Shown here piece by piece: positions 1 to 64,000 of a stretch of DNA of 64,000 nt. The stretch lies in sequence record OR062946.1, one strand, 5' to 3'. A model generated the notes under the pieces. That model was not told the origin of the DNA and did not search any database. It saw nothing but the letters and a program-made list of their open reading frames with translations. Position 1 is the first letter of the stretch. The number at the start of each line of letters is the position of its first letter. The position numbers and the translations under genes were made by a program. This stretch comes from Escherichia phage 310Ecol104PP.

Positions 1-126
1 ATATCGCATTTCAGCATTGAACTCGACTGAACCATCTGCATGCATCATGAATGAATGCGTGACGACATCACAATCCCAGCTTTTCATACCCCATTTATTA
101 AGCTGGCGTTTATTTAAACGAGCCAT
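1..126 (-). CDS. hypothetical protein, 5' fragment (gene continues beyond window start)
   Basis: ATG at 126..124 overlaps stop of upstream gene (TAATG); N-term MARLNKRQLNKWGMKSWDCDVVTHSF. Confidence 0.4.
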   Translation of the reverse strand, partial: MARLNKRQLNKWGMKSWDCDVVTHSFMMHADGSVEFNAEMRY

Positions 127-644
127 TAATAACCTCGGTCTTGACGAGCGAAGTTTTCAGCATTTTTCAGATAATAAAGTTTAAAGATTTCTTCAGCTGA
201 CATTCCAAGAGCAATGAATTTATTCATGAAAAAGTGAAATTGATCAATCAGTTCAAATTTAATTTCAAGTTGATCTTCAGGAGATAAGTCTTGAATTTTC
301 TTGGATTGCATTTCAGAATAACGTTTCTTCCAAGGTTTCCATACGGCAGAAGCTTCTTTTTCACCATTACTCATACCACCAAGAGAAGTATATAGCTCGC
401 GAGTTTCATCTGCGATATAATCGTCTTGGTTTCGCAACCAAGCAAGAACTTCTCCTGCAGTTTCAAGTGAATCGGGATGACGATTTGTTTCTGGTTTATC
501 ATTAGCCAAACGAATCTGTAAATGCCGCTGCATATCAAGCATAACCTGCAATGGGTCAATACTGTGCATAATATACTCAGCATATGCACGATTTGCTTTA
601 TCAACACCTTCGATCAAATGAGCACATTCATTAAAGTGAGCCAT
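126..644 (-). CDS. 56: dCTP pyrophosphatase (dCTPase), T4 gp56-like
   Basis: ORF 126..737; probable start ATG at 644 (MAHFNECAHLIEG) after AAAGGA; about 172 aa; directly downstream of primase as in T4. Confidence 0.8.
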   Translation of the reverse strand: MAHFNECAHLIEGVDKANRAYAEYIMHSIDPLQVMLDMQRHLQIRLANDKPETNRHPDSLETAGEVLAWLRNQDDYIADETRELYTSLGGMSNGEKEASAVWKPWKKRYSEMQSKKIQDLSPEDQLEIKFELIDQFHFFMNKFIALGMSAEEIFKLYYLKNAENFARQDRGY

Positions 645-912
645 TATTTTTCCTTTCAATTCATGGGTTAGTAGATTAATTATACAATAAATATATAAAG
701 CAATAAGGAGGACATATGGTACAAAAATTAATGGCACTTGTTAATGCCATAAAAGGTAATAAGAAACGTATAGCTTTTACTATTTCTGCTATGGTAGGAA
801 TTTTACTCTGGAACTTTATTTTATCACCTGTTGCAATTGCACATGGTATTAATATTCCAGTAGTTACTCTTGATACATTCGTAGATTTAGCATTTGCTTT
901 AGTTGGGTTAAT

Positions 913-1941
913 TTAAATCTTAGCATATTTAGATAGCCGCATTTTAGCCATCAACCCCTGGGCAATATTATTTTTCATATATTCCATAATTTGTTCAGGG
1001 GTTGCACCTTCCTTTCTAATCATATCATTAACATCTTTTGATTTCCAGGGAGATTTATCCCAAAACATAACCCTTTCTCCTGCATCAACTAATTTAGTCA
1101 TTCGCTTAATAGTGTCAGGATGACGAGGTTCATTATCTAAAACCCACACTCGTCTATCTTTAAATGGAACAACTTCTAGGTCTAATTGACCACCCGTAAT
1201 AGCTATACCATTTTCAATAAAAAGTGAATCTATAGGTCCTTCTAGAACATATACATCACCATCTTTAACTCGTTCGACTCCATAGATTTTTGTTGCTTCA
1301 GGATAAGCTTTGATAGTGATATATTTTTGGGGAGCATCTTTCTTTAATGCACGTCCTTGAAAAGACTCAGCTTTTCCATTAGCATTATAAATTGGAATAA
1401 CAAGACGAGGCTCAGGTATTTCCTTTTTATATGTTCCCGGTGCTATGCTATTAACTAATTTAGGCCATTCAGTTGTAAACCAAAGATATTTCCATTTATC
1501 CTTTGGAATACAACGAGCTTTTACATATTTTATAATTGGATGGTCTTCCGCCAGTTTATCTAATCTAACACATGACGGAAGAGATTTAATTATTTTCTTC
1601 TCAGGTTGTTTAGGAAGTTCTTTAGGTTTTTCTACTGGACGACTTTTACCTTTTTCTTTTCTTATTTCAAAGATATACTCACGATATAAATCAGGTTCAA
1701 ACTCCTTTAAATATATTCCGATTGGTGCATGATAGTTACAGTTATAACAATGAATATTTCCTTCATTATTATCACCATAATACCATCCACGAGCTTTATT
1801 CTGGTCGGTTTTTGAATCTCCACAAACAGGGCATCTAAACCGCAATTTAAAAGTTGAACTATTATTTACTTGTGTGAATTTAGGTAAATGAGCCAATGCA
1901 CGATATGCAAACTCATTATCAATCCAAGGTATTGATGACAT
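913..1941 (-). CDS. 61: DNA primase gp61
   Basis: 342 aa; MSSIPWIDNEFAYRALAHL, zinc-ribbon CPVCGDSKTDQNKARGWYY...CYNCNYH; matches recalled T4 gp61. Confidence 0.95.
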   Translation of the reverse strand: MSSIPWIDNEFAYRALAHLPKFTQVNNSSTFKLRFRCPVCGDSKTDQNKARGWYYGDNNEGNIHCYNCNYHAPIGIYLKEFEPDLYREYIFEIRKEKGKSRPVEKPKELPKQPEKKIIKSLPSCVRLDKLAEDHPIIKYVKARCIPKDKWKYLWFTTEWPKLVNSIAPGTYKKEIPEPRLVIPIYNANGKAESFQGRALKKDAPQKYITIKAYPEATKIYGVERVKDGDVYVLEGPIDSLFIENGIAITGGQLDLEVVPFKDRRVWVLDNEPRHPDTIKRMTKLVDAGERVMFWDKSPWKSKDVNDMIRKEGATPEQIMEYMKNNIAQGLMAKMRLSKYAKI

Positions 1942-1943
1942 TT

Positions 1944-2108
1944 TTACTCTTCTTTTTCTTTAGATTCCTCTTTTTTCTTTTTAGGAATCTGCTCAGGACC
2001 TTTATTTACTACAGCGCCCGACGTTGTTCCAGTAGAGATATTTTCAGGATTACCACCTGAATCTCCAGCTACCATATCTTCTTTAATAAATTCTTTATAT
2101 GTTTTCAT
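1944..2108 (-). CDS. small protein (T4 61.1 position) with capsid-targeting-like N-terminus
   Basis: 54 aa own translation MKTYKEFIKEDMVAGDSGGNPENISTGTTSGAVVNKGPEQIPKKKKEESKEKEE; not in ORF track (<60 aa). Confidence 0.55.
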   Translation of the reverse strand: MKTYKEFIKEDMVAGDSGGNPENISTGTTSGAVVNKGPEQIPKKKKEESKEKEE

Positions 2109-2154
2109 ATTAACCTCTATTCATAAAAGCATTAAAAATTTGGTCATCAATAGA
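2106..2154. repeat. direct repeat copy A (about 49 nt) at gene junction
   Basis: catattaaCctctattcataaaagcattaaaaatttggtcatcaataga; repeated at 2464..2512 with 1 mismatch. Confidence 0.9.
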
Positions 2155-2466
2155 TGGAATAGCAACCTTTTCGGCATCATTTAGCAAATCATTAATTTCA
2201 TCAGATAGCATAACACATGTGCCTTTATTTCCTGTAATTGTTACTGCACAATTACGAACGTTTTCTTTATCAAATTTTAGGTTAATATTTTCGTAGTGAA
2301 AATCCTTTAATGCCGAATATATCTTTAAAATGAAATTGTCTTTTACTACAATAAACCCAACCTCACTATTAAAACGTGGTTCATGGAAACTGTAATAAAC
2401 CTTTTCATCTATGAAATCGTATGAAATTTTTTCCATTTTTAAATATGAAAATTCAGAACTATACAT
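2110..2466 (-). CDS. hypothetical protein, 118 aa, shares C-terminal module with next gene
   Basis: ORF track; C-terminus ...SIDDQIFNAFMNRG shared with 2468..3094 product. Confidence 0.55.
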   Translation of the reverse strand: MYSSEFSYLKMEKISYDFIDEKVYYSFHEPRFNSEVGFIVVKDNFILKIYSALKDFHYENINLKFDKENVRNCAVTITGNKGTCVMLSDEINDLLNDAEKVAIPSIDDQIFNAFMNRG

Positions 2467-2512
2467 ATTAATCTCTATTCATAAAAGCATTAAAAATTTG
2501 GTCATCAATAGA
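2464..2512. repeat. direct repeat copy B (about 49 nt)
   Basis: catattaaTctctattcataaaagcattaaaaatttggtcatcaataga; pairs with 2106..2154. Confidence 0.9.
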
Positions 2513-3094
2513 AACATTTACTTTAGACTGTTTTTCAGATGGCAATTCATATCCACATATTACAATTTTATGATCAATATCAAAATACACAGAAGCAATA
2601 TGATTAATGATATTTTCAGTGAAGTCTAAATCAACATCAATATCTTTTTGACCACAGCCCAAAGGATAAATAATGCGAGTAATTCGATTATCTTTAACAA
2701 ATATTCCACCGACATACTCTGTGCTGCGTTTAAAGTCTACACGCCGACGAAATGAAAAATATTCAGGCTCTTTATGAGCTCGGCTCATAGGGCACAACGA
2801 ATAACTAGAATAAGAGATGTCAAATCCTACGCCTTCAATATGAGCCAAAGTGTCATGATTAAACCAATTATAATCGTACGCCAAATCCATTAGATTATAA
2901 TATGTAAAAGGCACCGGATTAACATCATTAGTCGCAAGCATGTAATTAGCAATTGCTATAATTTCATTGTTTTTAACGAATACAAACCGTGATTGATGCG
3001 AATGACCTGGACCCGCGTTTTCACGATTAATGATATAACACTGGGCACCTTTATATTTGTATGTATCTTTGCACTTGTGCATTTGATAGAGCAT
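2468..3094 (-). CDS. hypothetical protein, 208 aa (position and size of T4 61.2)
   Basis: ORF track; between 61.1 and sp; ends ...SIDDQIFNAFMNRD. Confidence 0.6.
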   Translation of the reverse strand: MLYQMHKCKDTYKYKGAQCYIINRENAGPGHSHQSRFVFVKNNEIIAIANYMLATNDVNPVPFTYYNLMDLAYDYNWFNHDTLAHIEGVGFDISYSSYSLCPMSRAHKEPEYFSFRRRVDFKRSTEYVGGIFVKDNRITRIIYPLGCGQKDIDVDLDFTENIINHIASVYFDIDHKIVICGYELPSEKQSKVNVSIDDQIFNAFMNRD

Positions 3095-3387
3095 TATTCA
3101 CCTACCACTTCAGCGATGATATTTTTGTTATTAAAGTTTTTATCGCAATACAGAACATAATTATACTGCATTACACCGCCAGACTTAAGTTGTTTTTGTA
3201 CTTCAGCTTTCATTTCAGGACGATCGCGCTCAACGATATTCATAATATCTGCTTCAATTTGAGTTTCAACCTCAGTCTGATCTGCAGTCATAGACCATTC
3301 ACACAAATCTTTATCATAACCTGCCATAGCAGGCTGAGCAGCACAAGAAGCTAAAGCAAAAATTGTAGCAAAGATAAATTTTTTCAT
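3094..3387 (-). CDS. sp: spackle periplasmic superinfection-exclusion protein
   Basis: 97 aa; signal peptide MKKFIFATIFALASCAAQPAMA; matches recalled T4 Sp; precedes dmd. Confidence 0.85.
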   Translation of the reverse strand: MKKFIFATIFALASCAAQPAMAGYDKDLCEWSMTADQTEVETQIEADIMNIVERDRPEMKAEVQKQLKSGGVMQYNYVLYCDKNFNNKNIIAEVVGE

Positions 3388-3447
3388 GATAATCTCCTCA
3401 GTAGTTTATGTTTATATAGTATCTCAATTTCCAACAAAAGTAAACAG

Positions 3448-3705
3448 CTATTTTAAAACTTTTGCATAATCACATGTTACAAACTGTTTCTCTAGCTTGA
3501 CGATTTTACGAAAGTATCTTTTGCATTGGCGAATCTGCCGCTTCGTAGGGCGAACAGCAAACTTAATAAATTCCACTCGACCAAATGGAGGACTTTCTTC
3601 TGCTGGAATATCTAGCACCAATTCCCACGTATCTGCAATAAGTGCTTTGAATTGTGTATTTTTCCTGACGTTATACGGAGTAGGTTTAAATAAAACAATA
3701 TGCAT
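3448..3705 (-). CDS. small basic protein (T4 61.4 position)
   Basis: track ORF starts at TTG; likely ATG at 3705 (MHIVLFKP) with GAGGA SD, 1 nt after dmd stop; 85 aa. Confidence 0.55.
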   Translation of the reverse strand: MHIVLFKPTPYNVRKNTQFKALIADTWELVLDIPAEESPPFGRVEFIKFAVRPTKRQIRQCKRYFRKIVKLEKQFVTCDYAKVLK

Positions 3706-3706
3706 A

Positions 3707-3889
3707 TTATCCTCGGCAATCCACTTCGCACACTTTCTTGTCATCAATGAAAGCTTTAACTAATGCTTTATTAACTTCAGCATATTGAGTAGTAGCCCAT
3801 TGAACGTCATCTTTCATCATTGTGATTTCTTTAGTAAACATGCTTTCATTCTTAAACCACCCCATAAAAACTACCTTTACCAATTCCAT
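3707..3889 (-). CDS. dmd: Dmd, discriminator of mRNA degradation (antitoxin of RnlA/LsoA)
   Basis: 60 aa MELVKVVFMGWFKNESMFTKEITMMKDDVQW; matches recalled T4 Dmd. Confidence 0.9.
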   Translation of the reverse strand: MELVKVVFMGWFKNESMFTKEITMMKDDVQWATTQYAEVNKALVKAFIDDKKVCEVDCRG

Positions 3890-3918
3890 AACAATCTCCT
3901 CATTTAACCAACAAGACT

Positions 3919-3948
3919 ACTATACCATAGTCTTGTCAGCTTGTAAAC
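3919..3948 (-). promoter_or_regulatory. T4-type early promoter upstream of dmd
   Basis: minus strand GTTTAC, 18 nt spacer, TATAGT; -10 lies in loop of inverted repeat CAAGACT/AGTCTTG. Confidence 0.6.
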
Positions 3949-5375
3949 TAAAATTTTAATTCATTCGCCAAAGCATCTAACTGGGCTCGAGTGGATTCAT
4001 TTCTTTGATAGCGATTCTGTTCAGCCTGAATCTGTTGTGAACCTGCTACTTCACTTACTTCAGTTGGAGTAGAATCTTGTTCAATTTCTACCCATTTTTG
4101 ATTTCCTTTTTGAACGCCCATCAAAAACTTATTCCATTTATTCTTATCGCCATATCGTGATTTGATTTGCTTAATGAGTTGTTGTTCAGCAGCTGCTAGC
4201 TCCTCGGTTTCAATGACCGCAAGCATAAAATCAGCTGTTGCTGGAAGACCAGCAGATTCTGCAATATCGCTCATGTTAACATCAGAAGAATCCCAAGCTT
4301 GTTTGCCGACCTGTGCTGCAGTCCAAAGAACAGTTTCGGTTTCAACAGCCAGAGCACGCAATTCCTCTGCAATAGCTTTAACAGTTGTGTAACTATTTTC
4401 TGAATAAACTCTAATGCGGCAAGATTTACAAATACCTAGATAGTCGACAATAATGATTGTTGGAACAAAATTCTTTTTGAGCTTCAATTCATTCAAGAGA
4501 GACCTGAATGTATTAGCATCTGCTCCACCAGTAGGATACTGTTTAACGATTAAACGTCCAAGAGTAGATTTCTCACGCCATTTTTCCATTTTTCCTTTAT
4601 ACTCAGCGTAAGAAATATGCCCATCATCAATATCATCAAGAGAAACATCAAGCATATTAGCATCAATACGCTTAGCACAGACTTCTTCTGCCATTTCCAT
4701 GGAAATGTAAAGAACATTATGTCCGAGCTGCAAATAATCTGCTGCCAATGAACACAATCCTAATGACTTACCAACGTTAACACCAGCCATTAAAACGTTC
4801 AGTGTTCCAGTCTCAGCTCCGCCTTTAGTAATTTTGTTTAGAATTTTAAGTTTAAATGGAACCTTACGAGCTTTATTCATATAAGATAGCCAACGTGCTT
4901 CGTAGTCATCCATCCAATCATGACCAACGTAGCTATCAAATGAAATTGATAATGCTTGGCGCATGATGTCAGGAATAGCACCAACATCCGGCATTTTCTT
5001 ATTTCGTTTTTCCGGAGGAAGCTCAGCATTAGTTTGAATTTCGATTATTTTAGACGTAGCATTAAACATCGCCCTTTGCTGAACATATTTTTCTGTTTCT
5101 TTTACTAACCAGCTGTGGTCTTCTGGAGAATCAGCCAGTTTTGAAATAAGTGTTTTTACACCAGAATATTCTGTTTCAGTAAATGAACTATTTTCTAATG
5201 CAACATTTAACGCATTAATAGATGGAACGCTATGATACTCATTAACATGAGATTTAATTAATTTGAATGTATTTTTAGCTGGACCACTTTCAAAATATTC
5301 TGAATCCATATATGGCCAAACTTTTGAAAAATAAGCTTGATCAAATATGAGATGAGAAAGAATAATTTCTACCAC
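3948..5375 (-). CDS. 41: replicative DNA helicase gp41
   Basis: 475 aa; Walker A GVNVGKS; matches recalled T4 gp41. Confidence 0.95.
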   Translation of the reverse strand: MVEIILSHLIFDQAYFSKVWPYMDSEYFESGPAKNTFKLIKSHVNEYHSVPSINALNVALENSSFTETEYSGVKTLISKLADSPEDHSWLVKETEKYVQQRAMFNATSKIIEIQTNAELPPEKRNKKMPDVGAIPDIMRQALSISFDSYVGHDWMDDYEARWLSYMNKARKVPFKLKILNKITKGGAETGTLNVLMAGVNVGKSLGLCSLAADYLQLGHNVLYISMEMAEEVCAKRIDANMLDVSLDDIDDGHISYAEYKGKMEKWREKSTLGRLIVKQYPTGGADANTFRSLLNELKLKKNFVPTIIIVDYLGICKSCRIRVYSENSYTTVKAIAEELRALAVETETVLWTAAQVGKQAWDSSDVNMSDIAESAGLPATADFMLAVIETEELAAAEQQLIKQIKSRYGDKNKWNKFLMGVQKGNQKWVEIEQDSTPTEVSEVAGSQQIQAEQNRYQRNESTRAQLDALANELKF

Positions 5376-5384
5376 ACTTACTCC

Positions 5385-5741
5385 TTAAAAGAATTTAAAT
5401 TTTTTCTTTGACCTTTTATTAAATGCATCTTGCAGTTGCATTGTAATACATTTTTCTACATGAGGAGCTAACTCAGCTTTTCTTTCTTGGTCAAGAACAG
5501 CAAAGTCCATTACGACTTTTCCATCAACCCAATCTAATTTTGTCACATACACAATGTGTGTAGAACCATCTTCTAGTTTAATGACAATCTCCTGGATAAC
5601 ATTTTCCATAGCGGATTTAATTATCTTAAGAGACTCATTAAAAAGACGTTCTTTTCTTTCTTTTTCCCCCTCCGAAGAGGGGGATTCATCGATAATTTCT
5701 AAATCTAAATCATCTTTATTCATTAAATTCTTCCATATCAC
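5385..5741 (-). CDS. 40: gp40-like protein (head vertex assembly chaperone position)
   Basis: 118 aa, between 41 and uvsX as in T4; positional. Confidence 0.65.
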   Translation of the reverse strand: MIWKNLMNKDDLDLEIIDESPSSEGEKERKERLFNESLKIIKSAMENVIQEIVIKLEDGSTHIVYVTKLDWVDGKVVMDFAVLDQERKAELAPHVEKCITMQLQDAFNKRSKKKFKFF

Positions 5742-6897
5742 TTAACTGTTCGAGGTCAGTTTCTAAATCAGCAGCTGATTTACTTTTACTTTCTGGAGAT
5801 TTAAATTTTTCAACCTTTGAGTTAATCAATTCATCAACTTCAGCTTCAACAATTTCATTACTATCAATAGCACCTAACTGATAAGCACGTTTAATAGCAT
5901 CTCGGAATGGTTGATGCTTAAATAAAGGACCCCAGAATGTAGTGCAGTTAGTATCTTTTGCACGCCAAGATTTTTCTTCGCGAATCATCTCGCCGGTTTC
6001 TTCGTCAAGAAATTCACGAGCATACCAACCATTCTTAGGTTTTACTACAAATCCTAATTCTAGAGCCATATCTAACAATCCAGAATAAGGATCGATGCCA
6101 CCGTCAAATTTAACATCAATAAAGAATTTACTTTTTTCTTTAACGGTACGAGATTTTTCTACATTTAGAACAAATTGATACCCCTGAAGATCAGAACCAT
6201 CTTTAATCTGACGCTTACCGATAATGAATACAGTATCAGCCGAATACATTACGCCTGTACCACCTGTCATCACGGTTTTACTAAACATTTCAATTGTTTC
6301 AATTGTATGGTTAACCGCAACGCACGGAATATTTTTAATGCTAAAATAAGGAGTAACAATACGGAATAATGACTTCAGTGATTTAGCACGAGTCATATCT
6401 GCCACAGATTTTTCATTCAAGGCATCTTCCGTTTCTTTCTTGGAAGCCATATTACCGATTGAGTCGATGAATACAATAACCTTTTCACCACGCTCAATAG
6501 CTTCAAGCTGGTTCACCATATCAATTTTCAGCTGTTCAACTGACTGGATTGGTGTATGAATTACTCGTTCCGGGTCAACTCCCATGGATCGCAAATAAGC
6601 TGGAGTAATACCAAATTCGCTATCATAGAATAGACAAACCGCGTCAGGATATTTGTTCAAATACGCCGCAACCATAGTCAAAGACATATTTGATTTAAAG
6701 TGTTTAGAAGGCCCTGCGAAAATAGTTAAACCAGACTGCATACCACCATCAATCGCACCAGAAATAGCAATATTAAGCATTGGAATTTTTGTACGAATTA
6801 CATCCTTTTCATTAAAGAATTTAGATGTAGTCAGTTCAGCAGTCATTTTAGAAGTGGAAGCTTTAATCAAACGGGATTTTAAATCTGCAATAGACAT
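5716..6897 (-). CDS. uvsX: UvsX RecA-like recombinase
   Basis: 393 aa; MSIADLKSRLIKASTSK..., RecA fold; matches recalled T4 UvsX. Confidence 0.95.
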   Translation of the reverse strand: MSIADLKSRLIKASTSKMTAELTTSKFFNEKDVIRTKIPMLNIAISGAIDGGMQSGLTIFAGPSKHFKSNMSLTMVAAYLNKYPDAVCLFYDSEFGITPAYLRSMGVDPERVIHTPIQSVEQLKIDMVNQLEAIERGEKVIVFIDSIGNMASKKETEDALNEKSVADMTRAKSLKSLFRIVTPYFSIKNIPCVAVNHTIETIEMFSKTVMTGGTGVMYSADTVFIIGKRQIKDGSDLQGYQFVLNVEKSRTVKEKSKFFIDVKFDGGIDPYSGLLDMALELGFVVKPKNGWYAREFLDEETGEMIREEKSWRAKDTNCTTFWGPLFKHQPFRDAIKRAYQLGAIDSNEIVEAEVDELINSKVEKFKSPESKSKSAADLETDLEQLSDMEEFNE

Positions 6898-6974
6898 TCA
6901 TTTTTTCCATAGGCATCATTATATTTTCCTCACTGGTTAAAGATAGAGTAATTATAACACAATAAATTTAGGCA

Positions 6975-7823
6975 TTAATCAACTGCTATTGGATGAATAG
7001 CATTAAACTTATGAAATGCTTCTGATTTTTCTTTACGTGAAACGCACATGCGAAGAACCTTTAATGGTTCGTCTTCTTCACCCAACGATTTTCGTTTTTC
7101 AATATTAGAAGTTTTCCAACGAGCTTGCTCTGGAAACTCTCTATTAATCTGCTCAAGCGCTCTATTATGTTTAGAATTACTACGAATTGAACTGCACCCG
7201 CCAGGAGCTTGTGCTTTTCCAGATACAACTAGATATTTGAACAAGGCCAAATGCGGATAACCTTGATTAATTAAATTGAGAAATGCATACATATCTTCGC
7301 ATAAATCAATTTTTCCATACCCAATTTGTTCTGTCGTAAGTTTTCCGAGGTCATACCATGTATTCGTGAATCCATATGAATTTTCACGATAATTACCCCA
7401 AGATGAAGTAATTTTAAAAATAGGTAGACGAGCATGGCCATGATAATACCCGCAATCCATGGCATCCTCAACATATTGAATCAATTCATAGAACTGTTCA
7501 CGAGTCAATTGATTGACTTTATCTACGCAACGACGATCATCTCTTTTTCGCATTGAACTCATACGAATAGTAGTATCATCGTCAATCATCCAGATTCGTT
7601 GACCTGCATACATATCGGTAATTGCTTTACGAGTACCGGCAATTCCGTTTACATCATCAGGAATAGTTATAATTTTAGCTCTAGACCCATAGGCATCATA
7701 ATAAGCTTTTTCTTCATGTTCACGCACTACAATATGGGGTTCATAATCAGTCGGAAACATATCAAGGGCAGAAACTGCCCCTACACGTTGATAGCTCGGA
7801 ATTACGAATTGAATCATTTCCAC
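6975..7823 (-). CDS. glycosyltransferase at the beta-gt locus (not T4 beta-gt; possibly beta-alpha-glucosyl-HMC transferase type)
   Basis: 282 aa; FVIPSYQR and IWMIDDD (DXD-like) motifs; does not match recalled T4 beta-gt (MKIAIINMGNN...). Confidence 0.6.
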   Translation of the reverse strand: MEMIQFVIPSYQRVGAVSALDMFPTDYEPHIVVREHEEKAYYDAYGSRAKIITIPDDVNGIAGTRKAITDMYAGQRIWMIDDDTTIRMSSMRKRDDRRCVDKVNQLTREQFYELIQYVEDAMDCGYYHGHARLPIFKITSSWGNYRENSYGFTNTWYDLGKLTTEQIGYGKIDLCEDMYAFLNLINQGYPHLALFKYLVVSGKAQAPGGCSSIRSNSKHNRALEQINREFPEQARWKTSNIEKRKSLGEEDEPLKVLRMCVSRKEKSEAFHKFNAIHPIAVD

Positions 7824-8554
7824 TCACCGTTATAATCTTTTTTCACAATATGAGTTTCGCCAGTATTCCACCAATGATCAACCAAGTAAAAATGACGAGA
7901 ATATACATGAAGACTTCCAACATTCCATATAATAGAGCCTGCTTTATACTGACGAGTTGAATCGCCTGCATTCAAATCAGATACTAATTTATCTAATACG
8001 TATTTTTGCCATGCATAATCATTACGGAATCCGAAGACCACGTCATTTGAGCGCATGCTTACTACTGCATTGACTTTCTTATCACGAATCAGGTACTGTA
8101 CCGTATTAGTACACATGAAATCTGACATGCCATCTTTATTGTAGTCAAATTGCATGGATGGACGAGTATAAATCATGATACCACGTCGAGAATCAGGATT
8201 TTGACCAAGTTCAGCTAAACACATATCATACTGGGCATAGTTATCTTCTGACCAAATAGCCCAACCATAATTCGAGTTAATTTCGCCTTTAGAAGATGCT
8301 ACCTGCTGCCAAATCTTTGGTGTTTCACCTGGAATATCTTTAACAAACAAGCTCTTAGATTTATACCATTCAAGTTCACGCTGAATGTATTCATCATTAA
8401 GAGCGCCAAAAATAAACGGTTCATCTGCTACAAATGATGCGCCAATAATTTCAATAGTTTTAACACCAGTTTTATCAACTACGAAATCTTTTTCTTTTAA
8501 TGCAAGCCCCAAATGAAGACGGATTTCTTCAACTGTCATAGAGTCACTAATCAT
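7814..8554 (-). CDS. 42: dCMP hydroxymethylase gp42
   Basis: 246 aa; matches recalled T4 gp42. Confidence 0.95.
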   Translation of the reverse strand: MISDSMTVEEIRLHLGLALKEKDFVVDKTGVKTIEIIGASFVADEPFIFGALNDEYIQRELEWYKSKSLFVKDIPGETPKIWQQVASSKGEINSNYGWAIWSEDNYAQYDMCLAELGQNPDSRRGIMIYTRPSMQFDYNKDGMSDFMCTNTVQYLIRDKKVNAVVSMRSNDVVFGFRNDYAWQKYVLDKLVSDLNAGDSTRQYKAGSIIWNVGSLHVYSRHFYLVDHWWNTGETHIVKKDYNGEWK

Positions 8555-8561
8555 TTAAACC

Positions 8562-8711
8562 TCAATTGATACATTCATATTTAACTTGTAACAGTAATAA
8601 ACCCCACCCTATGATAAGAGTTGGAATCATAGCAGGAACTGTTACGCTATAGTATATACTTATTATAACCATTAAGATTAAAAGCAACACTGCTATAATT
8701 TTGCTTTTCAT
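8562..8711 (-). CDS. small hydrophobic protein, 49 aa
   Basis: own translation MKSKIIAVLLLILMVIISIYYSVTVPAMIPTLIIGWGLLLLQVKYECIN; ATGA overlap with imm stop. Confidence 0.4.
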   Translation of the reverse strand: MKSKIIAVLLLILMVIISIYYSVTVPAMIPTLIIGWGLLLLQVKYECIN

Positions 8712-8959
8712 TCCTTCTCTCTGATGATAATTACCTGATTTGGCTGTACAGACTTTTTAGTTTCACCCGCAATTGACCAAATAAATGTAATAAACCAACC
8801 AATAATTGACCAGTTAAACAGTAAAGATGTGAAAAAGATTCCTACTGTCGATTTTGACCCACGCATCAAGGCGATGAACCATGGAAGCATGTATATAATA
8901 ATAGCCAACACGCCTGAAACTAAAACCATAAAAATTGAACCTGCTACTAAAGTTTCCAT
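8708..8959 (-). CDS. imm: Imm superinfection immunity membrane protein
   Basis: 83 aa, two hydrophobic helices; position between 43 and 42. Confidence 0.75.
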   Translation of the reverse strand: METLVAGSIFMVLVSGVLAIIIYMLPWFIALMRGSKSTVGIFFTSLLFNWSIIGWFITFIWSIAGETKKSVQPNQVIIIREKE

Positions 8960-8966
8960 CTTTTCC

Positions 8967-9347
8967 TCACTTAGTCAAATTTTTTACGCATGAATTATAA
9001 GAATTCACTACATACTCCATCGGAGCATTTTTACCAGTACGCCATTGGTAATTATTAGCCCAATTAGCCCAAATTTCGGCGCAGTAGTTTTCAATTTTTT
9101 CTTCGCGTGTAATTACATCCGAATTACGATATGCTTGAGCAGATTCATCTGGACGAATAGCTTCGTCAAAATTCTCCTGCATTTGTTCTACTGTCTGTTT
9201 TGGAGCTTCTTTATAACACTTGACATTAGGATTATAAAATTTGCTTGAACAGTTTACAATTTTTCCTACATCAGACTGATTTACTACCGGTCCTTGAGCT
9301 ACACAACCAGTAAGACCTAATGCAATAACCAAAATAGCGATTTTCAT
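8967..9347 (-). CDS. predicted lipoprotein, 126 aa
   Basis: N-term MKIAILVIALGLTGC with lipobox LTGC; Cys-containing mature part. Confidence 0.6.
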   Translation of the reverse strand: MKIAILVIALGLTGCVAQGPVVNQSDVGKIVNCSSKFYNPNVKCYKEAPKQTVEQMQENFDEAIRPDESAQAYRNSDVITREEKIENYCAEIWANWANNYQWRTGKNAPMEYVVNSYNSCVKNLTK

Positions 9348-9359
9348 AATAATTTCCTC

Positions 9360-9611
9360 TTAAAACTTAACAAATAGCTTTAAAGCATCTTCAGTTTTAA
9401 TTCCTTTTCTTACACCCATAACAGAAATTGGCTGTGACTGAAATTTTCCTTTACCATTATAAATTTCTAATCCAGTCACCATTCCATTTTGTTCTATAAT
9501 ACCGTAAGTGTTACCTTCATTTTCAAATTCTTTAACTTTAAAAAGTTTATTCGCTTTTTCTACGTTAACAACTTTTAAATTTTGAATAAAATTAGTTTGA
9601 ATATTTTTCAT
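9360..9611 (-). CDS. hypothetical protein, 83 aa
   Basis: ORF track; GGAGG SD and early promoter immediately upstream. Confidence 0.55.
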   Translation of the reverse strand: MKNIQTNFIQNLKVVNVEKANKLFKVKEFENEGNTYGIIEQNGMVTGLEIYNGKGKFQSQPISVMGVRKGIKTEDALKLFVKF

Positions 9612-9639
9612 TTTGTGTTCCTCCGTAGTTGATAGTTGT

Positions 9640-9669
9640 ATAGTACCATGGAAGAACAGAGATGTAAAC
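9640..9669 (-). promoter_or_regulatory. T4-type early promoter
   Basis: GTTTAC, 18 nt, TACTAT; conserved GTGG-TACTAT-ACAACTATCAACTAC-GGAGG module. Confidence 0.6.
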
Positions 9670-9750
9670 AGTTTTGTGAAAAAATTTTTAATGAATTCAA
9701 AGGGTCCAGAATCATCTGTTTTTCATAAGTATAGATTTATATTACTTGTA

Positions 9751-9773
9751 TGAAAAGGGGACCCGGAGGTCCC
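9751..9773 (-). terminator. intrinsic terminator after gene 43
   Basis: stem GGGACC/GGTCCC with 4-nt loop, then U-run on minus strand. Confidence 0.6.
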
Positions 9774-9786
9774 TAGATTTATTCTA

Positions 9787-12483
9787 TCAGCCAAACAGGA
9801 AGTCTAACGAAGCTTTTTCTTCATAGTCCATACCAGCCGATTCACACATACCAGCAAGCGGTTTAACAAACGATTTTTGGAACAAAGTTGAGTAGTCAAT
9901 CCAAGATAGTACATCAGAACGAATTTCTTTTGGAAGTTCTGTACCCGACGGCCAAGCAATGCACTTATCACCAAATGGATTTCCTTCACGTAATGGAAGA
10001 ACCATTACTTTATTTCCATCCAAAATTGGAGCTACACCCAGACCACTAACAGCTCGACGATAAGTTAGCACACCACGAATATGGAATGGGCATTTAAATC
10101 CTGGCCAACCTTTATCATCATATTTCGCTATATCGTTCGCAGTTTTTACTTCAGCAATAACTTTATAGTCAAGTTGACGATATTCTTTCTCGAAGTTTTT
10201 GTAATATTCTTGGACAGACTCTTCACCTTCCTGAAGAATACGACGAATACTTTCTTCGAGAGCTTCTTGCACTGCTTTTGGTGTTGAACTCTGCTGAGTT
10301 TCCATACCCATGATTTTTAGATGCGGTTCAGCAAATCGTTTATCTTCCATATCATAAACGTTCAGAGCATAACGCTTTTTCGCTTTCCAAAATCCGCCAA
10401 CGCCCTTTGAACCAAGTGGAGGGCAAGAAATAGCTTCACGGTCCATATGCATCAGATGCTCGCGGTTATTCATATAATCACATAACTCACGATATGCAAC
10501 ATCAATCATAGGTTCCATCTTTTTCTTACCGAACTGATTCATGAATTCAACTAAATCGTTCTGCTCTTTGAATCGGTCAAGACCAACTTTTTCAATAACT
10601 TTATCTACACAAACATATACCGAATCAGTATCACCTGCCGCGATGAAATCTTCACCATTAGTTCCACACACTTTATTCAGATATTCATTAATTTTACGAG
10701 CAATCCACTGAATACCGACTTGGCCAAAAATTGTGATAGCAGTAGCATTTCGCAAATCATAGTAACGGAAATGAATATTACCAAGAGCACCATAAAGACT
10801 GTTAATAAGAATTTTACGGTTCAGCTGATTTGTATTAGCAAGTGTAGCTGCTTTTTCACATTCCTCAATCAGACTATTGAGAACAGATTCAGTATAATTC
10901 GATAGCTCATTTAAGAAATCATCACTGAACTTAACATATCGTTCAACTTCTGGTTTAGTTGAACAAGACCCTGCGCCTTTCATAATAATCTTTTTAATAG
11001 CTTCGGCATTCATTTCTTCAGCGAACATTTTCTTTTTCCAGTCTTTACGCTGGAAAAATACTTTAGCGATTTCCTTTGGAATGATACCTTCTTGATGCTT
11101 ATCATACATCCATCCATTCGGAGAACAAGAATATTCATCACTCGGTTTAGGAGCTGTTCCTGCAATATATTCATGAATTGGATGAACTTTAAACTGCCCA
11201 CGAATAGTCTCAGGACTAATGTTAACCTGACGAATAATGCTCGGATACAGAGACGTCAAGTCAAAACTCATAATATATCGACGAGCAATTGGTTTAGGTT
11301 CAAATACAAATGCACCCGGAAAACTTTGTTTAACGTGCGAACCTTGTTGAGGAATAACCTTGTGTTCACCTTTCAATGAGTTAAAAATGATAGCATCCCA
11401 AGTTTTAATAGGACTCATTACACCAGAAAAAGGCATTTTAGCATAATAAGACATACTTAAAACTAGATCAATAAACCCGCGAATTTTATCAATTGCTTGA
11501 ACTGATTCTACGTCAATGATGTTATAACTAATGTATCGTTGATGATTAGTCTCACGAAGTTTATTAATAGGACCGTCGTATGGTAATTTACCTTTTTTGG
11601 TTTCATGTTGAGCAACTGATTCCAAAGAGAATGACGGCAAATTAGTAAAAGCAAATTTCTTGTACAAATCTAAATAATCAAGAATAGATACGCCATCAAT
11701 AGAATAAATTTCTTTGCTACCGTACATATTTTGAATTAGTTTAGATTTTACCCGACCGATTGGAGAGAAACGTTTCATACTGCGTTCGCCCAGAATCATT
11801 TTAACACGATTCATGATATATGGAACGTCAAATCCCTCAATATTCCAACCAGTAAAAATAGCAGGTCGTTTCTGTTCCCAGAGATTAATATATTCCATGA
11901 GCATATCACGCTCATTATCGAATGGCATATAAATTACTCGGTCAAGAATTTCTTGAGGAACTTCATCACCACCTTCACAGTCAAGCTTAGCAGCTAACTT
12001 TGCATCCCATTTTGATACTGAACCGTACATTGAATTCAAAAGATCGAAAACATAAAAACGATCATCAATTGAATCGTAATGAGTGATAGCATCAATTTCA
12101 TATTCTGCTTTCATTGGGTCAGGAAATTTATCACCGGTAACCTCAATGTCACAGTTAGCTACACGAACAAATTTTCGGTCATAAACAATTTCTGAACCAT
12201 ATGTATCACTGATATAAGCGAGTTTAAAGTCGTTCATACCGAGAGCTTCGAGACCGATGTCTTCCATTCGCTTCATCCAATCTCGAGCATCTTTCATTGA
12301 TGGAAATTTTTGAGGAGCACAATTTTTACCATAGATGTCTTTGTATTTTGACTCTTCCTTACAATGTCTAAACATAGTTGGAAGATATTCTACTTCACGG
12401 GTACGTTCCTTTCCGTTTTCATCAATATAACGTTCAACAATGTTATTTCCGACTGTTTCGATAGAGATATAAAATTCTTTCAT
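9787..12483 (-). CDS. 43: DNA polymerase gp43
   Basis: 898 aa; family B polymerase; matches recalled T4 gp43 N-terminus and length. Confidence 0.97.
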   Translation of the reverse strand: MKEFYISIETVGNNIVERYIDENGKERTREVEYLPTMFRHCKEESKYKDIYGKNCAPQKFPSMKDARDWMKRMEDIGLEALGMNDFKLAYISDTYGSEIVYDRKFVRVANCDIEVTGDKFPDPMKAEYEIDAITHYDSIDDRFYVFDLLNSMYGSVSKWDAKLAAKLDCEGGDEVPQEILDRVIYMPFDNERDMLMEYINLWEQKRPAIFTGWNIEGFDVPYIMNRVKMILGERSMKRFSPIGRVKSKLIQNMYGSKEIYSIDGVSILDYLDLYKKFAFTNLPSFSLESVAQHETKKGKLPYDGPINKLRETNHQRYISYNIIDVESVQAIDKIRGFIDLVLSMSYYAKMPFSGVMSPIKTWDAIIFNSLKGEHKVIPQQGSHVKQSFPGAFVFEPKPIARRYIMSFDLTSLYPSIIRQVNISPETIRGQFKVHPIHEYIAGTAPKPSDEYSCSPNGWMYDKHQEGIIPKEIAKVFFQRKDWKKKMFAEEMNAEAIKKIIMKGAGSCSTKPEVERYVKFSDDFLNELSNYTESVLNSLIEECEKAATLANTNQLNRKILINSLYGALGNIHFRYYDLRNATAITIFGQVGIQWIARKINEYLNKVCGTNGEDFIAAGDTDSVYVCVDKVIEKVGLDRFKEQNDLVEFMNQFGKKKMEPMIDVAYRELCDYMNNREHLMHMDREAISCPPLGSKGVGGFWKAKKRYALNVYDMEDKRFAEPHLKIMGMETQQSSTPKAVQEALEESIRRILQEGEESVQEYYKNFEKEYRQLDYKVIAEVKTANDIAKYDDKGWPGFKCPFHIRGVLTYRRAVSGLGVAPILDGNKVMVLPLREGNPFGDKCIAWPSGTELPKEIRSDVLSWIDYSTLFQKSFVKPLAGMCESAGMDYEEKASLDFLFG

Positions 12484-12530
12484 AGATATTCCTTAGTTTA
12501 TAGCCCGAGTTATTAGGCTCTTGATATATT

Positions 12531-12558
12531 ATACTCCAAATAAGGGGCCGAAGCCCCT
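12531..12558 (-). terminator. intrinsic terminator
   Basis: AGGGGC-CGAA-GCCCCT hairpin (UUCG loop on transcript) plus U-rich tract. Confidence 0.6.
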
Positions 12559-12561
12559 TGC

Positions 12562-12930
12562 TTAATTACCAATCGTATATTTGGGAACGAGTTTCCATTC
12601 ATGTTTTTGTTTAAAAGAAATAACTCGGAAGTTATTAGTTAAATCTTTCATAAAAGTTCTTTGACCAGGAACGATTTCAATCAGTCCCCAATCTTCTAAT
12701 AGCCATGCAATCGAATCACGACGAACTTCATCTTCTTCTGTCATTTCAACTTGGCGACCATCCATACGAAGCATTTCTTTAAAATGAACGATATAGTATA
12801 GTCCTTTTTTCTGAAGAATATGACAGGACTGATACAGAACTTTATCTTTATTATTAGCAATTCCCATACGAGTCAAAGTTTCTTTTACTTTCAGAAAATC
12901 TTCAGGTTTTTTAAGAGTAATTTCAATCAT
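12562..12930 (-). CDS. regA: RegA translational repressor
   Basis: 122 aa MIEITLKKPEDFLKVKETLTRMGIANN; matches recalled T4 RegA. Confidence 0.95.
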   Translation of the reverse strand: MIEITLKKPEDFLKVKETLTRMGIANNKDKVLYQSCHILQKKGLYYIVHFKEMLRMDGRQVEMTEEDEVRRDSIAWLLEDWGLIEIVPGQRTFMKDLTNNFRVISFKQKHEWKLVPKYTIGN

Positions 12931-12931
12931 T

Positions 12932-13495
12932 TTACCATTCCAATGCTAGTTTTTTGAGTTGTTTCTGTTCTTTTACGTTCTTAGTCACTTCTTTCAAAAA
13001 ATCATCCGTGACTAAACCTTTTAGTTCTTTTAATACTAAAGGAAGTTTTCCATTTTTAGTAAGAATTGATTTATAGTTAATTGCATCATTTGTATTAACT
13101 TGATACCGCTTAGCAAGTAACTTAATAATCAATACTTCGGTGGAATCTTCAACCAGTTTTGCCCATTTACCATATCTTTTACCCCGAGGAACAGCAGCCA
13201 TCAGATAATTAAAATGAGCTTCATCGCTTAAACCTGATCCAATTAAATTCATAGCATATACAGCTGGCATGCACTCAGGAAATTGTGATAATGCATTCTC
13301 AACCATGTATTTTGAATAATCTTTTTGAGCAATAGAGCAATTAGTTTTATTATTAATAGCTCCAATTATTTCAAAAAATTCATTTTCAGCTTTTTCTTTA
13401 AAAGAATCAGCAGCAGATTGGACAGCTGTCCAATCTTTTGAATACCAAGCAACTTGATGCTCGTTTAATTGAATATCATCTTCAAATAAGCTCAT
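12932..13495 (-). CDS. 62: clamp loader small subunit gp62
   Basis: probable start ATG 13495 (MSLFEDDIQ), 187 aa; between regA and 44. Confidence 0.9.
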
Positions 13496-13496
13496 A

Positions 13497-14456
13497 TCAC
13501 TTCCACTGCATTTCACATGCTAATTGAATGAAAAGATAAGCTAGATGCAATTCAGTATTAGCTGCAATTCCATGATACTGATTATTTTCACCAACAATTT
13601 CGTACATACGAATAATACTTTGTGGAGTTACGCGTGAATAGATTTCTTCGGCAAGTTTACCCACGAACCACGAATAATCAGCCGCATATTTTGGTGCTAA
13701 AGCTCTGAGTTGTTTAACATCTTTATTTTTGAGAGACTCAAGAACATCATCAATAGCACCACGATCGTTAGTAACCAGTGATAAAATACCAGCATCCAAA
13801 ACACCTTTAGATGAATAACTATCGAGCTCGCCAATAGTTTTACGAAAATCAGGAAAATTCTTTTTAACCAAAGCTGCTACAACTTTCATATCAGCTATAG
13901 CAATTCCTTCATGCTTACAGATTTCAGTCAATCGACGAATCATCTGCTTCATCATTTCAATTTTATCTTCATCGGTCGGTTGACCGAATGTAATAACTCG
14001 ACAGCGTGACTGAAGCGGTTTAATAATACCATCAATATTGTTAGCAGTAATAATAATACTACAGTTTGAACTATAAGCTTCCATAAAGGAACGAAGATGT
14101 CGCTGAGACTCTGCTAACCCTGAGCGGTCAAATTCATCAATAACGATTACTTTTTGACGACCATCAAATGAAGCTGCACTGGCAAAATTAGTCAAAGGAC
14201 CACGAACGAAATCAATTTTACAATCTGACCCATTCACAAACATCATATCAGCATTTACATCATGACACAATGCTTTTGCCACAGTTGTTTTACCTGTTCC
14301 TGGAGAAGGAGAATGAAGAATAATATGTGGAATCTTACCTTTACTTGTAATAGATTTAAAGGTTTCTTTATCAAAGGCGGGAAGAATACATTCATCGATA
14401 GTAGATGGACGATATTTCTGTTCAAGAATGTGTTCTTTTTCATTTACGGTAATCAT
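13497..14456 (-). CDS. 44: clamp loader ATPase gp44
   Basis: probable start ATG 14456 ([17 protein letters not shown]), 319 aa; Walker A GTGKTT. Confidence 0.95.
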
Positions 14457-14480
14457 AATTTCCTCATTCAAGTTTTAGTG

Positions 14481-14504
14481 TAAATTATAAAGGGCCGAAG
14501 CCCT
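14481..14504 (-). terminator. intrinsic terminator between 45 and 44
   Basis: AGGGC-CGAA-GCCCT hairpin plus U-rich tract. Confidence 0.5.
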
Positions 14505-14507
14505 CTA

Positions 14508-15194
14508 TTAAAAATCGTGGGTAGAATCAGCTTCAAGAGCTACTACATAATTCGCATGTTCACCTTCAAATTTAGCAGCACCTTGTTTACCTTTTGCCCA
14601 GAGCAGAAGTTTATAATTTCCTGGTTGCATTTTCATATTTGCCATATTGATAATGAAATTAAATGTATTTTCACCATCATAATCACCAAGAGTCAAAGAA
14701 TATTTAACACGGGTCAGAGCAGAATCTTCTACTTTATTAAAACCGTTAATTACGATTTTACCTTCTTTTACCGTGATAGCAATTGTATCAATCTGCAGAC
14801 CACGAGATACACGCAACAGCTGTTGAAGGTCTTCAGCTTTAATTTCAGTAACAACAGATGCTACCGGGAATGGAATTGGTTTATTAGGAGCAACTACTGT
14901 ACTCGGATCGGCTGCTGGCCAAAAAATTGTTGAACGGGCATCAGCAATTTTAATATTTCCATCTTCTGACTGGGAAATTTCTGCATCATCATTAACTAGA
15001 GACAGAATACCGAGAAAACCGTTCAAATCGTAAATTGCTACATCAAAATCAATAGTGTCAGAAATATTTGCTTCCGCGTAAGTTGTACCATTAACTGCGC
15101 GAGTCATAATAAATTGACCGGATTTAAGCATAATACCAGAGTTAATAGTAGCGAAATTTTTGAGCAGAGCAGTAGTATCTTTAGACAGTTTCAT
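14508..15194 (-). CDS. 45: sliding clamp gp45
   Basis: 228 aa MKLSKDTTALLKNFATINSGI; matches recalled T4 gp45. Confidence 0.95.
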   Translation of the reverse strand: MKLSKDTTALLKNFATINSGIMLKSGQFIMTRAVNGTTYAEANISDTIDFDVAIYDLNGFLGILSLVNDDAEISQSEDGNIKIADARSTIFWPAADPSTVVAPNKPIPFPVASVVTEIKAEDLQQLLRVSRGLQIDTIAITVKEGKIVINGFNKVEDSALTRVKYSLTLGDYDGENTFNFIINMANMKMQPGNYKLLLWAKGKQGAAKFEGEHANYVVALEADSTHDF

Positions 15195-15249
15195 GTAATT
15201 TCCTTCAATTCAAATGAGATTTAATTTTATAACTAATTTAATAAAGCAA

Positions 15250-15639
15250 TTAACGATTAAAATCAGCCGCAATTGTTTCCGCAACAATTTGTGCAGCAAC
15301 AATTAGACGTTCATCTGCATTACCGCAATAATCATCTTCAAGACGTTCACCGCATGAAGTCATAATAAATTTAGCACCGGCATTTAGGGATTCTGTAGTA
15401 TGTTTGCGCATTAGTTCAATCCATTTATTACTTACTTCACGATCGATAGCTTCATAATACGCATGACGAGCAGGTGCAGATTTAATTTTGTTCTGAATAA
15501 CTTCCATTGCGTTATCAGAAAGAGACAAAACCCATGCTCGACGAATTTTATTTTGGTTTTGTGGATTTGATTCAGAACGCACGTGTTTTGGCTGAATATC
15601 TTTTACATCAACAGTATAATTCACAGTAATTTTAGTCAT
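15250..15639 (-). CDS. rpbA: RNA polymerase binding protein RpbA
   Basis: 129 aa; position and size as T4 rpbA. Confidence 0.8.
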
Positions 15640-15648
15640 AATACACCT

Positions 15649-15840
15649 TTAGTCATAATAATCAGTAACAGTCCAAGCTTCATTTCTATTGGACATTATT
15701 TTTGTATATTCTGCTTTAAATGCATTCCTAAGCATAGATTCAGTAACTATATGCTCTTCATTAGAAAAATTATTTCTCAGAATATATCGTTTTATTTCAG
15801 GAATAGTTAATAGATGCTGTCCAGTTGAATATTCTGCCAC
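15649..15840 (-). CDS. small protein (T4 45.2 position)
   Basis: 63 aa ORF, GTG start in track. Confidence 0.5.
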   Translation of the reverse strand: MAEYSTGQHLLTIPEIKRYILRNNFSNEEHIVTESMLRNAFKAEYTKIMSNRNEAWTVTDYYD

Positions 15841-15850
15841 AGTTCCTCCG

Positions 15851-15858
15851 TATAAATA
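15851..15858 (+). promoter_or_regulatory. T4 late promoter upstream of HNH gene
   Basis: TATAAATA on plus strand about 34 nt upstream of HNH ATG. Confidence 0.5.
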
Positions 15859-15891
15859 TGTTTATCACTCGCTGTATCAAAAGGATATGTT

Positions 15892-16608
15892 ATGAATTAT
15901 AAACTAATTTATGAAAAGCTAATCTCTAATGCTAAATCTCGAAAACTTAATTGCTATACTGAATCTCATCACATTATACCACGCTGTTTAAATGGTAGCG
16001 ATGATGCTTCAAACTTAGTAGATTTAACACCAGAAGAGCACTATGTAGCTCATCAACTTTTAGTAAAAATTTATCCTTCTGAACCAAAATTAGTCTATGC
16101 TGCTAACATGATGACAGTTTCCACAAAATACGCTAAACGCAACAATAAAACTTTCGGTTGGATTCGTCGTAAACTCTGGGAAATAGAAAAGAATAAAGAA
16201 TTCTCCCAGGAGACACGAAAGAAAATGTCTGATGCAGTAGCTAATAAAGCAAGACTAACTTGTCCTCATTGCGGTAAGTCTGGATTAAGCGGGAATATGA
16301 ATCGTTGGCATTTTGATAACTGCCCAAATCACCCTAATCCTAAAGTTAGACCACCAATGTCTAAAGAACACAGAAATAATATCTCAAACGGGCTTAAAGC
16401 AATCGTTCTTGAAGAAACATCCTGCGAATTCTGCGGAATGATAGGCAAGAAATGCGTTATCGCAGCGCATAGAAATTTCTGCAAGAAAAATCCAAATGGA
16501 CGCAAGAAAACTGAAAAGACTGGTACTTGCGTCCATTGTGGTAAAGTTACCACTTTCGGAAATTTATCAAGGTGGCATAATGATAACTGTAAATATAAAC
16601 CTAGCTAA
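15892..16608 (+). CDS. freestanding HNH homing endonuclease with three C-terminal zinc-finger-like repeats
   Basis: 238 aa; HNH motif ESHHIIPRCLNGSDDASNLVDLTPEEHYVAHQ; repeats CPHCG..WHFDNC, CEFCG..HRNFC, CVHCG..WHNDNC; opposite strand to neighbours; 8-nt convergent overlap with gene 46. Confidence 0.8.
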   Translation: MNYKLIYEKLISNAKSRKLNCYTESHHIIPRCLNGSDDASNLVDLTPEEHYVAHQLLVKIYPSEPKLVYAANMMTVSTKYAKRNNKTFGWIRRKLWEIEKNKEFSQETRKKMSDAVANKARLTCPHCGKSGLSGNMNRWHFDNCPNHPNPKVRPPMSKEHRNNISNGLKAIVLEETSCEFCGMIGKKCVIAAHRNFCKKNPNGRKKTEKTGTCVHCGKVTTFGNLSRWHNDNCKYKPS

Positions 16609-18289
16609 TCTTAGCTAAACTAAATCTACCAACTTTTTCCATTTGAATATGCTGACCATATTCTTGTGGGTCATGGTCTTTATGTGAAATTATGAAGAAG
16701 TTGGTATCCTTCAAACCATCTAAAATTTTAGCTACATTTTTAATACCTTCAGCATCAAATGCACCGTCATACACTTCATCAAGAAATAAACAACTTATTT
16801 TAACACCTGAAACTTTTTCAGCAATATCACGCCAAGTAAATAAAAGAGCAATATCAATTCGTGCTTTTTCACCTTGACTAAATGAAGCATAACTAAAATC
16901 TTCACGACCACGGGATTTAATTGTTTCATTAAATTCTTCATCTAATGTAAACACATAATCCGCTTCCATTATTTTAAGATAATGGTTAATCTGCTTATTA
17001 AATAATGGAATGTACTTTTTAATAATAGCACCTTTAATACCAGAATCTTTGAGCATGTCAGTCAAAATTCCTCTGTGGTATTTTTCCATTACTAAATTAG
17101 TTTTTGTCTTAACAATTTTATCAAGTTCTTCTTGAAGCAGTGCTATTTCATCAGCATGGTCAATAAACTCAGATGATGCTTTTTCTATAGCCGCTTTAAC
17201 TTTTTTAGCTTTATCTACCGTCGTGATTAGAGATTGCTTTTTATTGCGAATATCATTTGCCAACGACTGTTGGGTTTTAATATTATCTCGGTATTCATCA
17301 ACAAGAACTTTTAAATTATCACGATGTGTTGAAAGCTGTTCAAACGAATGCGTACATTCAGAAACTTTATCTTTAATTTTAGAAACAACTTTATCACCGG
17401 AACTCAATTGTGACAAACAGGTTGGACATAATCCACCTTCGTGATACATATTAATGACTTTATTATACGAGTCAATTTTTGATTTAATTAAAACTGCTTC
17501 TTGACCGATTTTATTAAATGCATCAGTCGGGTCTTCATCTAAAACAATATTAACTAATCTTTCATTAGCTTCTTCTATTTCCGATTTTAGCGTTCTAGCT
17601 TCTTTTGCCAAATCATCATACATATTTTGCAGACGAGTAAGGTTGTCACCAGTTAATTTTTTCTGGCGTTCAACGTTATCATTATATATTTTAATTTGTT
17701 GGATAATACTATCTTTTTTAACATCAAGCACTTGGTTTTGTGAATTTAATTCACGTATTAGTGCTTTATTAAGCTTATCCATTTCAGCTAATGTTCCTAC
17801 CTCAAGCAGGTCTTCCACAAGCTTTCTTCGCGCAGGGGTCGACAAACCCATGAAAGGGGTATACCCTGCTGTACCAAGGACAACAATCTGCTTGAAACTG
17901 GCATATGACATTCCGATAAGCTGTTCAAATTCTGCTTGGAAATCTTTACTGCTGGCAGATTCATTAAGACGTGTACCGTTAACGGTGATTTCGAAAACGT
18001 TTGGTTTTTGTCCTCTTTTGATATAGTACTTTTTCTCATCATATTCCATCCACAGTTCAACTAAAAGTTCTTTCTTATTTGTGCTGTTTATTAATTGACC
18101 TTTCTTTACATCACGAAATGGCTTGCCAAAAAGCCCAAATGTGATGGCTTCTAACATAGTAGACTTACCACCGCCATTTCGTCCAGTAATAAGAGTTTTT
18201 TGAACCTTATCTAATTGAATGTCAATAGGATTTCCACCTACTGACATTATATTTTGATACCTAACTCGGTTTAGTTTAAAATTCTTCAC
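16601..18289 (-). CDS. 46: recombination endonuclease subunit gp46 (Rad50/SbcC-like)
   Basis: 562 aa; Walker A GRNGGGKST; coiled-coil middle. Confidence 0.95.
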   Translation of the reverse strand: MKNFKLNRVRYQNIMSVGGNPIDIQLDKVQKTLITGRNGGGKSTMLEAITFGLFGKPFRDVKKGQLINSTNKKELLVELWMEYDEKKYYIKRGQKPNVFEITVNGTRLNESASSKDFQAEFEQLIGMSYASFKQIVVLGTAGYTPFMGLSTPARRKLVEDLLEVGTLAEMDKLNKALIRELNSQNQVLDVKKDSIIQQIKIYNDNVERQKKLTGDNLTRLQNMYDDLAKEARTLKSEIEEANERLVNIVLDEDPTDAFNKIGQEAVLIKSKIDSYNKVINMYHEGGLCPTCLSQLSSGDKVVSKIKDKVSECTHSFEQLSTHRDNLKVLVDEYRDNIKTQQSLANDIRNKKQSLITTVDKAKKVKAAIEKASSEFIDHADEIALLQEELDKIVKTKTNLVMEKYHRGILTDMLKDSGIKGAIIKKYIPLFNKQINHYLKIMEADYVFTLDEEFNETIKSRGREDFSYASFSQGEKARIDIALLFTWRDIAEKVSGVKISCLFLDEVYDGAFDAEGIKNVAKILDGLKDTNFFIISHKDHDPQEYGQHIQMEKVGRFSLAKIS

Positions 18290-18501
18290 AAAAGATTCCT
18301 TTTAATGTATCTTTTAGACCATTCTATCATATCATCATAATCTAAAAAGTATTCATCAAATTCAGCCATGCAAACAACACCTTGTGCTACTTTTGATGTG
18401 ATATAAATTATTCCAACATATCTAGAATCTTCTTCGGTATAATCAATGTTTGCTATGAATTCATCGTTAATGTCAAATGTCGAAAACTTCACAGTATGCA
18501 T
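18286..18501 (-). CDS. small protein (T4 46.1 position)
   Basis: track ORF 18286..18549; likely start ATG 18501 (MHTVKF). Confidence 0.45.
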   Translation of the reverse strand: MHTVKFSTFDINDEFIANIDYTEEDSRYVGIIYITSKVAQGVVCMAEFDEYFLDYDDMIEWSKRYIKRNLL

Positions 18502-18736
18502 CCTTAATACAAGATACAGCCATATCTTGTAATGATTTAGGTGTGTCATTATCTAAAATGTTGAAGTTAAAAGATATAGCCCAGTCAGTGCAGACCGTAA
18601 CCTTTTTAATACAATTATCTTCAACTTCTAGCGGTTCAAACCAATATTCAATAATTTCTTTATGCCCAATATCATCTTTTACTTCGCATTCAAAATGCTG
18701 ACTCATCATATCATTTTTAAATTCATCAAAAGTCAT
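18473..18736 (-). CDS. small protein (T4 46.2 position)
   Basis: 87 aa ORF. Confidence 0.5.
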   Translation of the reverse strand: MTFDEFKNDMMSQHFECEVKDDIGHKEIIEYWFEPLEVEDNCIKKVTVCTDWAISFNFNILDNDTPKSLQDMAVSCIKDAYCEVFDI

Positions 18737-19752
18737 TGTGTTGCCTCTACATATAGCTGATTTGCATATTGAATAAGTGCTTCGCGGTCAGAATCAGTGA
18801 TGTCTGGAATTGCATTAATGTATTCTTCCATCAACGTCTGAAGAGATTGAACTTCAACTTCTTCACTATCATCTGACTCGACAGAGTTATCAATCTTTGA
18901 CACAACTCGTAATGAATGCACAACTTTTTCTAGTTCAGATTCGAACTTCGTTAGATTTTTGTCTACTTCAGTTACTATAACACGTACTGATAGATTTGTA
19001 AAATCTTTATAGTCAATTTTTCCCTTAAATGGATATTGAATTCGACGATGCCAGGTAGTGTTGTTTGGAATAAATTCCATTCGTTCTGTTTCTGTATCAA
19101 ACATCCAGAACCCGCGAGGGTCATTCTCGTCACCTGCAGTTAGTGTCCATGGTGTCCCAATATATCTGACGTTAGCAGCCTCAGAGATAGTATGGAAGTG
19201 ACCAGACCACACCTCTTTATAAGTCTTAAGGAAATCAGGTTCAAGACCGTGAGATTTCATTCCTTTATAAAAATAAAATCCATTCAGCTCCCAGTGACCA
19301 ACACAAAAAGAAGCAGATGAAGTTTTGATGTGTTCAAGAATTTCACCAGTATTTTCTTCGCACATCCAAGGAATTAAATCAATCAAACATCCGTCAAAAT
19401 CTACTGTAGTAGGCTTATCATATACTTTAACATTAGGATATTTAGCCAAAAGTTCAGTAGAAGCATTTGGATGCATTACATTTTTGTAGTGGAGATCGTG
19501 ATTTCCTACAATAGTATGTAATGTGATTCCAGCGTCATCAAGCATTTGAACTATTTCACGGGCGAACTCCATAGTTTTATGCGTGATCGCTTTTCGTACA
19601 TCAAAAATATCACCGTATTGAATCCATACAGTAATTCCATTTTTCTTAGAATATTCTATCGCTTGCTTAATTCCGTCAAGTTGAATACCGCGAATCCATT
19701 CATCATCAGCTTTAACGCCTAAATGCCAATCACCTAAATTTAAAATTTTCAT
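18733..19752 (-). CDS. 47: recombination endonuclease subunit gp47 (Mre11/SbcD-like)
   Basis: 339 aa; phosphoesterase motifs DWH, GNHD. Confidence 0.95.
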   Translation of the reverse strand: MKILNLGDWHLGVKADDEWIRGIQLDGIKQAIEYSKKNGITVWIQYGDIFDVRKAITHKTMEFAREIVQMLDDAGITLHTIVGNHDLHYKNVMHPNASTELLAKYPNVKVYDKPTTVDFDGCLIDLIPWMCEENTGEILEHIKTSSASFCVGHWELNGFYFYKGMKSHGLEPDFLKTYKEVWSGHFHTISEAANVRYIGTPWTLTAGDENDPRGFWMFDTETERMEFIPNNTTWHRRIQYPFKGKIDYKDFTNLSVRVIVTEVDKNLTKFESELEKVVHSLRVVSKIDNSVESDDSEEVEVQSLQTLMEEYINAIPDITDSDREALIQYANQLYVEATQ

Positions 19753-19889
19753 ATATCAAGAACCGTCATTGAAATGCAAAATAAAATTATTGAAATAAAC
19801 CCATCTGGAGTGCTAAAGAACCCAATCCAGCATGCTTTGGTGAATAGATAAAATGCAAGAAAAAGTATCACATATCCAAGAAATATCAT
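19749..19889 (-). CDS. small hydrophobic protein, 46 aa (T4 47.1 position)
   Basis: own translation MIFLGYVILFLAFYLFTKACWIGFFSTPDGFISIILFCISMTVLDI; ATGA overlap with 47 start. Confidence 0.4.
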   Translation of the reverse strand: MIFLGYVILFLAFYLFTKACWIGFFSTPDGFISIILFCISMTVLDI

Positions 19890-19899
19890 TATATCAAAC

Positions 19900-19929
19900 T
19901 CCGTATAAAGCTAAAGGGCCGAAGCCCTT
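19900..19929 (-). terminator. intrinsic terminator after alpha-gt
   Basis: AAGGGC-CGAA-GCCCTT hairpin. Confidence 0.5.
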
Positions 19930-21131
19930 TATTTTGTAATAATGTCAAACTGTTCTTTAAAGCAGAAGCTTGAATCTTGATGCTGATACAAAAATTCATA
20001 CGCTTTTTCTCGCTCACGGTCATAAAGAGCTCGGTCAGATGACAGTTCTTTAATACGTTCGAGTGTCGATTCCATGTCATTTTCATCAAACCAAATGATA
20101 CCGCTATCATGCGAGGTCAAAGGAGTATTATCAACACGGAATTTCAAATTATCACCCGTTGATTTCCAGAAAACAGGAATTGTACCACAAGCACCTAATT
20201 CAAGATGAGTATATTCGAGTGAGCGTTGTAAGTATTTCTGGTTAAGTTTACTCAACTGATATCCAAAGCCAGATTTACTCATTCGTTCAAGCATTTCACT
20301 ATTAATATAACAATCTAGGATTTGTGCCGGTTGATTCGGCGCGAGATTCATTTTATCAATCTCACGATTACCGTAATATTCATACGGAATACCTTTTTCC
20401 TTAATTGCAATAAAAGCAGGGGAACGTTCAAGACCTTCCATTACAGTGGATTTACCAGCAGGTTTTAAGAATTTTTCATGAAAATCAAACATCTGATAAA
20501 AACCTTTCCATGTAGTCGTACGACCAATCCAACGGTTGATATTCATGTTAATTTCAGAAACATCTTTCCAATAAGTTGACCGAACCTTCGCAATATCCAT
20601 AGGAGGCTGAAAGTTGTATACGGTCGGTGCTTCTTCAATATCATCAAACAGAGAAACAGTTTCTGGATACCACTCTTTCATCAGAACTTTATTAAAATCG
20701 CCATTATCAGAATGGCTAAAAATAACATCAGCTCGACGAACAGTTTCTTCTAATCCCGAATTTCGACGCAAAGAAAGAACAGAATGATCATGCTGATAAA
20801 CTACAACACGAATAGAAGGTTTAATATTATCTAAAAGTTTTTTATAGTTATTAATCGTAGCTTCTTGAACGGAAGTAGCAGGAACAGAATTAATAATTAG
20901 AATATCACAATCATTAATCAGTTTAAGTGCTTTATCGTATTCTTTAGCTAAAATAACTGGAATTGAAAATGATTTGTGGTCATGAGAACTTGTACGAGTA
21001 AATGATTTATCTTTAGCATAAACCAGAGTTACTTCATGACCATTTTTAATGAACCAATCACGTTGCTCAAGAGAAAATTTAGTTACGCCGCAACCTTCAA
21101 GACCTCGAGCCATAAAAATGCATACTTTCAT
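19929..21131 (-). CDS. a-gt: DNA alpha-glucosyltransferase
   Basis: 400 aa MKVCIFMARGLEGCGVTKFSLEQRDWFIKNGHEV; matches recalled T4 alpha-gt. Confidence 0.95.
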   Translation of the reverse strand: MKVCIFMARGLEGCGVTKFSLEQRDWFIKNGHEVTLVYAKDKSFTRTSSHDHKSFSIPVILAKEYDKALKLINDCDILIINSVPATSVQEATINNYKKLLDNIKPSIRVVVYQHDHSVLSLRRNSGLEETVRRADVIFSHSDNGDFNKVLMKEWYPETVSLFDDIEEAPTVYNFQPPMDIAKVRSTYWKDVSEINMNINRWIGRTTTWKGFYQMFDFHEKFLKPAGKSTVMEGLERSPAFIAIKEKGIPYEYYGNREIDKMNLAPNQPAQILDCYINSEMLERMSKSGFGYQLSKLNQKYLQRSLEYTHLELGACGTIPVFWKSTGDNLKFRVDNTPLTSHDSGIIWFDENDMESTLERIKELSSDRALYDREREKAYEFLYQHQDSSFCFKEQFDIITK

Positions 21132-21375
21132 TTAATATCCTCATTGTTTTGGTTTATTTTACAAAAAAATTTATAAAGCAATATAGGAGCAAAAGCTCCT
21201 ATCCGCATAATACACCATACAGAGGCTCATTAGAGCTTCTAAATTTTATACGTTTATATGTTATAGTTCCTTCCGCTTTAGCTTTATCATGAGACTCTTT
21301 AAAACGTCTCATCATTTCTACTTTAGAGGAACGAATTTTATTATAATCTATTTCAGAAGTCTGGGTGTTCATCTT

Positions 21376-21582
21376 TCACAGTTGCCACCATTTTTTGACT
21401 TGATAAGAATCAACCCACACTTTCATATTAGGGTCTGCTCTTACAATAGGAGGATTAACTTCTTTAATTGAACTATCATGGTATTCCTTTTCAGAAATTT
21501 TCACGCAAAGATGACCATTCAAAGATTCGGTAAATCCTGCATTAATTTTAAGACGCTTGAATTTTACGTGTGTAAGCATCAA
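21376..21582 (-). CDS. hypothetical small protein
   Basis: 68 aa ORF, overlaps next ORF; start uncertain. Confidence 0.35.
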   Translation of the reverse strand: MMLTHVKFKRLKINAGFTESLNGHLCVKISEKEYHDSSIKEVNPPIVRADPNMKVWVDSYQVKKWWQL

Positions 21583-21865
21583 TCATATCCTCAATCTGCG
21601 ATCTAGTAGTCTTCCAAAGAATACTAATGAGTTCATCGTTATATGGCTGTTTTAGAATATCCCGACTTTTCTTGATAGCATATTCGTATTGAGCAAAATT
21701 ATTGTTTTCAGCTGCAATCTGAGCGTGTTTATAAAGACGGTTCAGTTCGCGCTTATTTTTAGACAATAACTTATTTGCTTTTCTTTCTGCTTCAAGACGG
21801 TTCTTTTCTTCAATAGAAGAAATAAGCTTTTCCACTTCATCATTAATTTCGGGTTTATCAGTCAT
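21548..21865 (-). CDS. hypothetical protein, 105 aa
   Basis: ORF track; coiled-coil-like. Confidence 0.5.
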   Translation of the reverse strand: MTDKPEINDEVEKLISSIEEKNRLEAERKANKLLSKNKRELNRLYKHAQIAAENNNFAQYEYAIKKSRDILKQPYNDELISILWKTTRSQIEDMIDAYTRKIQAS

Positions 21866-21866
21866 A

Positions 21867-22085
21867 TTATTTCTCTAATATAAAATAAAAATCATCATCT
21901 GTTAAATGATACCGATAGTTTAATTCTACGCCATTAGATTTAAAAGCGGTATCATACGGATTTTCTGGATCAATATCAATGTCAAGAGCTAAAACTTCCC
22001 TGAGATACATTTTAAGTAAATAGGGAATAGCTTCAACTTCAGGTATTTCTTCCAAGAATCCGGAGAGGTTAATCGTTAGCCTCAT
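21867..22085 (-). CDS. hypothetical protein, 72 aa
   Basis: ORF track. Confidence 0.5.
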
Positions 22086-22626
22086 ATAAAAAATCCAAAC
22101 TAGGAGAATCGTCTACAACACTTTTCTTTTCAGCCCCTGGTGTTCTATAGGTTGATTCTTCGTAATGCGTCATTTTATCGTAGATGTCTTGAATAAAAGT
22201 TTCATCTACTAACGCAACCATATCGTCGTCACAACTGTCATAGACATTGTGAACGAAGTAACTGTATTTCTTTGCAACTTCCTTACGTTCTTTTTTAATA
22301 CGTTGGACAAATGCATTAAAACAAGCTTGAGTTATATATGCATGTGGGTTTTTATATTTCGTTTCATCAAAATTATGAAGCCCCTTAATAGAAGCTTCTA
22401 TACCATCTGCAATCATTTCTTGTTTCCATGATTGGGTGTATCCTGAAAAGTTGAAACGTTTAGATAAGCCTTCTGCAATAAGCATAATGGCTAATCCGAT
22501 AGTATCATTCTGACGAACTACTTTATTTGGGTCTTTATTATTTGCTAATTCTGTTTTCCAATCAATAATAGCTTGTAAAAGCTCTTTATTGTTTACGTAA
22601 TTATATTTAGGCTTAGTTTCTGACAT
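22069..22626 (-). CDS. 55: late sigma factor gp55
   Basis: start ATG 22626 ([23 protein letters not shown]), 185 aa; matches recalled T4 gp55. Confidence 0.9.
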
Positions 22627-22708
22627 TTTCACCTCTTAGCTCAATTCATAGATCTATTATATCATAATATTTGAAGATCTATCTTAAAGCATAGAGGATG
22701 AATCAATT

Positions 22709-22924
22709 TCACGCATTCATTAAGTTAGCCGCTTCAAGAGCTGCATCTAGTGAATCAAATTGATCGACATATTCAATCAATTCGCCATAATTAGCGTATA
22801 ACCACCATTGGCTAAATTCATACTCAAGGATGAATCCATTTCCTTCAATTTGAGTTAAACCAATGCCGTTTGTATTTACTTCATATCCGGCAAGACGCAA
22901 ATCATTAATAAGAGCTTCGTTCAT
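22709..22924 (-). CDS. hypothetical protein, 71 aa
   Basis: ORF track. Confidence 0.5.
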   Translation of the reverse strand: MNEALINDLRLAGYEVNTNGIGLTQIEGNGFILEYEFSQWWLYANYGELIEYVDQFDSLDAALEAANLMNA

Positions 22925-22926
22925 AA

Positions 22927-23253
22927 TTATGCCTTAGTAATTTTCAGGTCAGCAAATTTTTTCTTGCGTTGATTTTTCATACGACGAATAGTTTTATCGG
23001 AAATTTCATGTTTTTGATAAGCTTTAGATTCTACACCAAAAGCTTTAACATCAAATTCTGACAAGATATATTGAACCAACAATTCACGGACAGTATTGCG
23101 CCCAATTTTCTGATCATTCTGTTTCATCGTCTGATGAAGCTCTTTTTCCCATTTATCCAAAATTTGAGGAGTTACAATATCGCCTTTTTCTAGCAAAGAA
23201 ACTACTTTATCATATGCGTAAGAATTGATGGCGTTTTTAATTTGAATAGTCAT
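22927..23253 (-). CDS. hypothetical protein, 108 aa
   Basis: ORF track; basic C-terminus. Confidence 0.5.
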   Translation of the reverse strand: MTIQIKNAINSYAYDKVVSLLEKGDIVTPQILDKWEKELHQTMKQNDQKIGRNTVRELLVQYILSEFDVKAFGVESKAYQKHEISDKTIRRMKNQRKKKFADLKITKA

Positions 23254-23283
23254 ACATTATCCTCAATTGCGTTAAAGTTTTAT

Positions 23284-23306
23284 TATCCAAAAGGGCCGAA
23301 GCCCTT
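23284..23306 (-). terminator. intrinsic terminator
   Basis: AAGGGC-CGAA-GCCCTT hairpin plus U-run. Confidence 0.55.
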
Positions 23307-23505
23307 AGCTAAACTGTTTGGCGCCCTTCCAGCCTTCGTACATCATTGCAGCTGATATTAATATTGCTCCTGAGCAACTTGAATATTTGTGATTCCAAAA
23401 CCAGTTCAGAAAAACTTCGTCATCAATACCTTGGGCTATCATATTTTCAAAGAACTGACGACGAGCTTCGGCAATTCGTTGTGATAATTTAGATTCAGGA
23501 TTCAT
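23305..23505 (-). CDS. hypothetical protein, 66 aa
   Basis: ORF track. Confidence 0.45.
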   Translation of the reverse strand: MNPESKLSQRIAEARRQFFENMIAQGIDDEVFLNWFWNHKYSSCSGAILISAAMMYEGWKGAKQFS

Positions 23506-23721
23506 TTAAATTTTCCAGTTACCGTTTTCATCAATAAATTTAATCCAGTCATTTACTGACCACTTAGTTGTATCACCTTTTGGAGTAACATTTAAAGTGT
23601 ATAACCCCTGCTTAAAAAGCATTCGTTTGATATTCATAATTTCCTCAGCTGTAACGATAACACTCGTTTGATTTACGTTTAGCAACTCGTTGAGAAGTAT
23701 TATAATCAAAATCATCGTCAA
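23506..23721 (-). CDS. hypothetical small protein
   Basis: 71 aa ORF overlapping upstream gene; true start probably internal. Confidence 0.35.
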   Translation of the reverse strand: MTMILIIILLNELLNVNQTSVIVTAEEIMNIKRMLFKQGLYTLNVTPKGDTTKWSVNDWIKFIDENGNWKI

Positions 23722-23938
23722 TGTAAACTGATTTTTTCAACTTTCTTACTTCACCACGTAATTGGCGATTTAGCTCATCTTTAACTTCTGAATCAATACC
23801 TTTCATTCTACGCCATTTATCTGAGCGAAAAATGTTTTCAACCATATCTTTATGACTTACACCATCAGGAGCTTTACGCTTTCCGAAATAGTCATAATCA
23901 CGTACTTTTAAATCTTTACGACGATACGTTTTACCCAT
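23645..23938 (-). CDS. hypothetical basic protein, 97 aa
   Basis: ORF track. Confidence 0.5.
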   Translation of the reverse strand: MGKTYRRKDLKVRDYDYFGKRKAPDGVSHKDMVENIFRSDKWRRMKGIDSEVKDELNRQLRGEVRKLKKSVYIDDDFDYNTSQRVAKRKSNECYRYS

Positions 23939-23943
23939 GGAGT

Positions 23944-24108
23944 TTAATTTTCCTTAGCAACTGAACTAAATACAGCACGATCACAAATCATATGTTTGTT
24001 CCATTTAAGCACAGTATAATGAACATCTAGATCATCTACTGCTGTAACAATAACAATATGTCCGTTAACTCGATAATACTGATCCCTTTTAATCTCTTTA
24101 TCAACCAT
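23944..24108 (-). CDS. hypothetical small protein, 54 aa
   Basis: own translation MVDKEIKRDQYYRVNGHIVIVTAVDDLDVHYTVLKWNKHMICDRAVFSSVAKEN; early promoter upstream. Confidence 0.45.
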   Translation of the reverse strand: MVDKEIKRDQYYRVNGHIVIVTAVDDLDVHYTVLKWNKHMICDRAVFSSVAKEN

Positions 24109-24138
24109 ATCAAATCCTCAAAGGCAATTCATATGTTA

Positions 24139-24168
24139 ATAATACCACAATTTGAACTTCTTGTAAAC
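24139..24168 (-). promoter_or_regulatory. T4-type early promoter
   Basis: GTTTAC, 18 nt, TATTAT. Confidence 0.55.
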
Positions 24169-24240
24169 AACTTTGTGAAAATTATTTTAGGGAATGATAA
24201 GAAGGGAACGATAACTTAGAATGGTAATATACAGAATGTG

Positions 24241-24262
24241 AGAAAGAAAGGCCCAGAGGGCC
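24241..24262 (-). terminator. intrinsic terminator after nrdH
   Basis: GGCCC-AGA-GGGCC hairpin plus U-run. Confidence 0.5.
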
Positions 24263-24266
24263 CGTC

Positions 24267-24575
24267 TTAGTCTTCTATGATATCTCTATCATATCCAAGT
24301 GAAATGAGAGTTTCTTTGAAGTGTTTAATGTTCTTTTGTCTAGAATCATTGATGAAAATGACTGGATAACGAATGTTAAGAGATGTGAATCCAGCTCGTT
24401 TAGCAAGAGATACAATCAGTGGACGATCATACTCAATCTTACCATTATTTGTAAGAACTTTATAGAAAGTAAAAGGAGCATTGAGCTCCTTTAGAAGTTT
24501 TGTAACTGATTGACATCCAGGACAACGACCTACTTCATCTGGAATTCCATAGACTTCAATCTTATTTTGTTTCAC
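24267..24575 (-). CDS. nrdH: NrdH glutaredoxin-like protein
   Basis: 102 aa; CPGC redox motif. Confidence 0.8.
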   Translation of the reverse strand: MKQNKIEVYGIPDEVGRCPGCQSVTKLLKELNAPFTFYKVLTNNGKIEYDRPLIVSLAKRAGFTSLNIRYPVIFINDSRQKNIKHFKETLISLGYDRDIIED

Positions 24576-24577
24576 AA

Positions 24578-24790
24578 CTATTCCTTACTAAGAGCAGCGT
24601 TCAGCTTGTTAGTAATTTTATCCAAACGCTCATTGAACTCACTAGAAGATAAGCCCTTTTCTGGAGAAATCAAACTAATCACGAAAAATATAGCAATAAA
24701 AGGAATAAGGAAAATAGCTCCAACTGCCATAAACAGAAAGAATGTTACAGTTGTAAGAAAATCAGCTAAACCTTTACGAAATTTATACAT
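24578..24790 (-). CDS. small membrane protein, 70 aa
   Basis: ORF track; hydrophobic core. Confidence 0.45.
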   Translation of the reverse strand: MYKFRKGLADFLTTVTFFLFMAVGAIFLIPFIAIFFVISLISPEKGLSSSEFNERLDKITNKLNAALSKE

Positions 24791-24905
24791 ATTTTACCCT
24801 TAATTGATTAACCAAGCATTGATAAGCACTAAACTATACTGCGAATAAAATTCTGGACCAAAATGAAAAATCATATCATTTATAGTATCCATAATGTAAT
24901 TCAAT

Positions 24906-25376
24906 TTAATCATGTTTCCACACCCCATCGGTATTTGACCAAAGCCGCTGATTATCTGATCCTCGCCACAGCTTTTTAGTCGGAAGATTTTTCTCATACT
25001 TCCCATCAATAATAACATCAACATATTTAAGCATTTCTAGTTGTTTAATATCTTCAAACTTATATCCTGTCCACAACCAAATGCTTTTATTGGGATAAAG
25101 ATTTTTTACTGTTTGAACAATGCAATGAATAACATCTCGGTTATCAGGATAGAGAGGGTCTCCTCCAGTTATAGTTAATCCTTCTATATAATCATTATTC
25201 AAACATTCAATTAATTGTTCTAGTGTTTCACCAGTGAATGGAATACCATTTCTAGCATTCCATGTTGATTTATTATAACACCCTTCACACTTATGCAAAC
25301 AACCTGTAACGAAAAGAACGACCCTGCAACCAGGGCCATTCACAAAATCGCAAGGATAAAATCTATCATAATTCAT
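24906..25376 (-). CDS. nrdG: anaerobic ribonucleotide reductase activating protein NrdG
   Basis: 156 aa; radical-SAM Cys cluster CLHKCEGCYN. Confidence 0.9.
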   Translation of the reverse strand: MNYDRFYPCDFVNGPGCRVVLFVTGCLHKCEGCYNKSTWNARNGIPFTGETLEQLIECLNNDYIEGLTITGGDPLYPDNRDVIHCIVQTVKNLYPNKSIWLWTGYKFEDIKQLEMLKYVDVIIDGKYEKNLPTKKLWRGSDNQRLWSNTDGVWKHD

Positions 25377-27190
25377 TGGTGTTTAACCCTATGCATGATT
25401 TCTTTATTTTTACCGAGATTAAATCCGCGTTCGTTCGGATTTCCCAAATAACCGCATGTTCTTCTTATGGTATTCATCTTTTTAGGATCAGTTTCTCCAC
25501 AAATAGAACAAACAAATCCGTTTTCAGTAGGAGTCATTTCATGGGTACTTCCACATGTAAAACATTTATCTACTGGCATATTAACACCAAAATAATCTAA
25601 ATGTTGTGCAGCATAATCCCATACAGCCTCAAGACCCTTTAAGTTATTTTTCATATCAGGAAGTTCAACATAAGAAATGTGACCACCTGTCGCAATGAAA
25701 TGATATGGTGCTTCACGAGAAATCTTTTCAAACGGAGTGATATTTTCTTCTACTGAAACATGGAAACTATTAGTGTACCAGCCTTTATCAGTAACATCCT
25801 TTACACTTCCATATTTCTCAGTATCAAGTTTACAGAAGCGATAGCACAGGTTTTCAGCAGGAGTAGAATACAAGCTAAAAGCAAAACCGGTTCTTTCAGT
25901 CCACTGCTTAAGACGAGTATTCATTTTAGTTAAAATTTCCTGTCCAATATCACGACCGACAAGAATATTCAATTCGTGAATACCAATGTATCCTAGGGAC
26001 ACTGAACTTCTACCGTTTTTAAATAACTCAATTATGTCGTCATCAGGTTTAAGACGAACCCCGAATGCACCTTCTTGGTAAAGAATAGGAGCAACAGTCG
26101 CTTTAACTCCTTTTAAGGAACTAATTCTACACATCAAAGCTTCAAAACATAAATCCATTCGTTCATTGAATAATTCAACAAATTTCTGTTCATTGAACTG
26201 TGTTCCAATATAAGAATCTAACGCGATGCGAGGAAGATTCAGTGTTACAACACCAAGATTATTACGTCCATCAAGAATTTCATTGCCAGTCGAATCTTTC
26301 CATACGCTCAAGAAACTACGGCAACCCATTGGAGAAACAGGAACAGATGAACCAGTGATAGCTTTATTGTTCTTAGCTGAAATAATATCAGGATACATCC
26401 TTTTGCTTGCACACTCTAGAGCAAGCTGTTTAATATCATAGTTCGGATCGTCTTTATAAAGATTAACACCTTCTTCAACGAACATAACAAGCTTAGGGAA
26501 AATAGGAGTTATCCCATCACGACCAAGACCTTTAATACGATTTTTCAGAATTGCTTTCTGAATCATTCGTTCAGTCCAGTCAGTTCCCGTACCAAATGTA
26601 ATTGTTACAAAAGGAGTCTGTCCGTTTGAACTAAAGAGAGTATTTACTTCATATTCATAAGCTTGGAATGCATCGTATACGTCTTTTTCTGTTTTAGATT
26701 GAGCATAATTTAACGCATCAGCGATTTGCCATTTTTCTGCATCCTCAATATGTTTTGCATAGGTGCGTTTAACATAAGGAGAAAGTACTTTATCTACATT
26801 CGCAAAAGTCGTTCCGCCGTATTGGTGAGAAGCAACCTGTGCAGTAATTTGTGCCATAATTGCAGTAGCAACGCCAATTGATTTAGGAGTTTCAATCTGT
26901 GCATTACCAAGCTTAAATCCGTTTTCAAGCATTCCTTTTAAATCTACTAAACAGCAATTAGTAAATGGAAGAGCAGGGGAATAATCAATATCATGGAAAT
27001 GAATAATTCCGCTTTCATGCGCTTTCATAATAAAAGACGGGACCATATTTTTGGCAATGTGTTTAGACACAATACCAGCCATAAGGTCCCGTTGAGTTGG
27101 AAAAACACGAGAATCTTTATTAGCATTCTCGTTTAAAAGGTCTTTATTAGTTTTATGAATCAATCCTTCAATTTCTTTTTCAATTGTCAT
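25373..27190 (-). CDS. nrdD: anaerobic ribonucleoside-triphosphate reductase NrdD (uninterrupted)
   Basis: 605 aa single ORF; C-terminal glycyl-radical and Zn site CFTCGSTHEM...CSICGETD. Confidence 0.95.
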   Translation of the reverse strand: MTIEKEIEGLIHKTNKDLLNENANKDSRVFPTQRDLMAGIVSKHIAKNMVPSFIMKAHESGIIHFHDIDYSPALPFTNCCLVDLKGMLENGFKLGNAQIETPKSIGVATAIMAQITAQVASHQYGGTTFANVDKVLSPYVKRTYAKHIEDAEKWQIADALNYAQSKTEKDVYDAFQAYEYEVNTLFSSNGQTPFVTITFGTGTDWTERMIQKAILKNRIKGLGRDGITPIFPKLVMFVEEGVNLYKDDPNYDIKQLALECASKRMYPDIISAKNNKAITGSSVPVSPMGCRSFLSVWKDSTGNEILDGRNNLGVVTLNLPRIALDSYIGTQFNEQKFVELFNERMDLCFEALMCRISSLKGVKATVAPILYQEGAFGVRLKPDDDIIELFKNGRSSVSLGYIGIHELNILVGRDIGQEILTKMNTRLKQWTERTGFAFSLYSTPAENLCYRFCKLDTEKYGSVKDVTDKGWYTNSFHVSVEENITPFEKISREAPYHFIATGGHISYVELPDMKNNLKGLEAVWDYAAQHLDYFGVNMPVDKCFTCGSTHEMTPTENGFVCSICGETDPKKMNTIRRTCGYLGNPNERGFNLGKNKEIMHRVKHQ

Positions 27191-27660
27191 TTTAAACTCT
27201 TTCTAAGCTGCTTCTTAAATGAAGCTATTAACTGTGTTTTGGTGTCAGATTCATTATATTCAAATCCTCTTTGAAGCATCTCGGCCATCATTTCCTCTTT
27301 TCCTAAACGAGAAAATTCCTTTGATTTATCTCCAACAAAGTTAGGGTGAATATTATTTTGGGTGTAATCGGATTTTAAATAAGTAAGTAAATTTTCTAAC
27401 CATTCAAGATAATCAACACCTTGTCCCTTTAAGCCAGAACGATTAAATTTGTGCTTCATTTGACCTTCTGCAGCATTGCAGAGATTACAAAGCAATCCAC
27501 GTACCTTTCCTGCTTTTGGTCCATTTAATTCATGGTCATGATCGAGGTGATTAGCTTGAACATCAGGATTTAGTTCTCGTTGGCAAATTAAGCATTTACC
27601 GTTTTGCGCATCATAAAATTTCTGTTTTTCTTCTTTATATAATTTGCCAGTCAATAACAT
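27187..27660 (-). CDS. 49: endonuclease VII gp49 (Holliday junction resolvase)
   Basis: 157 aa MLLTGKLYKEEKQKFYDAQNGKCLICQRELN; matches recalled T4 endo VII. Confidence 0.95.
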   Translation of the reverse strand: MLLTGKLYKEEKQKFYDAQNGKCLICQRELNPDVQANHLDHDHELNGPKAGKVRGLLCNLCNAAEGQMKHKFNRSGLKGQGVDYLEWLENLLTYLKSDYTQNNIHPNFVGDKSKEFSRLGKEEMMAEMLQRGFEYNESDTKTQLIASFKKQLRKSLK

Positions 27661-27701
27661 AATAAACCCTTACCTTAAATAGATAAGGGTATTTATTATT
27701 T

Positions 27702-28187
27702 TCAAGTATTGTAAAACATTTGATTCAATCGCTTATATTGCCGAATCTTTTGGTCAGAAAAAGAAATTTGGGTTTCAAGCCATTCAATATATTCTGCCGC
27801 AGCTTGCATCAAATTTCCTTCATAGCCATCGTTATTTTCTTGTGCAGCTAATTTAGCTAATGCGTATGAAATACGTTCACCTTGAAAACCGGCTTTAGGC
27901 TTCTGAACAACTTGATTAGTTCGCTCTACAACTTCTTCAATTTCGCCATTTTCGACTGATTCAGTATTCCACAAGCACCAATACGTAATTGGCTTATCAT
28001 AGATGTTAATAATCTTTCCATCAGAAAGTTCAATTTCAATAATTCCAGTATCAGGTTCTATATCATCTTCACGTTCTTTTGCAAGTTCACGAACTTTAAA
28101 GACAGTACCTGCACTAAGTTCCGGCCAGTAATTACACAGCCCTGTATCAGCACGATTAATTCTAAACCACTTATCTACTGTAATCAT
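27702..28187 (-). CDS. pin: Pin-like protein (protease inhibitor position)
   Basis: start ATG 28187 (MITVDKW) gives 161 aa; directly upstream of 49. Confidence 0.6.
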   Translation of the reverse strand: MITVDKWFRINRADTGLCNYWPELSAGTVFKVRELAKEREDDIEPDTGIIEIELSDGKIINIYDKPITYWCLWNTESVENGEIEEVVERTNQVVQKPKAGFQGERISYALAKLAAQENNDGYEGNLMQAAAEYIEWLETQISFSDQKIRQYKRLNQMFYNT

Positions 28188-28310
28188 GTCCCATCTCCAT
28201 ATCAATTAAGTCATTTATCGTTGGTTCATTATATACTGTTTCTTCATCAGTGTAAACCGGTTCTTCCGGATCTGGCTCTACAGTTTCCCATCTAGCCGCC
28301 CACCAAGGTT

Positions 28311-28631
28311 TTATAGCGTAATCCATTCTCGTACTATCTGAGTTACTACACGTTCCCGGGGCTCGACTAGTTCAACAGTCGGAACTGCATAATACCAGTC
28401 AGAATGGTAAGAACCCGAACGGCATTCATTTACGGAAACATGTACGTTATGTTTTGGACTAAAATAAACACACTGACGATATTGACATTTACCATCTTGC
28501 ACCCAGTCTTCTATTTCGACAGGTTTAAGATAATCGGAAAAATCGAAATCATAGTTTTCCGAAAATGCATCATGGTCTTCAATGATTTCGCTCAGAACTG
28601 CATCAACATCTAATTTATTTTCAATAGTCAT
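28311..28631 (-). CDS. hypothetical protein, 106 aa
   Basis: ORF track. Confidence 0.5.
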   Translation of the reverse strand: MTIENKLDVDAVLSEIIEDHDAFSENYDFDFSDYLKPVEIEDWVQDGKCQYRQCVYFSPKHNVHVSVNECRSGSYHSDWYYAVPTVELVEPRERVVTQIVREWITL

Positions 28632-28641
28632 TTTTCACCAA

Positions 28642-28851
28642 TTAATTTCGCAATTTATTAAGTTCTTCATAATCAATCCAGGATTCTAATCCTGATGGCA
28701 AATCAGATTCAATTTCCCAAAGAAGTTCTTCAATTTTATGAAGACGATCTAGTTCTTCAGCAGGAATAGTAACCATTGACGGAGCTCTTGCTACATTAAT
28801 ATCGTAAATCATATTTACCCCAGTTTGACCATACAATCGCCGTATTTCCAC
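28642..28851 (-). CDS. hypothetical protein, 69 aa
   Basis: ORF track. Confidence 0.45.
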   Translation of the reverse strand: MEIRRLYGQTGVNMIYDINVARAPSMVTIPAEELDRLHKIEELLWEIESDLPSGLESWIDYEELNKLRN

Positions 28852-29030
28852 TTAGAAATAGACTTTTCACCGTTAGAATAATAAACTTCAAGTTTAGCAC
28901 GATTATTTTTAATTTGAATAACCTTTGCTGTCATCAAAGTTCCATACCCATAATAAACTGCAACTTCATCACCTACATATACCGCGCTTCCGCGGTAATC
29001 GTGAATATAGTCAGTTCCTTCGAGCATCAT
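28815..29030 (-). CDS. hypothetical protein, 71 aa
   Basis: ORF track. Confidence 0.45.
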   Translation of the reverse strand: MMLEGTDYIHDYRGSAVYVGDEVAVYYGYGTLMTAKVIQIKNNRAKLEVYYSNGEKSISKWKYGDCMVKLG

Positions 29031-29290
29031 TTAAAATATTCTCGCAGTTGGTCAAATCCACCAATATGACTTCCATCAGGAGCAAATACCTGAGGCATTG
29101 TCAAGCCGATTTGAGTATCACGACCTAGTTTCGTCAGAAGCTCAGCAATTTTCTCATCATCAAAAACACCTTTTTCCGGCATAATGTTGATAAATTCAAA
29201 CGGCTGTTTCTTCACAGTCAAAAGACGTTTTGCATTATCGCAATACACACATTTATGAATGTTGCTATCATAACCATATACTTTAAACAT
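29027..29290 (-). CDS. nrdC: NrdC thioredoxin/glutaredoxin
   Basis: 87 aa MFKVYGYDSNIHKCVYCDNAKRLL; CVYC active site; matches recalled T4 NrdC. Confidence 0.9.
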   Translation of the reverse strand: MFKVYGYDSNIHKCVYCDNAKRLLTVKKQPFEFINIMPEKGVFDDEKIAELLTKLGRDTQIGLTMPQVFAPDGSHIGGFDQLREYFK

Positions 29291-29291
29291 A

Positions 29292-29534
29292 TTATTCTTT
29301 AATTCCTAGTACTTGTTTAAAAGTCTCGTCGTAATCAAGACTTTGGCCCGTTTGTTCTTTATGTTTGTATATAATATCACTTACTTCTGATAGCATATTT
29401 TTGTATGAACGAGTTACAGCAGATTTAAGCACGCTGTATCTATCAGGAAATTTACCATGTTCATTATAATAAGCTATTGCTAATTCACGGACTGCCTTTT
29501 CAGCAGTCTCCATATATTCTTTACGCTTGGTCAT
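29292..29534 (-). CDS. hypothetical protein, 80 aa
   Basis: ORF track. Confidence 0.5.
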
Positions 29535-29536
29535 TT

Positions 29537-29926
29537 TTAATCCAAAATATTATTAGGCATTGGTTGAACACTCACAAGTTCTTTAAAGAACTCAGTAGAG
29601 TCAGGCAATTTAACCATTTCCGGAGCATGCTTATTAAATTTATGTTTACAATGACGGCATTTATATTCAAGCTCTGGTTTACGCCAGTTAATCAATTGAA
29701 CTTGTTCAGTACCGCATTCAGGGCAATTAGGAACGTTTTTAGAAGCTCTTTCACGTCGTTCAACCATAGCCATAATAGCATCCCATGCTGGAGGTTTAAA
29801 ATCTAAATCGTCGCAGCCGTGAATCTTTCCACGCATTTCCATATCATCTTCCTCACCAGCCATAATAATTTTAATTAAACTGGAATTACTTGAAGCTGCA
29901 ATGTCTTCTAATAAACGCTTTTTCAT
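29537..29926 (-). CDS. zinc-ribbon protein, 129 aa
   Basis: CPECG...CRHCKHKF four-Cys ribbon. Confidence 0.5.
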
Positions 29927-30852
29927 TTCAATACCTCAATAGCATTACGTAAACCATTTGCTTTTGCATTAAGAGCTTTTAACAATTTGGTGTGTTCTGC
30001 AATTTGGGCTTCAACTTCAATCAAACGGGCATTGAGATATTCGCGTTCTTCACTCAGATTATCAACCTTTTCTACTTTAGGCTCTTTTACAACTGTCTTA
30101 TATGTATTAGGGTTCTTCAGTTTAATTAGAATGCGTGAACTGTATAACATTGAACCATTATCTTCGGTTTCGTCATACATTTCCACTACGTCCATAATTT
30201 TTAACATCATGCGGAGTTTATAAGACAACGAACGAATAGTTTTGTTGTGCTTATTAATTTCTTTAGCTGTCATGGTGCCAAGATTACGTGAGTAATAATA
30301 AGGAACCTGGATATTAATTAATACTGATGAACCACCTGGCTTGTGTGTTACTTCATCAGCAATAACCCAGTCCTTAACATGAACTGTATTTGTACGGTCA
30401 TCGCCCGCGGTAAATAGTTTGCGAGCATGCTTAAAAAGCATATTCACTTGGTCATTGAATTGACAAGCAAATTTATCAGCAAATTTAGTTTCAGGAATGG
30501 TAGATAACCAATCAGCCAAATGAGTCTTTTTAACATCGTTAACAATAGTAAATTCAACCAAATCGGTTATAGATGTCTCAGATTTAATAAAGCTCGGCTT
30601 CATAAAGTTTTTAATGTTATCGTGAGCTACAGTAGAAGATAACATACGAGAACGTTTAAACCATTCAAGCAAATTGCCTAACGAATGAGAATAAGCGTTT
30701 TGAGTATCTTTACAGATATGATTTTCCTGGCCAACATATTGAAGGAAATCACGAAGAATATTATTGATTACTGCTCTGTGTCCTATCTGATAATTACGAT
30801 GTTTAGTAATAAGACTGTCAAAATAATCAATATAATGTTTACGAGTTTTCAT
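29923..30852 (-). CDS. hypothetical protein, 309 aa, C-terminal coiled coil
   Basis: ORF track; first of four tandem genes with heptad-rich C-termini. Confidence 0.6.
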   Translation of the reverse strand: MKTRKHYIDYFDSLITKHRNYQIGHRAVINNILRDFLQYVGQENHICKDTQNAYSHSLGNLLEWFKRSRMLSSTVAHDNIKNFMKPSFIKSETSITDLVEFTIVNDVKKTHLADWLSTIPETKFADKFACQFNDQVNMLFKHARKLFTAGDDRTNTVHVKDWVIADEVTHKPGGSSVLINIQVPYYYSRNLGTMTAKEINKHNKTIRSLSYKLRMMLKIMDVVEMYDETEDNGSMLYSSRILIKLKNPNTYKTVVKEPKVEKVDNLSEEREYLNARLIEVEAQIAEHTKLLKALNAKANGLRNAIEVLK

Positions 30853-30904
30853 GTTCTTCTCACTTGGTTAATGATTTATGCTCCGAGCCATCCTTGGCTT
30901 TAAA

Positions 30905-31906
30905 TTACTTAATTAACTGTAAAGCTTGTTCAAGACGATCCAAGCGATTGACAGATTCTTCCCAAATCTTTTTAGCCTGCTCATATTCTTTCTGCGCTTT
31001 ATTAGAAATTTCTAGAACTTCTTTATAAGCTTTTTCTAATGCAATAACTTCTGGACGAATTTCTGCCGGTTCAGGCGAATCATCAAGATTATCCATTAGT
31101 TCCTCAAGGGTAGTTTCTTCTTTAGAAGTATTCACAATTTCCTCACATTTTTGTTGATAAATTTCTTTATCAGTAGGTGAATAAGCACATTTCACTTCAC
31201 GAAGACTAATTACAATTTTATATCCTTCCCATCCGCATATATTCTTAAAAGGATATGTATGAATATTTTCTACTGTTTCCATACAAAGTAATGCAGTCTC
31301 TAACTGACGAGTTATAGTGCTAGCAATTGAGAAAAATTTATTAATATTCTTTTGGTTAGCGTTTGGTGTAAAAAATCCATAATTCACAAAAATAGCTACT
31401 TTATTTTCATCAAGCTCATATTCTTTTACGATAATCATATCAGAAGCCAAAGGATGAATTTGACGATAATCGCCATAACATAATTTAGAAGCTGATTTTA
31501 GAATTTGTCCTTTGAAAAGTCTGAAATTACTAATCCAACGACGAGTAAAAATATTCTCAGGGTCTTCTTTATTATTAAGATGATAAGAATTAACATCACC
31601 GAACCAATTATATCCTACTACATCTTTGGTTCGTTTAATTTCTTTCCCAAAATTACCAAGAATATCCCGATTAACCAAATATGAAAGAAGACGAGACTCT
31701 TTAAAAGTTTTTTTGATAACATCTTTATCTACACGGCTAGAAATTTTACGAATTTCATGAATAAATTTAGTAGAAGAAACAATACTTGCATCAACACTAT
31801 TGAGCCATTGATTGATAATAGAAAGAACGATATTTTGACCAAACATCGGTATAGCTTTATCATCAATAACGCTGTTGAACGATTTAATATATTCGTTGCG
31901 AGTCAT
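30905..31906 (-). CDS. hypothetical protein, about 333 aa, C-terminal coiled coil
   Basis: track ORF to 31936; likely start ATG 31906 (MTRNEYIKSF) after GAGGAG and early promoter. Confidence 0.6.
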   Translation of the reverse strand: MTRNEYIKSFNSVIDDKAIPMFGQNIVLSIINQWLNSVDASIVSSTKFIHEIRKISSRVDKDVIKKTFKESRLLSYLVNRDILGNFGKEIKRTKDVVGYNWFGDVNSYHLNNKEDPENIFTRRWISNFRLFKGQILKSASKLCYGDYRQIHPLASDMIIVKEYELDENKVAIFVNYGFFTPNANQKNINKFFSIASTITRQLETALLCMETVENIHTYPFKNICGWEGYKIVISLREVKCAYSPTDKEIYQQKCEEIVNTSKEETTLEELMDNLDDSPEPAEIRPEVIALEKAYKEVLEISNKAQKEYEQAKKIWEESVNRLDRLEQALQLIK

Positions 31907-31924
31907 ATTAATCTCCTCAGTAGA

Positions 31925-31954
31925 AAGTAAGAACATTATACCACATCCTTGTGG
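31925..31954 (-). promoter_or_regulatory. T4-type early promoter
   Basis: GTTTAC, 18 nt, TATAAT (perfect -10). Confidence 0.6.
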
Positions 31955-31963
31955 CGAAGTAAA

Positions 31964-32983
31964 CTAGTTTAGTGCATTTAGTGCGTTGTTCAGTTTAGAA
32001 CGTTGCTTCGTGAGATTTTTGACTTTTTCTTGTGCTTTTTCTAGCATCTTTTCAGCTTCTAACACTTCATTGGTCGCTTTAACGAGTTCATCATCTACTG
32101 CCTTAAGAGACTTCTCAATCGCATCCGCGTGCCATTTTTCAACAGGTTTAAGACTCGGATTTTCAATAGGAAGAAAATTCGCTTTATTAAATTTCCATGC
32201 ATCTTTATTACCTGAGCTATACATCCAAAATTTAGGATCGTTTGATGAGCAATTAGATAAATTTAAGTTATCTTGCACTTCCTGCTTTTTCTCTTGCGTG
32301 ACTTCGTCTTTTCTCAAAAAATCATATTTAAATGAAACGATCATATCAAGTTCATATGTTGTTGTATGTTCCCAATTTCGCTCAAAACGAGGTAAAATCT
32401 TAGACTGAACAGCGGCAACAACATCCATATACTTAAATGCTTCTGTCAACTGTGATTTAAGGCATTCACAAATTGAAAGAGAATTTTTTGTATTAGGTTT
32501 AAAGCTAATTCGTGCAGTTCTATTATTTTCTTTTAACGGTCTTACTTCCATCTGAAGAGTATAACCATCAAATTTCAGATTCTTTAAGTTAATATCAGAG
32601 CCTTTTAATCGACTAGCAGTAGACAAAATTTGCTTTAATTGTTTACGAAATAGAGCAATAAATCTCCATTCAATACGATAATGATTTGGATTAAAAAATC
32701 CTGTTGATAAATCAACCTTACTCTGACCAACGCCTTGAACAAATAGAGGATTTTTATAATCAATAGTTTTACAGAAATCGGTGAGCTGCTCACGAGCAGT
32801 CATTTGTGTAATATATCCCGCTTTACTAAAATGACGTAACCATTCACTGCTATTCATATACTTAAAGTGAATATCACGATTAACTTTATCAGGGTCTAAA
32901 TTATTTTGGCACAAAAATGTCATAACATTACGGGTATAGCTGGCATTACGAACCATATCTTCGATTTGAGAACGAGTTTTCAT
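31964..32983 (-). CDS. hypothetical protein, 339 aa, C-terminal coiled coil
   Basis: ORF track. Confidence 0.6.
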   Translation of the reverse strand: MKTRSQIEDMVRNASYTRNVMTFLCQNNLDPDKVNRDIHFKYMNSSEWLRHFSKAGYITQMTAREQLTDFCKTIDYKNPLFVQGVGQSKVDLSTGFFNPNHYRIEWRFIALFRKQLKQILSTASRLKGSDINLKNLKFDGYTLQMEVRPLKENNRTARISFKPNTKNSLSICECLKSQLTEAFKYMDVVAAVQSKILPRFERNWEHTTTYELDMIVSFKYDFLRKDEVTQEKKQEVQDNLNLSNCSSNDPKFWMYSSGNKDAWKFNKANFLPIENPSLKPVEKWHADAIEKSLKAVDDELVKATNEVLEAEKMLEKAQEKVKNLTKQRSKLNNALNALN

Positions 32984-32991
32984 GGTGTTCC

Positions 32992-33900
32992 TTAAGATTT
33001 AAGTAAATCAACAATTTTAATTAATTTTTCACGCTCAGATTTAGCTTTACTACTCAATCCAGATAGTCTGAAAATTTCATCGTCATACTGTTGAATAGAA
33101 ATATTCAGCTCTTCAATTTGCTTATTAAAATAATCAATTTGCTCAGAATGTTTTTCATTACTGCGAACTGGTACAGGTTTTGTAGGCAATTTAGTTAAAC
33201 TGGATTCATCCGGGCGATAAATTAAAATACAACTTGAACCAATCGGGCATTTAGCACCAGACACATATTCTAATGTTCCGGCTTCTTTTAAAACTTCAAA
33301 AGCTAAACAGAGATGATGCCCCATATTAACATAATCTGTAGAGCGAGCTCTGACGTAATAATCATCGCCGCGAATACTAAATTTAAAGCATTTAAGGTCT
33401 TCTGTATTATTGGTCTTAAAAATCATTTGTTTATCTAGACCTTTAGCTAATCGAGCGCCTAATGCTAATAATCGTCGTTGATTTTCCCACAAATCCGCAA
33501 TCATTTGATCGAATGATAATTTCGGCATTAGTCGACCATAAAGGTCATATCCTTTATTATAATTGCGAAGGATTTCACTCGCGTTAATACGAGACAACGC
33601 TCCAATTTTATTAAGGGCTTTCATGATGCGATTAGATAAACCCATTCCAGACCCGTTTGTTCGTTGTAAATGTTTATCTAATCCAAACCCAATATCAACT
33701 TTAAATTTATCTAAAATTTCAGCATGAACATCTCTGTCAATAACATTCAAATCCAAAGTTGGGTTAAATCTATGAAAAAATTTATCTGGCTCTCCACGAC
33801 GAAGTATAGTCCATTCATTCAATTTTTTATTAACTAAAGATTTAATTACTGCATTGACATTATTAATTACTACTGACATATTTTCCTCACTCAATTTCAA
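32992..33900 (-). CDS. hypothetical protein, 302 aa, C-terminal coiled coil
   Basis: ORF track. Confidence 0.6.
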   Translation of the reverse strand: MKLSEENMSVVINNVNAVIKSLVNKKLNEWTILRRGEPDKFFHRFNPTLDLNVIDRDVHAEILDKFKVDIGFGLDKHLQRTNGSGMGLSNRIMKALNKIGALSRINASEILRNYNKGYDLYGRLMPKLSFDQMIADLWENQRRLLALGARLAKGLDKQMIFKTNNTEDLKCFKFSIRGDDYYVRARSTDYVNMGHHLCLAFEVLKEAGTLEYVSGAKCPIGSSCILIYRPDESSLTKLPTKPVPVRSNEKHSEQIDYFNKQIEELNISIQQYDDEIFRLSGLSSKAKSEREKLIKIVDLLKS

Positions 33901-34294
33901 TTTTACTAAATATACAGAATAAGATGGAACAGACTATATAAGCACCACACACAGATTGAACTAATACCATTCCAAAGAACCAAACAATATTATCAAACAA
34001 TGTCTGTTTTACGTCGAAAGGACGTAAACTTACAGTAATATTATCGCCTTTTTCTATTGATGAATACATCTCTGGTGAAATATATTCGCTAAATCTATAA
34101 CCGTCTTTGAGTTCATATACAGCAATAAACGATAAACTAGACCCCTTTCCTTGAGTTCCTGTAAAGGTATTAACTACAGTAACATCATAATCTTTATAAT
34201 GCATATAATCATTAATTGCGTAATAACTATATGCAACTACTACGCATAAACAACATATCAATAAATTCAATCTTTTAATTATCAACTGTTTCAT
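33887..34294 (-). CDS. membrane protein, 135 aa
   Basis: hydrophobic segments at both N- and C-terminus. Confidence 0.5.
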   Translation of the reverse strand: MKQLIIKRLNLLICCLCVVVAYSYYAINDYMHYKDYDVTVVNTFTGTQGKGSSLSFIAVYELKDGYRFSEYISPEMYSSIEKGDNITVSLRPFDVKQTLFDNIVWFFGMVLVQSVCGAYIVCSILFCIFSKIEIE

Positions 34295-34349
34295 AATAAT
34301 CTCAATTAAAAGGGCTTAGAACCATTATACCATCCTTGGTATAAAGCGG

Positions 34350-34877
34350 TTATGCGAGTACCGTCTTTAACCGTTCTTCAAACTTCCGAAGAGTATTTTG
34401 GCGTTCAGCTCTTTGCTTTTTGTAAGTTTCAATACGCTCTGAAATGAGAGTGTATCGTTCATTTACTGATTCTTTCATAAAATCAGGAATTTCACGAGAA
34501 GCTTTAATCTCATCAAATTTATCAATAACAGCTTGCTCTTCAGCAATTAAGTTATCATACATCAAAATATCTTTCTTGATGAACTCAATATCTTCTTGAG
34601 TTACACGAGATAATTTAGATGCTTTATCCTTTTTGTACTGTTCGTTAGTATCACGAGACCAGTGTAATGTACGATTTTTATTCGTATTCTTGTAAATTTC
34701 TACAATACCAATCTCATCGATAATAACGATCCAATTCCAACGAGATTTGTAAATTTGTCCTCCGTCAACCGTGATTTCACCTCCGATTGAGATGTCATTA
34801 AAGAACTTGCTTTGCGCTTCAGATTTAAATTTACCATCGTTGTAATTTACCAGGTTGAAAATATCTTTAGCGTTCAT
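34350..34877 (-). CDS. hypothetical protein, about 175 aa
   Basis: track ORF extends through promoter; likely start ATG 34877 (MNAKDIF). Confidence 0.5.
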   Translation of the reverse strand: MNAKDIFNLVNYNDGKFKSEAQSKFFNDISIGGEITVDGGQIYKSRWNWIVIIDEIGIVEIYKNTNKNRTLHWSRDTNEQYKKDKASKLSRVTQEDIEFIKKDILMYDNLIAEEQAVIDKFDEIKASREIPDFMKESVNERYTLISERIETYKKQRAERQNTLRKFEERLKTVLA

Positions 34878-34905
34878 TTTGTGTTCCTCCGTAGTTGATA
34901 GTTGT

Positions 34906-34935
34906 ATAGTACCACAGAGGAACGGTCTTGTAAAC
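34906..34935 (-). promoter_or_regulatory. T4-type early promoter
   Basis: GTTTAC, 18 nt, TACTAT; 40-nt block identical to 9611..9650. Confidence 0.6.
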
Positions 34936-34937
34936 AA

Positions 34938-35240
34938 CTAAAAGAAACTTCTTTCACAATTTTTTCCACTGAACCACGCACTCACTGCTTTCTTAGTCTC
35001 AGGAGCAGTGTTATCCATAAACCATTCAAAGGCAGCCTTTTTATGATTCTGGAGGGCTTCTCGGGCTTTAATCTGCTCACGGTCTATTAACACTAACATA
35101 TGAGCCTTTCTTGTCACCAGGGGCTTCTTATGATTTTTTGAATACTCCCAATCATTTGTCCATCGCATCGTTGTTGCGAATTGAAGTACAGCTTCCTTAA
35201 TCTTAGTTTCGTAAATTTCACGAGCCTTTGAGTATAACAT
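34938..35240 (-). CDS. hypothetical protein, about 100 aa
   Basis: likely start ATG 35240 (MLYSKAREIY) after GGAGG. Confidence 0.5.
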   Translation of the reverse strand: MLYSKAREIYETKIKEAVLQFATTMRWTNDWEYSKNHKKPLVTRKAHMLVLIDREQIKAREALQNHKKAAFEWFMDNTAPETKKAVSAWFSGKNCERSFF

Positions 35241-35341
35241 CACTACCTCCATTTACCAGTTTAATTCTAGTCATCTTTTTGATGGCAGTCCATATAATCT
35301 ATTTCTGAACTGCCTTTTTGTCATAGAAGTCCTCTTATGAA

Positions 35342-36310
35342 TTATTTCAGAAGAGTAACCTCAGCGATTTCTTCCCAACCGTTTTTGTCGGTCATAATAA
35401 AGTCAGCAAGATAAAGAGCAGTACGCAGTGAAACATTGCGTAAACGATTAACATTGAATTTCATCCATGATAATGCTTTATAAGTTTCTTCATCAGAAAG
35501 ACCGCGTTTTTGCATCATGTCAGTTGAAAGAATAACATCTTCAACCCTGACCATAATTTCTTCATTAGTGTGAACACCCAAATCCAAATAAACTGAGCGG
35601 GACACTAGCGCTTGTAAATGTGGAGCAAGTTTAGTACCACGGTCTAATTCGCGGTCAATGTCAACGTTTGTGATAAAAACAATCGTTCCTTTAAATTCAA
35701 ACTCACGGTCAATGCCTTTTTCTTCTAAGTAAGAAGATGCAGTGCTCCAGCAGACTTTACGGGTCTCTCCAGTGTCCAGAGCAGCTTTCAGAAGATTAAG
35801 AATGTCCATATCAGAGAAAACATCCACATCATCAATCAAAAGGACAGAATTCTCTTCACGATTATTCCAAAGCTGCTCATAAAGACCGATACCAGAGATT
35901 TTACCATTAATGCTTTTATACTCAATGTATCCAATATCATTTGCTTTATTCAAAGCTTTATCTAAAGAATACGTTTTACCAATACCTGCCGCACCAGAGA
36001 TAATTAATGAACGAATATTTCCGTTAATAATACCATTCGTCATCATTCCCATAACATTAAATCTTTTATTAATGCGGGTTTTCATATCTTCATATGATTC
36101 TTTAACTTCTTCAACTTTTACACCATCATATGAAATGTCTGATTTGTAAACCCAAACACCACGACGTTTACCATCAATTTCAACAAAAACTTTACCATCT
36201 CCTTGTGCATCTACCGGAGCATTATCTGGGAACCATTCGCCTAAGAGCTCAAAAGTTCCAGAGATTTCTTTACCGAAGTAGATACCCTTATTGATAGTTA
36301 CAGTTTTCAT
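35342..36310 (-). CDS. AAA-family ATPase
   Basis: 322 aa; Walker A GAAGIGKTY, Walker B VLLIDDVD. Confidence 0.7.
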   Translation of the reverse strand: MKTVTINKGIYFGKEISGTFELLGEWFPDNAPVDAQGDGKVFVEIDGKRRGVWVYKSDISYDGVKVEEVKESYEDMKTRINKRFNVMGMMTNGIINGNIRSLIISGAAGIGKTYSLDKALNKANDIGYIEYKSINGKISGIGLYEQLWNNREENSVLLIDDVDVFSDMDILNLLKAALDTGETRKVCWSTASSYLEEKGIDREFEFKGTIVFITNVDIDRELDRGTKLAPHLQALVSRSVYLDLGVHTNEEIMVRVEDVILSTDMMQKRGLSDEETYKALSWMKFNVNRLRNVSLRTALYLADFIMTDKNGWEEIAEVTLLK

Positions 36311-36337
36311 TTTATTCTCCTTTGATTTGATAGGACT

Positions 36338-36367
36338 ACTATAACATAGTCCTATCAGTTTGTATAC
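36338..36367 (-). promoter_or_regulatory. early-promoter-like element
   Basis: GTATAC (weaker -35), 18 nt, TATAGT; -10 in loop of inverted repeat GATAGGACT/AGTCCTATC. Confidence 0.4.
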
Positions 36368-36568
36368 TTATTTTGACATTTCTTCGATGTCACGACGATA
36401 CCCGTCACGAACTTCACGAAGAGCTTCAAGGCCACACATAGGCTCGATACCAGTAATGTGAACTTGATTAATCTGATACTCTACATCTTCTAACTGAGCG
36501 AAAACATAACGACGTTCAGCTGCACAACCAGATTTAGCTTTACCGAAACGTTTATTCAAAGTAGTCAT
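36368..36568 (-). CDS. hypothetical protein, 66 aa
   Basis: ORF track. Confidence 0.45.
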   Translation of the reverse strand: MTTLNKRFGKAKSGCAAERRYVFAQLEDVEYQINQVHITGIEPMCGLEALREVRDGYRRDIEEMSK

Positions 36569-36606
36569 TTTGTATCTCCAATTTACTCATTTGTTTTGAT
36601 AGGTCT

Positions 36607-36636
36607 ATAGTATCAACAACTACAGACCATGTAAAC
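36607..36636 (-). promoter_or_regulatory. T4-type early promoter
   Basis: GTTTAC, 18 nt, TACTAT. Confidence 0.55.
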
Positions 36637-36660
36637 CGTTTTGTGAAAAATTTTTGAAAT

Positions 36661-36684
36661 AAAAAAGGGAGCCCGAAGGCTCCC
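36661..36684 (-). terminator. intrinsic terminator
   Basis: GGGAGCC-CGAA-GGCTCCC hairpin followed by U6 on minus strand. Confidence 0.65.
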
Positions 36685-36686
36685 TA

Positions 36687-37700
36687 TCATTTATAATAAC
36701 TTCGGTGGTTTTCAAGATAGACCTTCTCAAGGAAGTCATCCCAGAAACTCATGTCTACTGTTTTAGGCATACCGTTCTTAGAAGCTTCAGTAGATGCTGC
36801 TTCTACTTGATCGACCACATCTTCCAAAAACTCTTGAACTGTTTTAAATGGATGTTTACCCAACTTCACGTCGAGAATAAATGGAGCATCTTGAAGTGGA
36901 TAGACTAAGTCACCAGTTTTGTAAATTTCCAATAGTTGGAGTCCACCACGACAAGCATGACTTAGTGCTTTCCAATCAATGCCTTCATTGGCTTCGGCCT
37001 TACGAGCACGTTCACCGTATTCAGCATCTAATTTGTTCAGTGACTGCTTAAGCTCAATAAGAGAAAGCGTTGTCTGATATTTACGACCCAACACAGTGTA
37101 GAACGTTTGTGGGCCTGTTTTCTCATGATTATGGAACACCCATTCACAGAATTCGTTTTCTGGAAGACGATGCTTAATATCTTCAACTTTAGTACGACGC
37201 TGCTTAATGGAACCGTCTTCTTGGTAATCAACCCATTGCTCAGGGATTTGATTAACTACTTTCAATACATCACGTAATGCAGCCAAACGAGAACCCTTGA
37301 CGCCGTATTTAGAAGCTTGCTTGCGGACATATCCTAAATATGATTTCATGTTAGTCGTATAAAAACGAGAACGGTTGTCTTGAATAAACTTCCACACATC
37401 AGGCAAATCGGATTTAACCACTAGTTCAGGTGGAGTGTGAAGCATATCCAACGCTACAGTTTCACCATCTGCTGCTAATTTAAAGAAATATTTAAGACTG
37501 TATAGTTCATGGTCAATATCATCTTTAGTGTTTTTAGATGATGTATTGTTAGTATTTTTACTCATATGCTCTTTAACATTTCCGATAAGAATATCACGAG
37601 CAGGAGGAACAAAGATTTCTTTAAAATCTACATCAGATTCTGGGGTAGAAGTTCCATAAAGATGACTACCAAAATAGCTTTTCATTACTGTTTTCATCAT
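36687..37700 (-). CDS. predicted nucleotidyltransferase (Pol-beta superfamily fold)
   Basis: 337 aa; GSHLYGTSTPESDVDF matches GS-x9-DxD NTase motif. Confidence 0.6.
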   Translation of the reverse strand: MMKTVMKSYFGSHLYGTSTPESDVDFKEIFVPPARDILIGNVKEHMSKNTNNTSSKNTKDDIDHELYSLKYFFKLAADGETVALDMLHTPPELVVKSDLPDVWKFIQDNRSRFYTTNMKSYLGYVRKQASKYGVKGSRLAALRDVLKVVNQIPEQWVDYQEDGSIKQRRTKVEDIKHRLPENEFCEWVFHNHEKTGPQTFYTVLGRKYQTTLSLIELKQSLNKLDAEYGERARKAEANEGIDWKALSHACRGGLQLLEIYKTGDLVYPLQDAPFILDVKLGKHPFKTVQEFLEDVVDQVEAASTEASKNGMPKTVDMSFWDDFLEKVYLENHRSYYK

Positions 37701-38158
37701 TCAGCCTTATATTCAATAACAGGACATACTTTAGCTTTACGAGCTTTTAAAAATTCAACGATAACCGATTTCTTGGGTTGAATAGGAGGTAAACCTTTAT
37801 ACGCCCTATCAATATTTTCTACGTGTAAAGCATAATCCTTTTTCCATTTATAATCTTTATATTTTTCACGCAAATGTGCAGGAATAACAAATGAACCGAT
37901 AATAAGTAAAACAACCAAAAGCGCAAGTATAAATGCTGATGGAAGCAAAGTCCATAAACTACCAAAAATAATCCAACGTTGTAGGCTTTCTGCACAAATA
38001 ATTGTTAGCCCTACGAGTATAGCACATCCAAAAATAGAAACGAAAAATGTAGGAATGGCAATAGACCAAAAATATGCGCACAGTGTCTTAGGTCGTTGCC
38101 ATTCATCGTTAAACAATTTGAATAATTTATAGTGCCAAGAGTTTTCATTAATAATCAT
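37697..38158 (-). CDS. membrane protein, 153 aa
   Basis: three to four hydrophobic helices. Confidence 0.5.
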   Translation of the reverse strand: MIINENSWHYKLFKLFNDEWQRPKTLCAYFWSIAIPTFFVSIFGCAILVGLTIICAESLQRWIIFGSLWTLLPSAFILALLVVLLIIGSFVIPAHLREKYKDYKWKKDYALHVENIDRAYKGLPPIQPKKSVIVEFLKARKAKVCPVIEYKAE

Positions 38159-38160
38159 AA

Positions 38161-38682
38161 TTATCCTTTCATTGAAGGCGTAACGGTTGTTAAATACTTA
38201 ATCATAGCTTCAGCTTCTGATTTTGATAGTGAAATTTCTTCACCGTTTTGGCGAATAGAAACAAAATCTGGATGACGATCACCACCAGCTTTTAAAACAC
38301 ACATATAAGTATCAGCTTCGCCTTCAATATTTGAAATGATTGAAGCAGTTCCACATGAATGCGGTTTTTGATAAATCAATACAGCTTTTCTTCCACCATT
38401 TGACTGTTCATAGGCTTTTAATACATCAAGCAAATCAGTTCTTTTATCAATAGCTAAGATGTTATTTTCATCTTCAATATTAAATCCTTCGGATACTTCA
38501 TAAAGAGTTACCCATAAATCACCGATGTCAATAACAGCATTTACTTTTCCACGGCTTTCAAGAGTATGACAAATTTTCTTGATTTCGTCATAACTCATTT
38601 TAATAATATCATCTCCTTGACTAAGGAAGATGTCATTTTTAAATTCAACACGAATTAAACCGCTTCCACTTGAAATAAACAT
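38161..38682 (-). CDS. hypothetical protein, 173 aa (paralog of next gene)
   Basis: shares GFNIE(D/S)E and C-terminal E-A-x-x-x-K-Y-L-x-x-V-x-P-(S/T)-M motifs with 38689..39243 product. Confidence 0.5.
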   Translation of the reverse strand: MFISSGSGLIRVEFKNDIFLSQGDDIIKMSYDEIKKICHTLESRGKVNAVIDIGDLWVTLYEVSEGFNIEDENNILAIDKRTDLLDVLKAYEQSNGGRKAVLIYQKPHSCGTASIISNIEGEADTYMCVLKAGGDRHPDFVSIRQNGEEISLSKSEAEAMIKYLTTVTPSMKG

Positions 38683-38688
38683 ATTTCC

Positions 38689-39243
38689 TCACTTTGAAAT
38701 CATAGTTGGAATAACAGAATCAAGATAAGTCTTTAGTGCAATAGCTTCGTCTTTGGTAAATGTGACAATATGTGCTCGAGAATCATCAATTTGACGAATA
38801 GTTAAGACATCTCCATCTTCATAACATTTTGATACGTTTAAAACAGTTTCATCATTCTGATTGCAAGCGTTAGTAATAATAGCATTGCAATTTTTAAACC
38901 ATTTTAAACTATGTTTTCTTTCATTAGAATAATAAAAATATTTAATCTTATCTATAAAACTATCCCAATGGATAACTGATAAGCATATTGACTCGCTTTC
39001 AATATTAAATCCTGGGCATGAAGAATAAAAATGAATTTTATGCTCATCATTAATGCTTACAATTTTATCAGTATAAGGATTTTCAATTTGGGTTAAATGA
39101 ATGATTTCACTAGGCGTAAAATATAACATATCGTCTTCTTGTGTCAAACGATACATATTATTTACTTTTTCTATAGCCAATTCACCAAAAAGTGAACTAA
39201 CTTCTAATACTAATCGTTTCATATTAATCCTTTTTATTGGCAC
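38689..39243 (-). CDS. hypothetical protein, 184 aa (paralog of previous gene)
   Basis: ORF track; see paralog note. Confidence 0.5.
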   Translation of the reverse strand: MPIKRINMKRLVLEVSSLFGELAIEKVNNMYRLTQEDDMLYFTPSEIIHLTQIENPYTDKIVSINDEHKIHFYSSCPGFNIESESICLSVIHWDSFIDKIKYFYYSNERKHSLKWFKNCNAIITNACNQNDETVLNVSKCYEDGDVLTIRQIDDSRAHIVTFTKDEAIALKTYLDSVIPTMISK

Positions 39244-39502
39244 GAATTTGTTCTAAAATTTTAGAGTATTCCTTTGTATCAGATTTACGTACAATCGATA
39301 CACTATACGGCATACTATCGGTGTCTTTTATAAAGCGTTCCAAATGACACTCTAATAAAATTTCTGGATTATAAATCGTGTACATCAAATTACCTGTTGC
39401 TCCACGATATTGACAGATTTCTACTGATTGAACACCATTCCATAATTTTGTTAAGACCAAATCACCTACTTCTAATTTAGGAAAGCCCATGTTATTCACC
39501 AA
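39224..39502 (-). CDS. hypothetical protein, 92 aa
   Basis: ORF track. Confidence 0.45.
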   Translation of the reverse strand: MVNNMGFPKLEVGDLVLTKLWNGVQSVEICQYRGATGNLMYTIYNPEILLECHLERFIKDTDSMPYSVSIVRKSDTKEYSKILEQIRANKKD

Positions 39503-39677
39503 TTAAAGTTTCAATATAAGAATCAAGATTTACTTTAGCTTCTTCCATAAGAGTTTTGTATTTAATCTTGTTAGCATGTCCGGAGAAAGCTGATTCATCA
39601 ATAACTGTTGATGTATGAACAGCTCTACTATACGTCTCAATTAATTCTCTTAATTTAAAAGCCTGCTCACTTGTCAT
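39492..39677 (-). CDS. hypothetical protein, 61 aa
   Basis: ORF track; early promoter upstream. Confidence 0.45.
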   Translation of the reverse strand: MTSEQAFKLRELIETYSRAVHTSTVIDESAFSGHANKIKYKTLMEEAKVNLDSYIETLIGE

Positions 39678-39809
39678 TACATACTCCTTTGAATCATATC
39701 AATAATATTGTTCACCAGATTATAGGTAAACATTGGGTAATTATATTGAATCATCACATATATAACAAACAAAACTTTCATTCTCTTCTCCTTGACAGTT
39801 GACAAGATT

Positions 39810-39839
39810 ACTATACCATAACCTTGCCAACTTGTAAAC
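39810..39839 (-). promoter_or_regulatory. T4-type early promoter
   Basis: GTTTAC, 18 nt, TATAGT. Confidence 0.55.
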
Positions 39840-39841
39840 CG

Positions 39842-40015
39842 TTAAATGTTGTTTTCAATAAAATTCTGAAGCTTTGTGTGAGCATCAACCATGATTTTCA
39901 TTTCTTCCTTTGCGAAAGCTGTACCTCTTTCCCGAGCAGAATACTCATAGTCAGAAACTGCATTAGCATATTCTTCAATTAGCTTCATTAAAAACATCTG
40001 CTTTTCAGTTTTCAT
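39842..40015 (-). CDS. hypothetical small protein, 57 aa
   Basis: own translation MKTEKQMFLMKLIEEYANAVSDYEYSARERGTAFAKEEMKIMVDAHTKLQNFIENNI; start uncertain. Confidence 0.35.
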   Translation of the reverse strand: MKTEKQMFLMKLIEEYANAVSDYEYSARERGTAFAKEEMKIMVDAHTKLQNFIENNI

Positions 40016-40199
40016 TATTCCACCTAATCATTTCAAGATATTGAACTAACTTAGCTTTAGATTTATCCAAATCCTTTTTAGCTGCTTCTATACCGTCGTA
40101 TGAATATCCTTCACAATGCTCAACTGCTAATTGATATGAATCTATTTCAATATCACGTGCTAATTTAATGATTTTTTCAAACTGTTCGCGTGTTAGCAT
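40005..40199 (-). CDS. hypothetical protein, 64 aa
   Basis: ORF track. Confidence 0.45.
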   Translation of the reverse strand: MLTREQFEKIIKLARDIEIDSYQLAVEHCEGYSYDGIEAAKKDLDKSKAKLVQYLEMIRWNNEN

Positions 40200-40201
40200 A
40201 A

Positions 40202-40405
40202 TTAAACTCTCGTATTATGATCGATAATTTCATCAAGAAACATATCTAACGCTTCTAAAGCATTATCAACTTTAGTTTCAAAGTCTTTAATGCCTTTATT
40301 CGAAATACCCGATGAATACCAAGCAAAGTCAATCAGCTCTTCATCTGCTTTACGAATTGAAGCCACTAATTCCTTGATTTTATCTGCTTGCTCTATACTA
40401 ATCAT
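40202..40405 (-). CDS. hypothetical protein, about 67 aa
   Basis: likely start ATG 40405 ([11 protein letters not shown]) after GGTGGA. Confidence 0.45.
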   Translation of the reverse strand: MISIEQADKIKELVASIRKADEELIDFAWYSSGISNKGIKDFETKVDNALEALDMFLDEIIDHNTRV

Positions 40406-40593
40406 TATTCCACCACATATGACAGAGAGAATATTGCACACGCCATATGCGTTGCAGCTTCATCACACATATTATAACGTTTCTTCAAAACTTCAACAAG
40501 TTCTTCACTAGTAACTTCATCCATGTCGACGAAAAAATCACCATTAATGATGACGTAGATATTTCCTTCTTGATTGAGTGCTTCAATTTTCAT
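40405..40593 (-). CDS. hypothetical protein, about 62 aa
   Basis: likely start ATG 40593 ([10 protein letters not shown]) after GAGGAG; track start extends through promoter. Confidence 0.45.
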
Positions 40594-40621
40594 GATGTTC
40601 TCCTCTTTATTCGATAGTTGT

Positions 40622-40651
40622 ATAGTACCACAACTCAAACGGAAAGTAAAC
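40622..40651 (-). promoter_or_regulatory. T4-type early promoter
   Basis: GTTTAC, 18 nt, TACTAT. Confidence 0.55.
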
Positions 40652-40660
40652 CGGTAAAAT

Positions 40661-40683
40661 GAAAAAAGTCTCCCGAAGGAGAC
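40661..40683 (-). terminator. intrinsic terminator
   Basis: GTCTCC-CGAA-GGAGAC hairpin plus U6. Confidence 0.6.
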
Positions 40684-40688
40684 TAATG

Positions 40689-41075
40689 TTATTCGAGGGA
40701 AAGAAGATACTTACTCTGGTAAAACATTCCAGTAATATCATCTATCGTGCTTTGAATGGCTGGAGGCATTTCTTTATAAATGCTGTTAGATTGGTCTAGT
40801 ATGCGATCAATCATTTTAATTGTGTCGGTAGGAAGTTTACTGGCATCTGGAATTGAAGGTGTGTATTTTCTACCAGAATACCCCAAATATTGCTCACCAA
40901 ATTTATCAATCAAATCTGGCAACTCGGAGAAAATAAAATCGTATGCTTTGTGTCTAGCATAACTTTTAGTTTCAAAATGTGCAGAATGAAAATAAGCTTG
41001 TGCAGCCATTAATAAACCTAAGTATTCATCTGCCTTTGAAGGTTTTCCACTTTGTGAAAAGTCGCTGAATTTCAT
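40689..41075 (-). CDS. hypothetical protein, 128 aa (upstream of rI)
   Basis: ORF track. Confidence 0.5.
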
Positions 41076-41365
41076 TCAGTCTCCAATTTAATGTTCATAA
41101 TTCTAGCGTATGATTGTGCCATCTCCGCGCCTCGTTCTATACATTCAAAATCAGAAGAGCACGGGTCATTTTTATAGGTCGTTCTCATAAAACTATAGAA
41201 TTGTTCAGACGATTCTACGCTTTTATTTTCAAAAAGCATATAAACATGTCTAATACCAGATTCCATAAATTTATCAAAATGAGGATCGACATTCGCTTCA
41301 ATCGATGGAGATAAAACAAATGACAATCCTAGCATGGCAAATAGTGCCGTTGCTTTTAAGGCCAT
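41072..41365 (-). CDS. rI: RI lysis inhibition regulator
   Basis: 97 aa; signal-anchor MALKATALFAMLGLSFVLSPSIEA; matches recalled T4 RI. Confidence 0.85.
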   Translation of the reverse strand: MALKATALFAMLGLSFVLSPSIEANVDPHFDKFMESGIRHVYMLFENKSVESSEQFYSFMRTTYKNDPCSSDFECIERGAEMAQSYARIMNIKLETE

Positions 41366-41377
41366 AAAGGCCTCCTA

Positions 41378-41590
41378 TCATTTTTGTCCTGTATTTACTT
41401 TATGCCGATGCACGGCCTTAACTTTATCAAGGTATTTTTCAAAATTTCGCAATCTAGTATAGTCTGCCGGAGATTGGTTGAGTGATACTTCTCGACGCAA
41501 AGCTGAAATAACATTTCCAACTTCCCTACGAATTTCATCTAATTGAAGCACAGTAAGATTGCGAAGTTGCTTTTCAGTTAATTGTAGCAT
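41378..41590 (-). CDS. hypothetical protein, 70 aa
   Basis: ORF track. Confidence 0.5.
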
Positions 41591-41632
41591 ATATACCCCT
41601 TTAGTTAGATAAACCTATTTATAACTTTTGCA

Positions 41633-42214
41633 CTAACCGAGCTTTTTAGTTAATTCATTCCAATGTTTTCTACACAAAGAAACATAAATTTCATCACCAA
41701 TACAGATTTGATTACCTTCTTTAACTGGTGTTCCATCTTCCATTAATCGAGCTGTCATAATCGCTTTTTTGCCGCAATGACAAACTGCCTTTAGTTCAAT
41801 AAGTTTATCTGCAATCGCTAAAAGTTCTTTAGAACCTTCAAACAATTTTCCAGCGAAATCAGTCCTTAATCCATAAGCCATAACAGGAACATTATATGTA
41901 TCAACAATTCGGCTCAATTGATGTACTTGTTCAGTTTTTAAAAATTGGGCTTCATCTACAAATACGCAATGAATATCTTTTTGTGCTTCAGCCCATTTAT
42001 AGAACTCGAAAATATCCATATCATCTGTAATAATATTCGCTTCCTGTTTAATTCCAATGCGAGAAACGACTTCGCAGACAGAATCGCGAGTATCAATAGC
42101 AGGCTTAAGAACTAATACACTCATTCCACGTTCTTTATAATTATGTGCAGCAGTCAAAAGAGAAGCAGATTTTCCAGCATTCATTGCTGCATAAGTAAAA
42201 ATTAAACTCGCCAT
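41633..42214 (-). CDS. tk: thymidine kinase
   Basis: 193 aa; P-loop AAMNAGKS, C-terminal Zn ribbon CHCGKKA...C. Confidence 0.95.
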   Translation of the reverse strand: MASLIFTYAAMNAGKSASLLTAAHNYKERGMSVLVLKPAIDTRDSVCEVVSRIGIKQEANIITDDMDIFEFYKWAEAQKDIHCVFVDEAQFLKTEQVHQLSRIVDTYNVPVMAYGLRTDFAGKLFEGSKELLAIADKLIELKAVCHCGKKAIMTARLMEDGTPVKEGNQICIGDEIYVSLCRKHWNELTKKLG

Positions 42215-42223
42215 ATCACCTTC

Positions 42224-42409
42224 TTAAAGCGTATTCACATAAGCTATTAATTCATTTTCTTTCTTATCAAACCGATCAGCAAATTCTTCCTGCTGTTCGG
42301 GAGATAGCGGGCCGTATTCATCATAAAAGGTGTTTGCTTCTATATGCTCATCTAGAAGTTCATGGATAAGCTCAAACAATTTATCTTTTTGTTCTTTACT
42401 CAGACTCAT
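42224..42409 (-). CDS. hypothetical protein, 61 aa
   Basis: ORF track. Confidence 0.5.
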   Translation of the reverse strand: MSLSKEQKDKLFELIHELLDEHIEANTFYDEYGPLSPEQQEEFADRFDKKENELIAYVNTL

Positions 42410-42575
42410 ATATTAATTTCCAGGAGTTTTAAAATAATTCGCTTTTGCTTAAATATTTCCATAGTTAAATGACCAGTATCTTTTTGACCGATTCCAATGG
42501 CAAAACCTTTATTAACAGCGAGTTCAATTAAATTATCAAGCTCACGTAACACTTCGTATTGTAACTCAAAACTAT

Positions 42576-42782
42576 TCATTTTGGTTTACCTTCTTTAACG
42601 AAATCAGGATAAGGATAAAATCCTGAATAAAATCCTTCACCTTTATGATTGATGCATCCTTTATTAGAACAATAGCACCAATAATCGAAATCACAAGCCA
42701 TTTCATCATTACATAAAGCAAAAACAACAGGCCATTTACACTTTTCACAATGGGCATGTTTAAGAATACTAGTTTGGCTCAT
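42576..42782 (-). CDS. Cys-rich small protein, about 68 aa
   Basis: likely start ATG 42782 (MSQTSILKHAHCEKCKW), ATGA overlap with upstream stop; about 11 Cys. Confidence 0.45.
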   Translation of the reverse strand: MSQTSILKHAHCEKCKWPVVFALCNDEMACDFDYWCYCSNKGCINHKGEGFYSGFYPYPDFVKEGKPK

Positions 42783-42991
42783 AACCATGTAACCTTTAAG
42801 CAATATTCTTCTACATGTTGTTTACGACCTTTCTTATCAATAAAGGTATATTCAACGAATGTTCCAATGTAGTCTTTATCTACATCATGTGGACTATTAA
42901 TTGGACATTTAGTACGGCAAATGCGTTCCCATTGACGAATAATTTCCACTTTGTTTTTAGGATCAAACGGATGTGGGTAATGTACTTTCAT
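42779..42991 (-). CDS. hypothetical protein, 70 aa
   Basis: ORF track. Confidence 0.5.
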   Translation of the reverse strand: MKVHYPHPFDPKNKVEIIRQWERICRTKCPINSPHDVDKDYIGTFVEYTFIDKKGRKQHVEEYCLKVTWL

Positions 42992-43442
42992 AATCCACCA
43001 CTATTAAATCAATATCAGGAGTAAACATGTCGATTAATTTAGAAACCTTATCCCAATCGCCGCCAGCAATACCACAACCTATGCGTGGAATGTAAATTAC
43101 TGGTTTAAACAAAAGGGTTTCTGCCTGTAGATTTAATTCTATCATGCAGTTTACTAAAGCACCATAATCAAGATTAGGACCTGGTTCGTATTGCGTATAC
43201 AGGTTATAGCATATACCAAAACCATTAGGTTTATGTTTAAAAACAATAGACATATCGCCTAATTTATCACGAGAACCGTACTCAGTAGTGGTTTTATCTA
43301 TTTCTAAAATTTTGGGATAGGCTCTTGCTAATTGACCAGCTACACCTGAACCCATAGTATGAAAACAATTGCACCCGTGCGCAATAATATTACCTTGAAG
43401 AAATAGGGCGACAATATCGCCCTTGATATATTTTACAATCAT
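42963..43442 (-). CDS. macro-domain protein (ADP-ribose binding/processing fold)
   Basis: 159 aa; GCNCFHTMGSGVAGQ and IGCGIAGGDW resemble macrodomain signature. Confidence 0.6.
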   Translation of the reverse strand: MIVKYIKGDIVALFLQGNIIAHGCNCFHTMGSGVAGQLARAYPKILEIDKTTTEYGSRDKLGDMSIVFKHKPNGFGICYNLYTQYEPGPNLDYGALVNCMIELNLQAETLLFKPVIYIPRIGCGIAGGDWDKVSKLIDMFTPDIDLIVVDYESTLPTSV

Positions 43443-43780
43443 CTAGTACTCAATCCTCGATTATAAGAATCTACCAAACGGTCAACCATTGAATGACAAG
43501 CGGCTTTATCTTTCTCCTCCGCAACTGAACATTCTAAGGTATTCCACTTTTTAGCATATCGTTTTAACAATGTATCATTTTTGTATCTGCTTGATTTATC
43601 TCTTTCTCCGTCTTTATATGCATATATTAATTTCTGCGCAAATTCAGCTTGGCATGCTTTATTTTTCCCGCAATAATCCGCTGCAGTACGGTTTACATAC
43701 TCTCTAATTTCAGTATATGATGTATCTGCTAACGCAGAAAATGAAATTAATCCTATACATAAAACCAAAATTTTAGTCAT
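43439..43780 (-). CDS. secreted small protein, 113 aa
   Basis: signal peptide MTKILVLCIGLISFSALA; 4 Cys. Confidence 0.5.
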   Translation of the reverse strand: MTKILVLCIGLISFSALADTSYTEIREYVNRTAADYCGKNKACQAEFAQKLIYAYKDGERDKSSRYKNDTLLKRYAKKWNTLECSVAEEKDKAACHSMVDRLVDSYNRGLSTR

Positions 43781-44318
43781 TTACTATTTCCAAAAGTTTA
43801 TTATTTTTAAGGTAATTAGCCTTTTCTAGGACTTCAGAAGCATATTTAGAACCTGCTTTAACATTCCATCCCGAATTATAAGAGGATATTGCTTTTCTTA
43901 TATCGCCCTTATGTATATTTAACCAATAAGAAAGTTCAATGTACGCCCAGGAAGCTGAATTGGACCGTTTATTCAACATTCTTTTTATTTCAGCATCGGT
44001 CATATTATAACCAAGTTCCTTAACTCTTGCTCGCATAGTAGGCAAATAATTTTGGAACATTCCGTAGGCGTGATGCTTTGGTTTAGATTTTAAATTAACT
44101 CCGCCAGAGCTTTCTTGCCATAAAATAGCAGCCATTATATGACCTAATCCGCTCTTGTGGATATTTTTGTGTGTTTTATATTTTCCATCCTTAGAAAATT
44201 GTTCCCCGAATTGATACGCGTAACGCATGTTATCGAGTTGGACATTACTGAAAGTATGCTCGGAGCTATGTGCCATCATTGAAATGGCCAATAGACCAGC
44301 GAGTAGTGCTTTTCTCAT
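43773..44318 (-). CDS. secreted lysozyme-like/lytic-transglycosylase-like protein
   Basis: 181 aa; signal peptide; AAILWQESSGG resembles SLT catalytic motif. Confidence 0.5.
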   Translation of the reverse strand: MRKALLAGLLAISMMAHSSEHTFSNVQLDNMRYAYQFGEQFSKDGKYKTHKNIHKSGLGHIMAAILWQESSGGVNLKSKPKHHAYGMFQNYLPTMRARVKELGYNMTDAEIKRMLNKRSNSASWAYIELSYWLNIHKGDIRKAISSYNSGWNVKAGSKYASEVLEKANYLKNNKLLEIVND

Positions 44319-44325
44319 GCTTACC

Positions 44326-44787
44326 TCATTGAGTTTTAATTACTGCTTTAGAAGCCTTTCCTGGTAAACGACGACTGTTGATAATTGCCATCCTACATTG
44401 AAGTGACGGGTCTTTGAATTTCGCATTAGGTTTACAAACTGTAAATCCAAGCCAAAGATTTCCATCTGTGATTTCTAAACGTCCAGGACGATATTCAACC
44501 CCATCAATAAAATCCTCGTCAATGTCAGGACGCGGAGGCATACTCAGGAATTCATTAACTTCTAAAACATGGTCTTTTATTTTATGGAATAATTCAAAAA
44601 CATATGTCTCATCAATCTCCCGTTGAATTGCGCGATCAAGAAGATGCTGAGAATATTTTAGATGAAACGATGAGACCCCTGCTGCTTTTGATGCCTCACG
44701 AATCTCATTGTTAATTTGACGAAACTCCGACTCAAAGTGACGACGAAGCTTATTTCGACGGATAAAAACTTCTGTATTGATAGTCAT
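44326..44787 (-). CDS. regB: RegB endoribonuclease
   Basis: 153 aa MTINTEVFIRRNKLRRHFESEFRQINNEIREASKAAG; matches recalled T4 RegB. Confidence 0.9.
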   Translation of the reverse strand: MTINTEVFIRRNKLRRHFESEFRQINNEIREASKAAGVSSFHLKYSQHLLDRAIQREIDETYVFELFHKIKDHVLEVNEFLSMPPRPDIDEDFIDGVEYRPGRLEITDGNLWLGFTVCKPNAKFKDPSLQCRMAIINSRRLPGKASKAVIKTQ

Positions 44788-44814
44788 GTTATTCTCCTCT
44801 TAACTGATAGAAAA

Positions 44815-44844
44815 ATTATACCACAGTCAAGAGGAAAAGTAAAC
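44815..44844 (-). promoter_or_regulatory. T4-type early promoter of regB
   Basis: GTTTAC, 18 nt, TATAAT. Confidence 0.6.
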
Positions 44845-44846
44845 AG

Positions 44847-45125
44847 TTATTCTTTAAATCTAATCAATTTATTCATAGACTTTGAAACTTCTGCATGAAC
44901 CTCATGTAAGTTTTTAAGCTGTTCAAGACGCTGTTCATAGTAAGCAATTTCATCTTCTTCGAGACAGTCCTGTGAATCTTCTTTAAGATAACGTGCATAG
45001 TCCTGAAAAGCTTTACGGACTACTTCCTGGAAGTCATCAAGACTTTGAATTTTCTTAGGAGCGGCAGATACACGACGAGGTGCAGTATAATACTCATAAC
45101 CAAACCCTGCGCTTAATTGAGCCAT
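44847..45125 (-). CDS. hypothetical protein, about 92 aa
   Basis: likely start ATG 45125 ([13 protein letters not shown]), TAATG overlap. Confidence 0.5.
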
Positions 45126-45391
45126 TAGTATTTTTCCTCTGGTTGGAACACAGCACGGCAAGCCCACATACTTGCTTCTTTGAGTTTCGTTTTAGCAATA
45201 GTTAACTGATCGAGGCTTTCGGCGTAATTCTTCGCGAGTTCATCATCTTCACAGCTATCAAATGCTTCCCAAAATTCATCGTATAAAGCGTCAAAGATAA
45301 GTCCTAAACGAACTTCAGCGTCTTTGATAGCATTCACTTTACCGATTTTCTCTTCAGTATGCGGCTTATAACCCTTAATATCTTCAATCAT
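45125..45391 (-). CDS. small acidic protein at T4 vs.4 position (candidate Acb2-type cyclic-oligonucleotide sponge)
   Basis: 88 aa; positional only (second gene upstream of regB). Confidence 0.45.
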
Positions 45392-45605
45392 ATTTTACTT
45401 CCTCACCAGTACCTAAATCATATTCAACTAAACGAATAGGTTCATGAATGCCATATCCCTGAACAGAAATTTCTGTCGTAGGATAAATTCCATCAATATC
45501 ACCCATATTCCATGCTTCATTAAATTGCTGTTCGCCTGAATTACTAAACCATTCGGCGAAAGCATTTAGCACATCTTCAGAACCTTCAATAATTATCTTT
45601 GCCAT
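45384..45605 (-). CDS. hypothetical protein, 73 aa
   Basis: ORF track. Confidence 0.5.
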   Translation of the reverse strand: MAKIIIEGSEDVLNAFAEWFSNSGEQQFNEAWNMGDIDGIYPTTEISVQGYGIHEPIRLVEYDLGTGEEVKYD

Positions 45606-45967
45606 TACAGACTCTCGGTAAAGGTACGAGCGATAACGTCGCGCTGCTGTTCCGGAGTCAGAGAGTTAAAGCGAACTGCATAACCGGATACACGGATGGT
45701 CAGCTGCGGATATTTTTCCGGATGCTTAACTGCATCTTCCAGAGTTTCACGACGCAGAACGTTTACGTTCAGGTGTTGACCACCTTCAATTTTAACTGTA
45801 GGTTGTGTTTCAATTTCAATTTCACGGGCATGTAAACCGTAGAAAATTTCTGGGTCTACAAAAGAGTCCTCTTTAAAGGTTTTAGAGACAATAATTCGTG
45901 CTTGAATACCGTCTTCAAAATAAATAGTACCTTTATGTGTGCCTTCAAGAATTTGATATGCTTTCAT
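45605..45967 (-). CDS. autonomous glycyl radical cofactor (GrcA/YfiD homolog)
   Basis: 120 aa; C-terminal [60 protein letters not shown] matches recalled E. coli GrcA. Confidence 0.85.
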
Positions 45968-45974
45968 ATAAACC

Positions 45975-46304
45975 TCAATTAGAAAATAAATTTATCCAAG
46001 ATTGTTCTTTAATTAAAAATGGCTCAGAATCATATGCCATTAAACTCTGTGTGATTAGTCCTTTAAAAGGCCCATCAATAAATTCCATGGTAAAATATGG
46101 AATTTTATTCATTAGCCGTGCATTAGGAGCAGTACATAAAACTCTGCATCCTTTGAATACACCTTTTTGTAATTTGTATTGCTTGGGATAAAATTCGCTC
46201 AAAATGTTGTTATTTGCCAAAATTTCAAAATGATTCACCAATTTATTTTTAATAGTTTTTGGCGAAAAATAAAGATATTCGAAAAGCTGTGTGTCTGTCA
46301 TCAT
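45975..46304 (-). CDS. hypothetical protein, about 109 aa
   Basis: likely start ATG 46304, ATGA overlap with upstream stop. Confidence 0.5.
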
Positions 46305-46840
46305 TGCATTCCGATTACGAAAAACTGCGGACGAGTAATACCACCAATGCAACATTTACTATTACAGCAGTAGTGTACAGTGTCAATATGGACGCTATAA
46401 ATCTTATCCATATCAGGAGATTTGACAGGCTCATCGATTATATACAAAATTCGCGAAAGCGATAAACCTCTGAACTTACTTCCTTTATTACCAATAAAAC
46501 TGCGCACAGAATCAGTAAATAAACGAAAACGTATATCATCATTAGAATAACGCGAAAATTCCTTTTTAATGTTATTTGCAGAAATTTTAGCGTAAGCTGA
46601 AGTATTAGAAAGAACAATAACTGTTCCGCCATCATACAGCCAATTAGCAGCAAAGTTAGTCACAGCAATTGATTTACCGGATTGACGTCCACCATCTATA
46701 CGAAGTGTGCAGTACTGTTTAAGTAATTCTTCAAATGGCGGGATATATTCGTTTTTACAAATTTCTTCTACTCTAGCATCAGAATGGTGTGTAAAAGCAT
46801 TCATCAGGGATAGATACGGGCCAGTTAAAAATGTTCTCAT
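46301..46840 (-). CDS. P-loop NTPase with C-terminal Cys cluster, about 179 aa
   Basis: Walker A GGRQSGKS, Walker B-like ILYIIDEP, HYCCNSKCC; start chosen at ATG 46840 (MRTFLTG). Confidence 0.55.
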   Translation of the reverse strand: MRTFLTGPYLSLMNAFTHHSDARVEEICKNEYIPPFEELLKQYCTLRIDGGRQSGKSIAVTNFAANWLYDGGTVIVLSNTSAYAKISANNIKKEFSRYSNDDIRFRLFTDSVRSFIGNKGSKFRGLSLSRILYIIDEPVKSPDMDKIYSVHIDTVHYCCNSKCCIGGITRPQFFVIGMQ

Positions 46841-46981
46841 TTTATTCTCTCTAAATTTGGGCCATTCCATGGCGCATGAATTGTCCATTTCTGTATTTAC
46901 CCATTACCGCACTCAGGCTCGACCTTATTACAGGTTGGCGGGAATCCCTTATAGAATCATAAGGTCCAGGTTGTTCCCATA

Positions 46982-47455
46982 TTATTTGAATGATTTGACG
47001 TACTGAATAGAACCTTTACTATTCACAAAGGCAATTTTACCATTTTTGTTATACATGGTAGCAGTACGTTGATAACCATAAGTTTGTTTACCAGATTGAT
47101 AACCAACTAATGCAAAATTATCTTCACCCATTTTATTCTGCTTAGCGCGAATGCGTTCATGGCCATGTGCCATAAGAACCTTAGCATCACCCGTTGCAAT
47201 GGATCTACGAGTTTTTTCATCTTCAACTGTATTAACAAAGTCGTCAAATGAATCAAATTTAGCATGAGATTTATTATACAGTTTTCCATCTACTGCATAA
47301 TTATATCCTTGTACATCCATCTCAACTTCTGTACCGTCATCCAATACAGCAGTGATTTTCTGTCCTTTTTTAAATTTCAAAAGATCAGTAAAAGATTCAG
47401 CAATAATTTGAGAATTAATAGCTGCTTCAGTAATAAATTCTTGATATGTTTTCAT
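46982..47455 (-). CDS. internal (capsid-injected) protein with capsid targeting sequence
   Basis: 157 aa; N-term MKTYQEFITEA matches T4 CTS consensus MKTYQEFIAEA. Confidence 0.65.
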   Translation of the reverse strand: MKTYQEFITEAAINSQIIAESFTDLLKFKKGQKITAVLDDGTEVEMDVQGYNYAVDGKLYNKSHAKFDSFDDFVNTVEDEKTRRSIATGDAKVLMAHGHERIRAKQNKMGEDNFALVGYQSGKQTYGYQRTATMYNKNGKIAFVNSKGSIQYVKSFK

Positions 47456-47471
47456 GTGTATCCTTTAATTT

Positions 47472-47789
47472 TTATTCTTTAGGGAAGTTTTTAGAATATG
47501 CATCATAAAGCTTATTTCCAATACGGCGGAAAACTCTAGCCGCAAAACGATTTTCTGGGTTTTTAATCATGATTTGCATCATATAAGTACCCGCGTCAGA
47601 AAGAGCTTCTTCATAGTACCCGTTAATTTCTTTAAGAGTCCTACGTTTACCACCAGGACCATCAACAGTGATTTTCCATTTACCTGTAGAAGTGCGACTT
47701 GGCGGCTCAACTTGTTCAATCCAGATATAACCACCTTCTACACGTTGTCCTGCAGCAGATTCTGCAATAAATTCTTTATACGTTTTCAT
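47472..47789 (-). CDS. internal (capsid-injected) protein with capsid targeting sequence
   Basis: 105 aa; N-term MKTYKEFIAES; basic. Confidence 0.65.
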   Translation of the reverse strand: MKTYKEFIAESAAGQRVEGGYIWIEQVEPPSRTSTGKWKITVDGPGGKRRTLKEINGYYEEALSDAGTYMMQIMIKNPENRFAARVFRRIGNKLYDAYSKNFPKE

Positions 47790-47825
47790 GTGTTTCCTTT
47801 AAATATTTTAATTAGTAACTGTGAA

Positions 47826-47855
47826 TATACTATCACAGTTCTAGGAGAAAGTAAA
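47826..47855 (-). promoter_or_regulatory. T4-type early promoter
   Basis: GTTTAC, 18 nt, TAGTAT; -10 in loop of perfect 8-nt inverted repeat AACTGTGA/TCACAGTT. Confidence 0.55.
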
Positions 47856-47860
47856 CAACT

Positions 47861-48391
<531 letters not shown>

Positions 48392-48847
48392 TTAAAAGAG
48401 GTTGTTCATTATTCGGTAAAGTGAAGGACCCATCACATATTGCCACTGAGTGCGAGGAATAAGAGCAAAAGCATCCATCTCTGGAATCATAACGCCATCT
48501 TTATTTTCAAAATAAGACTCGCAATGGCAATTTCTGAACATCTCATGCTCTACTGGAATCGTATAATAAAACAACTGTAGGTCTTTATTACTAGAATATT
48601 TAAATACACCTAGGTCTTCTAGAAGGTCTGGATTATAATTGCTAAAACCGGTCTCTTCTAAGCATTCTCTTCGTGCTGCATCTAATGCGCTTAAATCAGA
48701 ATTTTCTACACGGCCCTTTGGAATATCCCAACGATGTGCCATCATTCCAGGCTTACGAGAACCAGTAACCCGACCCATAAATAAATCTTTATCTTCTGTC
48801 ATAAAAATAATACCAGCTGATAATGTTTTCATTTTAATTTCCTGCAT
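48392..48847 (-). CDS. nudE: Nudix hydrolase NudE
   Basis: 151 aa; Nudix box GRVENSDLSALDAARRECLEETG. Confidence 0.85.
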   Translation of the reverse strand: MQEIKMKTLSAGIIFMTEDKDLFMGRVTGSRKPGMMAHRWDIPKGRVENSDLSALDAARRECLEETGFSNYNPDLLEDLGVFKYSSNKDLQLFYYTIPVEHEMFRNCHCESYFENKDGVMIPEMDAFALIPRTQWQYVMGPSLYRIMNNLF

Positions 48848-49332
48848 TCAGTGATAAAGTTATTTAAATTTTGAGTATATTTCTTTTCATCAAAAATCTT
48901 TTGCTGCCTACGTAACCGCCATGGCATTTCAATGAACACGCACCATATTCCTGATAGTACTGCTGCTGTAAAAATATTAACAAGTATAATTAAAAGAATC
49001 CAATCTTCCGTTCTGCCTACTGGACTTTCTCCAAAGAAGCAAAATACAAATGATGTCACAGGAAGACTAATGATATACCACAGAAGAACCTTCTTATCTG
49101 TGAACCAATCAGCATTCGTTAACTTAGCGCGACCATTTTGAATACACACGAATTTATCATCTGTTACAGTAAATGGCTTAGCTGCTTGATATCCCATTCT
49201 AAACTCCCTAATTAATCGCTTCTTTGTATCTTCAGAACAACCATTCCAGTCAACTCTATCAACTGGAATGCCATCATCCCCATCATCTAAATCATACCAG
49301 CGAGTTTTTAAAATCATCTGATTTTCCTGCAA
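48829..49332 (-). CDS. membrane protein, 167 aa (paralog family, C-terminal CRK motif)
   Basis: two hydrophobic helices; C-term FITECRKLK. Confidence 0.5.
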   Translation of the reverse strand: MQENQMILKTRWYDLDDGDDGIPVDRVDWNGCSEDTKKRLIREFRMGYQAAKPFTVTDDKFVCIQNGRAKLTNADWFTDKKVLLWYIISLPVTSFVFCFFGESPVGRTEDWILLIILVNIFTAAVLSGIWCVFIEMPWRLRRQQKIFDEKKYTQNLNNFITECRKLK

Positions 49333-49676
49333 TCACTCACAAACTCTTTCATTGCTTCATTTTCAATATAAGAAATGTAGCTATTATATTCCTTTAATTG
49401 TATTTTGTAATCCTTTTTTCTTTGCCAATTTATTTTAAAATTATCATAATGAAAATATAAAATGATACCAAAGAATGAAAATAATGAAATAATTTTAGTA
49501 TAACAAAGCTCATTCCAAACTTCTGTTATATTTACTGTGCCGTCGATGTTTAAAATAAGACAGTCAATTAACAATCCAAAAAGACTACCCGCAAGAGCTG
49601 CAGCCAACGCCACAGCAAAAATTAAAAATGACTCAGAAAACGAATATTTGACTTTATTTAGTTTTGGCTTTTGCAT
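49314..49676 (-). CDS. membrane protein, 120 aa (paralog family)
   Basis: hydrophobic helices; C-term EFVSDCRKIR. Confidence 0.5.
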   Translation of the reverse strand: MQKPKLNKVKYSFSESFLIFAVALAAALAGSLFGLLIDCLILNIDGTVNITEVWNELCYTKIISLFSFFGIILYFHYDNFKINWQRKKDYKIQLKEYNSYISYIENEAMKEFVSDCRKIR

Positions 49677-50071
49677 CGTGATTCCTTAACAAATTTCATA
49701 ATTTCATTAAATTCATACTCAGCAAGTTTAAGCTGGTGTTCCTTTTTAATCTTTTTACACTGAGCTTTCCAATCGTGTACACGTTTACGATAATGTCTTC
49801 CTTGATACCAGTATCCTACCCAATTTACGGGTACTAATAAAAGTGGAACTACCAATGGAAGAATTAGCATTAACACAAGTATTTCGCCAGAATCAATATC
49901 AGTCATAACATCTAAAACACCTCCAATAATCAATAGAATTACAAATGATATAAGTATAACAGGACCTATTAATACATCAGTAGAAATTATCTGGTGCTTT
50001 GATTCATACTTCAAAGGTTTACTTGGAAGGTATAGTGATGGTTTTGACATATTCTCTACATTCCTTAACAA
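49658..50071 (-). CDS. membrane protein, 137 aa (paralog family)
   Basis: hydrophobic helices; C-term KFVKESRCKSQN. Confidence 0.5.
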   Translation of the reverse strand: MLRNVENMSKPSLYLPSKPLKYESKHQIISTDVLIGPVILISFVILLIIGGVLDVMTDIDSGEILVLMLILPLVVPLLLVPVNWVGYWYQGRHYRKRVHDWKAQCKKIKKEHQLKLAEYEFNEIMKFVKESRCKSQN

Positions 50072-50624
50072 ATTTTTCTAATAATAAATCGCTTTCAAAA
50101 TTGGGATTTTCCACGAATTTATCAAAAAGATCATCAACAATAGTTAAGATATTCTTTTTACTAAGAATACGTTTATTTTCATGCTTTGTTTCAGAATCAA
50201 CTATAAGAGTAAAGAAATATTTCTTTCCCTGAAATTTTACCGTAGTATCAATATAAAATAAATTTGACTTTTGTAAATTACGTTTAAACCATGCGTCACT
50301 TAAACTATAAACGCCAAGATAATCATAATCGTCGTTTAAATAACAAACCGTCCATTCAGGAGAAATGAAATCAGTAAATTCAACATCAAAATCACATGTC
50401 AATGAATGAATTGATTCAATACTTTTAATGAGTATTCCAGGACGTATTAAAGACTTTTTACCTTTATAAAATCCAGAAAGACTTTCATCAGTTTCATATG
50501 AAGACCCCCAATAGTAATTACGTCCTTCTGCCATGCGTTTAAGAGCATTTAGTAATTGGTCTGGAACATCAACCTGTCTTTGGAACTCTTCAAACATTGA
50601 ATTGAAATCACTTTGCATTTTCAT
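50019..50624 (-). CDS. hypothetical protein, 201 aa
   Basis: ORF track. Confidence 0.55.
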   Translation of the reverse strand: MKMQSDFNSMFEEFQRQVDVPDQLLNALKRMAEGRNYYWGSSYETDESLSGFYKGKKSLIRPGILIKSIESIHSLTCDFDVEFTDFISPEWTVCYLNDDYDYLGVYSLSDAWFKRNLQKSNLFYIDTTVKFQGKKYFFTLIVDSETKHENKRILSKKNILTIVDDLFDKFVENPNFESDLLLEKFVKECREYVKTITIPSK

Positions 50625-50635
50625 TCCTATTTACT

Positions 50636-50660
50636 CCAAGTAATAGGGGCCGAAGCCCCT
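50636..50660 (-). terminator. intrinsic terminator-like hairpin
   Basis: AGGGGC-CGAA-GCCCCT hairpin; weak U-tract. Confidence 0.45.
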
Positions 50661-50665
50661 TATCA

Positions 50666-51259
50666 TTATTTCAGAGAATTAATATATTCCTGGACATCGG
50701 CAGAGGTAGTTTCAACCCCGGAAATATTACCGTTAAAGGTTTCAACTCGAGCAAGGGTATCTTCAATATCAACCTTAGTCAGTGCTGCAATTTCAACTAC
50801 ATCATCGGCAGTACTAATTCCAAGGGCATTTGCCGCACGAGTTTCACGGATATATTCCAATTTAACTGCAAGTTCTTGACGAGCATCATCTAACTCAACT
50901 ACTTTCTTGGCGATTTCAATTCGCATTTCAGCATAACCGTCAGCTTTAGTAGTCAATTGCTCAGATGTTCGACGATATAGTAAACCGAGTTTAGCATGCA
51001 TTGTTACATCTTGACCTTCGGAAAGAAGTTTACGAATTTCACGCTCTTTTGATTCGGCCTGTCGATTCTTTTCGATAACAAGTTCACGAATACGTTTTTC
51101 TTCATTAATAGATTTAACAGAAGCAGTTTTTAGATCTTTAATTTTATCAAGTAGTTTTGCTGCTGCAACAGTATACTGTTCTTCAACAGATAGATTTTTA
51201 GCCATAGCAGAACCAAGTTTAGTGCGAATAAACTCAACAATTTTCTTCAGTGTGTTCAT
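50666..51259 (-). CDS. coiled-coil protein, 197 aa
   Basis: ORF track; heptad-rich, charged. Confidence 0.55.
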
Positions 51260-51302
51260 AGTATTTCCTTAGGTTGATTAAGATTTAAAATCTGTGGAAG
51301 AA

Positions 51303-51833
51303 TTATATCCCATTATTTGAGAGATGTAAACTATTTTTAATTTTACAAATTCGTTCAGCTTCATCGATAGCAGCATTAATAATGCTTTTAGCTATAGGAG
51401 TACTAATACTAGTAGCTTTTACACTTAACACGATTTCTTTATTTTTACCAGGCCAACCCCACGATTTTTCACCGTGAGTGCCTTTAATTACAGCAGACAC
51501 CTCAAGTGAGCATCCATTATCACATGTTTTTACATTAACAACCCAAGGGTCACTTTTCTCAATCGGTTTCTCAATCGGTTTATCCCAGTAAATATTAAGA
51601 ATACGTGGAACATCAAATTTGGCAGGACAAATCTTAACCGTAAGACCTTCGCTTTCTAGCCAATTAATAAGAGGGCGTTCATACAGGCGACGATGTGGGC
51701 TTGGGATTCGACAAGCCTTATGTCCGTTGCTTGCGGCTTCACTAAGCTGTTCTAATACCTGCTTTTGCATTATTGATAAAATACCATCAAAAGATCTTTC
51801 GGAAGTTTCATTCAGTTCAGTATAAAGAGACAT
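51303..51833 (-). CDS. hypothetical protein, 176 aa
   Basis: ORF track; contains KPIEKPIEK tandem repeat. Confidence 0.55.
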   Translation of the reverse strand: MSLYTELNETSERSFDGILSIMQKQVLEQLSEAASNGHKACRIPSPHRRLYERPLINWLESEGLTVKICPAKFDVPRILNIYWDKPIEKPIEKSDPWVVNVKTCDNGCSLEVSAVIKGTHGEKSWGWPGKNKEIVLSVKATSISTPIAKSIINAAIDEAERICKIKNSLHLSNNGI

Positions 51834-51895
51834 AACAGTTTCCTCATGTCGGTATAATTAGATAATATCACGTTTCTAATAGATAGATTGTATAC

Positions 51896-52234
51896 TTATT
51901 CTTCATCTGAATTCAGCGTAATAAAGTCATCGATGGCCTCTATAATAGCATCGTTAATAGCCAGTAAAATAAAATCGTCGTCAGTACCTTTATAAGATTC
52001 TGAAGCATTGATATATGCTTGATTGACGAGTTCCCAAGCCTTTTTAAAATAAGGAGCTTCATCATCAGGACAAATATCCCGCACACCTTCAAAGATACGA
52101 TTGGCATAATCTAACACCCATTGTACAGGCATGTTTTGAGAACGTTCGTTAAACTCTTTAAATTCCTTAGATTCAAAAAGCTCTTCAGGATAATAATTTC
52201 GATTACAAAAAGCTTTACTAAAGTTACGTTTCAT
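51896..52234 (-). CDS. hypothetical acidic protein, 112 aa
   Basis: ORF track. Confidence 0.5.
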   Translation of the reverse strand: MKRNFSKAFCNRNYYPEELFESKEFKEFNERSQNMPVQWVLDYANRIFEGVRDICPDDEAPYFKKAWELVNQAYINASESYKGTDDDFILLAINDAIIEAIDDFITLNSDEE

Positions 52235-52289
52235 AATGTTCTCCTCAAGTTACAGGCTCATAATATCTCAATCATGAGCCTGTGTAAAC

Positions 52290-52553
52290 TTATTTCATAT
52301 TATTGAAATATTCTTCTGCGATTTCGTCGTTATCATGGTAAACTTTAGAAGACAGTTTAACATAACCTTCTGCTGTGAACATGTTAATCACAACCTTTAC
52401 AGTATACCACTGACCGTCTTCATTACCCATTACTGCGTAAGTTTCAAACATCGGATGATCAGGACCGATAACTTTAATATCATTCACTGTACGACCGAAA
52501 TCTTCTGAAACACATTTCATAAAGAAGTTGAACAGTTCGCCGTAATTATCCAT
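52290..52553 (-). CDS. hypothetical protein, about 87 aa
   Basis: likely start ATG 52553 (MDNYGELFNFF); track ORF extends through promoter. Confidence 0.5.
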   Translation of the reverse strand: MDNYGELFNFFMKCVSEDFGRTVNDIKVIGPDHPMFETYAVMGNEDGQWYTVKVVINMFTAEGYVKLSSKVYHDNDEIAEEYFNNMK

Positions 52554-52596
52554 TTCGTTCTCCAAGTTGTTTTCTGTATCAGTAGTTGATAGTTGT

Positions 52597-52626
52597 ATAG
52601 TACCACGGAAAGACAAGGATGTAAAC
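52597..52626 (-). promoter_or_regulatory. T4-type early promoter
   Basis: GTTTAC, 18 nt, TACTAT. Confidence 0.55.
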
Positions 52627-52757
52627 TGTTTTGTGAAAATTTTTTAAAAAGTTTTGGGGAATTCTAGGGCAGGGAGGGGAAATCAAAGGATAGGATAATA
52701 TATTATAAAGGGTAGAAACTAAATGATGTCTAGAGAGGCCTGGAAAGGCCTAGATGC

Positions 52758-52785
52758 CAAAAAGCCCCAACCTTTTGGTTAGGGC
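52758..52785 (-). terminator. intrinsic terminator
   Basis: GCCCTAACC-AAAA-GGTTGGGGC then UUUUUGG on minus strand. Confidence 0.65.
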
Positions 52786-52793
52786 TAAGAATG

Positions 52794-53267
52794 TTATTTG
52801 ATTTGTTTAGCAGACCAAATGCGGTCTTTAATAATCTTTTGGATGTCTTCAACATACTCTAGGTCATGAGCATGTGGATTATCTTTGAAACTATAGGCAC
52901 GGGCTAACTTTTGGCCTTCGGTTTTGATTACTAAAAGCTCTTTAAGGATAGCTTCATATTTAGCGATAATTCCTTTAACAATATTTTTTTCTTGTGCAGC
53001 TTTATGATCTGCTTTAGGAGCAGGTTTACCCGAAGCCTTTGCAAAAGCAGCGCCAGTAGCAACTAAACTTTTCCAGGCCATACTAACTGCATTTCCCGTA
53101 AATCCTTCTGCTTTCATGTCGCGAGCAAACTGGAATCGTGATTCGTCAGAAGCATCTTTATAGGAATATTTACCCGCTGCAATGGCTGCTTTTGCGACAG
53201 CTTGAATTTCGGTGCTAGATGCTTCATTTAACACCGCTTCATTTAAAAATTGAGCATATGATTTCAT
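52794..53267 (-). CDS. CTS-like N-terminus protein (candidate internal protein), 157 aa
   Basis: N-term MKSYAQFLNEA (CTS-like); Ala/Lys-rich; own late promoter and flanking terminators. Confidence 0.6.
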   Translation of the reverse strand: MKSYAQFLNEAVLNEASSTEIQAVAKAAIAAGKYSYKDASDESRFQFARDMKAEGFTGNAVSMAWKSLVATGAAFAKASGKPAPKADHKAAQEKNIVKGIIAKYEAILKELLVIKTEGQKLARAYSFKDNPHAHDLEYVEDIQKIIKDRIWSAKQIK

Positions 53268-53306
53268 CTTATTTCCTGTTTTAATTCGTGATTTAATATA
53301 CTACTA

Positions 53307-53314
53307 TATTTATA
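53307..53314 (-). promoter_or_regulatory. T4 late promoter
   Basis: minus-strand TATAAATA about 40 nt upstream of ATG 53267. Confidence 0.55.
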
Positions 53315-53343
53315 CCAAAAAGCCCCAACCTTTCGGTCGGGGC
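53315..53343 (-). terminator. intrinsic terminator
   Basis: GCCCCGACC-GAAA-GGTTGGGGC then UUUUUGG; near-duplicate of 52758..52785 element. Confidence 0.65.
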
Positions 53344-53347
53344 TAAG

Positions 53348-53655
53348 CCTTGCGGCAACCTTGTCGGGGTTCCACCTGCTAAGGCAAGTGTTTGTACGAA
53401 ACGCCGGGATTCGAACCCGGTTATTAAGTAGTTGACGCTACTTAATATTTTTAAAAGGCCATATCTCGACCATATCCGAACGTTCCGTCAAAAACGCTAC
53501 TCGGCTTACGGCAAAGATATTTCCTCGAATCGATAATTCGGTGCGCCGTTTCTGCTGTGATGTAAGAGGGCATCAACAAATCATAAAGATTTATTAACAC
53601 GATTCCTTACCCAGGGAACATCAGTCCGACGACTTACCGGTAGCGACCCGGTTTC
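53348..53655 (-). ncRNA. structured non-coding region; candidate small stable RNAs (T4 species 1/2 analogues) including a tRNA-like element at about 53393..53487
   Basis: no ORF; T-arm CCGGG-TTCGAAT-CCCGG, 7-bp acceptor-like pairing CGGAACG/CGTTTCG, 8-bp stem with 6-nt loop instead of anticodon arm. Confidence 0.4.
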
Positions 53656-54006
53656 TTAATATTCTTTTAAAGCATCAATCTGTTCACGGCGTAAACGCCA
53701 TAAATCAATTGCTTCATACGCAGATTCAGCATTTCGAATTAGCCGACATTTATATAAAGACTTATGATTTTGATATTGTGTAGATAACGGAATTTTATCT
53801 AAAAGGTCTTTACGTTCAAAATATTCGTAACCATCTAAACCAAATGAACGATTTTTAAGAAATTGCCAATGTCCAAATTCGTTTTCAACATAAACATAAT
53901 CTGCATGCTGATAAAGTAAATTAATTACACGTTCAGAAATAACAGTATCATTATGATTAAAATAGAATGTTAAATCATGAACTACTAAATAAACATTACC
54001 TTTCAT
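53656..54006 (-). CDS. hypothetical protein, about 116 aa
   Basis: likely start ATG 54006 (MKGNVYLVVHDL) after GAGGA; track ORF extends into tRNA-Arg. Confidence 0.5.
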   Translation of the reverse strand: MKGNVYLVVHDLTFYFNHNDTVISERVINLLYQHADYVYVENEFGHWQFLKNRSFGLDGYEYFERKDLLDKIPLSTQYQNHKSLYKCRLIRNAESAYEAIDLWRLRREQIDALKEY

Positions 54007-54024
54007 ATTTTCCTCACTTATAAT

Positions 54025-54101
<77 letters not shown>

Positions 54102-54105
54102 TATT

Positions 54106-54180
54106 TGGCGGACGTGATAGGATTCGAACCTATAACCAATCGCTTAACAGGCGATCGCTCTGCCATTGAGCTACACATCC
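54106..54180 (-). tRNA. tRNA-Asn (anticodon GUU)
   Basis: manual fold: acceptor GGATGTG/CACGTCC, D-arm GCTC-AATGGCA-GAGC, anticodon loop CTGTTAA, T-loop TTCGAAT, CCA encoded. Confidence 0.8.
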
Positions 54181-54184
54181 AAAT

Positions 54185-54271
54185 TGGTGGGGAGTGATGG
54201 AGTCGAACCACCCGAGTCGCAATGACAATGGATTTACAGTCCACACCGCTACCTCTACGGGATAACTCCCC
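54185..54271 (-). tRNA. tRNA-Tyr-like (anticodon GUA), long variable arm
   Basis: perfect acceptor GGGGAGT/ACTCCCC, anticodon loop CTGTAAA, variable stem GTC/GAC, T-loop TTCGACT, CCA; D-arm irregular. Confidence 0.6.
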
Positions 54272-54280
54272 AAATTAATT

Positions 54281-54355
54281 TGGTGGCCCTGGGTGGAATT
54301 GAACCACCATCTGGCGATTATGAGTCGCTTGCTTGAACCTTCCAGCTACAGGGCC
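54281..54355 (-). tRNA. tRNA with CAU anticodon (Ile-lysidine or Met; T4 tRNA-Ile position)
   Basis: acceptor GGCCCTG/CAGGGCC, anticodon loop CTCATAA, T-loop TTCAATT, CCA; 1 nt after tRNA-Thr. Confidence 0.85.
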
Positions 54356-54356
54356 T

Positions 54357-54432
54357 TGGTGCTGATTGACGGAATCGAACCGCCGACCTTCTCATTACAA
54401 GTGAGTTGCTCTACCTACTGAGCTAAATCAGC
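54357..54432 (-). tRNA. tRNA-Thr (anticodon UGU)
   Basis: acceptor GCTGATT/AATCAGC, anticodon loop CTTGTAA, T-loop TTCGATT, CCA encoded. Confidence 0.9.
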
Positions 54433-54437
54433 AAAAC

Positions 54438-54527
54438 TGGCGGAGGCGATAGGATTTGAACCTATGAGTCGCCGGAGCGACTGCCGGTTTTCAAGACCGG
54501 TGCATTAAACCACTCTGCCACGCCTCC
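54438..54527 (-). tRNA. tRNA-Ser (anticodon UGA), long variable arm
   Basis: acceptor GGAGGCG/CGCCTCC, anticodon stem CCGGT/ACCGG loop CTTGAAA, T-loop TTCAAAT, CCA. Confidence 0.9.
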
Positions 54528-54529
54528 AG

Positions 54530-54603
54530 TCTCCATACAAGGATTTGAACCTTGGACCTCCTGATCCCAAATCAGGCGCTCTACCAAACTGAGCTACACG
54601 GAG
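54530..54603 (-). tRNA. tRNA-Pro (anticodon UGG), CCA not encoded
   Basis: anticodon loop TTTGGGA, T-loop TTCAAAT; 3' end abuts tRNA-Ser (dimeric precursor as in T4). Confidence 0.88.
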
Positions 54604-54613
54604 TAAATTAAAT

Positions 54614-54687
<74 letters not shown>

Positions 54688-54692
54688 AAATT

Positions 54693-54779
54693 TGGTGCGA
54701 GAAGTGGGACTCGAACCCACAAGGAAATCATTCCGCAGCATTTTAAGTGCTGTGCCTTTACCAATTTGACCATTCTCGC
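54693..54779 (-). tRNA. tRNA-Leu (anticodon UAA), long variable arm
   Basis: acceptor GCGAGAA/TTCTCGC, anticodon loop CTTAAAA, T-loop TTCGAGT, CCA. Confidence 0.9.
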
Positions 54780-54780
54780 G

Positions 54781-54853
54781 CTGGGAATAAAGGACTCGAA
54801 CCTTTGCATCCTGGAATCAAAATCCAGTGCCTTACCAACTTGGCTAATTCCCA
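54781..54853 (-). tRNA. tRNA-Gln (anticodon UUG), CCA not encoded
   Basis: 5' UGGGAAU, anticodon loop TTTTGAT, T-loop TTCGAGT; 3' end abuts tRNA-Leu (dimeric precursor). Confidence 0.9.
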
Positions 54854-54950
54854 ATTATTAACAAAGGCTCTCTAACAAGAACCCTTGATGATAGAGGGTA
54901 TTAATCAGTGCGGTATGAGTTAATAATAACAAATAATTCTTAAAGCATAT

Positions 54951-55244
54951 TTACCATTTATGATGATACATACTTACGATGCATTCAAGACCCAAAGGAT
55001 TCTTGAAAATATCATATTCAAGAGGACCTTTTTCTGTTTCAATAAAGAAATCAAAATTTACTGTATTAAATTTACGGTCTTCCTTTACTAATTTAACTTG
55101 AGAAGATGAACGATCAATGTAAACCTTTTCAACTTCAAAACACGTTAAAATGCCATAATCATCGATCAAGGCTTTAGCTGCATCTTGATCATATTTATAT
55201 CCATTTTCAATGGATGATACTTTAGCATAAAGAATCATTATCAA
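54951..55244 (-). CDS. hypothetical protein, 97 aa
   Basis: ORF track. Confidence 0.5.
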   Translation of the reverse strand: MIMILYAKVSSIENGYKYDQDAAKALIDDYGILTCFEVEKVYIDRSSSQVKLVKEDRKFNTVNFDFFIETEKGPLEYDIFKNPLGLECIVSMYHHKW

Positions 55245-55651
55245 CCTCTATCAACAATAGCATGAGTATGGGCATTTACGATTTGCCACCAGTCGAAACG
55301 ATTGGAACCATAATCTGGTTTATTTTCATTTTCTTTAATGATATCACGCAGCTTATCTTCTGTTTCAGCATACGCAATTAAATCATCATACCCACCACAA
55401 GGATAATAATTATCACCTGCGAATAAAAGAAAATTTACCTTAGATGGATTTACGTAATAATGGTCTTTAGGATATTTAGTTCCTCTCCAATCAGTTACTT
55501 CAACATAACGGTAAGAAAATCCATTTTTACTTTCAATCCAACTCCACGCTTCAAAAGGAGTATTAAAAACTTTATCAGGTATTAAATTACCTTCAAAATG
55601 AGAAGGATTTGCATAATCCCCGGCATAAACATAATATTCGTTAATACTCAT
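55241..55651 (-). CDS. hypothetical protein, 136 aa
   Basis: ORF track. Confidence 0.5.
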   Translation of the reverse strand: MSINEYYVYAGDYANPSHFEGNLIPDKVFNTPFEAWSWIESKNGFSYRYVEVTDWRGTKYPKDHYYVNPSKVNFLLFAGDNYYPCGGYDDLIAYAETEDKLRDIIKENENKPDYGSNRFDWWQIVNAHTHAIVDRG

Positions 55652-55837
55652 TTATTCACCTTTAGAAATTTTATCCATAACGATAGCGATTAAACCAATT
55701 AAAAATGCTACTACAAGTGAAAACACATTTTCTGCTGTAGTTAATAATCCGCATATAAATCCAGCAAACATTGAAAAACTAAAAGCGGAAGCAGAAATTG
55801 CAATAGCAACATTTCGAATTAATTCACAGCGTTTCAT
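55652..55837 (-). CDS. small membrane protein, about 61 aa
   Basis: likely start ATG 55837 (MKRCELIRNVAIAISASAFSF); track start extends through promoter. Confidence 0.45.
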   Translation of the reverse strand: MKRCELIRNVAIAISASAFSFSMFAGFICGLLTTAENVFSLVVAFLIGLIAIVMDKISKGE

Positions 55838-55865
55838 TTTATTCTCCTCAGTAGTTGATAGTGTA

Positions 55866-55895
55866 ATAGTATCACAACTAAAACCGCATGTAAAC
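55866..55895 (-). promoter_or_regulatory. T4-type early promoter
   Basis: GTTTAC, 18 nt, TACTAT. Confidence 0.55.
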
Positions 55896-55898
55896 AAT

Positions 55899-56123
55899 TT
55901 ATTCAACACCAGCGGCTTTCAAAAGTTTCTTAAGATTGGCAACACCTTGAGCAGAAAATGTGACCTTTCCACCTTTTTCACTGATAGAACCAACCAATTT
56001 AGCAAGTTTATCATTAGGAATTTTTTTAAAATCAGCCAATGTTCCATCAAAGGTTTTTGAAACAAAAGGCAGTTCATCTTCATGTCTTTTAGCTTCTACA
56101 ATAAATTTTTGATATGTTTTCAT
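55899..56123 (-). CDS. internal protein (CTS-bearing), about 74 aa, ipI-locus member
   Basis: start ATG 56123; N-term MKTYQKFIVEA. Confidence 0.65.
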   Translation of the reverse strand: MKTYQKFIVEAKRHEDELPFVSKTFDGTLADFKKIPNDKLAKLVGSISEKGGKVTFSAQGVANLKKLLKAAGVE

Positions 56124-56150
56124 TTTAGTTTCCATTTAGATGTTTTGTTT

Positions 56151-56180
56151 TGATAGGGTAATAATATCACTACCCCATCT
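56151..56180 (-). promoter_or_regulatory. T4-type early promoter
   Basis: GTTTAC, 18 nt, TATTAT. Confidence 0.55.
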
Positions 56181-56200
56181 AAAAGTAAACAGTTTATAAA

Positions 56201-56509
56201 CTATTTTATTCCGCGTGATGCAATTGTGTTCTGCCGTTTAACGCCAGTTTGTTTAAAGTCATGATTGTCGATTTGATCGGTACGAGCAACTCCGAATGAT
56301 GATTTGATTTTAGCCTTAGATCCTTTAGTTATAGAAATAAACATCTCGGAAGCCCCTTTCTTAAAGTCCGAGGCGATTACTTCAACGCCGTTCTTAGCAA
56401 GTGACTTCAGAATTGCCTCTGCATACTCATCGTCAAGACTCGTCTGAGTATTAATAACGAATGTCTTTGGCGCAGCCGCTTCATTGATAAATTCTTTAAA
56501 TGTTTTCAT
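56201..56509 (-). CDS. internal protein (CTS-bearing), 102 aa, ipI-locus member
   Basis: N-term MKTFKEFINEA. Confidence 0.65.
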   Translation of the reverse strand: MKTFKEFINEAAAPKTFVINTQTSLDDEYAEAILKSLAKNGVEVIASDFKKGASEMFISITKGSKAKIKSSFGVARTDQIDNHDFKQTGVKRQNTIASRGIK

Positions 56510-56539
56510 TTTATTTTCCTAATTAATTTTGATGAGATA

Positions 56540-56569
56540 ATAGTACCACAACCCTATTTAAAAGTAAAC
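56540..56569 (-). promoter_or_regulatory. T4-type early promoter
   Basis: GTTTAC, 18 nt, TACTAT. Confidence 0.55.
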
Positions 56570-56842
56570 TCATTTTAAATAAATTGCGTATTTTTTATAA
56601 CCCGCTGACTCATGACGAAGACCCTTATCATTAGCAAAACGCTCAATGTTGTTAATTTGATTCTGGTCAAGTTCAGAGATGTCAAACACGAAAAAGTTAC
56701 GTTTGTTACCAACTGTTACATAGTCAGTTAAATCAATATCATATAGGTAATTGATGTCAGCAATCAAAGTCTTGACAGCTTTGCTAATTTTTACTTTTTC
56801 GTTAAAAGCAGCTTCAGCAATAAATTCTTGATACGTTTTCAT
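56570..56842 (-). CDS. internal protein (CTS-bearing), 90 aa, ipI-locus member
   Basis: N-term MKTYQEFIAEA (exact T4 CTS consensus). Confidence 0.7.
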   Translation of the reverse strand: MKTYQEFIAEAAFNEKVKISKAVKTLIADINYLYDIDLTDYVTVGNKRNFFVFDISELDQNQINNIERFANDKGLRHESAGYKKYAIYLK

Positions 56843-56865
56843 TTTATTCTCCTCAGTAGTTGATA

Positions 56866-56895
56866 GTGTAATAGTATCACTACCTCATCAGCATG
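56866..56895 (-). promoter_or_regulatory. T4-type early promoter
   Basis: GTTTAC, 18 nt, TACTAT; near-identical to 55866..55895. Confidence 0.55.
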
Positions 56896-56912
56896 TAAAC
56901 AACTTTGTGAAA

Positions 56913-57609
<697 letters not shown>

Positions 57610-57610
<1 letters not shown>

Positions 57611-58335
57611 TATAGTACCTTTAGTGTATTTTTAATTTTAGAAAAAAGTTCTTCAAGAGAACCATCGTTTGTAATTACTAAATCGCCATCACGAATTGGC
57701 AATCCAGCTTCTGTAATATGAGTATCATTGGATTTTTGACCAGGACGAACTACATGAATTACTGTAGCACCCATCGCCCTAGCCGCATCCATTTCATGAT
57801 CTTGACGAGTATCAGGAACGATATAATAATCATAACCTGAGTTAAATTTATCAAGATAATCTAAAGCAAATAATTTTACCCAGTACATGCGATCGAAGTT
57901 ATTAACAATCAAATCCGTACCTAGGGCTTGCATCAGACGACGGACTGACCATTGATCTTCAATATTATTTATAACGTCAATAATCTTGTTAAATGCTACG
58001 GAATTAACTGATTCTTGTCCTTCGTCATCAAAAACAAACACGCCTTTAATTGGGCTTTTACTATTAAGATAGCAAAATGCTTGTTCCATAATCGTGATTA
58101 CTTCTAATTTAGTCAGATTCAAATTAGTCTCACGATCATAGTCAATTCCTTCAAACTCTTTACGAGTTAAGCAAGAATAGTCAGTGTTTGCTGCGAATAC
58201 GCCCCATGCATAAGCCAATGCATCTTTAATAGGACCAGCAAGTTGATATTTAACTGCAGAATAATTATTCATGATAAAATCTGCGGTAGTATCTTTTCCA
58301 CTACGCTTTACACCACTTAAAAAGATTAGTTTCAT
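57610..58335 (-). CDS. 1: deoxynucleoside monophosphate kinase gp1
   Basis: 241 aa MKLIFLSGVKRSGKDTTADFIMNNYSAVKYQLAGPIKDALAYAWGVF; matches recalled T4 gp1. Confidence 0.95.
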
Positions 58336-58384
58336 ATGTTTCTCCTCAAATTTAGTTAAGATTATAACACATGAAACTTAAGCA

Positions 58385-58915
58385 TTAAACTTCTGCTATA
58401 ATTTTACCATCTTTTTCTACTTGAAAATACGTATAAGGAATCGTTGCTGTACATACTAAAGCTGGGTCTGAATCTTCAGTGTAGCTAAATTCTACTTCGG
58501 ACAGGTCAGAAACCCAAGGCTTATAAAAATTTATTGACATCACGATTTCAGTTTTACTATTATCTAAAATGTAAAGCGTAATGTATTCAGGACCTGTTTT
58601 TTGGGCAGTATTTTCGCCTGTAAGATAGTTACTAGTTCCTAGCATCCATTCATACATTCCTATCCATGACTTAAGCTCTTCATCAACTATAAATCTCACG
58701 ATGAGTGGGTCGTACTCAAATGTAACTCCTGGACGTTGTGCTCGGCCTAGTCCAAACGGCCCAGTCACGGTATCAGTAACAGGTATCCTAATTCCCGGAA
58801 TAGGAACTGACTGAGCATTTAAAGTAAAAGCAGATGTAGTATTACTATGCGGTATTGATACTACAAAGTTAGTTGTATTTGCTTGGTTAAAAATTTGTTG
58901 TAGCGCTTGCGACAT
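58385..58915 (-). CDS. 3: gp3 tail completion/sheath stabilizer
   Basis: likely start ATG 58915 (MSQALQQIFNQ), 176 aa; between 1 and 2. Confidence 0.85.
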   Translation of the reverse strand: MSQALQQIFNQANTTNFVVSIPHSNTTSAFTLNAQSVPIPGIRIPVTDTVTGPFGLGRAQRPGVTFEYDPLIVRFIVDEELKSWIGMYEWMLGTSNYLTGENTAQKTGPEYITLYILDNSKTEIVMSINFYKPWVSDLSEVEFSYTEDSDPALVCTATIPYTYFQVEKDGKIIAEV

Positions 58916-59021
58916 ATATTCCTCATAATGCTTTATAAGTGTTGGTGGTATAATGGGTCTAAGTCCCTTCCATTCAATTCCAATTAGAACAAACAATAGA
59001 AAAGAATGGAAGATAATAGAA

Positions 59022-59846
59022 TTAGATATTTGACCAGACTTTGTTTGCAGAGAAACGTTTTCCTTTTGAAACGAACTGCTGAAGTGGCATTAACACAACG
59101 TTCGCCCAGTCTTTCGGGGCGATTTCAACAAGGCTACCCATAATATTACCAGGTATATATGCCTTAATCATTTGGTCTGCACCCCTAAATCCTTTCACTT
59201 GACTCCAATCAATTTTTAATTTCGTTTTATTAGTAATAGTAGGTGTATTTGAATATTGCTTTAAAAGCTCTTCTAGAAATTGCTGACGAGCTTTAGGTGG
59301 AATATAGTGCAAGTTCAATCCGTACATTAAATTATGTTTACCTAAACCGAGGTAAATTATCAAAGGAAATTTATCCCAATAAGGAAGAGTTTCTTTGTGT
59401 TTAGCATCATAAGCAAAAGCATATATTCGTCCCGGCTGCGGGCGAACAACTTTATGTCCTTTTACTTGCTTAATAGTTTCAGCAAACCACTTTCTGGTTT
59501 TATTATTAATTGCTGCACCTTCATTACGAATTTTATCACGCAACGTTTGCCTGAATGAATTTATCATAAGCAGTTGTCTTTCTTGCTTATTGAGTTTATT
59601 CATTGGTTTTGATTCAAGCTTTTGAATCTTTTCAGCCGTTTTAATTCCTGAAGCATATTTTGACATTGCCGAAGTAAACGTAGAATATTTAATTCCTCTT
59701 TTTTCAGCAAATTGCTTTCCTGTCATTCCTTTTGCTTTGGCCTTTTTGTATTCAAGACCTATCTGAATCCATTTCTTTTCGTTTAATGATTGCTTAACCT
59801 TTGGAACTTGGGGAGTGCTTTCATTAATTATTTGAAAAATAGCCAT
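59022..59846 (-). CDS. 2: gp2 DNA end protector
   Basis: 274 aa; position and size as T4 gp2. Confidence 0.85.
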
Positions 59847-60298
59847 TATGCCCCCTTAAAGCCAAGAGCTCGTAATCCATCTTCTGTTAGAATTCTAAAT
59901 TTTATTCCACGCTTTTCAGCTAAAGCTTGAGCTGCTTTCCATTTATCAGTATTAACGGAATATGTATAAATTTCATTCATAAATCTTTTCTTCGCTGCAG
60001 TTGTTAGATGTGCCGGTTTAACTGGTGGTTGTGTTTCTTTTTTAGGTTTTATTTCAATAAAAAATTCTTGCCCAGAAGAATCTTTCATCCAAATATCCAT
60101 GAAGTATCTACGTTTTTTCCCTTCTGCATTACAAAAATAAGGAATTACTGCTGTTTCACTACCCCATGCAATAATTTCTGGATTTTTATCTAACCATTCA
60201 AAAAAGAATTTTTCCCAATTTGATCTATACGTAATTTTTTTAGGGTCACCTCTATATTTTGATATATTTTTAGGAACCCATTTTCCAGAATATGCCAT
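59846..60298 (-). CDS. 4: gp4 head completion protein
   Basis: 150 aa; late promoter upstream. Confidence 0.85.
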
Positions 60299-60309
60299 TG
60301 GATTCTCCT

Positions 60310-60317
60310 TATAAATA
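60310..60317 (+). promoter_or_regulatory. T4 late promoter for gene 53
   Basis: TATAAATA 28 nt upstream of ATG 60346. Confidence 0.65.
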
Positions 60318-60324
60318 TATTATC

Positions 60325-60332
60325 TATTTATA
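60325..60332 (-). promoter_or_regulatory. T4 late promoter for genes 4-2-3 (divergent)
   Basis: minus-strand TATAAATA about 27 nt upstream of gene 4 ATG. Confidence 0.65.
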
Positions 60333-60345
60333 AACAGGAGGGCCC

Positions 60346-60936
60346 ATGCTCTTTACATTTTTTGATCCGATTGAATATGCGGCCAAAACGGTGAATAAAA
60401 ACGCGCCGACTATTCCTATGACAGATATTTTTAGAAACTATAAAGACTATTTTAAACGCGCTCTTGCGGGATACCGCTTACGTACTTATTATATTAAAGG
60501 TTCACCACGCCCAGAAGAATTAGCAAATGCTATATATGGAAATCCGCAGTTGTATTGGGTTTTATTGATGTGTAATGATAATTATGATCCGTATTATGGA
60601 TGGATTACTTCGCAAGAAGCTGCTTATCAAGCATCTATACAAAAATACAAAAACGTAGGTGGAGACCAAATAGTATATCATGTGAATGAGAACGGTGAAA
60701 AATTTTATAATTTAATATCATACGATGATAATCCATATGTTTGGTATGACAAAGGCGATAAAGCTAGAAAATATCCTCAATATGAAGGAGCACTTGCTGC
60801 GGTCGATACGTATGAAGCTGCTGTTCTTGAAAATGAAAAACTTCGTCAAATAAAAATAATAGCAAAATCAGACATCAATTCATTTATGAACGACCTTATA
60901 CGTATAATGGAGAAATCTTATGGAAATGATAAGTAA
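60346..60936 (+). CDS. 53: gp53 baseplate wedge protein
   Basis: 196 aa; immediately upstream of gene 5. Confidence 0.9.
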   Translation: MLFTFFDPIEYAAKTVNKNAPTIPMTDIFRNYKDYFKRALAGYRLRTYYIKGSPRPEELANAIYGNPQLYWVLLMCNDNYDPYYGWITSQEAAYQASIQKYKNVGGDQIVYHVNENGEKFYNLISYDDNPYVWYDKGDKARKYPQYEGALAAVDTYEAAVLENEKLRQIKIIAKSDINSFMNDLIRIMEKSYGNDK

Positions 60937-62647
60937 TAACCTTAATTGGTTTGTTGGTGTTGTTGAAGATAGAATGGACCCATTAAAATTAGGTCGTGTT
61001 CGTGTTCGTGTGGTTGGTCTGCATCCACCTCAAAGAGCGCAAGGCGACGTAATGGGTATTCCAACAGATAAATTACCATGGATGTCAGTTATTCAACCTA
61101 TAACTTCTGCAGCAATGTCTGGAATTGGAGGCTCCGTTACTGGTCCGGTAGAAGGAACTAGAGTTTATGGTCATTTTTTAGACAAATGGAAAACTAATGG
61201 AATTGTCCTTGGCACGTATGGTGGAATAGTTCGCGAAAAGCCTAATAGACTTGAAGGATTTTCTGACCCGACTGGACAGTATCCTAGACGTCTAGGAAAT
61301 GATACTAACGTATTAAACCAAGGCGGAGAAGTAGGATATGATTCGTCTTCTAATATTATCCAAGATAGTAATTTAGATACTGCGATAAATCCTGATGATA
61401 GACCACTATCAGAGATTCCAACTGATGATAATCCAAATATGTCAATGACTGAAATGCTTCGCCGTGACGAAGGATTAAGACTAAAAGTTTATTGGGATAC
61501 TGGAGGATATCCGACAATTGGTATTGGTCATCTTATCATGAAGCAGCCAGTTCGTGATATGACCCAAATTAATAAAGTTTTATCAAAACAAGTTGGTCGT
61601 GAAATTACCGGAAATCCAGGTTCTATTACAATGGAAGAAGCGGTAACTTTATTTGAACGTGATTTAGCTGATATGCAACGTGACATTAAATCACATTCTA
61701 AAGTTGGCCCAGTTTGGAAAGCAGTTAATCGTTCTCGTCAAATGGCATTAGAAAATATGGCATTTCAGATGGGCGTTGGCGGTGTAGCTAAATTTAACAC
61801 AATGTTAACAGCTATGTTAGCCGGAGATTGGGAAAAAGCATATAAAGCTGGTCGTGATTCATTGTGGTATCAACAAACAAAAGGCCGTGCATCCCGTGTT
61901 ACCATGATTATTCTTACAGGTAATTTGGAATCATACGGTATTGAAGTTAAAACACCAGCTAGGTCTTTGTCAGCAATGGCTGCTACTGTAGCAAAGTCTT
62001 CTGATCCAGCTGACCCTCCTATTCCGAATGATTCGAGAATTTTATTCAAAGAACCTGTTTCTTCATATAAAGGTGAATATCCGTATGTTCACACAATGGA
62101 AACTGAAAGCGGTCATATTCAGGAATTTGACGATACCCCGGGACAAGAACGATACAGATTAGTTCATCCGACTGGAACATATGAGGAAGTATCACCGTCA
62201 GGAAGAAGAACAAGAAAAACTGTTGACAATTTGTATGATATAACAAATGCTGATGGTAATTTTTTGGTAGCTGGCGATAAAAAGACTAACGTCGGTGGAT
62301 CAGAAATTTATTACAACATGGATAATCGTCTCCACCAAATAGATGGAAGCAATACAATATTTGTGCGTGGCGATGAAACTAAGACGGTTGAAGGTAATGG
62401 AACTATCCTAGTCAAAGGTAATGTTACTATTGTAGTTGAAGGTAATGCTGACATTACAGTTAAAGGGGATGCTACCACTTTAGTTGAAGGAAATCAGACT
62501 AATACAGTAAATGGAAATCTTTCTTGGAAAGTTGCTGGGACAGTTGATTGGGACGTTGGTGGTGATTGGACAGAAAAAATGGCATCTATGAGTTCTATTT
62601 CATCTGGTCAATACACAATTGATGGATCGAGGATTGACATTGGCTAA
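60920..62647 (+). CDS. 5: gp5 baseplate hub with lysozyme domain (cell-puncturing device)
   Basis: 575 aa; MEMISNNLNWFVGVVED, OB-fold N-term, lysozyme domain similar to e, C-terminal VxGxxxxxx beta-helix repeats. Confidence 0.95.
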   Translation: MEMISNNLNWFVGVVEDRMDPLKLGRVRVRVVGLHPPQRAQGDVMGIPTDKLPWMSVIQPITSAAMSGIGGSVTGPVEGTRVYGHFLDKWKTNGIVLGTYGGIVREKPNRLEGFSDPTGQYPRRLGNDTNVLNQGGEVGYDSSSNIIQDSNLDTAINPDDRPLSEIPTDDNPNMSMTEMLRRDEGLRLKVYWDTGGYPTIGIGHLIMKQPVRDMTQINKVLSKQVGREITGNPGSITMEEAVTLFERDLADMQRDIKSHSKVGPVWKAVNRSRQMALENMAFQMGVGGVAKFNTMLTAMLAGDWEKAYKAGRDSLWYQQTKGRASRVTMIILTGNLESYGIEVKTPARSLSAMAATVAKSSDPADPPIPNDSRILFKEPVSSYKGEYPYVHTMETESGHIQEFDDTPGQERYRLVHPTGTYEEVSPSGRRTRKTVDNLYDITNADGNFLVAGDKKTNVGGSEIYYNMDNRLHQIDGSNTIFVRGDETKTVEGNGTILVKGNVTIVVEGNADITVKGDATTLVEGNQTNTVNGNLSWKVAGTVDWDVGGDWTEKMASMSSISSGQYTIDGSRIDIG

Positions 62648-62657
62648 TATACTTCCA

Positions 62658-63176
62658 ATGAGCGCTGATTTAGGAGAATCCATGGAAGGTTCTTCTATCG
62701 ACGTCACCTTTACCGCTCAATTAGAAACAGGTGAAACGTTAGTATCTATAAATATAACTAGTTACGAAGAAACTCCTGGGGTTTTAGTAGAAGAAAATCG
62801 TTTATATGGAACGTATGAATCTGTATTTGGATTTGGAAATGATGCGTTGAAATATCGTTTAGATAATGAATTTAAAACCGCTGCTTCATGGGAAGACCTT
62901 CCAACTGATTCTAATACTCAGTTATATCTATGGAAAGCTCCTCAAAACCTCCAGAAGACATTCACTTACGAAGTAACATTAATATATGACTACCAAGAAC
63001 AAAGTGAATCTGGAGGTTCTGGCAGTAATTCTAGGTCATCTTCTGATACTACTGAACCAACGAATCCTCCAGCTCCAATAAGAAAAACTCTTGTTAAAAA
63101 TTACACAAAAACTATAGTTGGAAATTGGAGTCGTTGGGCTAATAAATTGAGAAGCTACGTGTATGAGAGGCCATAA
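62658..63176 (+). CDS. hypothetical protein (T4 5.1 position)
   Basis: track ORF 62619..63176; likely start ATG 62658 (MSADLGES). Confidence 0.55.
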
Positions 63177-63470
63177 ATGTCAGGATTAAGTTATGATAAA
63201 TGTGTTACTGCCGGCCATGAAGCATGGCCTCCAACAGTTGTGAATGCTACACAAAGTAAAGTATTCACTGGAGGAATTGCTGTTCTCGTAGCAGGTGATC
63301 CAATTACAGAACATACAGAAATTAAAAAGCCATATGAAACACATGGCGGAGTGACACAACCTAGAACTTCTAAGGTATATGTCACTGGAAAGAAAGCTGT
63401 TCAAATGGCTGATCCAATATCATGCGGTGATACAGTGGCTCAGGCATCATCTAAAGTATTCATTAAATAG
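63177..63470 (+). CDS. 5.4: gp5.4 PAAR-repeat spike tip protein
   Basis: 97 aa; PAAR-like motifs; follows gene 5. Confidence 0.85.
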
Positions 63471-63478
63471 GATTTAAA

Positions 63479-64000
63479 ATGGCAAATACCCCTGTAAATT
63501 ATCAATTAACAAGAACAGCAAATGCTATTCCCGAGATATTCGTCGGGGGTACATTTGCTGAAATAAAACAAAACCTCATTGAATGGCTTAATGGTCAAAA
63601 TGAATTTTTGGATTATGATTTTGAAGGCTCAAGATTAAACGTTTTGTGTGACCTTTTGGCTTATAATACATTGTACATTCAGCAGTTTGGTAATGCTGCC
63701 TTGTATGAAAGCTTTATGCGTACTGCTAATTTGCGTAGTTCAGTAGTTCAAGCTGCACAAGATAATGGATATTTACCTACTTCAAAATCAGCTGCTCAAA
63801 CTGAAATTATGCTAACTTGTACAGATGCATTGAATAGAAATTACATTACTATTCCTCGTGGTACTCGCTTTTTAGCATATGCAAAGGATACTTCCGTTAA
63901 TCCTTACAACTTTGTATCTACCGAAGATGTTATTGCTATTCGCGATAAAAATAACCAATATTTTCCGCGTTTAAAATTAGCCCAGGGGCGTATAGTAAGA
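63479..64000 (+). CDS. 6: gp6 baseplate wedge protein, 5' fragment (continues beyond window)
   Basis: ATG 63479 MANTPVNYQLTRTANAIPEIFVGG; open to window end. Confidence 0.85.
   Translation, partial: MANTPVNYQLTRTANAIPEIFVGGTFAEIKQNLIEWLNGQNEFLDYDFEGSRLNVLCDLLAYNTLYIQQFGNAALYESFMRTANLRSSVVQAAQDNGYLPTSKSAAQTEIMLTCTDALNRNYITIPRGTRFLAYAKDTSVNPYNFVSTEDVIAIRDKNNQYFPRLKLAQGRIVR

What the first reader, a model, noticed from the sequence alone, without database searches (positions are those of the whole stretch)
53348..53655. ORF-free structured RNA region with a non-canonical tRNA-like element
About 300 nt between a terminator and the next ORF has no coding capacity but strong structure. It includes a T-arm (CCGGG-TTCGAAT-CCCGG), a 7-bp acceptor-like pairing, and an 8-bp stem with 6-nt loop where the anticodon arm would be. 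This fits the small stable RNAs (species 1 and 2) that accompany the T4 tRNA cluster and have no known function. The element could be an RNase P substrate or a tRNA mimic.
Basis: partly seen in the sequence, partly recalled or inferred. Interest (0 to 1): 0.45.

Follow-up and report, generated by a model that had tools for sequence, protein, structure and literature searches.

The report
T4 species 1 and 2 RNAs
This stretch holds a T4-like phage's copies of two small stable RNAs known since the 1970s (rnaD and the tRNA-like rnaC); their function is still unknown, and comparing relatives shows that rnaC's two hairpin loops pair with each other.

Summary
The window comes from a T4-like phage (Tequatrovirus). 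Window 53348-53655 on the minus strand aligns base for base with the T4 genes annotated rnaD (species 2 RNA) and rnaC (species 1 RNA). They lie at the 3' end of the tRNA operon, just upstream of an intrinsic terminator. By transfer of the annotation, rnaD is about 53659-53540, rnaC is 53533-53395, the 3' trailer is 53394-53345 and the terminator is 53344-53321.

There is no Rfam family, and ARAGORN calls no tRNA there. Published work up to 2025 still says the function is unknown.

New here:
- A structure for rnaC supported by covariation across 27 distinct homologues from several phage genera. It has a 7-bp acceptor-like stem with two conserved U.U mismatches, a canonical T-arm, a long hairpin in the D-arm position and a 10-bp hairpin in the anticodon position.
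- The two hexaloops of those hairpins (UUGACG and CGUCAA) are exact complements and covary in two lineages, which indicates a kissing-loop lock.
- rnaD has invariant ends around a hairpin that occurs in three unrelated sequence types.

Verdict: already known, of modest interest. The structure makes an old open question easier to test.

The parts
53540..53659 (-). rnaD (species 2 RNA), about 120 nt
   Evidence: Aligns to T4 misc_RNA rnaD (91.8% identity) and to the RB68 ncRNA rnaD annotation. Ends are transferred from those annotations, not measured.
53636..53652 (-). rnaD 5' hairpin: ACCGG-GUCGCUA-CCGGU, 5 bp with an invariant 7-nt loop
   Evidence: MFE fold. The closing pair covaries: A-U, G-C and G.U in 21 sequences.
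53561..53612 (-). rnaD hypervariable hairpin, which occurs in three unrelated sequence types among relatives
   Evidence: Alignments A3 and A6. The stem beneath it has 4 covarying pairs.
53534..53539 (-). 6-nt spacer GAAUUA between rnaD and rnaC
   Evidence: Transfer of the T4 and RB68 annotations.
53395..53533 (-). rnaC (species 1 RNA), 139 nt, tRNA-like
   Evidence: 2 differences from T4 rnaC in 139 nt. The covariance model built here scores 167.5 bits and finds a single copy in the window.
53526..53532 (-). rnaC acceptor-like stem, 5' strand CGAUUCG
   Evidence: Pairs with 53397-53403. Pair 3 covaries (A-U in 13 sequences, G-C in 14). Positions 4 and 5 are U.U in 26 of 27 sequences and are Watson-Crick only in Yersinia phage TG1.
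53456..53525 (-). rnaC long hairpin in the D-arm position, about 26 bp with bulges
   Evidence: MFE fold. 17 of its 26 pairs change on both sides (helices 2 and 3).
53486..53491 (-). Apical hexaloop UUGACG of the long hairpin (kissing partner 1)
   Evidence: Exact complement of 53432-53437. It is UUGAUG in TG1 and UUGGCG in the Klebsiella phages, each with a matching change in the partner loop.
53422..53447 (-). rnaC hairpin in the anticodon position, 10 bp plus a hexaloop
   Evidence: 9 of 10 pairs change on both sides.
53432..53437 (-). Hexaloop CGUCAA (kissing partner 2)
   Evidence: All 6 loop-loop pairs are standard pairs in all 27 sequences, and 2 of them covary (helix 4).
53404..53420 (-). 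rnaC T-arm: CCGGG-UUCGAAU-CCCGG
   Evidence: 100% paired, with 2 covarying pairs. The T-loop has the tRNA consensus sequence.
53397..53403 (-). rnaC acceptor-like stem, 3' strand CGUUUCG
53392..53396 (-). Conserved tail U-A-C-A-A after the acceptor stem. It is U-N-C-A-A in all relatives and U-CCA-A in the Klebsiella phages.
   Evidence: Alignment A5: T141, C143, A144 and A145 are invariant.
53345..53391 (-). Conserved 3' trailer between rnaC and the terminator
   Evidence: Conserved in T4, RB69 and T2. It is also kept in Dhakavirus phages, which lack rnaC.
53321..53344 (-). Intrinsic terminator of the tRNA operon: 10-bp stem, GAAA loop, U tract
   Evidence: Terminator scan. G50 annotates a terminator at the homologous place.
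53656..54006 (-). Context: 116-aa ORF between tRNA-Arg and rnaD. It is absent from T4, and its stop codon overlaps the transferred rnaD 5' end.
   Evidence: ORF list. Matches phrog_3355, unknown function, with no Pfam match. The same ORF is present in T2, RB68 and RB69. The T2L 'trna.2 ORF' primers in PMC2330249 match it closely.
54025..54853 (-). Context: cluster of 10 tRNA genes upstream in the same orientation
   Evidence: ARAGORN and Rfam.

Best explanation
The interval encodes the window phage's orthologues of T4 rnaD (species 2 RNA) and rnaC (species 1 RNA).

Biogenesis (established for T4, inferred here by orthology). Both are the last products of the polycistronic tRNA-operon transcript, which ends at the hairpin terminator at 53344-53321. 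They are cut out by the host's RNA-processing enzymes and accumulate as stable RNAs.

rnaC (shown here by covariation). It is a structural tRNA mimic. It has an acceptor-like stem stacked on a canonical T-arm, which is the minihelix read by RNase P and other tRNA enzymes. The D and anticodon arms are replaced by a long hairpin and a 10-bp hairpin. The hexaloops of these two hairpins pair with each other as a 6-bp kissing complex, so no anticodon-like loop is free and the RNA cannot decode.

rnaD (shown here). It has a small invariant 5' hairpin and a long hairpin closed by the 3' end. The core sequences are invariant, and the central hairpin is swapped between three unrelated sequence types.

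Function (inference, about 25% likely). rnaC offers a tRNA acceptor/T-arm surface to a tRNA-binding host or phage factor, acting as a decoy, sponge or cofactor. rnaD's variable hairpin tunes a host-specific interaction.

The confidence given (0.85) is for identity, transcription unit and the rnaC fold, not for the functional inference.
For: Identity:
- Base-for-base alignment to the T4 misc_RNA features rnaD and rnaC and to the RB68 ncRNA annotations in the same gene order.
- About 800 phage records carry the region, nearly all T4-like phages of enterobacteria.

Operon end:
- Terminator scan.
- PMC2330249 states that the T4 primary transcript of about 1.75 kb runs through the tRNA cluster and terminates after the species I gene.

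Expression:
- PMC9697503 validated T4 RNAC by northern blot and classed RNAC and RNAD as late RNAs.

rnaC structure:
- 90.3% of cells paired against 37-45% in slid controls, and 31 pairs with changes on both sides.
- Kissing helix 100% paired, with variants UUGACG/CGUCAA, UUGAUG/CAUCAA and UUGGCG/CGCCAA.

tRNA-like handling:
- In Karamvirus and related phages, rnaC sits between tRNA-Trp and tRNA-Gly with spacers of about 5 nt.
- Klebsiella phage copies end in U-CCA.

Constraint on rnaD:
- 44 nt at the 5' side and about 20 nt at the 3' side are nearly invariant, while the middle is replaced.

Host-specific role:
- PMC12685909 found a single convergent SNP inside rnaD in all three lines of a T4-like phage evolved on the semi-permissive host ECOR34.
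Against: - No function has been shown for either RNA (PMC3014915, PMC9697503, PMC12685909).
- PMC2330249 describes the tRNA region as not essential for development of T4 and T2L.
- Dhakavirus phages lack rnaC altogether, and Karamvirus, Kanagawavirus and Tegunavirus phages lack rnaD, so neither RNA is universally needed.
- The mature ends in this phage are transferred from annotation, not measured.
- The 3' tail is UACAA, not CCA.
- RNase P cleavage of rnaC was not tested here.
- rnaD's basal stems never vary, so covariation neither supports nor refutes them.
- The kissing loop rests on two independent compensatory events only.
Confidence: 0.85

Rival explanations
1. The two RNAs have no function in trans. 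They are stable by-products, or a cis-acting 3' module, of the tRNA operon. Structured spacers provide processing sites (RNase P at the rnaC 5' end) and block 3' exonucleases, which protects the upstream tRNAs.
For: - They lie at the 3' end of the operon, next to the terminator.
- No function has been found in 50 years (PMC3014915).
- Either RNA can be absent from whole genera.
- The region is dispensable (PMC2330249).
Against: - rnaC keeps a specific tertiary contact through compensatory changes, along with a canonical T-loop.
- rnaC also occurs in the middle of tRNA clusters, and on its own after a hairpin with no adjacent tRNA in Kosakonia phage 305 and L021, so a position at the operon's 3' end is not required.
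- rnaD's core is invariant at the sequence level, which goes beyond what a stem barrier needs.
- A convergent adaptive SNP fell in rnaD (PMC12685909).
Confidence: 0.3
2. They are trans-acting, base-pairing regulatory small RNAs that target host or phage mRNAs.
For: - Invariant stretches predicted to be unpaired exist: rnaD AAGAAAC and the loop GUCGCUA, and the rnaC linker UUUUAAAAAUA.
- Papers loosely call them 'small regulatory RNAs' (PMC9697503).
Against: - No match to any complete E. coli genome at E <= 0.01. Short seed pairings would not be seen by this search.
- The mature RNAs lack the terminator hairpin plus U-tail typical of Hfq-dependent sRNAs, because the terminator lies in the trailer that is removed.
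- rnaC's conserved loops are occupied by pairing with each other.
Confidence: 0.12
3. rnaC is a decaying tRNA pseudogene, a tRNA gene disrupted by an insertion, and is under no selection.
For: - The acceptor stem and T-arm resemble a tRNA.
- ARAGORN calls the SonariX homologue a 95-nt 'tRNA-Met'.
- The best Rfam match is tRNA-Sec at 17.6 bits, below the threshold of 47.
Against: - Every helix, including the non-tRNA parts, is kept by compensatory changes across at least six genera.
- rnaC is 98-100% identical among phages whose flanking genes differ.
- No sequence shows a 7-nt anticodon loop or a D-arm.
Confidence: 0.04
4. The region encodes small proteins, as many GenBank records annotate it ('hypothetical protein').
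For: - CDS features overlap the region in many records, for example sutha CDS0256 and CDS0257, Clarke_MM3 CDS0282 and CDS0283, and Kosakonia 305 gp153.
- Mechanical ORFs of 34 and 49 aa exist in the window.
Against: - The frames and extents of the open stretches differ between close relatives.
- Indels are not multiples of three.
- The substitution pattern is compensatory for RNA helices.
- The T4 products were characterised as RNAs (T4 record; northern blot in PMC9697503).
Confidence: 0.02

Closest known systems
Bacteriophage T4 rnaC (species 1 RNA) and rnaD (species 2 RNA)
   Same: - Orthologous sequence: rnaC has 2 differences in 139 nt, and rnaD is about 92% identical.
- Same order (rnaD, 6-nt spacer, rnaC, trailer, terminator).
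- Same strand and same position downstream of tRNA-Arg.
   Different: - In T4, rnaD starts 2 nt after the CCA of tRNA-Arg. Here, as in T2, RB68 and RB69, a 116-aa ORF of unknown function lies between them.
- T4 encodes ...CACCA at the rnaD 3' end, and the window encodes ...CACCG.
tRNA-like domain of tmRNA (SsrA)
   Same: An acceptor stem plus T-arm without a functional anticodon arm, in an RNA processed like a tRNA.
   Different: - No encoded CCA and no G3.U70 alanine identity pair (A3-U70 here).
- No tag reading frame.
- ARAGORN finds no tmRNA in the window, and Rfam gives no hit.
- The body is a kissing two-hairpin bundle, not pseudoknots around an mRNA-like region.
Bacterial and phage Y-RNA-like YrlA RNAs and other tRNA mimics (mascRNA, plant-virus tRNA-like structures)
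   Same: Non-coding RNAs that imitate part of the tRNA fold and are handled by tRNA enzymes (from established knowledge).
   Different: - No Rfam match to any of these families, even at E <= 10.
- rnaC has no D-loop/T-loop elbow that I could identify.
- Its loop-loop contact is between the hairpins at the D position and the anticodon position.
RNase P-processed phage antisense RNA C4 of P1/P7
   Same: A phage small RNA whose 5' end is made by host RNase P (cited in PMC11143913).
   Different: C4 acts by antisense pairing and is not embedded in a tRNA operon. There is no sequence or structural similarity.

Membership tests
T4 rnaC (species 1 RNA) | Sequence orthology to the annotated T4 gene | tested here: met
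   Window 53395-53533 (minus strand) differs from T4 70908-71046 at 2 of 139 positions. The RB68 rnaC annotation maps to the same coordinates.
T4 rnaC (species 1 RNA) | Position at the 3' end of the tRNA operon, after rnaD and before the terminator | tested here: met
T4 rnaC (species 1 RNA) | Accumulates as a discrete stable RNA of about 140 nt in infected cells | not testable with these tools
   Shown for T4 by northern blot (PMC9697503). No expression data exist for this phage.
T4 rnaD (species 2 RNA) | Sequence orthology to the annotated T4 gene and adjacency to rnaC | tested here: met
   91.8% identity to T4 rnaD (hit H114). The conserved 5' and 3' cores are identical, and the central hairpin is of the T4/RB69 type.
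tRNA (Rfam RF00005) | Cloverleaf that scores at or above the gathering threshold, or an ARAGORN call | tested here: not met
   No RF00005 hit in 53300-53670, even at E <= 10. The best clan hit is tRNA-Sec at 17.6 bits against a threshold of 47. ARAGORN finds none there.
tRNA (Rfam RF00005) | 7-bp acceptor stem and a 5-bp T-arm with a UUCRANY loop | tested here: met
   T-arm 100% paired, loop UUCGAAU. The acceptor stem has 5 Watson-Crick pairs plus 2 U.U.
tRNA (Rfam RF00005) | D-arm and a 7-nt anticodon loop | tested here: not met
   A 70-nt hairpin replaces the D-arm. The hairpin in the anticodon position has a 6-nt loop that pairs with the other hairpin's loop.
tRNA (Rfam RF00005) | 3' CCA end | tested here: inconclusive
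   The gene encodes U-ACA-A. Klebsiella phage homologues encode U-CCA-A. Whether CCA is added after transcription cannot be told from DNA.
tmRNA | tRNA-like domain plus a tag-peptide reading frame | tested here: not met
   ARAGORN reports no tmRNA. No Rfam tmRNA hit.
Any Rfam 15 family | Covariance-model match at the gathering score | tested here: not met
   The only gathering-score matches in the window are the 10 tRNAs. Nothing credible appears in the interval at E <= 10.

The most novel reading that the evidence does not exclude
rnaC is a dedicated molecular mimic of the acceptor/T-arm half of tRNA. Its body is locked by a kissing-loop contact that I did not find described in the literature I could search. 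It would titrate or recruit a tRNA-directed factor, for example a host tRNA-targeting defence nuclease or toxin, or a tRNA-processing or modifying enzyme. rnaD's cassette-like hypervariable hairpin would be a host-specificity determinant caught in an arms race. That would explain the convergent rnaD SNP seen on host ECOR34.
Probability: 0.15. Interest if true: 0.7.

Novelty: already known. Interest (0 to 1): 0.3.

Why it matters
[quoted passage not shown] What remains open is their function, which reviews and papers from 2010 to 2025 still call unknown.

The comparative structure derived here gives concrete handles for that question:
- a kissing-loop lock that can be broken and then restored by paired mutations;
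- two conserved U.U mismatches in the acceptor stem;
- a conserved UNCAA tail;
- a swap-prone hairpin in rnaD.

It also shows two gaps in current resources. Many GenBank records mis-annotate these RNAs as hypothetical proteins or as an odd tRNA. No Rfam family exists for either RNA.

Tried and rejected
- My first IMG/VR pattern scan had an off-by-one error in the T-arm and found nothing. The corrected pattern was checked on the window and the loci before it was reused.
- Pattern scans of IMG/VR, JGI metagenomes and GTDB genomes found rnaC only on contigs resembling T4-like phages of enterobacteria. The marine-metagenome hits, and all three hits in the bacterial genome collection (two MAGs and a Paenibacillus contig), lack the rest of the architecture and are chance matches.
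- A blastn search of 5,426 complete E. coli genomes found no host look-alike.
- Literature searches for a described function found none. The classic papers were not held: the Miller 2003 review by PMC id and the 1976 NAR RNase III paper by DOI.
- I considered that the conserved unpaired GG next to the junction (GGCC, about 53456-53461) might dock on the T-loop as G18-G19 do in tRNA. Phage CIP9 has lost both the GG and the T-loop consensus. I dropped the idea because the GG can form G.A or G.U pairs inside the helix in most sequences, and there is only one supporting lineage.
- I looked for tRNA-like features in rnaD (an acceptor/CCA register) and found no consistent register.
- Complementarity between the rnaD 5' hairpin loop and rnaC GUAGCG is only 5-6 bp and is not conserved outside T4-type phages, so I treat it as chance.
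- A moderate covariance-model hit in L020 (27.6 bits) turned out to be tRNA-Gln.

Full report
**What the window is.** ARAGORN and Rfam find ten tRNA genes on the minus strand at 54025-54853. Megablast of 53250-53720 hits 761 phage records, nearly all T4-like phages of Escherichia, Shigella, Yersinia and Salmonella, at up to 99.2% identity. The window is therefore a Tequatrovirus genome segment. The finding lies at the 3' end of its tRNA operon.

**Checking the observation.** Every described feature is on the minus strand.
- The T-arm CCGGG-UUCGAAU-CCCGG is at 53404-53420.
- The hairpin with hexaloop CGUCAA is at 53422-53447.
- The acceptor-like pairing CGAUUCG/CGUUUCG is at 53526-53532 and 53397-53403.
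- A terminator lies at 53344-53321, and the next ORF ends at 53656.
- The minus strand of 53300-53670 folds to -132.7 kcal/mol (z = -6.1), against -105.3 (z = -3.0) for the plus strand.

Two details differ from the finding. The anticodon-position stem is 10 bp rather than 8. The 7-bp acceptor stem contains two U.U mismatches.

**Identity.** The T4 reference record annotates two misc_RNA features directly downstream of tRNA-Arg: rnaD ('species 2 RNA', 71053-71171) and rnaC ('species 1 RNA', 70908-71046). The window aligns to them base for base, with 2 differences in the 139 nt of rnaC and about 92% identity in rnaD. Phage RB68 has the same gene order as the window and annotates ncRNA rnaC and rnaD at the homologous coordinates.

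Transfer of these annotations gives:
- rnaD at about 53659-53540;
- a 6-nt spacer;
- rnaC at 53533-53395;
- a conserved trailer at 53394-53345;
- the terminator.

Unlike T4, the window has a 116-aa ORF (phrog_3355, unknown function, no Pfam match) between tRNA-Arg and rnaD. This is the T2L-type layout described in PMC2330249. That paper also states that the T4 primary transcript of about 1.75 kb runs through the whole tRNA cluster and terminates after the species I gene.

**What is known about function.**
- PMC3014915 (2010) says the biological roles of RNAC and RNAD are unknown.
- PMC9697503 (2022) validated T4 RNAC by northern blot, classed both as late RNAs, and again calls their functions unknown.
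- PMC12685909 (2025) found that the only mutation shared by three lines of a T4-like phage evolved on the semi-permissive host ECOR34 was a SNP inside rnaD. It still calls the function unknown.

I found no paper assigning a function. Rfam 15 has no family for either RNA.

**Structure of rnaC from comparison.** I collected homologues from the phage collection, IMG/VR and metagenomes. The genera named in the records include Tequatrovirus, Mosigvirus, Gaprivervirus, Karamvirus, Kanagawavirus, Tegunavirus and Marfavirus (the Klebsiella phages). This gave 27 distinct sequences, aligned in A5.

Counting a structure derived from the window's MFE fold:
- 90.3% of cells are paired, against 37-45% when partners are slid by 1-3 columns.
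- 31 of 54 pairs change on both sides.
- No shuffle out of 500 reaches the observed values.
- The T-arm is 100% paired with two covarying pairs.
- The anticodon-position hairpin has 9 of 10 covarying pairs.
- The long hairpin has 17 covarying pairs.
- In the acceptor stem, pair 3 alternates between A-U and G-C. Positions 4 and 5 are U.U in 26 of 27 sequences and are Watson-Crick only in Yersinia phage TG1.

**The kissing loop.** The apical hexaloop of the long hairpin (UUGACG, 53491-53486) is the exact reverse complement of the hexaloop of the anticodon-position hairpin (CGUCAA, 53437-53432).
- In TG1 the two loops are UUGAUG and CAUCAA.
- In the Klebsiella phages they are UUGGCG and CGCCAA.

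So all six loop-loop pairs are standard pairs in all 27 sequences. Two independent compensatory changes fall at two different positions (helix 4). A chance match of two hexaloops has probability about 1 in 4096.

Helix lengths fit the model (my inference). About 20 bp of the lower long hairpin run one way. About 22 bp run back, made of its top stem, the 6-bp kiss and the 10-bp hairpin. This would give a compact two-helix bundle attached to the acceptor/T-arm minihelix.

**rnaC is treated like a tRNA.** In Karamvirus and related phages, rnaC sits inside the tRNA cluster between tRNA-Trp and tRNA-Gly, with spacers of about 5 nt. ARAGORN even calls the SonariX copy a 95-nt 'tRNA-Met', and the record annotates it so.

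After the acceptor stem all copies keep U-N-C-A-A. This is UACAA in the window and UCCAA, a real discriminator plus CCA, in the Klebsiella phages.

A covariance model built from A5 finds one copy in the window (167.5 bits). It scores real tRNAs at only 18-28 bits. rnaC is therefore a tRNA mimic, not a tRNA.

**Structure of rnaD.** Twenty-one distinct sequences, chosen from the 28 extracted, were aligned. They show a nearly invariant 44-nt 5' part, which includes the hairpin ACCGG-GUCGCUA-CCGGU, and a 3' part of about 20 nt that is invariant except for one position (UCACAGCNGAAACGGCGCAC). The hairpin between them occurs in three unrelated sequence types, and the types do not follow phage genus:
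- T4, the window and RB69 share one type.
- T2, HY01 and the Dhakavirus IME341 share another.
- IME08, SP18 and phage 212 share the third.

Covariation supports the 5' hairpin (one pair) and the stem under the variable hairpin (four pairs). The basal stems never vary, so they are neither supported nor refuted. I found no tRNA-like register in rnaD.

**Distribution.**
- rnaD is restricted to Tequatrovirus, Mosigvirus, Dhakavirus and Gaprivervirus phages.
- Dhakavirus phages have rnaD but lack rnaC, which is missing exactly between the spacer and the trailer.
- Karamvirus, Kanagawavirus, Tegunavirus and Marfavirus phages have rnaC without rnaD.
- No E. coli genome contains a look-alike.
- Pattern scans of metagenomes and bacterial genomes found the architecture only on T4-like phage contigs.

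**Mechanism.** The identity and the transcription unit are secure. Processing by host tRNA enzymes is inferred from orthology to T4, from the minihelix and from the position among tRNAs.

For function I favour, at about 25%, a model in which rnaC presents a tRNA acceptor/T-arm surface to a tRNA-binding factor, as a decoy, sponge or cofactor. Its body would be locked so that it cannot enter decoding. In the same model rnaD's variable hairpin tunes a host-specific interaction, which would fit the ECOR34 SNP.

The main rival, at about 30%, is that both RNAs are stable by-products or a cis-acting processing and protection module. Three observations count against it:
- the preserved tertiary contact in rnaC;
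- rnaC occurring away from operon ends;
- the sequence-level invariance of rnaD's core.

A base-pairing sRNA role (about 12%), a tRNA pseudogene (about 4%) and protein coding (about 2%) are less likely. The reasons are given under each rival explanation.

**Verdict.** The finding is correct and well interpreted, but it is a rediscovery of annotated, long-known genes. The interest lies in the unsolved function and in the testable structure obtained here.

Noticed in passing
window 53656-54006 (-): A 116-aa ORF (phrog_3355, unknown function, no Pfam match) lies between tRNA-Arg and rnaD. T4 has no such ORF, and there rnaD starts 2 nt after the tRNA-Arg CCA. The ORF's stop codon overlaps the transferred rnaD 5' end. 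In this phage the rnaD 5' end must therefore be cut out of an mRNA 3' end rather than out of a tRNA trailer.
   Followed up: partly
window 53541-53548 and 53397-53403 (-): rnaD's invariant 3' segment GAAACG is a perfect complement of the rnaC acceptor 3' strand CGUUUC, whereas rnaC's own 5' strand pairs with it through two U.U mismatches. The MFE fold of the whole region uses this alternative pairing. It could be a precursor conformation or a coincidence.
   Followed up: partly
L011 (sutha), L034 (Clarke_MM3), L007 (Kosakonia 305), L005 (SonariX): Many GenBank records annotate 'hypothetical protein' CDSs across rnaC or rnaD. The SonariX record, and ARAGORN, call its rnaC homologue a 95-nt tRNA-Met. 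These look like systematic mis-annotations caused by the lack of an Rfam family.
   Followed up: partly
L003, L028, L030, L031 (Dhakavirus phages IME08, dhabil, C6, IME341): These phages keep rnaD, the trailer and the terminator but lack rnaC. The junction reads ...GCGCACCGA|ACACUUGCC..., which looks like a clean deletion of rnaC.
   Followed up: partly
L004 700-846 (Enterobacter phage CIP9): This rnaC copy has a non-canonical T-loop (UGCAUGC instead of UUCGAAU) and CG instead of the otherwise universal GG before the CC of the junction helix. All helices and the kissing loops are intact.
   Followed up: no
window 53321-53375 (-): The trailer contains AACCCCGACAAGG, a near repeat of the 5' half of the terminator stem (AGCCCCGACCGAAAGG). 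The 3' half of the terminator could therefore pair with either copy. A possible alternative structure was not analysed.
   Followed up: no
window 54025-54853 (-): The tRNA set is Gln, Leu, Gly, Pro, Ser, Thr, Met(CAU), Tyr, Asn, Arg, with no segB homing endonuclease gene. This is the T2L-type arrangement rather than the T4 one. The close relative G50 has an extra tRNA-His.
   Followed up: partly
window 52794-53267 (-): A 157-aa ORF (phrog_2280, unknown function) lies directly downstream of the terminator. In T4 this position holds only non-coding sequence before e.8.
   Followed up: no

Follow-up and report, generated by a model that had tools for sequence, protein, structure and literature searches.

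The three consecutive small genes located on the minus strand between positions 55899 and 56842 of the window (the 64-kb stretch of DNA analysed, which is a segment of a T4-like (Tequatrovirus) genome) are almost certainly the T-even internal-protein genes ip8, ip7 and ip9, the products of which are probably packaged, processed and injected internal proteins that would act on the host. The genes and their neighbours are arranged as follows:

54025-54853, minus strand: tRNA array of ten tRNA genes
54951-55244, minus strand: trna.2
55241-55651, minus strand: trna.3
55652..55837, minus strand: trna.4, coding for a 61-aa membrane protein (PHROG 1692, 5e-35)
55899..56123, minus strand: ip8 coding sequence, 74 aa; predicted mature Ip8* of 64 aa, pI 9.6
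56201..56509, minus strand: ip7 coding sequence, 102 aa; predicted mature Ip7* of 92 aa, pI 9.65
56570..56842, minus strand: ip9 coding sequence, 90 aa; predicted mature Ip9* of 80 aa, pI 8.2
56913..57368, minus strand: 57B, coding for the Acb1 anti-CBASS phosphodiesterase (Pfam Acb1, 2.6e-60)

Full-length comparison with the corresponding proteins of RB15 established that Ip8 is identical at 74 of 74 positions (CAA84465; 100%), Ip7 at 101 of 102 (CAA84464; 99%) and Ip9 at 86 of 90 (CAA84463; 95.6%). Profile searches gave matches of the same kind, with Ip8 assigned to PHROG 8765, 'internal virion protein' (3e-25), and Ip7 and Ip9 to the internal-protein families PHROG 2667 (5e-41) and PHROG 7673 (4e-55), respectively. 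The identity to named genes, taken together with hundreds of conserved homologs, ruled out the possibility that the three are chance open reading frames. The start adopted for ip8 at 56123 (MKTYQ) is the start annotated in RB15; an alternative ATG at 56135 would give an open reading frame of 78 aa (55899-56135) with the additional residues METK.

The first-pass annotation, which had described three consecutive small genes of 74, 102 and 90 aa, was accurate in both coordinates and sizes, there being exactly three such minus-strand open reading frames, and its attribution of them to internal proteins at the polymorphic ipI locus was borne out by the PHROG matches, the identity to RB15 and the trna.4 and 57B flanks. 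It had placed the genes between the tRNA array and 57B, a description that calls for a minor correction on the side of the array, where trna.2, trna.3 and trna.4 intervene. What it overlooked was that the genes are already named as ip8, ip7 and ip9 of RB15: they received those names in 1994, numerous genome annotations contain them, and a functional screen published in 2025 covered them. The finding itself adds nothing to genes named since 1994 and functionally screened in 2025.

The minus-strand order of tRNAs, trna.2, trna.3, trna.4, ip8/ip7/ip9, 57B, 57A, gene 1 and gene 3 places the block between conserved boundaries, with trna.4 transcriptionally downstream and 57B upstream; trna.4 occupies the same position in T4, RB32 and G4498, and 57B the same position in T4. 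The trna.4-57B interval is one of two polymorphic internal-protein loci, the other being denV-e, and inspection of T4 confirmed the earlier statement that a single gene, ipI, lies between trna.4 and 57B in that phage. In RB15, ip8, ip7 and ip9 likewise occupy the trna.4-57B interval, with order and orientation unchanged and with homologous promoter cassettes, but the phage also has ip5, a gene that the window does not contain.

A megablast search conducted with the locus matched 636 phage records, the top match being Escherichia phage vB_EcoM_G4498 (98% DNA identity), in which the same three genes are annotated as internal head/virion proteins, and at least 80% of the locus was covered in 13 of the 636 records. 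An identical three-gene layout, with 91-98% DNA identity across the whole locus, was found in vB_EcoM_G4498, VEc74, UFV-AREG1 and other Tequatroviruses, all of which show only point differences from the window (the Ip8 of G4498, for example, starts METYQ). Most other matching records, such as RB32 and RB33, have the arrangement ip7-ip9-ip5 without ip8. In six-frame protein searches of the phage collection, 107 records contained Ip8, 283 contained Ip7 and 199 contained Ip9, and a protein search of a 5.8-billion-protein collection returned 14-17 clusters per family, all from T4-like phages with at least 66% identity. The last 24 kb of the window is approximately 97% identical to several sequenced coliphages, and ip8, ip7 and ip9 represent common, previously named alleles of an established polymorphic locus.

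The principal feature shared by the three products is an N-terminal leader corresponding to the capsid targeting sequence of T4 internal proteins, coded as follows:

56094..56123, minus strand: ip8 codons 1-10, capsid targeting sequence MKTYQKFIVE; predicted gp21 cut after E10
56480..56509, minus strand: ip7 codons 1-10, capsid targeting sequence MKTFKEFINE
56813..56842, minus strand: ip9 codons 1-10, capsid targeting sequence MKTYQEFIAE

The N-termini MKTYQKFIVEA (Ip8), MKTFKEFINEA (Ip7) and MKTYQEFIAEA (Ip9) conform to the pattern MKT(Y/F)(Q/K)(E/K)FIxE↓A, where the arrow denotes the predicted cut. The corresponding motif MK[TS][YF]..F[ILV].E opens seven of the 655 Met-started frames of at least 40 aa in the 64-kb window, compared with an expectation from composition of 0.0004, an enrichment over chance of some 10^4-fold. 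In T4 IPIII the first ten residues are enough for packaging, targeting depends on residues 4 and 7 and processing on residues 8 and 10, and the prohead protease gp21 cleaves after L/I-x-E (PMC9026906). Ip8, Ip7 and Ip9 all match these determinants, with Y/F4, F7, I8 and E10 followed by A11, and the gp21 motif at residues 8-11 reads IVE↓A, INE↓A and IAE↓A, respectively; the first-pass reading that each protein opens with a capsid targeting sequence is consequently well founded. The genes for gp21 and gp22 lie outside the 64-kb window. Cleavage at these sites would generate mature N-termini of AKRHEDELPF (Ip8*), AAAPKTFVINTQ (Ip7*) and AAFNEKVK (Ip9*), and the predicted mature proteins are small and basic (pI 8.2-9.7), IPI* having 76 aa and a pI of 9.0.

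Equivalent comparisons with the individual T4 proteins indicated both likenesses and differences. IPII and IPIII have an identical style of 10-residue leader (MKTYQEFIAE↓A), and are packaged, injected, and directed at one defence variant each, but they are encoded at the second internal-protein locus, denV-e, and have bodies unrelated to those of Ip8, Ip7 and Ip9. IPI, the mature form of which (IPI*) inhibits GmrSD from E. coli CT596, comes from the same locus with a similar promoter cassette, and likewise combines an N-terminal targeting sequence that terminates at a gp21 site with a small basic mature product; however, its leader has 19 residues as opposed to 10, its target is known, and its body has no detectable similarity to the three bodies studied here.

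Across 37 homologs of the three families, leader positions 1, 2, 7, 8 and 10 are invariant and position 4 is always Y or F, with variation at positions 5 and 9. As the functional positions of the leader are those that are invariant and the dispensable ones those that vary, selection appears to have acted on the peptide, which argues that the leader is not a passive passenger of recombination. Experiments with T4 internal proteins and with targeting-sequence fusions have demonstrated ejection into the host along with the DNA (PMC9026906). Ip8, Ip7 and Ip9 are very probably packaged and injected. A search of the literature found no virion proteomics or injection reports on Ip7, Ip8 or Ip9.

Each gene is preceded by an intergenic cassette with the elements of an early promoter, as the first-pass annotation had proposed:

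56843..56912, minus strand: ip9 cassette; -35 GTTTACA, 17-nt spacer and TG-extended -10 TACTAT (56899-56871), with Shine-Dalgarno (SD) GAGGAG (56854-56849)
56510..56569, minus strand: ip7 cassette; GTTTACT-N17-TACTAT (56568-56540), with SD AGGA (56520-56517)
56124..56200, minus strand: ip8 cassette; TTTACT-N17-TATTAT (56189-56161), with a stem-loop over the -10 and a weak SD

A consensus scan detected sigma70-like sites with a TG-extended -10 upstream of ip9 and ip8, and also registered the trna.4 site. The ip7 promoter, the cassette of which begins immediately after the ip9 stop codon, fell below the threshold of the scan (8/12) and was recognised by alignment only, in that it aligns column for column with the other cassettes and with the region upstream of T4 ipI. 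Alignment of the cassettes of ip8, ip7, ip9 and trna.4 from the window with those of T4 ipI and trna.4 and of the four RB15 ip genes gave 34 invariant columns, including GTTTAC at the -35 and GTG(A/G)TA(C/T)TATTA over the TG-extended -10. The overall pattern GTTTAC-N17-TG-n-TAxTAT precedes every ip gene of the window, of RB15 and of T4. The accompanying claim of a Shine-Dalgarno sequence for each gene stood for ip9 (GAGGAG, good) and acceptably for ip7 (AGGA, fair), but only weakly for ip8, where a weak GGA overlaps the alternative ATG. A significantly stable stem-loop was restricted to the ip8 cassette (-19.4 kcal/mol, z = -4.4).

A late promoter was considered as an alternative means of driving ip8, ip7 and ip9, and was rejected in that TATAAATA is entirely absent from 55899-56912. 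The nearest TATAAATA on the minus strand lies at 57966-57973, inside gene 1, with no terminator-like site between. Since there is no adjacent late promoter, supply of the proteins at the time of head assembly would rely on read-through or on protein made earlier.

It could be argued from these early-type promoters with no adjacent late promoter that the proteins are early cytoplasmic accessories that are never packaged, the leader being kept as part of a recombining homologous segment. The repeat family that includes the promoter cassette (D1) does reach into the first ~30 coding nucleotides, and other phages have an Ip9 body that works with no leader attached. Such an explanation is nevertheless very improbable: recombination between DNA segments would not be expected to leave the targeting and cleavage positions invariant while the dispensable ones vary, diverged relatives of Ip9 with only ~40% body identity retain the leader pattern (for example MKSFKEYLTES and MKTFQEFLNEA), and the 10-residue leader of T4 suffices to package foreign proteins (PMC3012670, PMC9026906).

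By way of contrast with the common leader, the three bodies are, as judged by sequence comparison, related neither to one another nor to T4 IPI, IPII and IPIII. BLASTP searches conducted with residues 13 to the end gave only mutual matches with E>2, as expected from the earlier claim that the bodies are dissimilar, and the comparison with T4 IPI that had been proposed as a check, extended to IPII and IPIII, likewise detected no body similarity once the leader was removed (E>0.6 for all pairs); nor did BLASTP with the leader removed detect any similarity to RB15 Ip5. Profile matches obtained with hhalign for Ip7/Ip9 and Ip7/Ip8 were restricted to the leader, whereas that for Ip9/Ip8 extended beyond it as a low-confidence 37-column stretch.

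The AF2 model of Ip7* (pLDDT 79) consists of a beta-alpha-beta-beta-alpha-beta core plus a disordered basic C-terminal tail (H73-K92), which is almost invariant though disordered in the model, and that of Ip9* (pLDDT 83.5) has an alpha-beta-beta-alpha-beta-beta fold. A shared Ip7/Ip9 fold was considered and rejected: both models are of the two-layer alpha/beta type, but the order of the elements differs and the profiles align in the leader only. As modelled, the two are generic small alpha/beta folds that offer no functional lead. Searches for annotated relatives of Ip8, Ip7 and Ip9 found no Pfam family (best E>0.02, under the curated cut-offs), no meaningful PADLOC match, and nothing under E=0.02 in a PDB sequence search. 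The sole significant match in BFVD was a 535-aa viral protein, 34% identical, which represents a homolog and not an annotation.

The mechanism proposed would commence with transcription of each ip gene from its own conserved T4-type early-promoter/SD cassette, after which the 10-residue N-terminal capsid targeting sequence would bring the protein into the prohead scaffolding core and a gp21 cut after I-x-E10 would leave the small basic proteins Ip8* (64 aa), Ip7* (92 aa) and Ip9* (80 aa). The mature proteins would remain in the head with the DNA, be ejected alongside it into the host and, being pre-made, could counteract a host defence that is active ahead of any phage gene expression. This last step follows from their presumed arrival in a ready-made state, which would allow them to act on a defence preceding phage expression. 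If T4 Ip1, Ip2 and Ip3 are taken as a guide, a modification-dependent nuclease would be the likeliest target, each unrelated body being specific for a different one. Among T-even counter-defences, internal proteins alone enter with the DNA in finished form, and Ip7, Ip8 and Ip9 would be useful as probes for the host defences that limit T-even host range, a matter that bears on the choice of therapeutic phages.

That the targets might include enzymes of this type is consistent with the other contents of the window, which encodes an alpha-glucosyltransferase (Pfam AGT, 5e-257), a gp42-like hydroxymethylase and a TAGT-family glycosyltransferase. On the strength of these genes the DNA of the phage probably contains glucosyl-hmC, and it is because of glucosylated hmC that modification-dependent (GmrSD-type) enzymes would be relevant threats. 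The T4 proteins Ip1, Ip2 and Ip3 inhibit a different GmrSD-type type IV system apiece and do not cross-protect (PMC12373910). An anti-restriction role is the default idea of the field (PMC3012670, PMC12373910), and the reading of the three proteins as injected anti-restriction effectors, put forward in the first-pass annotation, is that standard hypothesis rather than a new one; the only functional screen located in the literature was negative. In that screen, ip4-10 of T4-like phages showed no reproducible inhibition when challenged with 15 synthesized GmrSD groups (Silas et al. 2025, PMC12373910), and apparent interactions of ip7 with CLS_011 and of ip8 with CLS_018-019 were not reproducible (PMC12373910). 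T4 IPII and IPIII, by comparison, inhibit the ECOR21 and ECOR17 GmrSD systems (Silas et al. 2025), whereas ip7, ip8 and ip9 gave no reproducible inhibition of the tested GmrSD. The diversity of GmrSD far exceeds the 15 groups tested (PMC12373910). Taken together, these considerations make some anti-defence role for Ip8, Ip7 and Ip9 reasonably likely, with type IV restriction specifically as the target a tentative proposition.

The negative outcome with ip4-10 is also what would be anticipated if the packaged proteins served the particle itself, through neutralisation of DNA charge or assembly of the core or head, with no specific target in the host. The basic character of the mature proteins (pI 8.2-9.7) accords with such a role, as do the low-salt DNA binding of T4 internal proteins, their abundance of ~300 copies each, and a twofold drop in the rate of head assembly when IPIII is lost (PMC9026906). 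A function as counter-ion, however, leaves the swapping of unrelated folded bodies between close relatives unexplained, and would scarcely call for bodies that are strongly conserved within each family, including the disordered but invariant tail of Ip7; moreover, all three T4 internal proteins proved to have specific targets. A purely particle-directed role is accordingly judged to be quite unlikely.

An action on the host by injected proteins could also be exerted other than through restriction, either against another immediate-early defence or in host takeover, in the manner of the packaged protein Alt, which is an enzyme and not an anti-restriction protein (PMC9026906). The negative GmrSD screen again points in this direction, as does the location of the genes next to another anti-defence gene, 57B/Acb1, and the existence of homologs of the Ip9 body outside the glucosyl-hmC phages, in Guernseyvirinae siphoviruses and Kuttervirus. 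Against this, each of the three members of the class so far characterised is an inhibitor of GmrSD-type enzymes, the range of GmrSD types is far wider than the 15 groups sampled, and the bodies bear no similarity to any known anti-defence protein or enzyme, so that a non-restriction function of this general kind is unlikely, though to be taken seriously. The narrower proposal that at least one of Ip7, Ip8 and Ip9 is a pre-packaged, injected inhibitor of a defence other than GmrSD-type restriction is similarly doubtful, the best candidate being Ip9, the small alpha/beta body of which is also encoded by a leaderless early gene of Guernseyvirinae siphoviruses and forms the C-terminal portion of a Kuttervirus protein of 755-861 aa.

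The evidence for this wider distribution of the Ip9 body came from tBLASTn searches, which located a 47%-identical free-standing small open reading frame, without a T4-type leader, in the Guernseyvirinae siphovirus Klebsiella phage vB_kpnM_D1, and, at the C-terminal end of a hypothetical Kuttervirus maane protein of 755 aa, a segment with 36% identity; the Kuttervirus segment gave a PHROG match of 2.4e-08. An exhaustive profile search with Ip9 of 1.84 billion representatives returned 14 clusters, all unannotated, some with the diverged leaders MKSFKEYLTES, MKTFQEFLNEA and MKFNEFLTEA and others leaderless. From these sequence relationships Ip9 looks like a circulating small phage domain that gained, or elsewhere lost, the T4 packaging leader. 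The leaderless relatives imply that the activity of the domain is independent of injection and may not concern glucosyl-hmC DNA, and the distribution of the body suggests a target common to enterobacteria; taken together they weakly suggest that the target of Ip9 is not specific to glucosyl-hmC DNA. The presence of the Ip9 body in unrelated phages without the leader is a slight addition to the literature searched.

The arrangement of the locus also bears on how such genes are exchanged, the repeated cassettes and shared leader codons being candidate recombination sites through which ip genes may be added, removed and shuffled between phages. Two copies of a 69-nt direct repeat bracket the whole ip8-ip7-ip9 block:

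55832..55900, no strand assigned: left copy, trna.4 promoter/SD cassette
56837..56905, no strand assigned: right copy, ip9 promoter/SD cassette

The copies (repeat family D3) are 90% identical with a spacing of 1005 nt, and the annotation of RB32 records a comparable flanking repeat of 43 bp. According to the summary in PMC2839356, the hypervariability of the locus and the shuffling of its promoter cassettes had been described by Repoila et al. 1994. The repeated intergenic promoter, stem-loop and SD modules of the locus resemble the PeSL of RB49 and phi1 (PMC2839356), which similarly flank variable small genes and serve as recombination sites, although in the window only the ip8 cassette has a significantly stable stem. 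Arbiol et al. 2010 regarded the elements at internal-protein loci as analogs, not homologs, of PeSL (PMC2839356), these elements being built on T4 early promoters with AT-rich stems weaker than those of PeSL (PMC2839356).

Comparison of individual cassettes indicated that the ip9 cassette is chimeric, being of the ipI/ip5 type to the left of the -10 and of the ip9/trna.4 type to the right, with the crossover in the -10 block. To the left of that block it is identical to the RB15 ip5 and T4 ipI cassettes at 31 of 32 positions, and to the right it matches the RB15 ip9 cassette at 27 of 29 positions and the trna.4 cassette of the window at 29 of 29. A hybrid of this kind is the footprint expected from loss of ip5 by recombination, and the sequences are consistent with such a loss from an RB15-like arrangement via homologous recombination within the 12-bp -10 block. 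The footprint agrees with the mechanism ascribed to Repoila et al. 1994, which Arbiol et al. 2010 generalised under the name of PeSL shuffling (PMC2839356), and recognition of the ip9 promoter cassette as a recombinant that explains the loss of ip5 is a small addition of the present analysis.

The second internal-protein locus, positioned just downstream of lysozyme gene e, was found to be occupied by two genes, each equipped with the leader, the 10-residue N-terminal capsid targeting sequence:

47472-47789 (-): leader-bearing gene, 105 aa
46982-47455 (-): leader-bearing gene, 157 aa

The bodies of both products were unrelated to those of T4 IPII and IPIII, and the phage is therefore without any of the three characterised GmrSD inhibitors.

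Two further ORFs with a leader or a leader-like start were located elsewhere in the window:

52794-53267 (-): 157-aa ORF with a leader-like start, MKSYAQFLNE then A, ending in the gp21 motif
53307-53314 (-): T4 late-promoter consensus TATAAATA, ~40 nt upstream of that ORF
1944-2108 (-): 54-aa ORF with a perfect leader, MKTYKEFIKE then D, just upstream of primase gene 61

The first of these ORFs, which lies outside both canonical internal-protein loci, matched PHROG 2280 (unknown function) and is carried by 511 phage records under the label 'hypothetical protein'; it is possibly an unrecognised head internal protein. The 54-aa ORF corresponds to T4 gene 61.1, of which it is the homolog, and ~1,400 phage records share it as a conserved gene; its mature part would be acidic (pI 5.0), in which respect it differs from the known internal proteins.

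Of the bodies encoded between trna.4 and 57B, that of Ip9 was found to have relatives outside the T4-like phages as well:

56573-56812 (-): Ip9 body

A leaderless 81-aa ORF of the Guernseyvirinae siphovirus Klebsiella phage vB_kpnM_D1 (2480-2725 of the locus segment compared) was 47% identical to it. A 755-aa Kuttervirus protein (467-2734 of its own segment) matched it at 36% identity over ~75 aa at the C-terminus, and an exhaustive profile search recovered small Ip9 homologs both with and without the leader.

The C-terminal ~22 residues of Ip7 (residues 81-102; 56204-56269, -) were predicted to be disordered, with a pLDDT of about 50, yet proved near-invariant in homologs down to 66% identity, a combination that a linear binding motif would fit. 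A 77-aa protein of Escherichia phage OLB35, annotated 'ip7', consisted of the middle of Ip7 fused to Ip9's final 33 residues, and is probably the product of a recombination or deletion at the ip locus. The promoter cassette of ip9 (56843-56912, -) was composite, its left part being of the ipI/ip5 type and its right part of the ip9/trna.4 type with the crossover falling in the 12-bp -10 block, an arrangement consistent with a direct footprint of the cassette recombination that removed ip5.

Adjoining the ip cassette, 57B (56913-57368, -) encodes the anti-CBASS phosphodiesterase Acb1 in full length (Pfam 2.6e-60), for which the RefSeq label in T4 and relatives is still 'RNA ligase'. The tRNA genes (54025-54853, -) formed one unbroken array of ten, Asn, Tyr and a Met-anticodon tRNA among them, whereas T4 has eight, interrupted by a homing endonuclease gene, segB, that is absent here.

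Two glycosyltransferase genes bear on the modification of hmC:

6975-7823 (-): TAGT-family glycosyltransferase, 282 aa, next to gene 42
19929-21131: alpha-glucosyltransferase

Since the former occupies the position of the T4 beta-glucosyltransferase gene, next to gene 42, and is accompanied by the latter, the gene content suggests an hmC sugar pattern that is T2/T6-like rather than T4-like.
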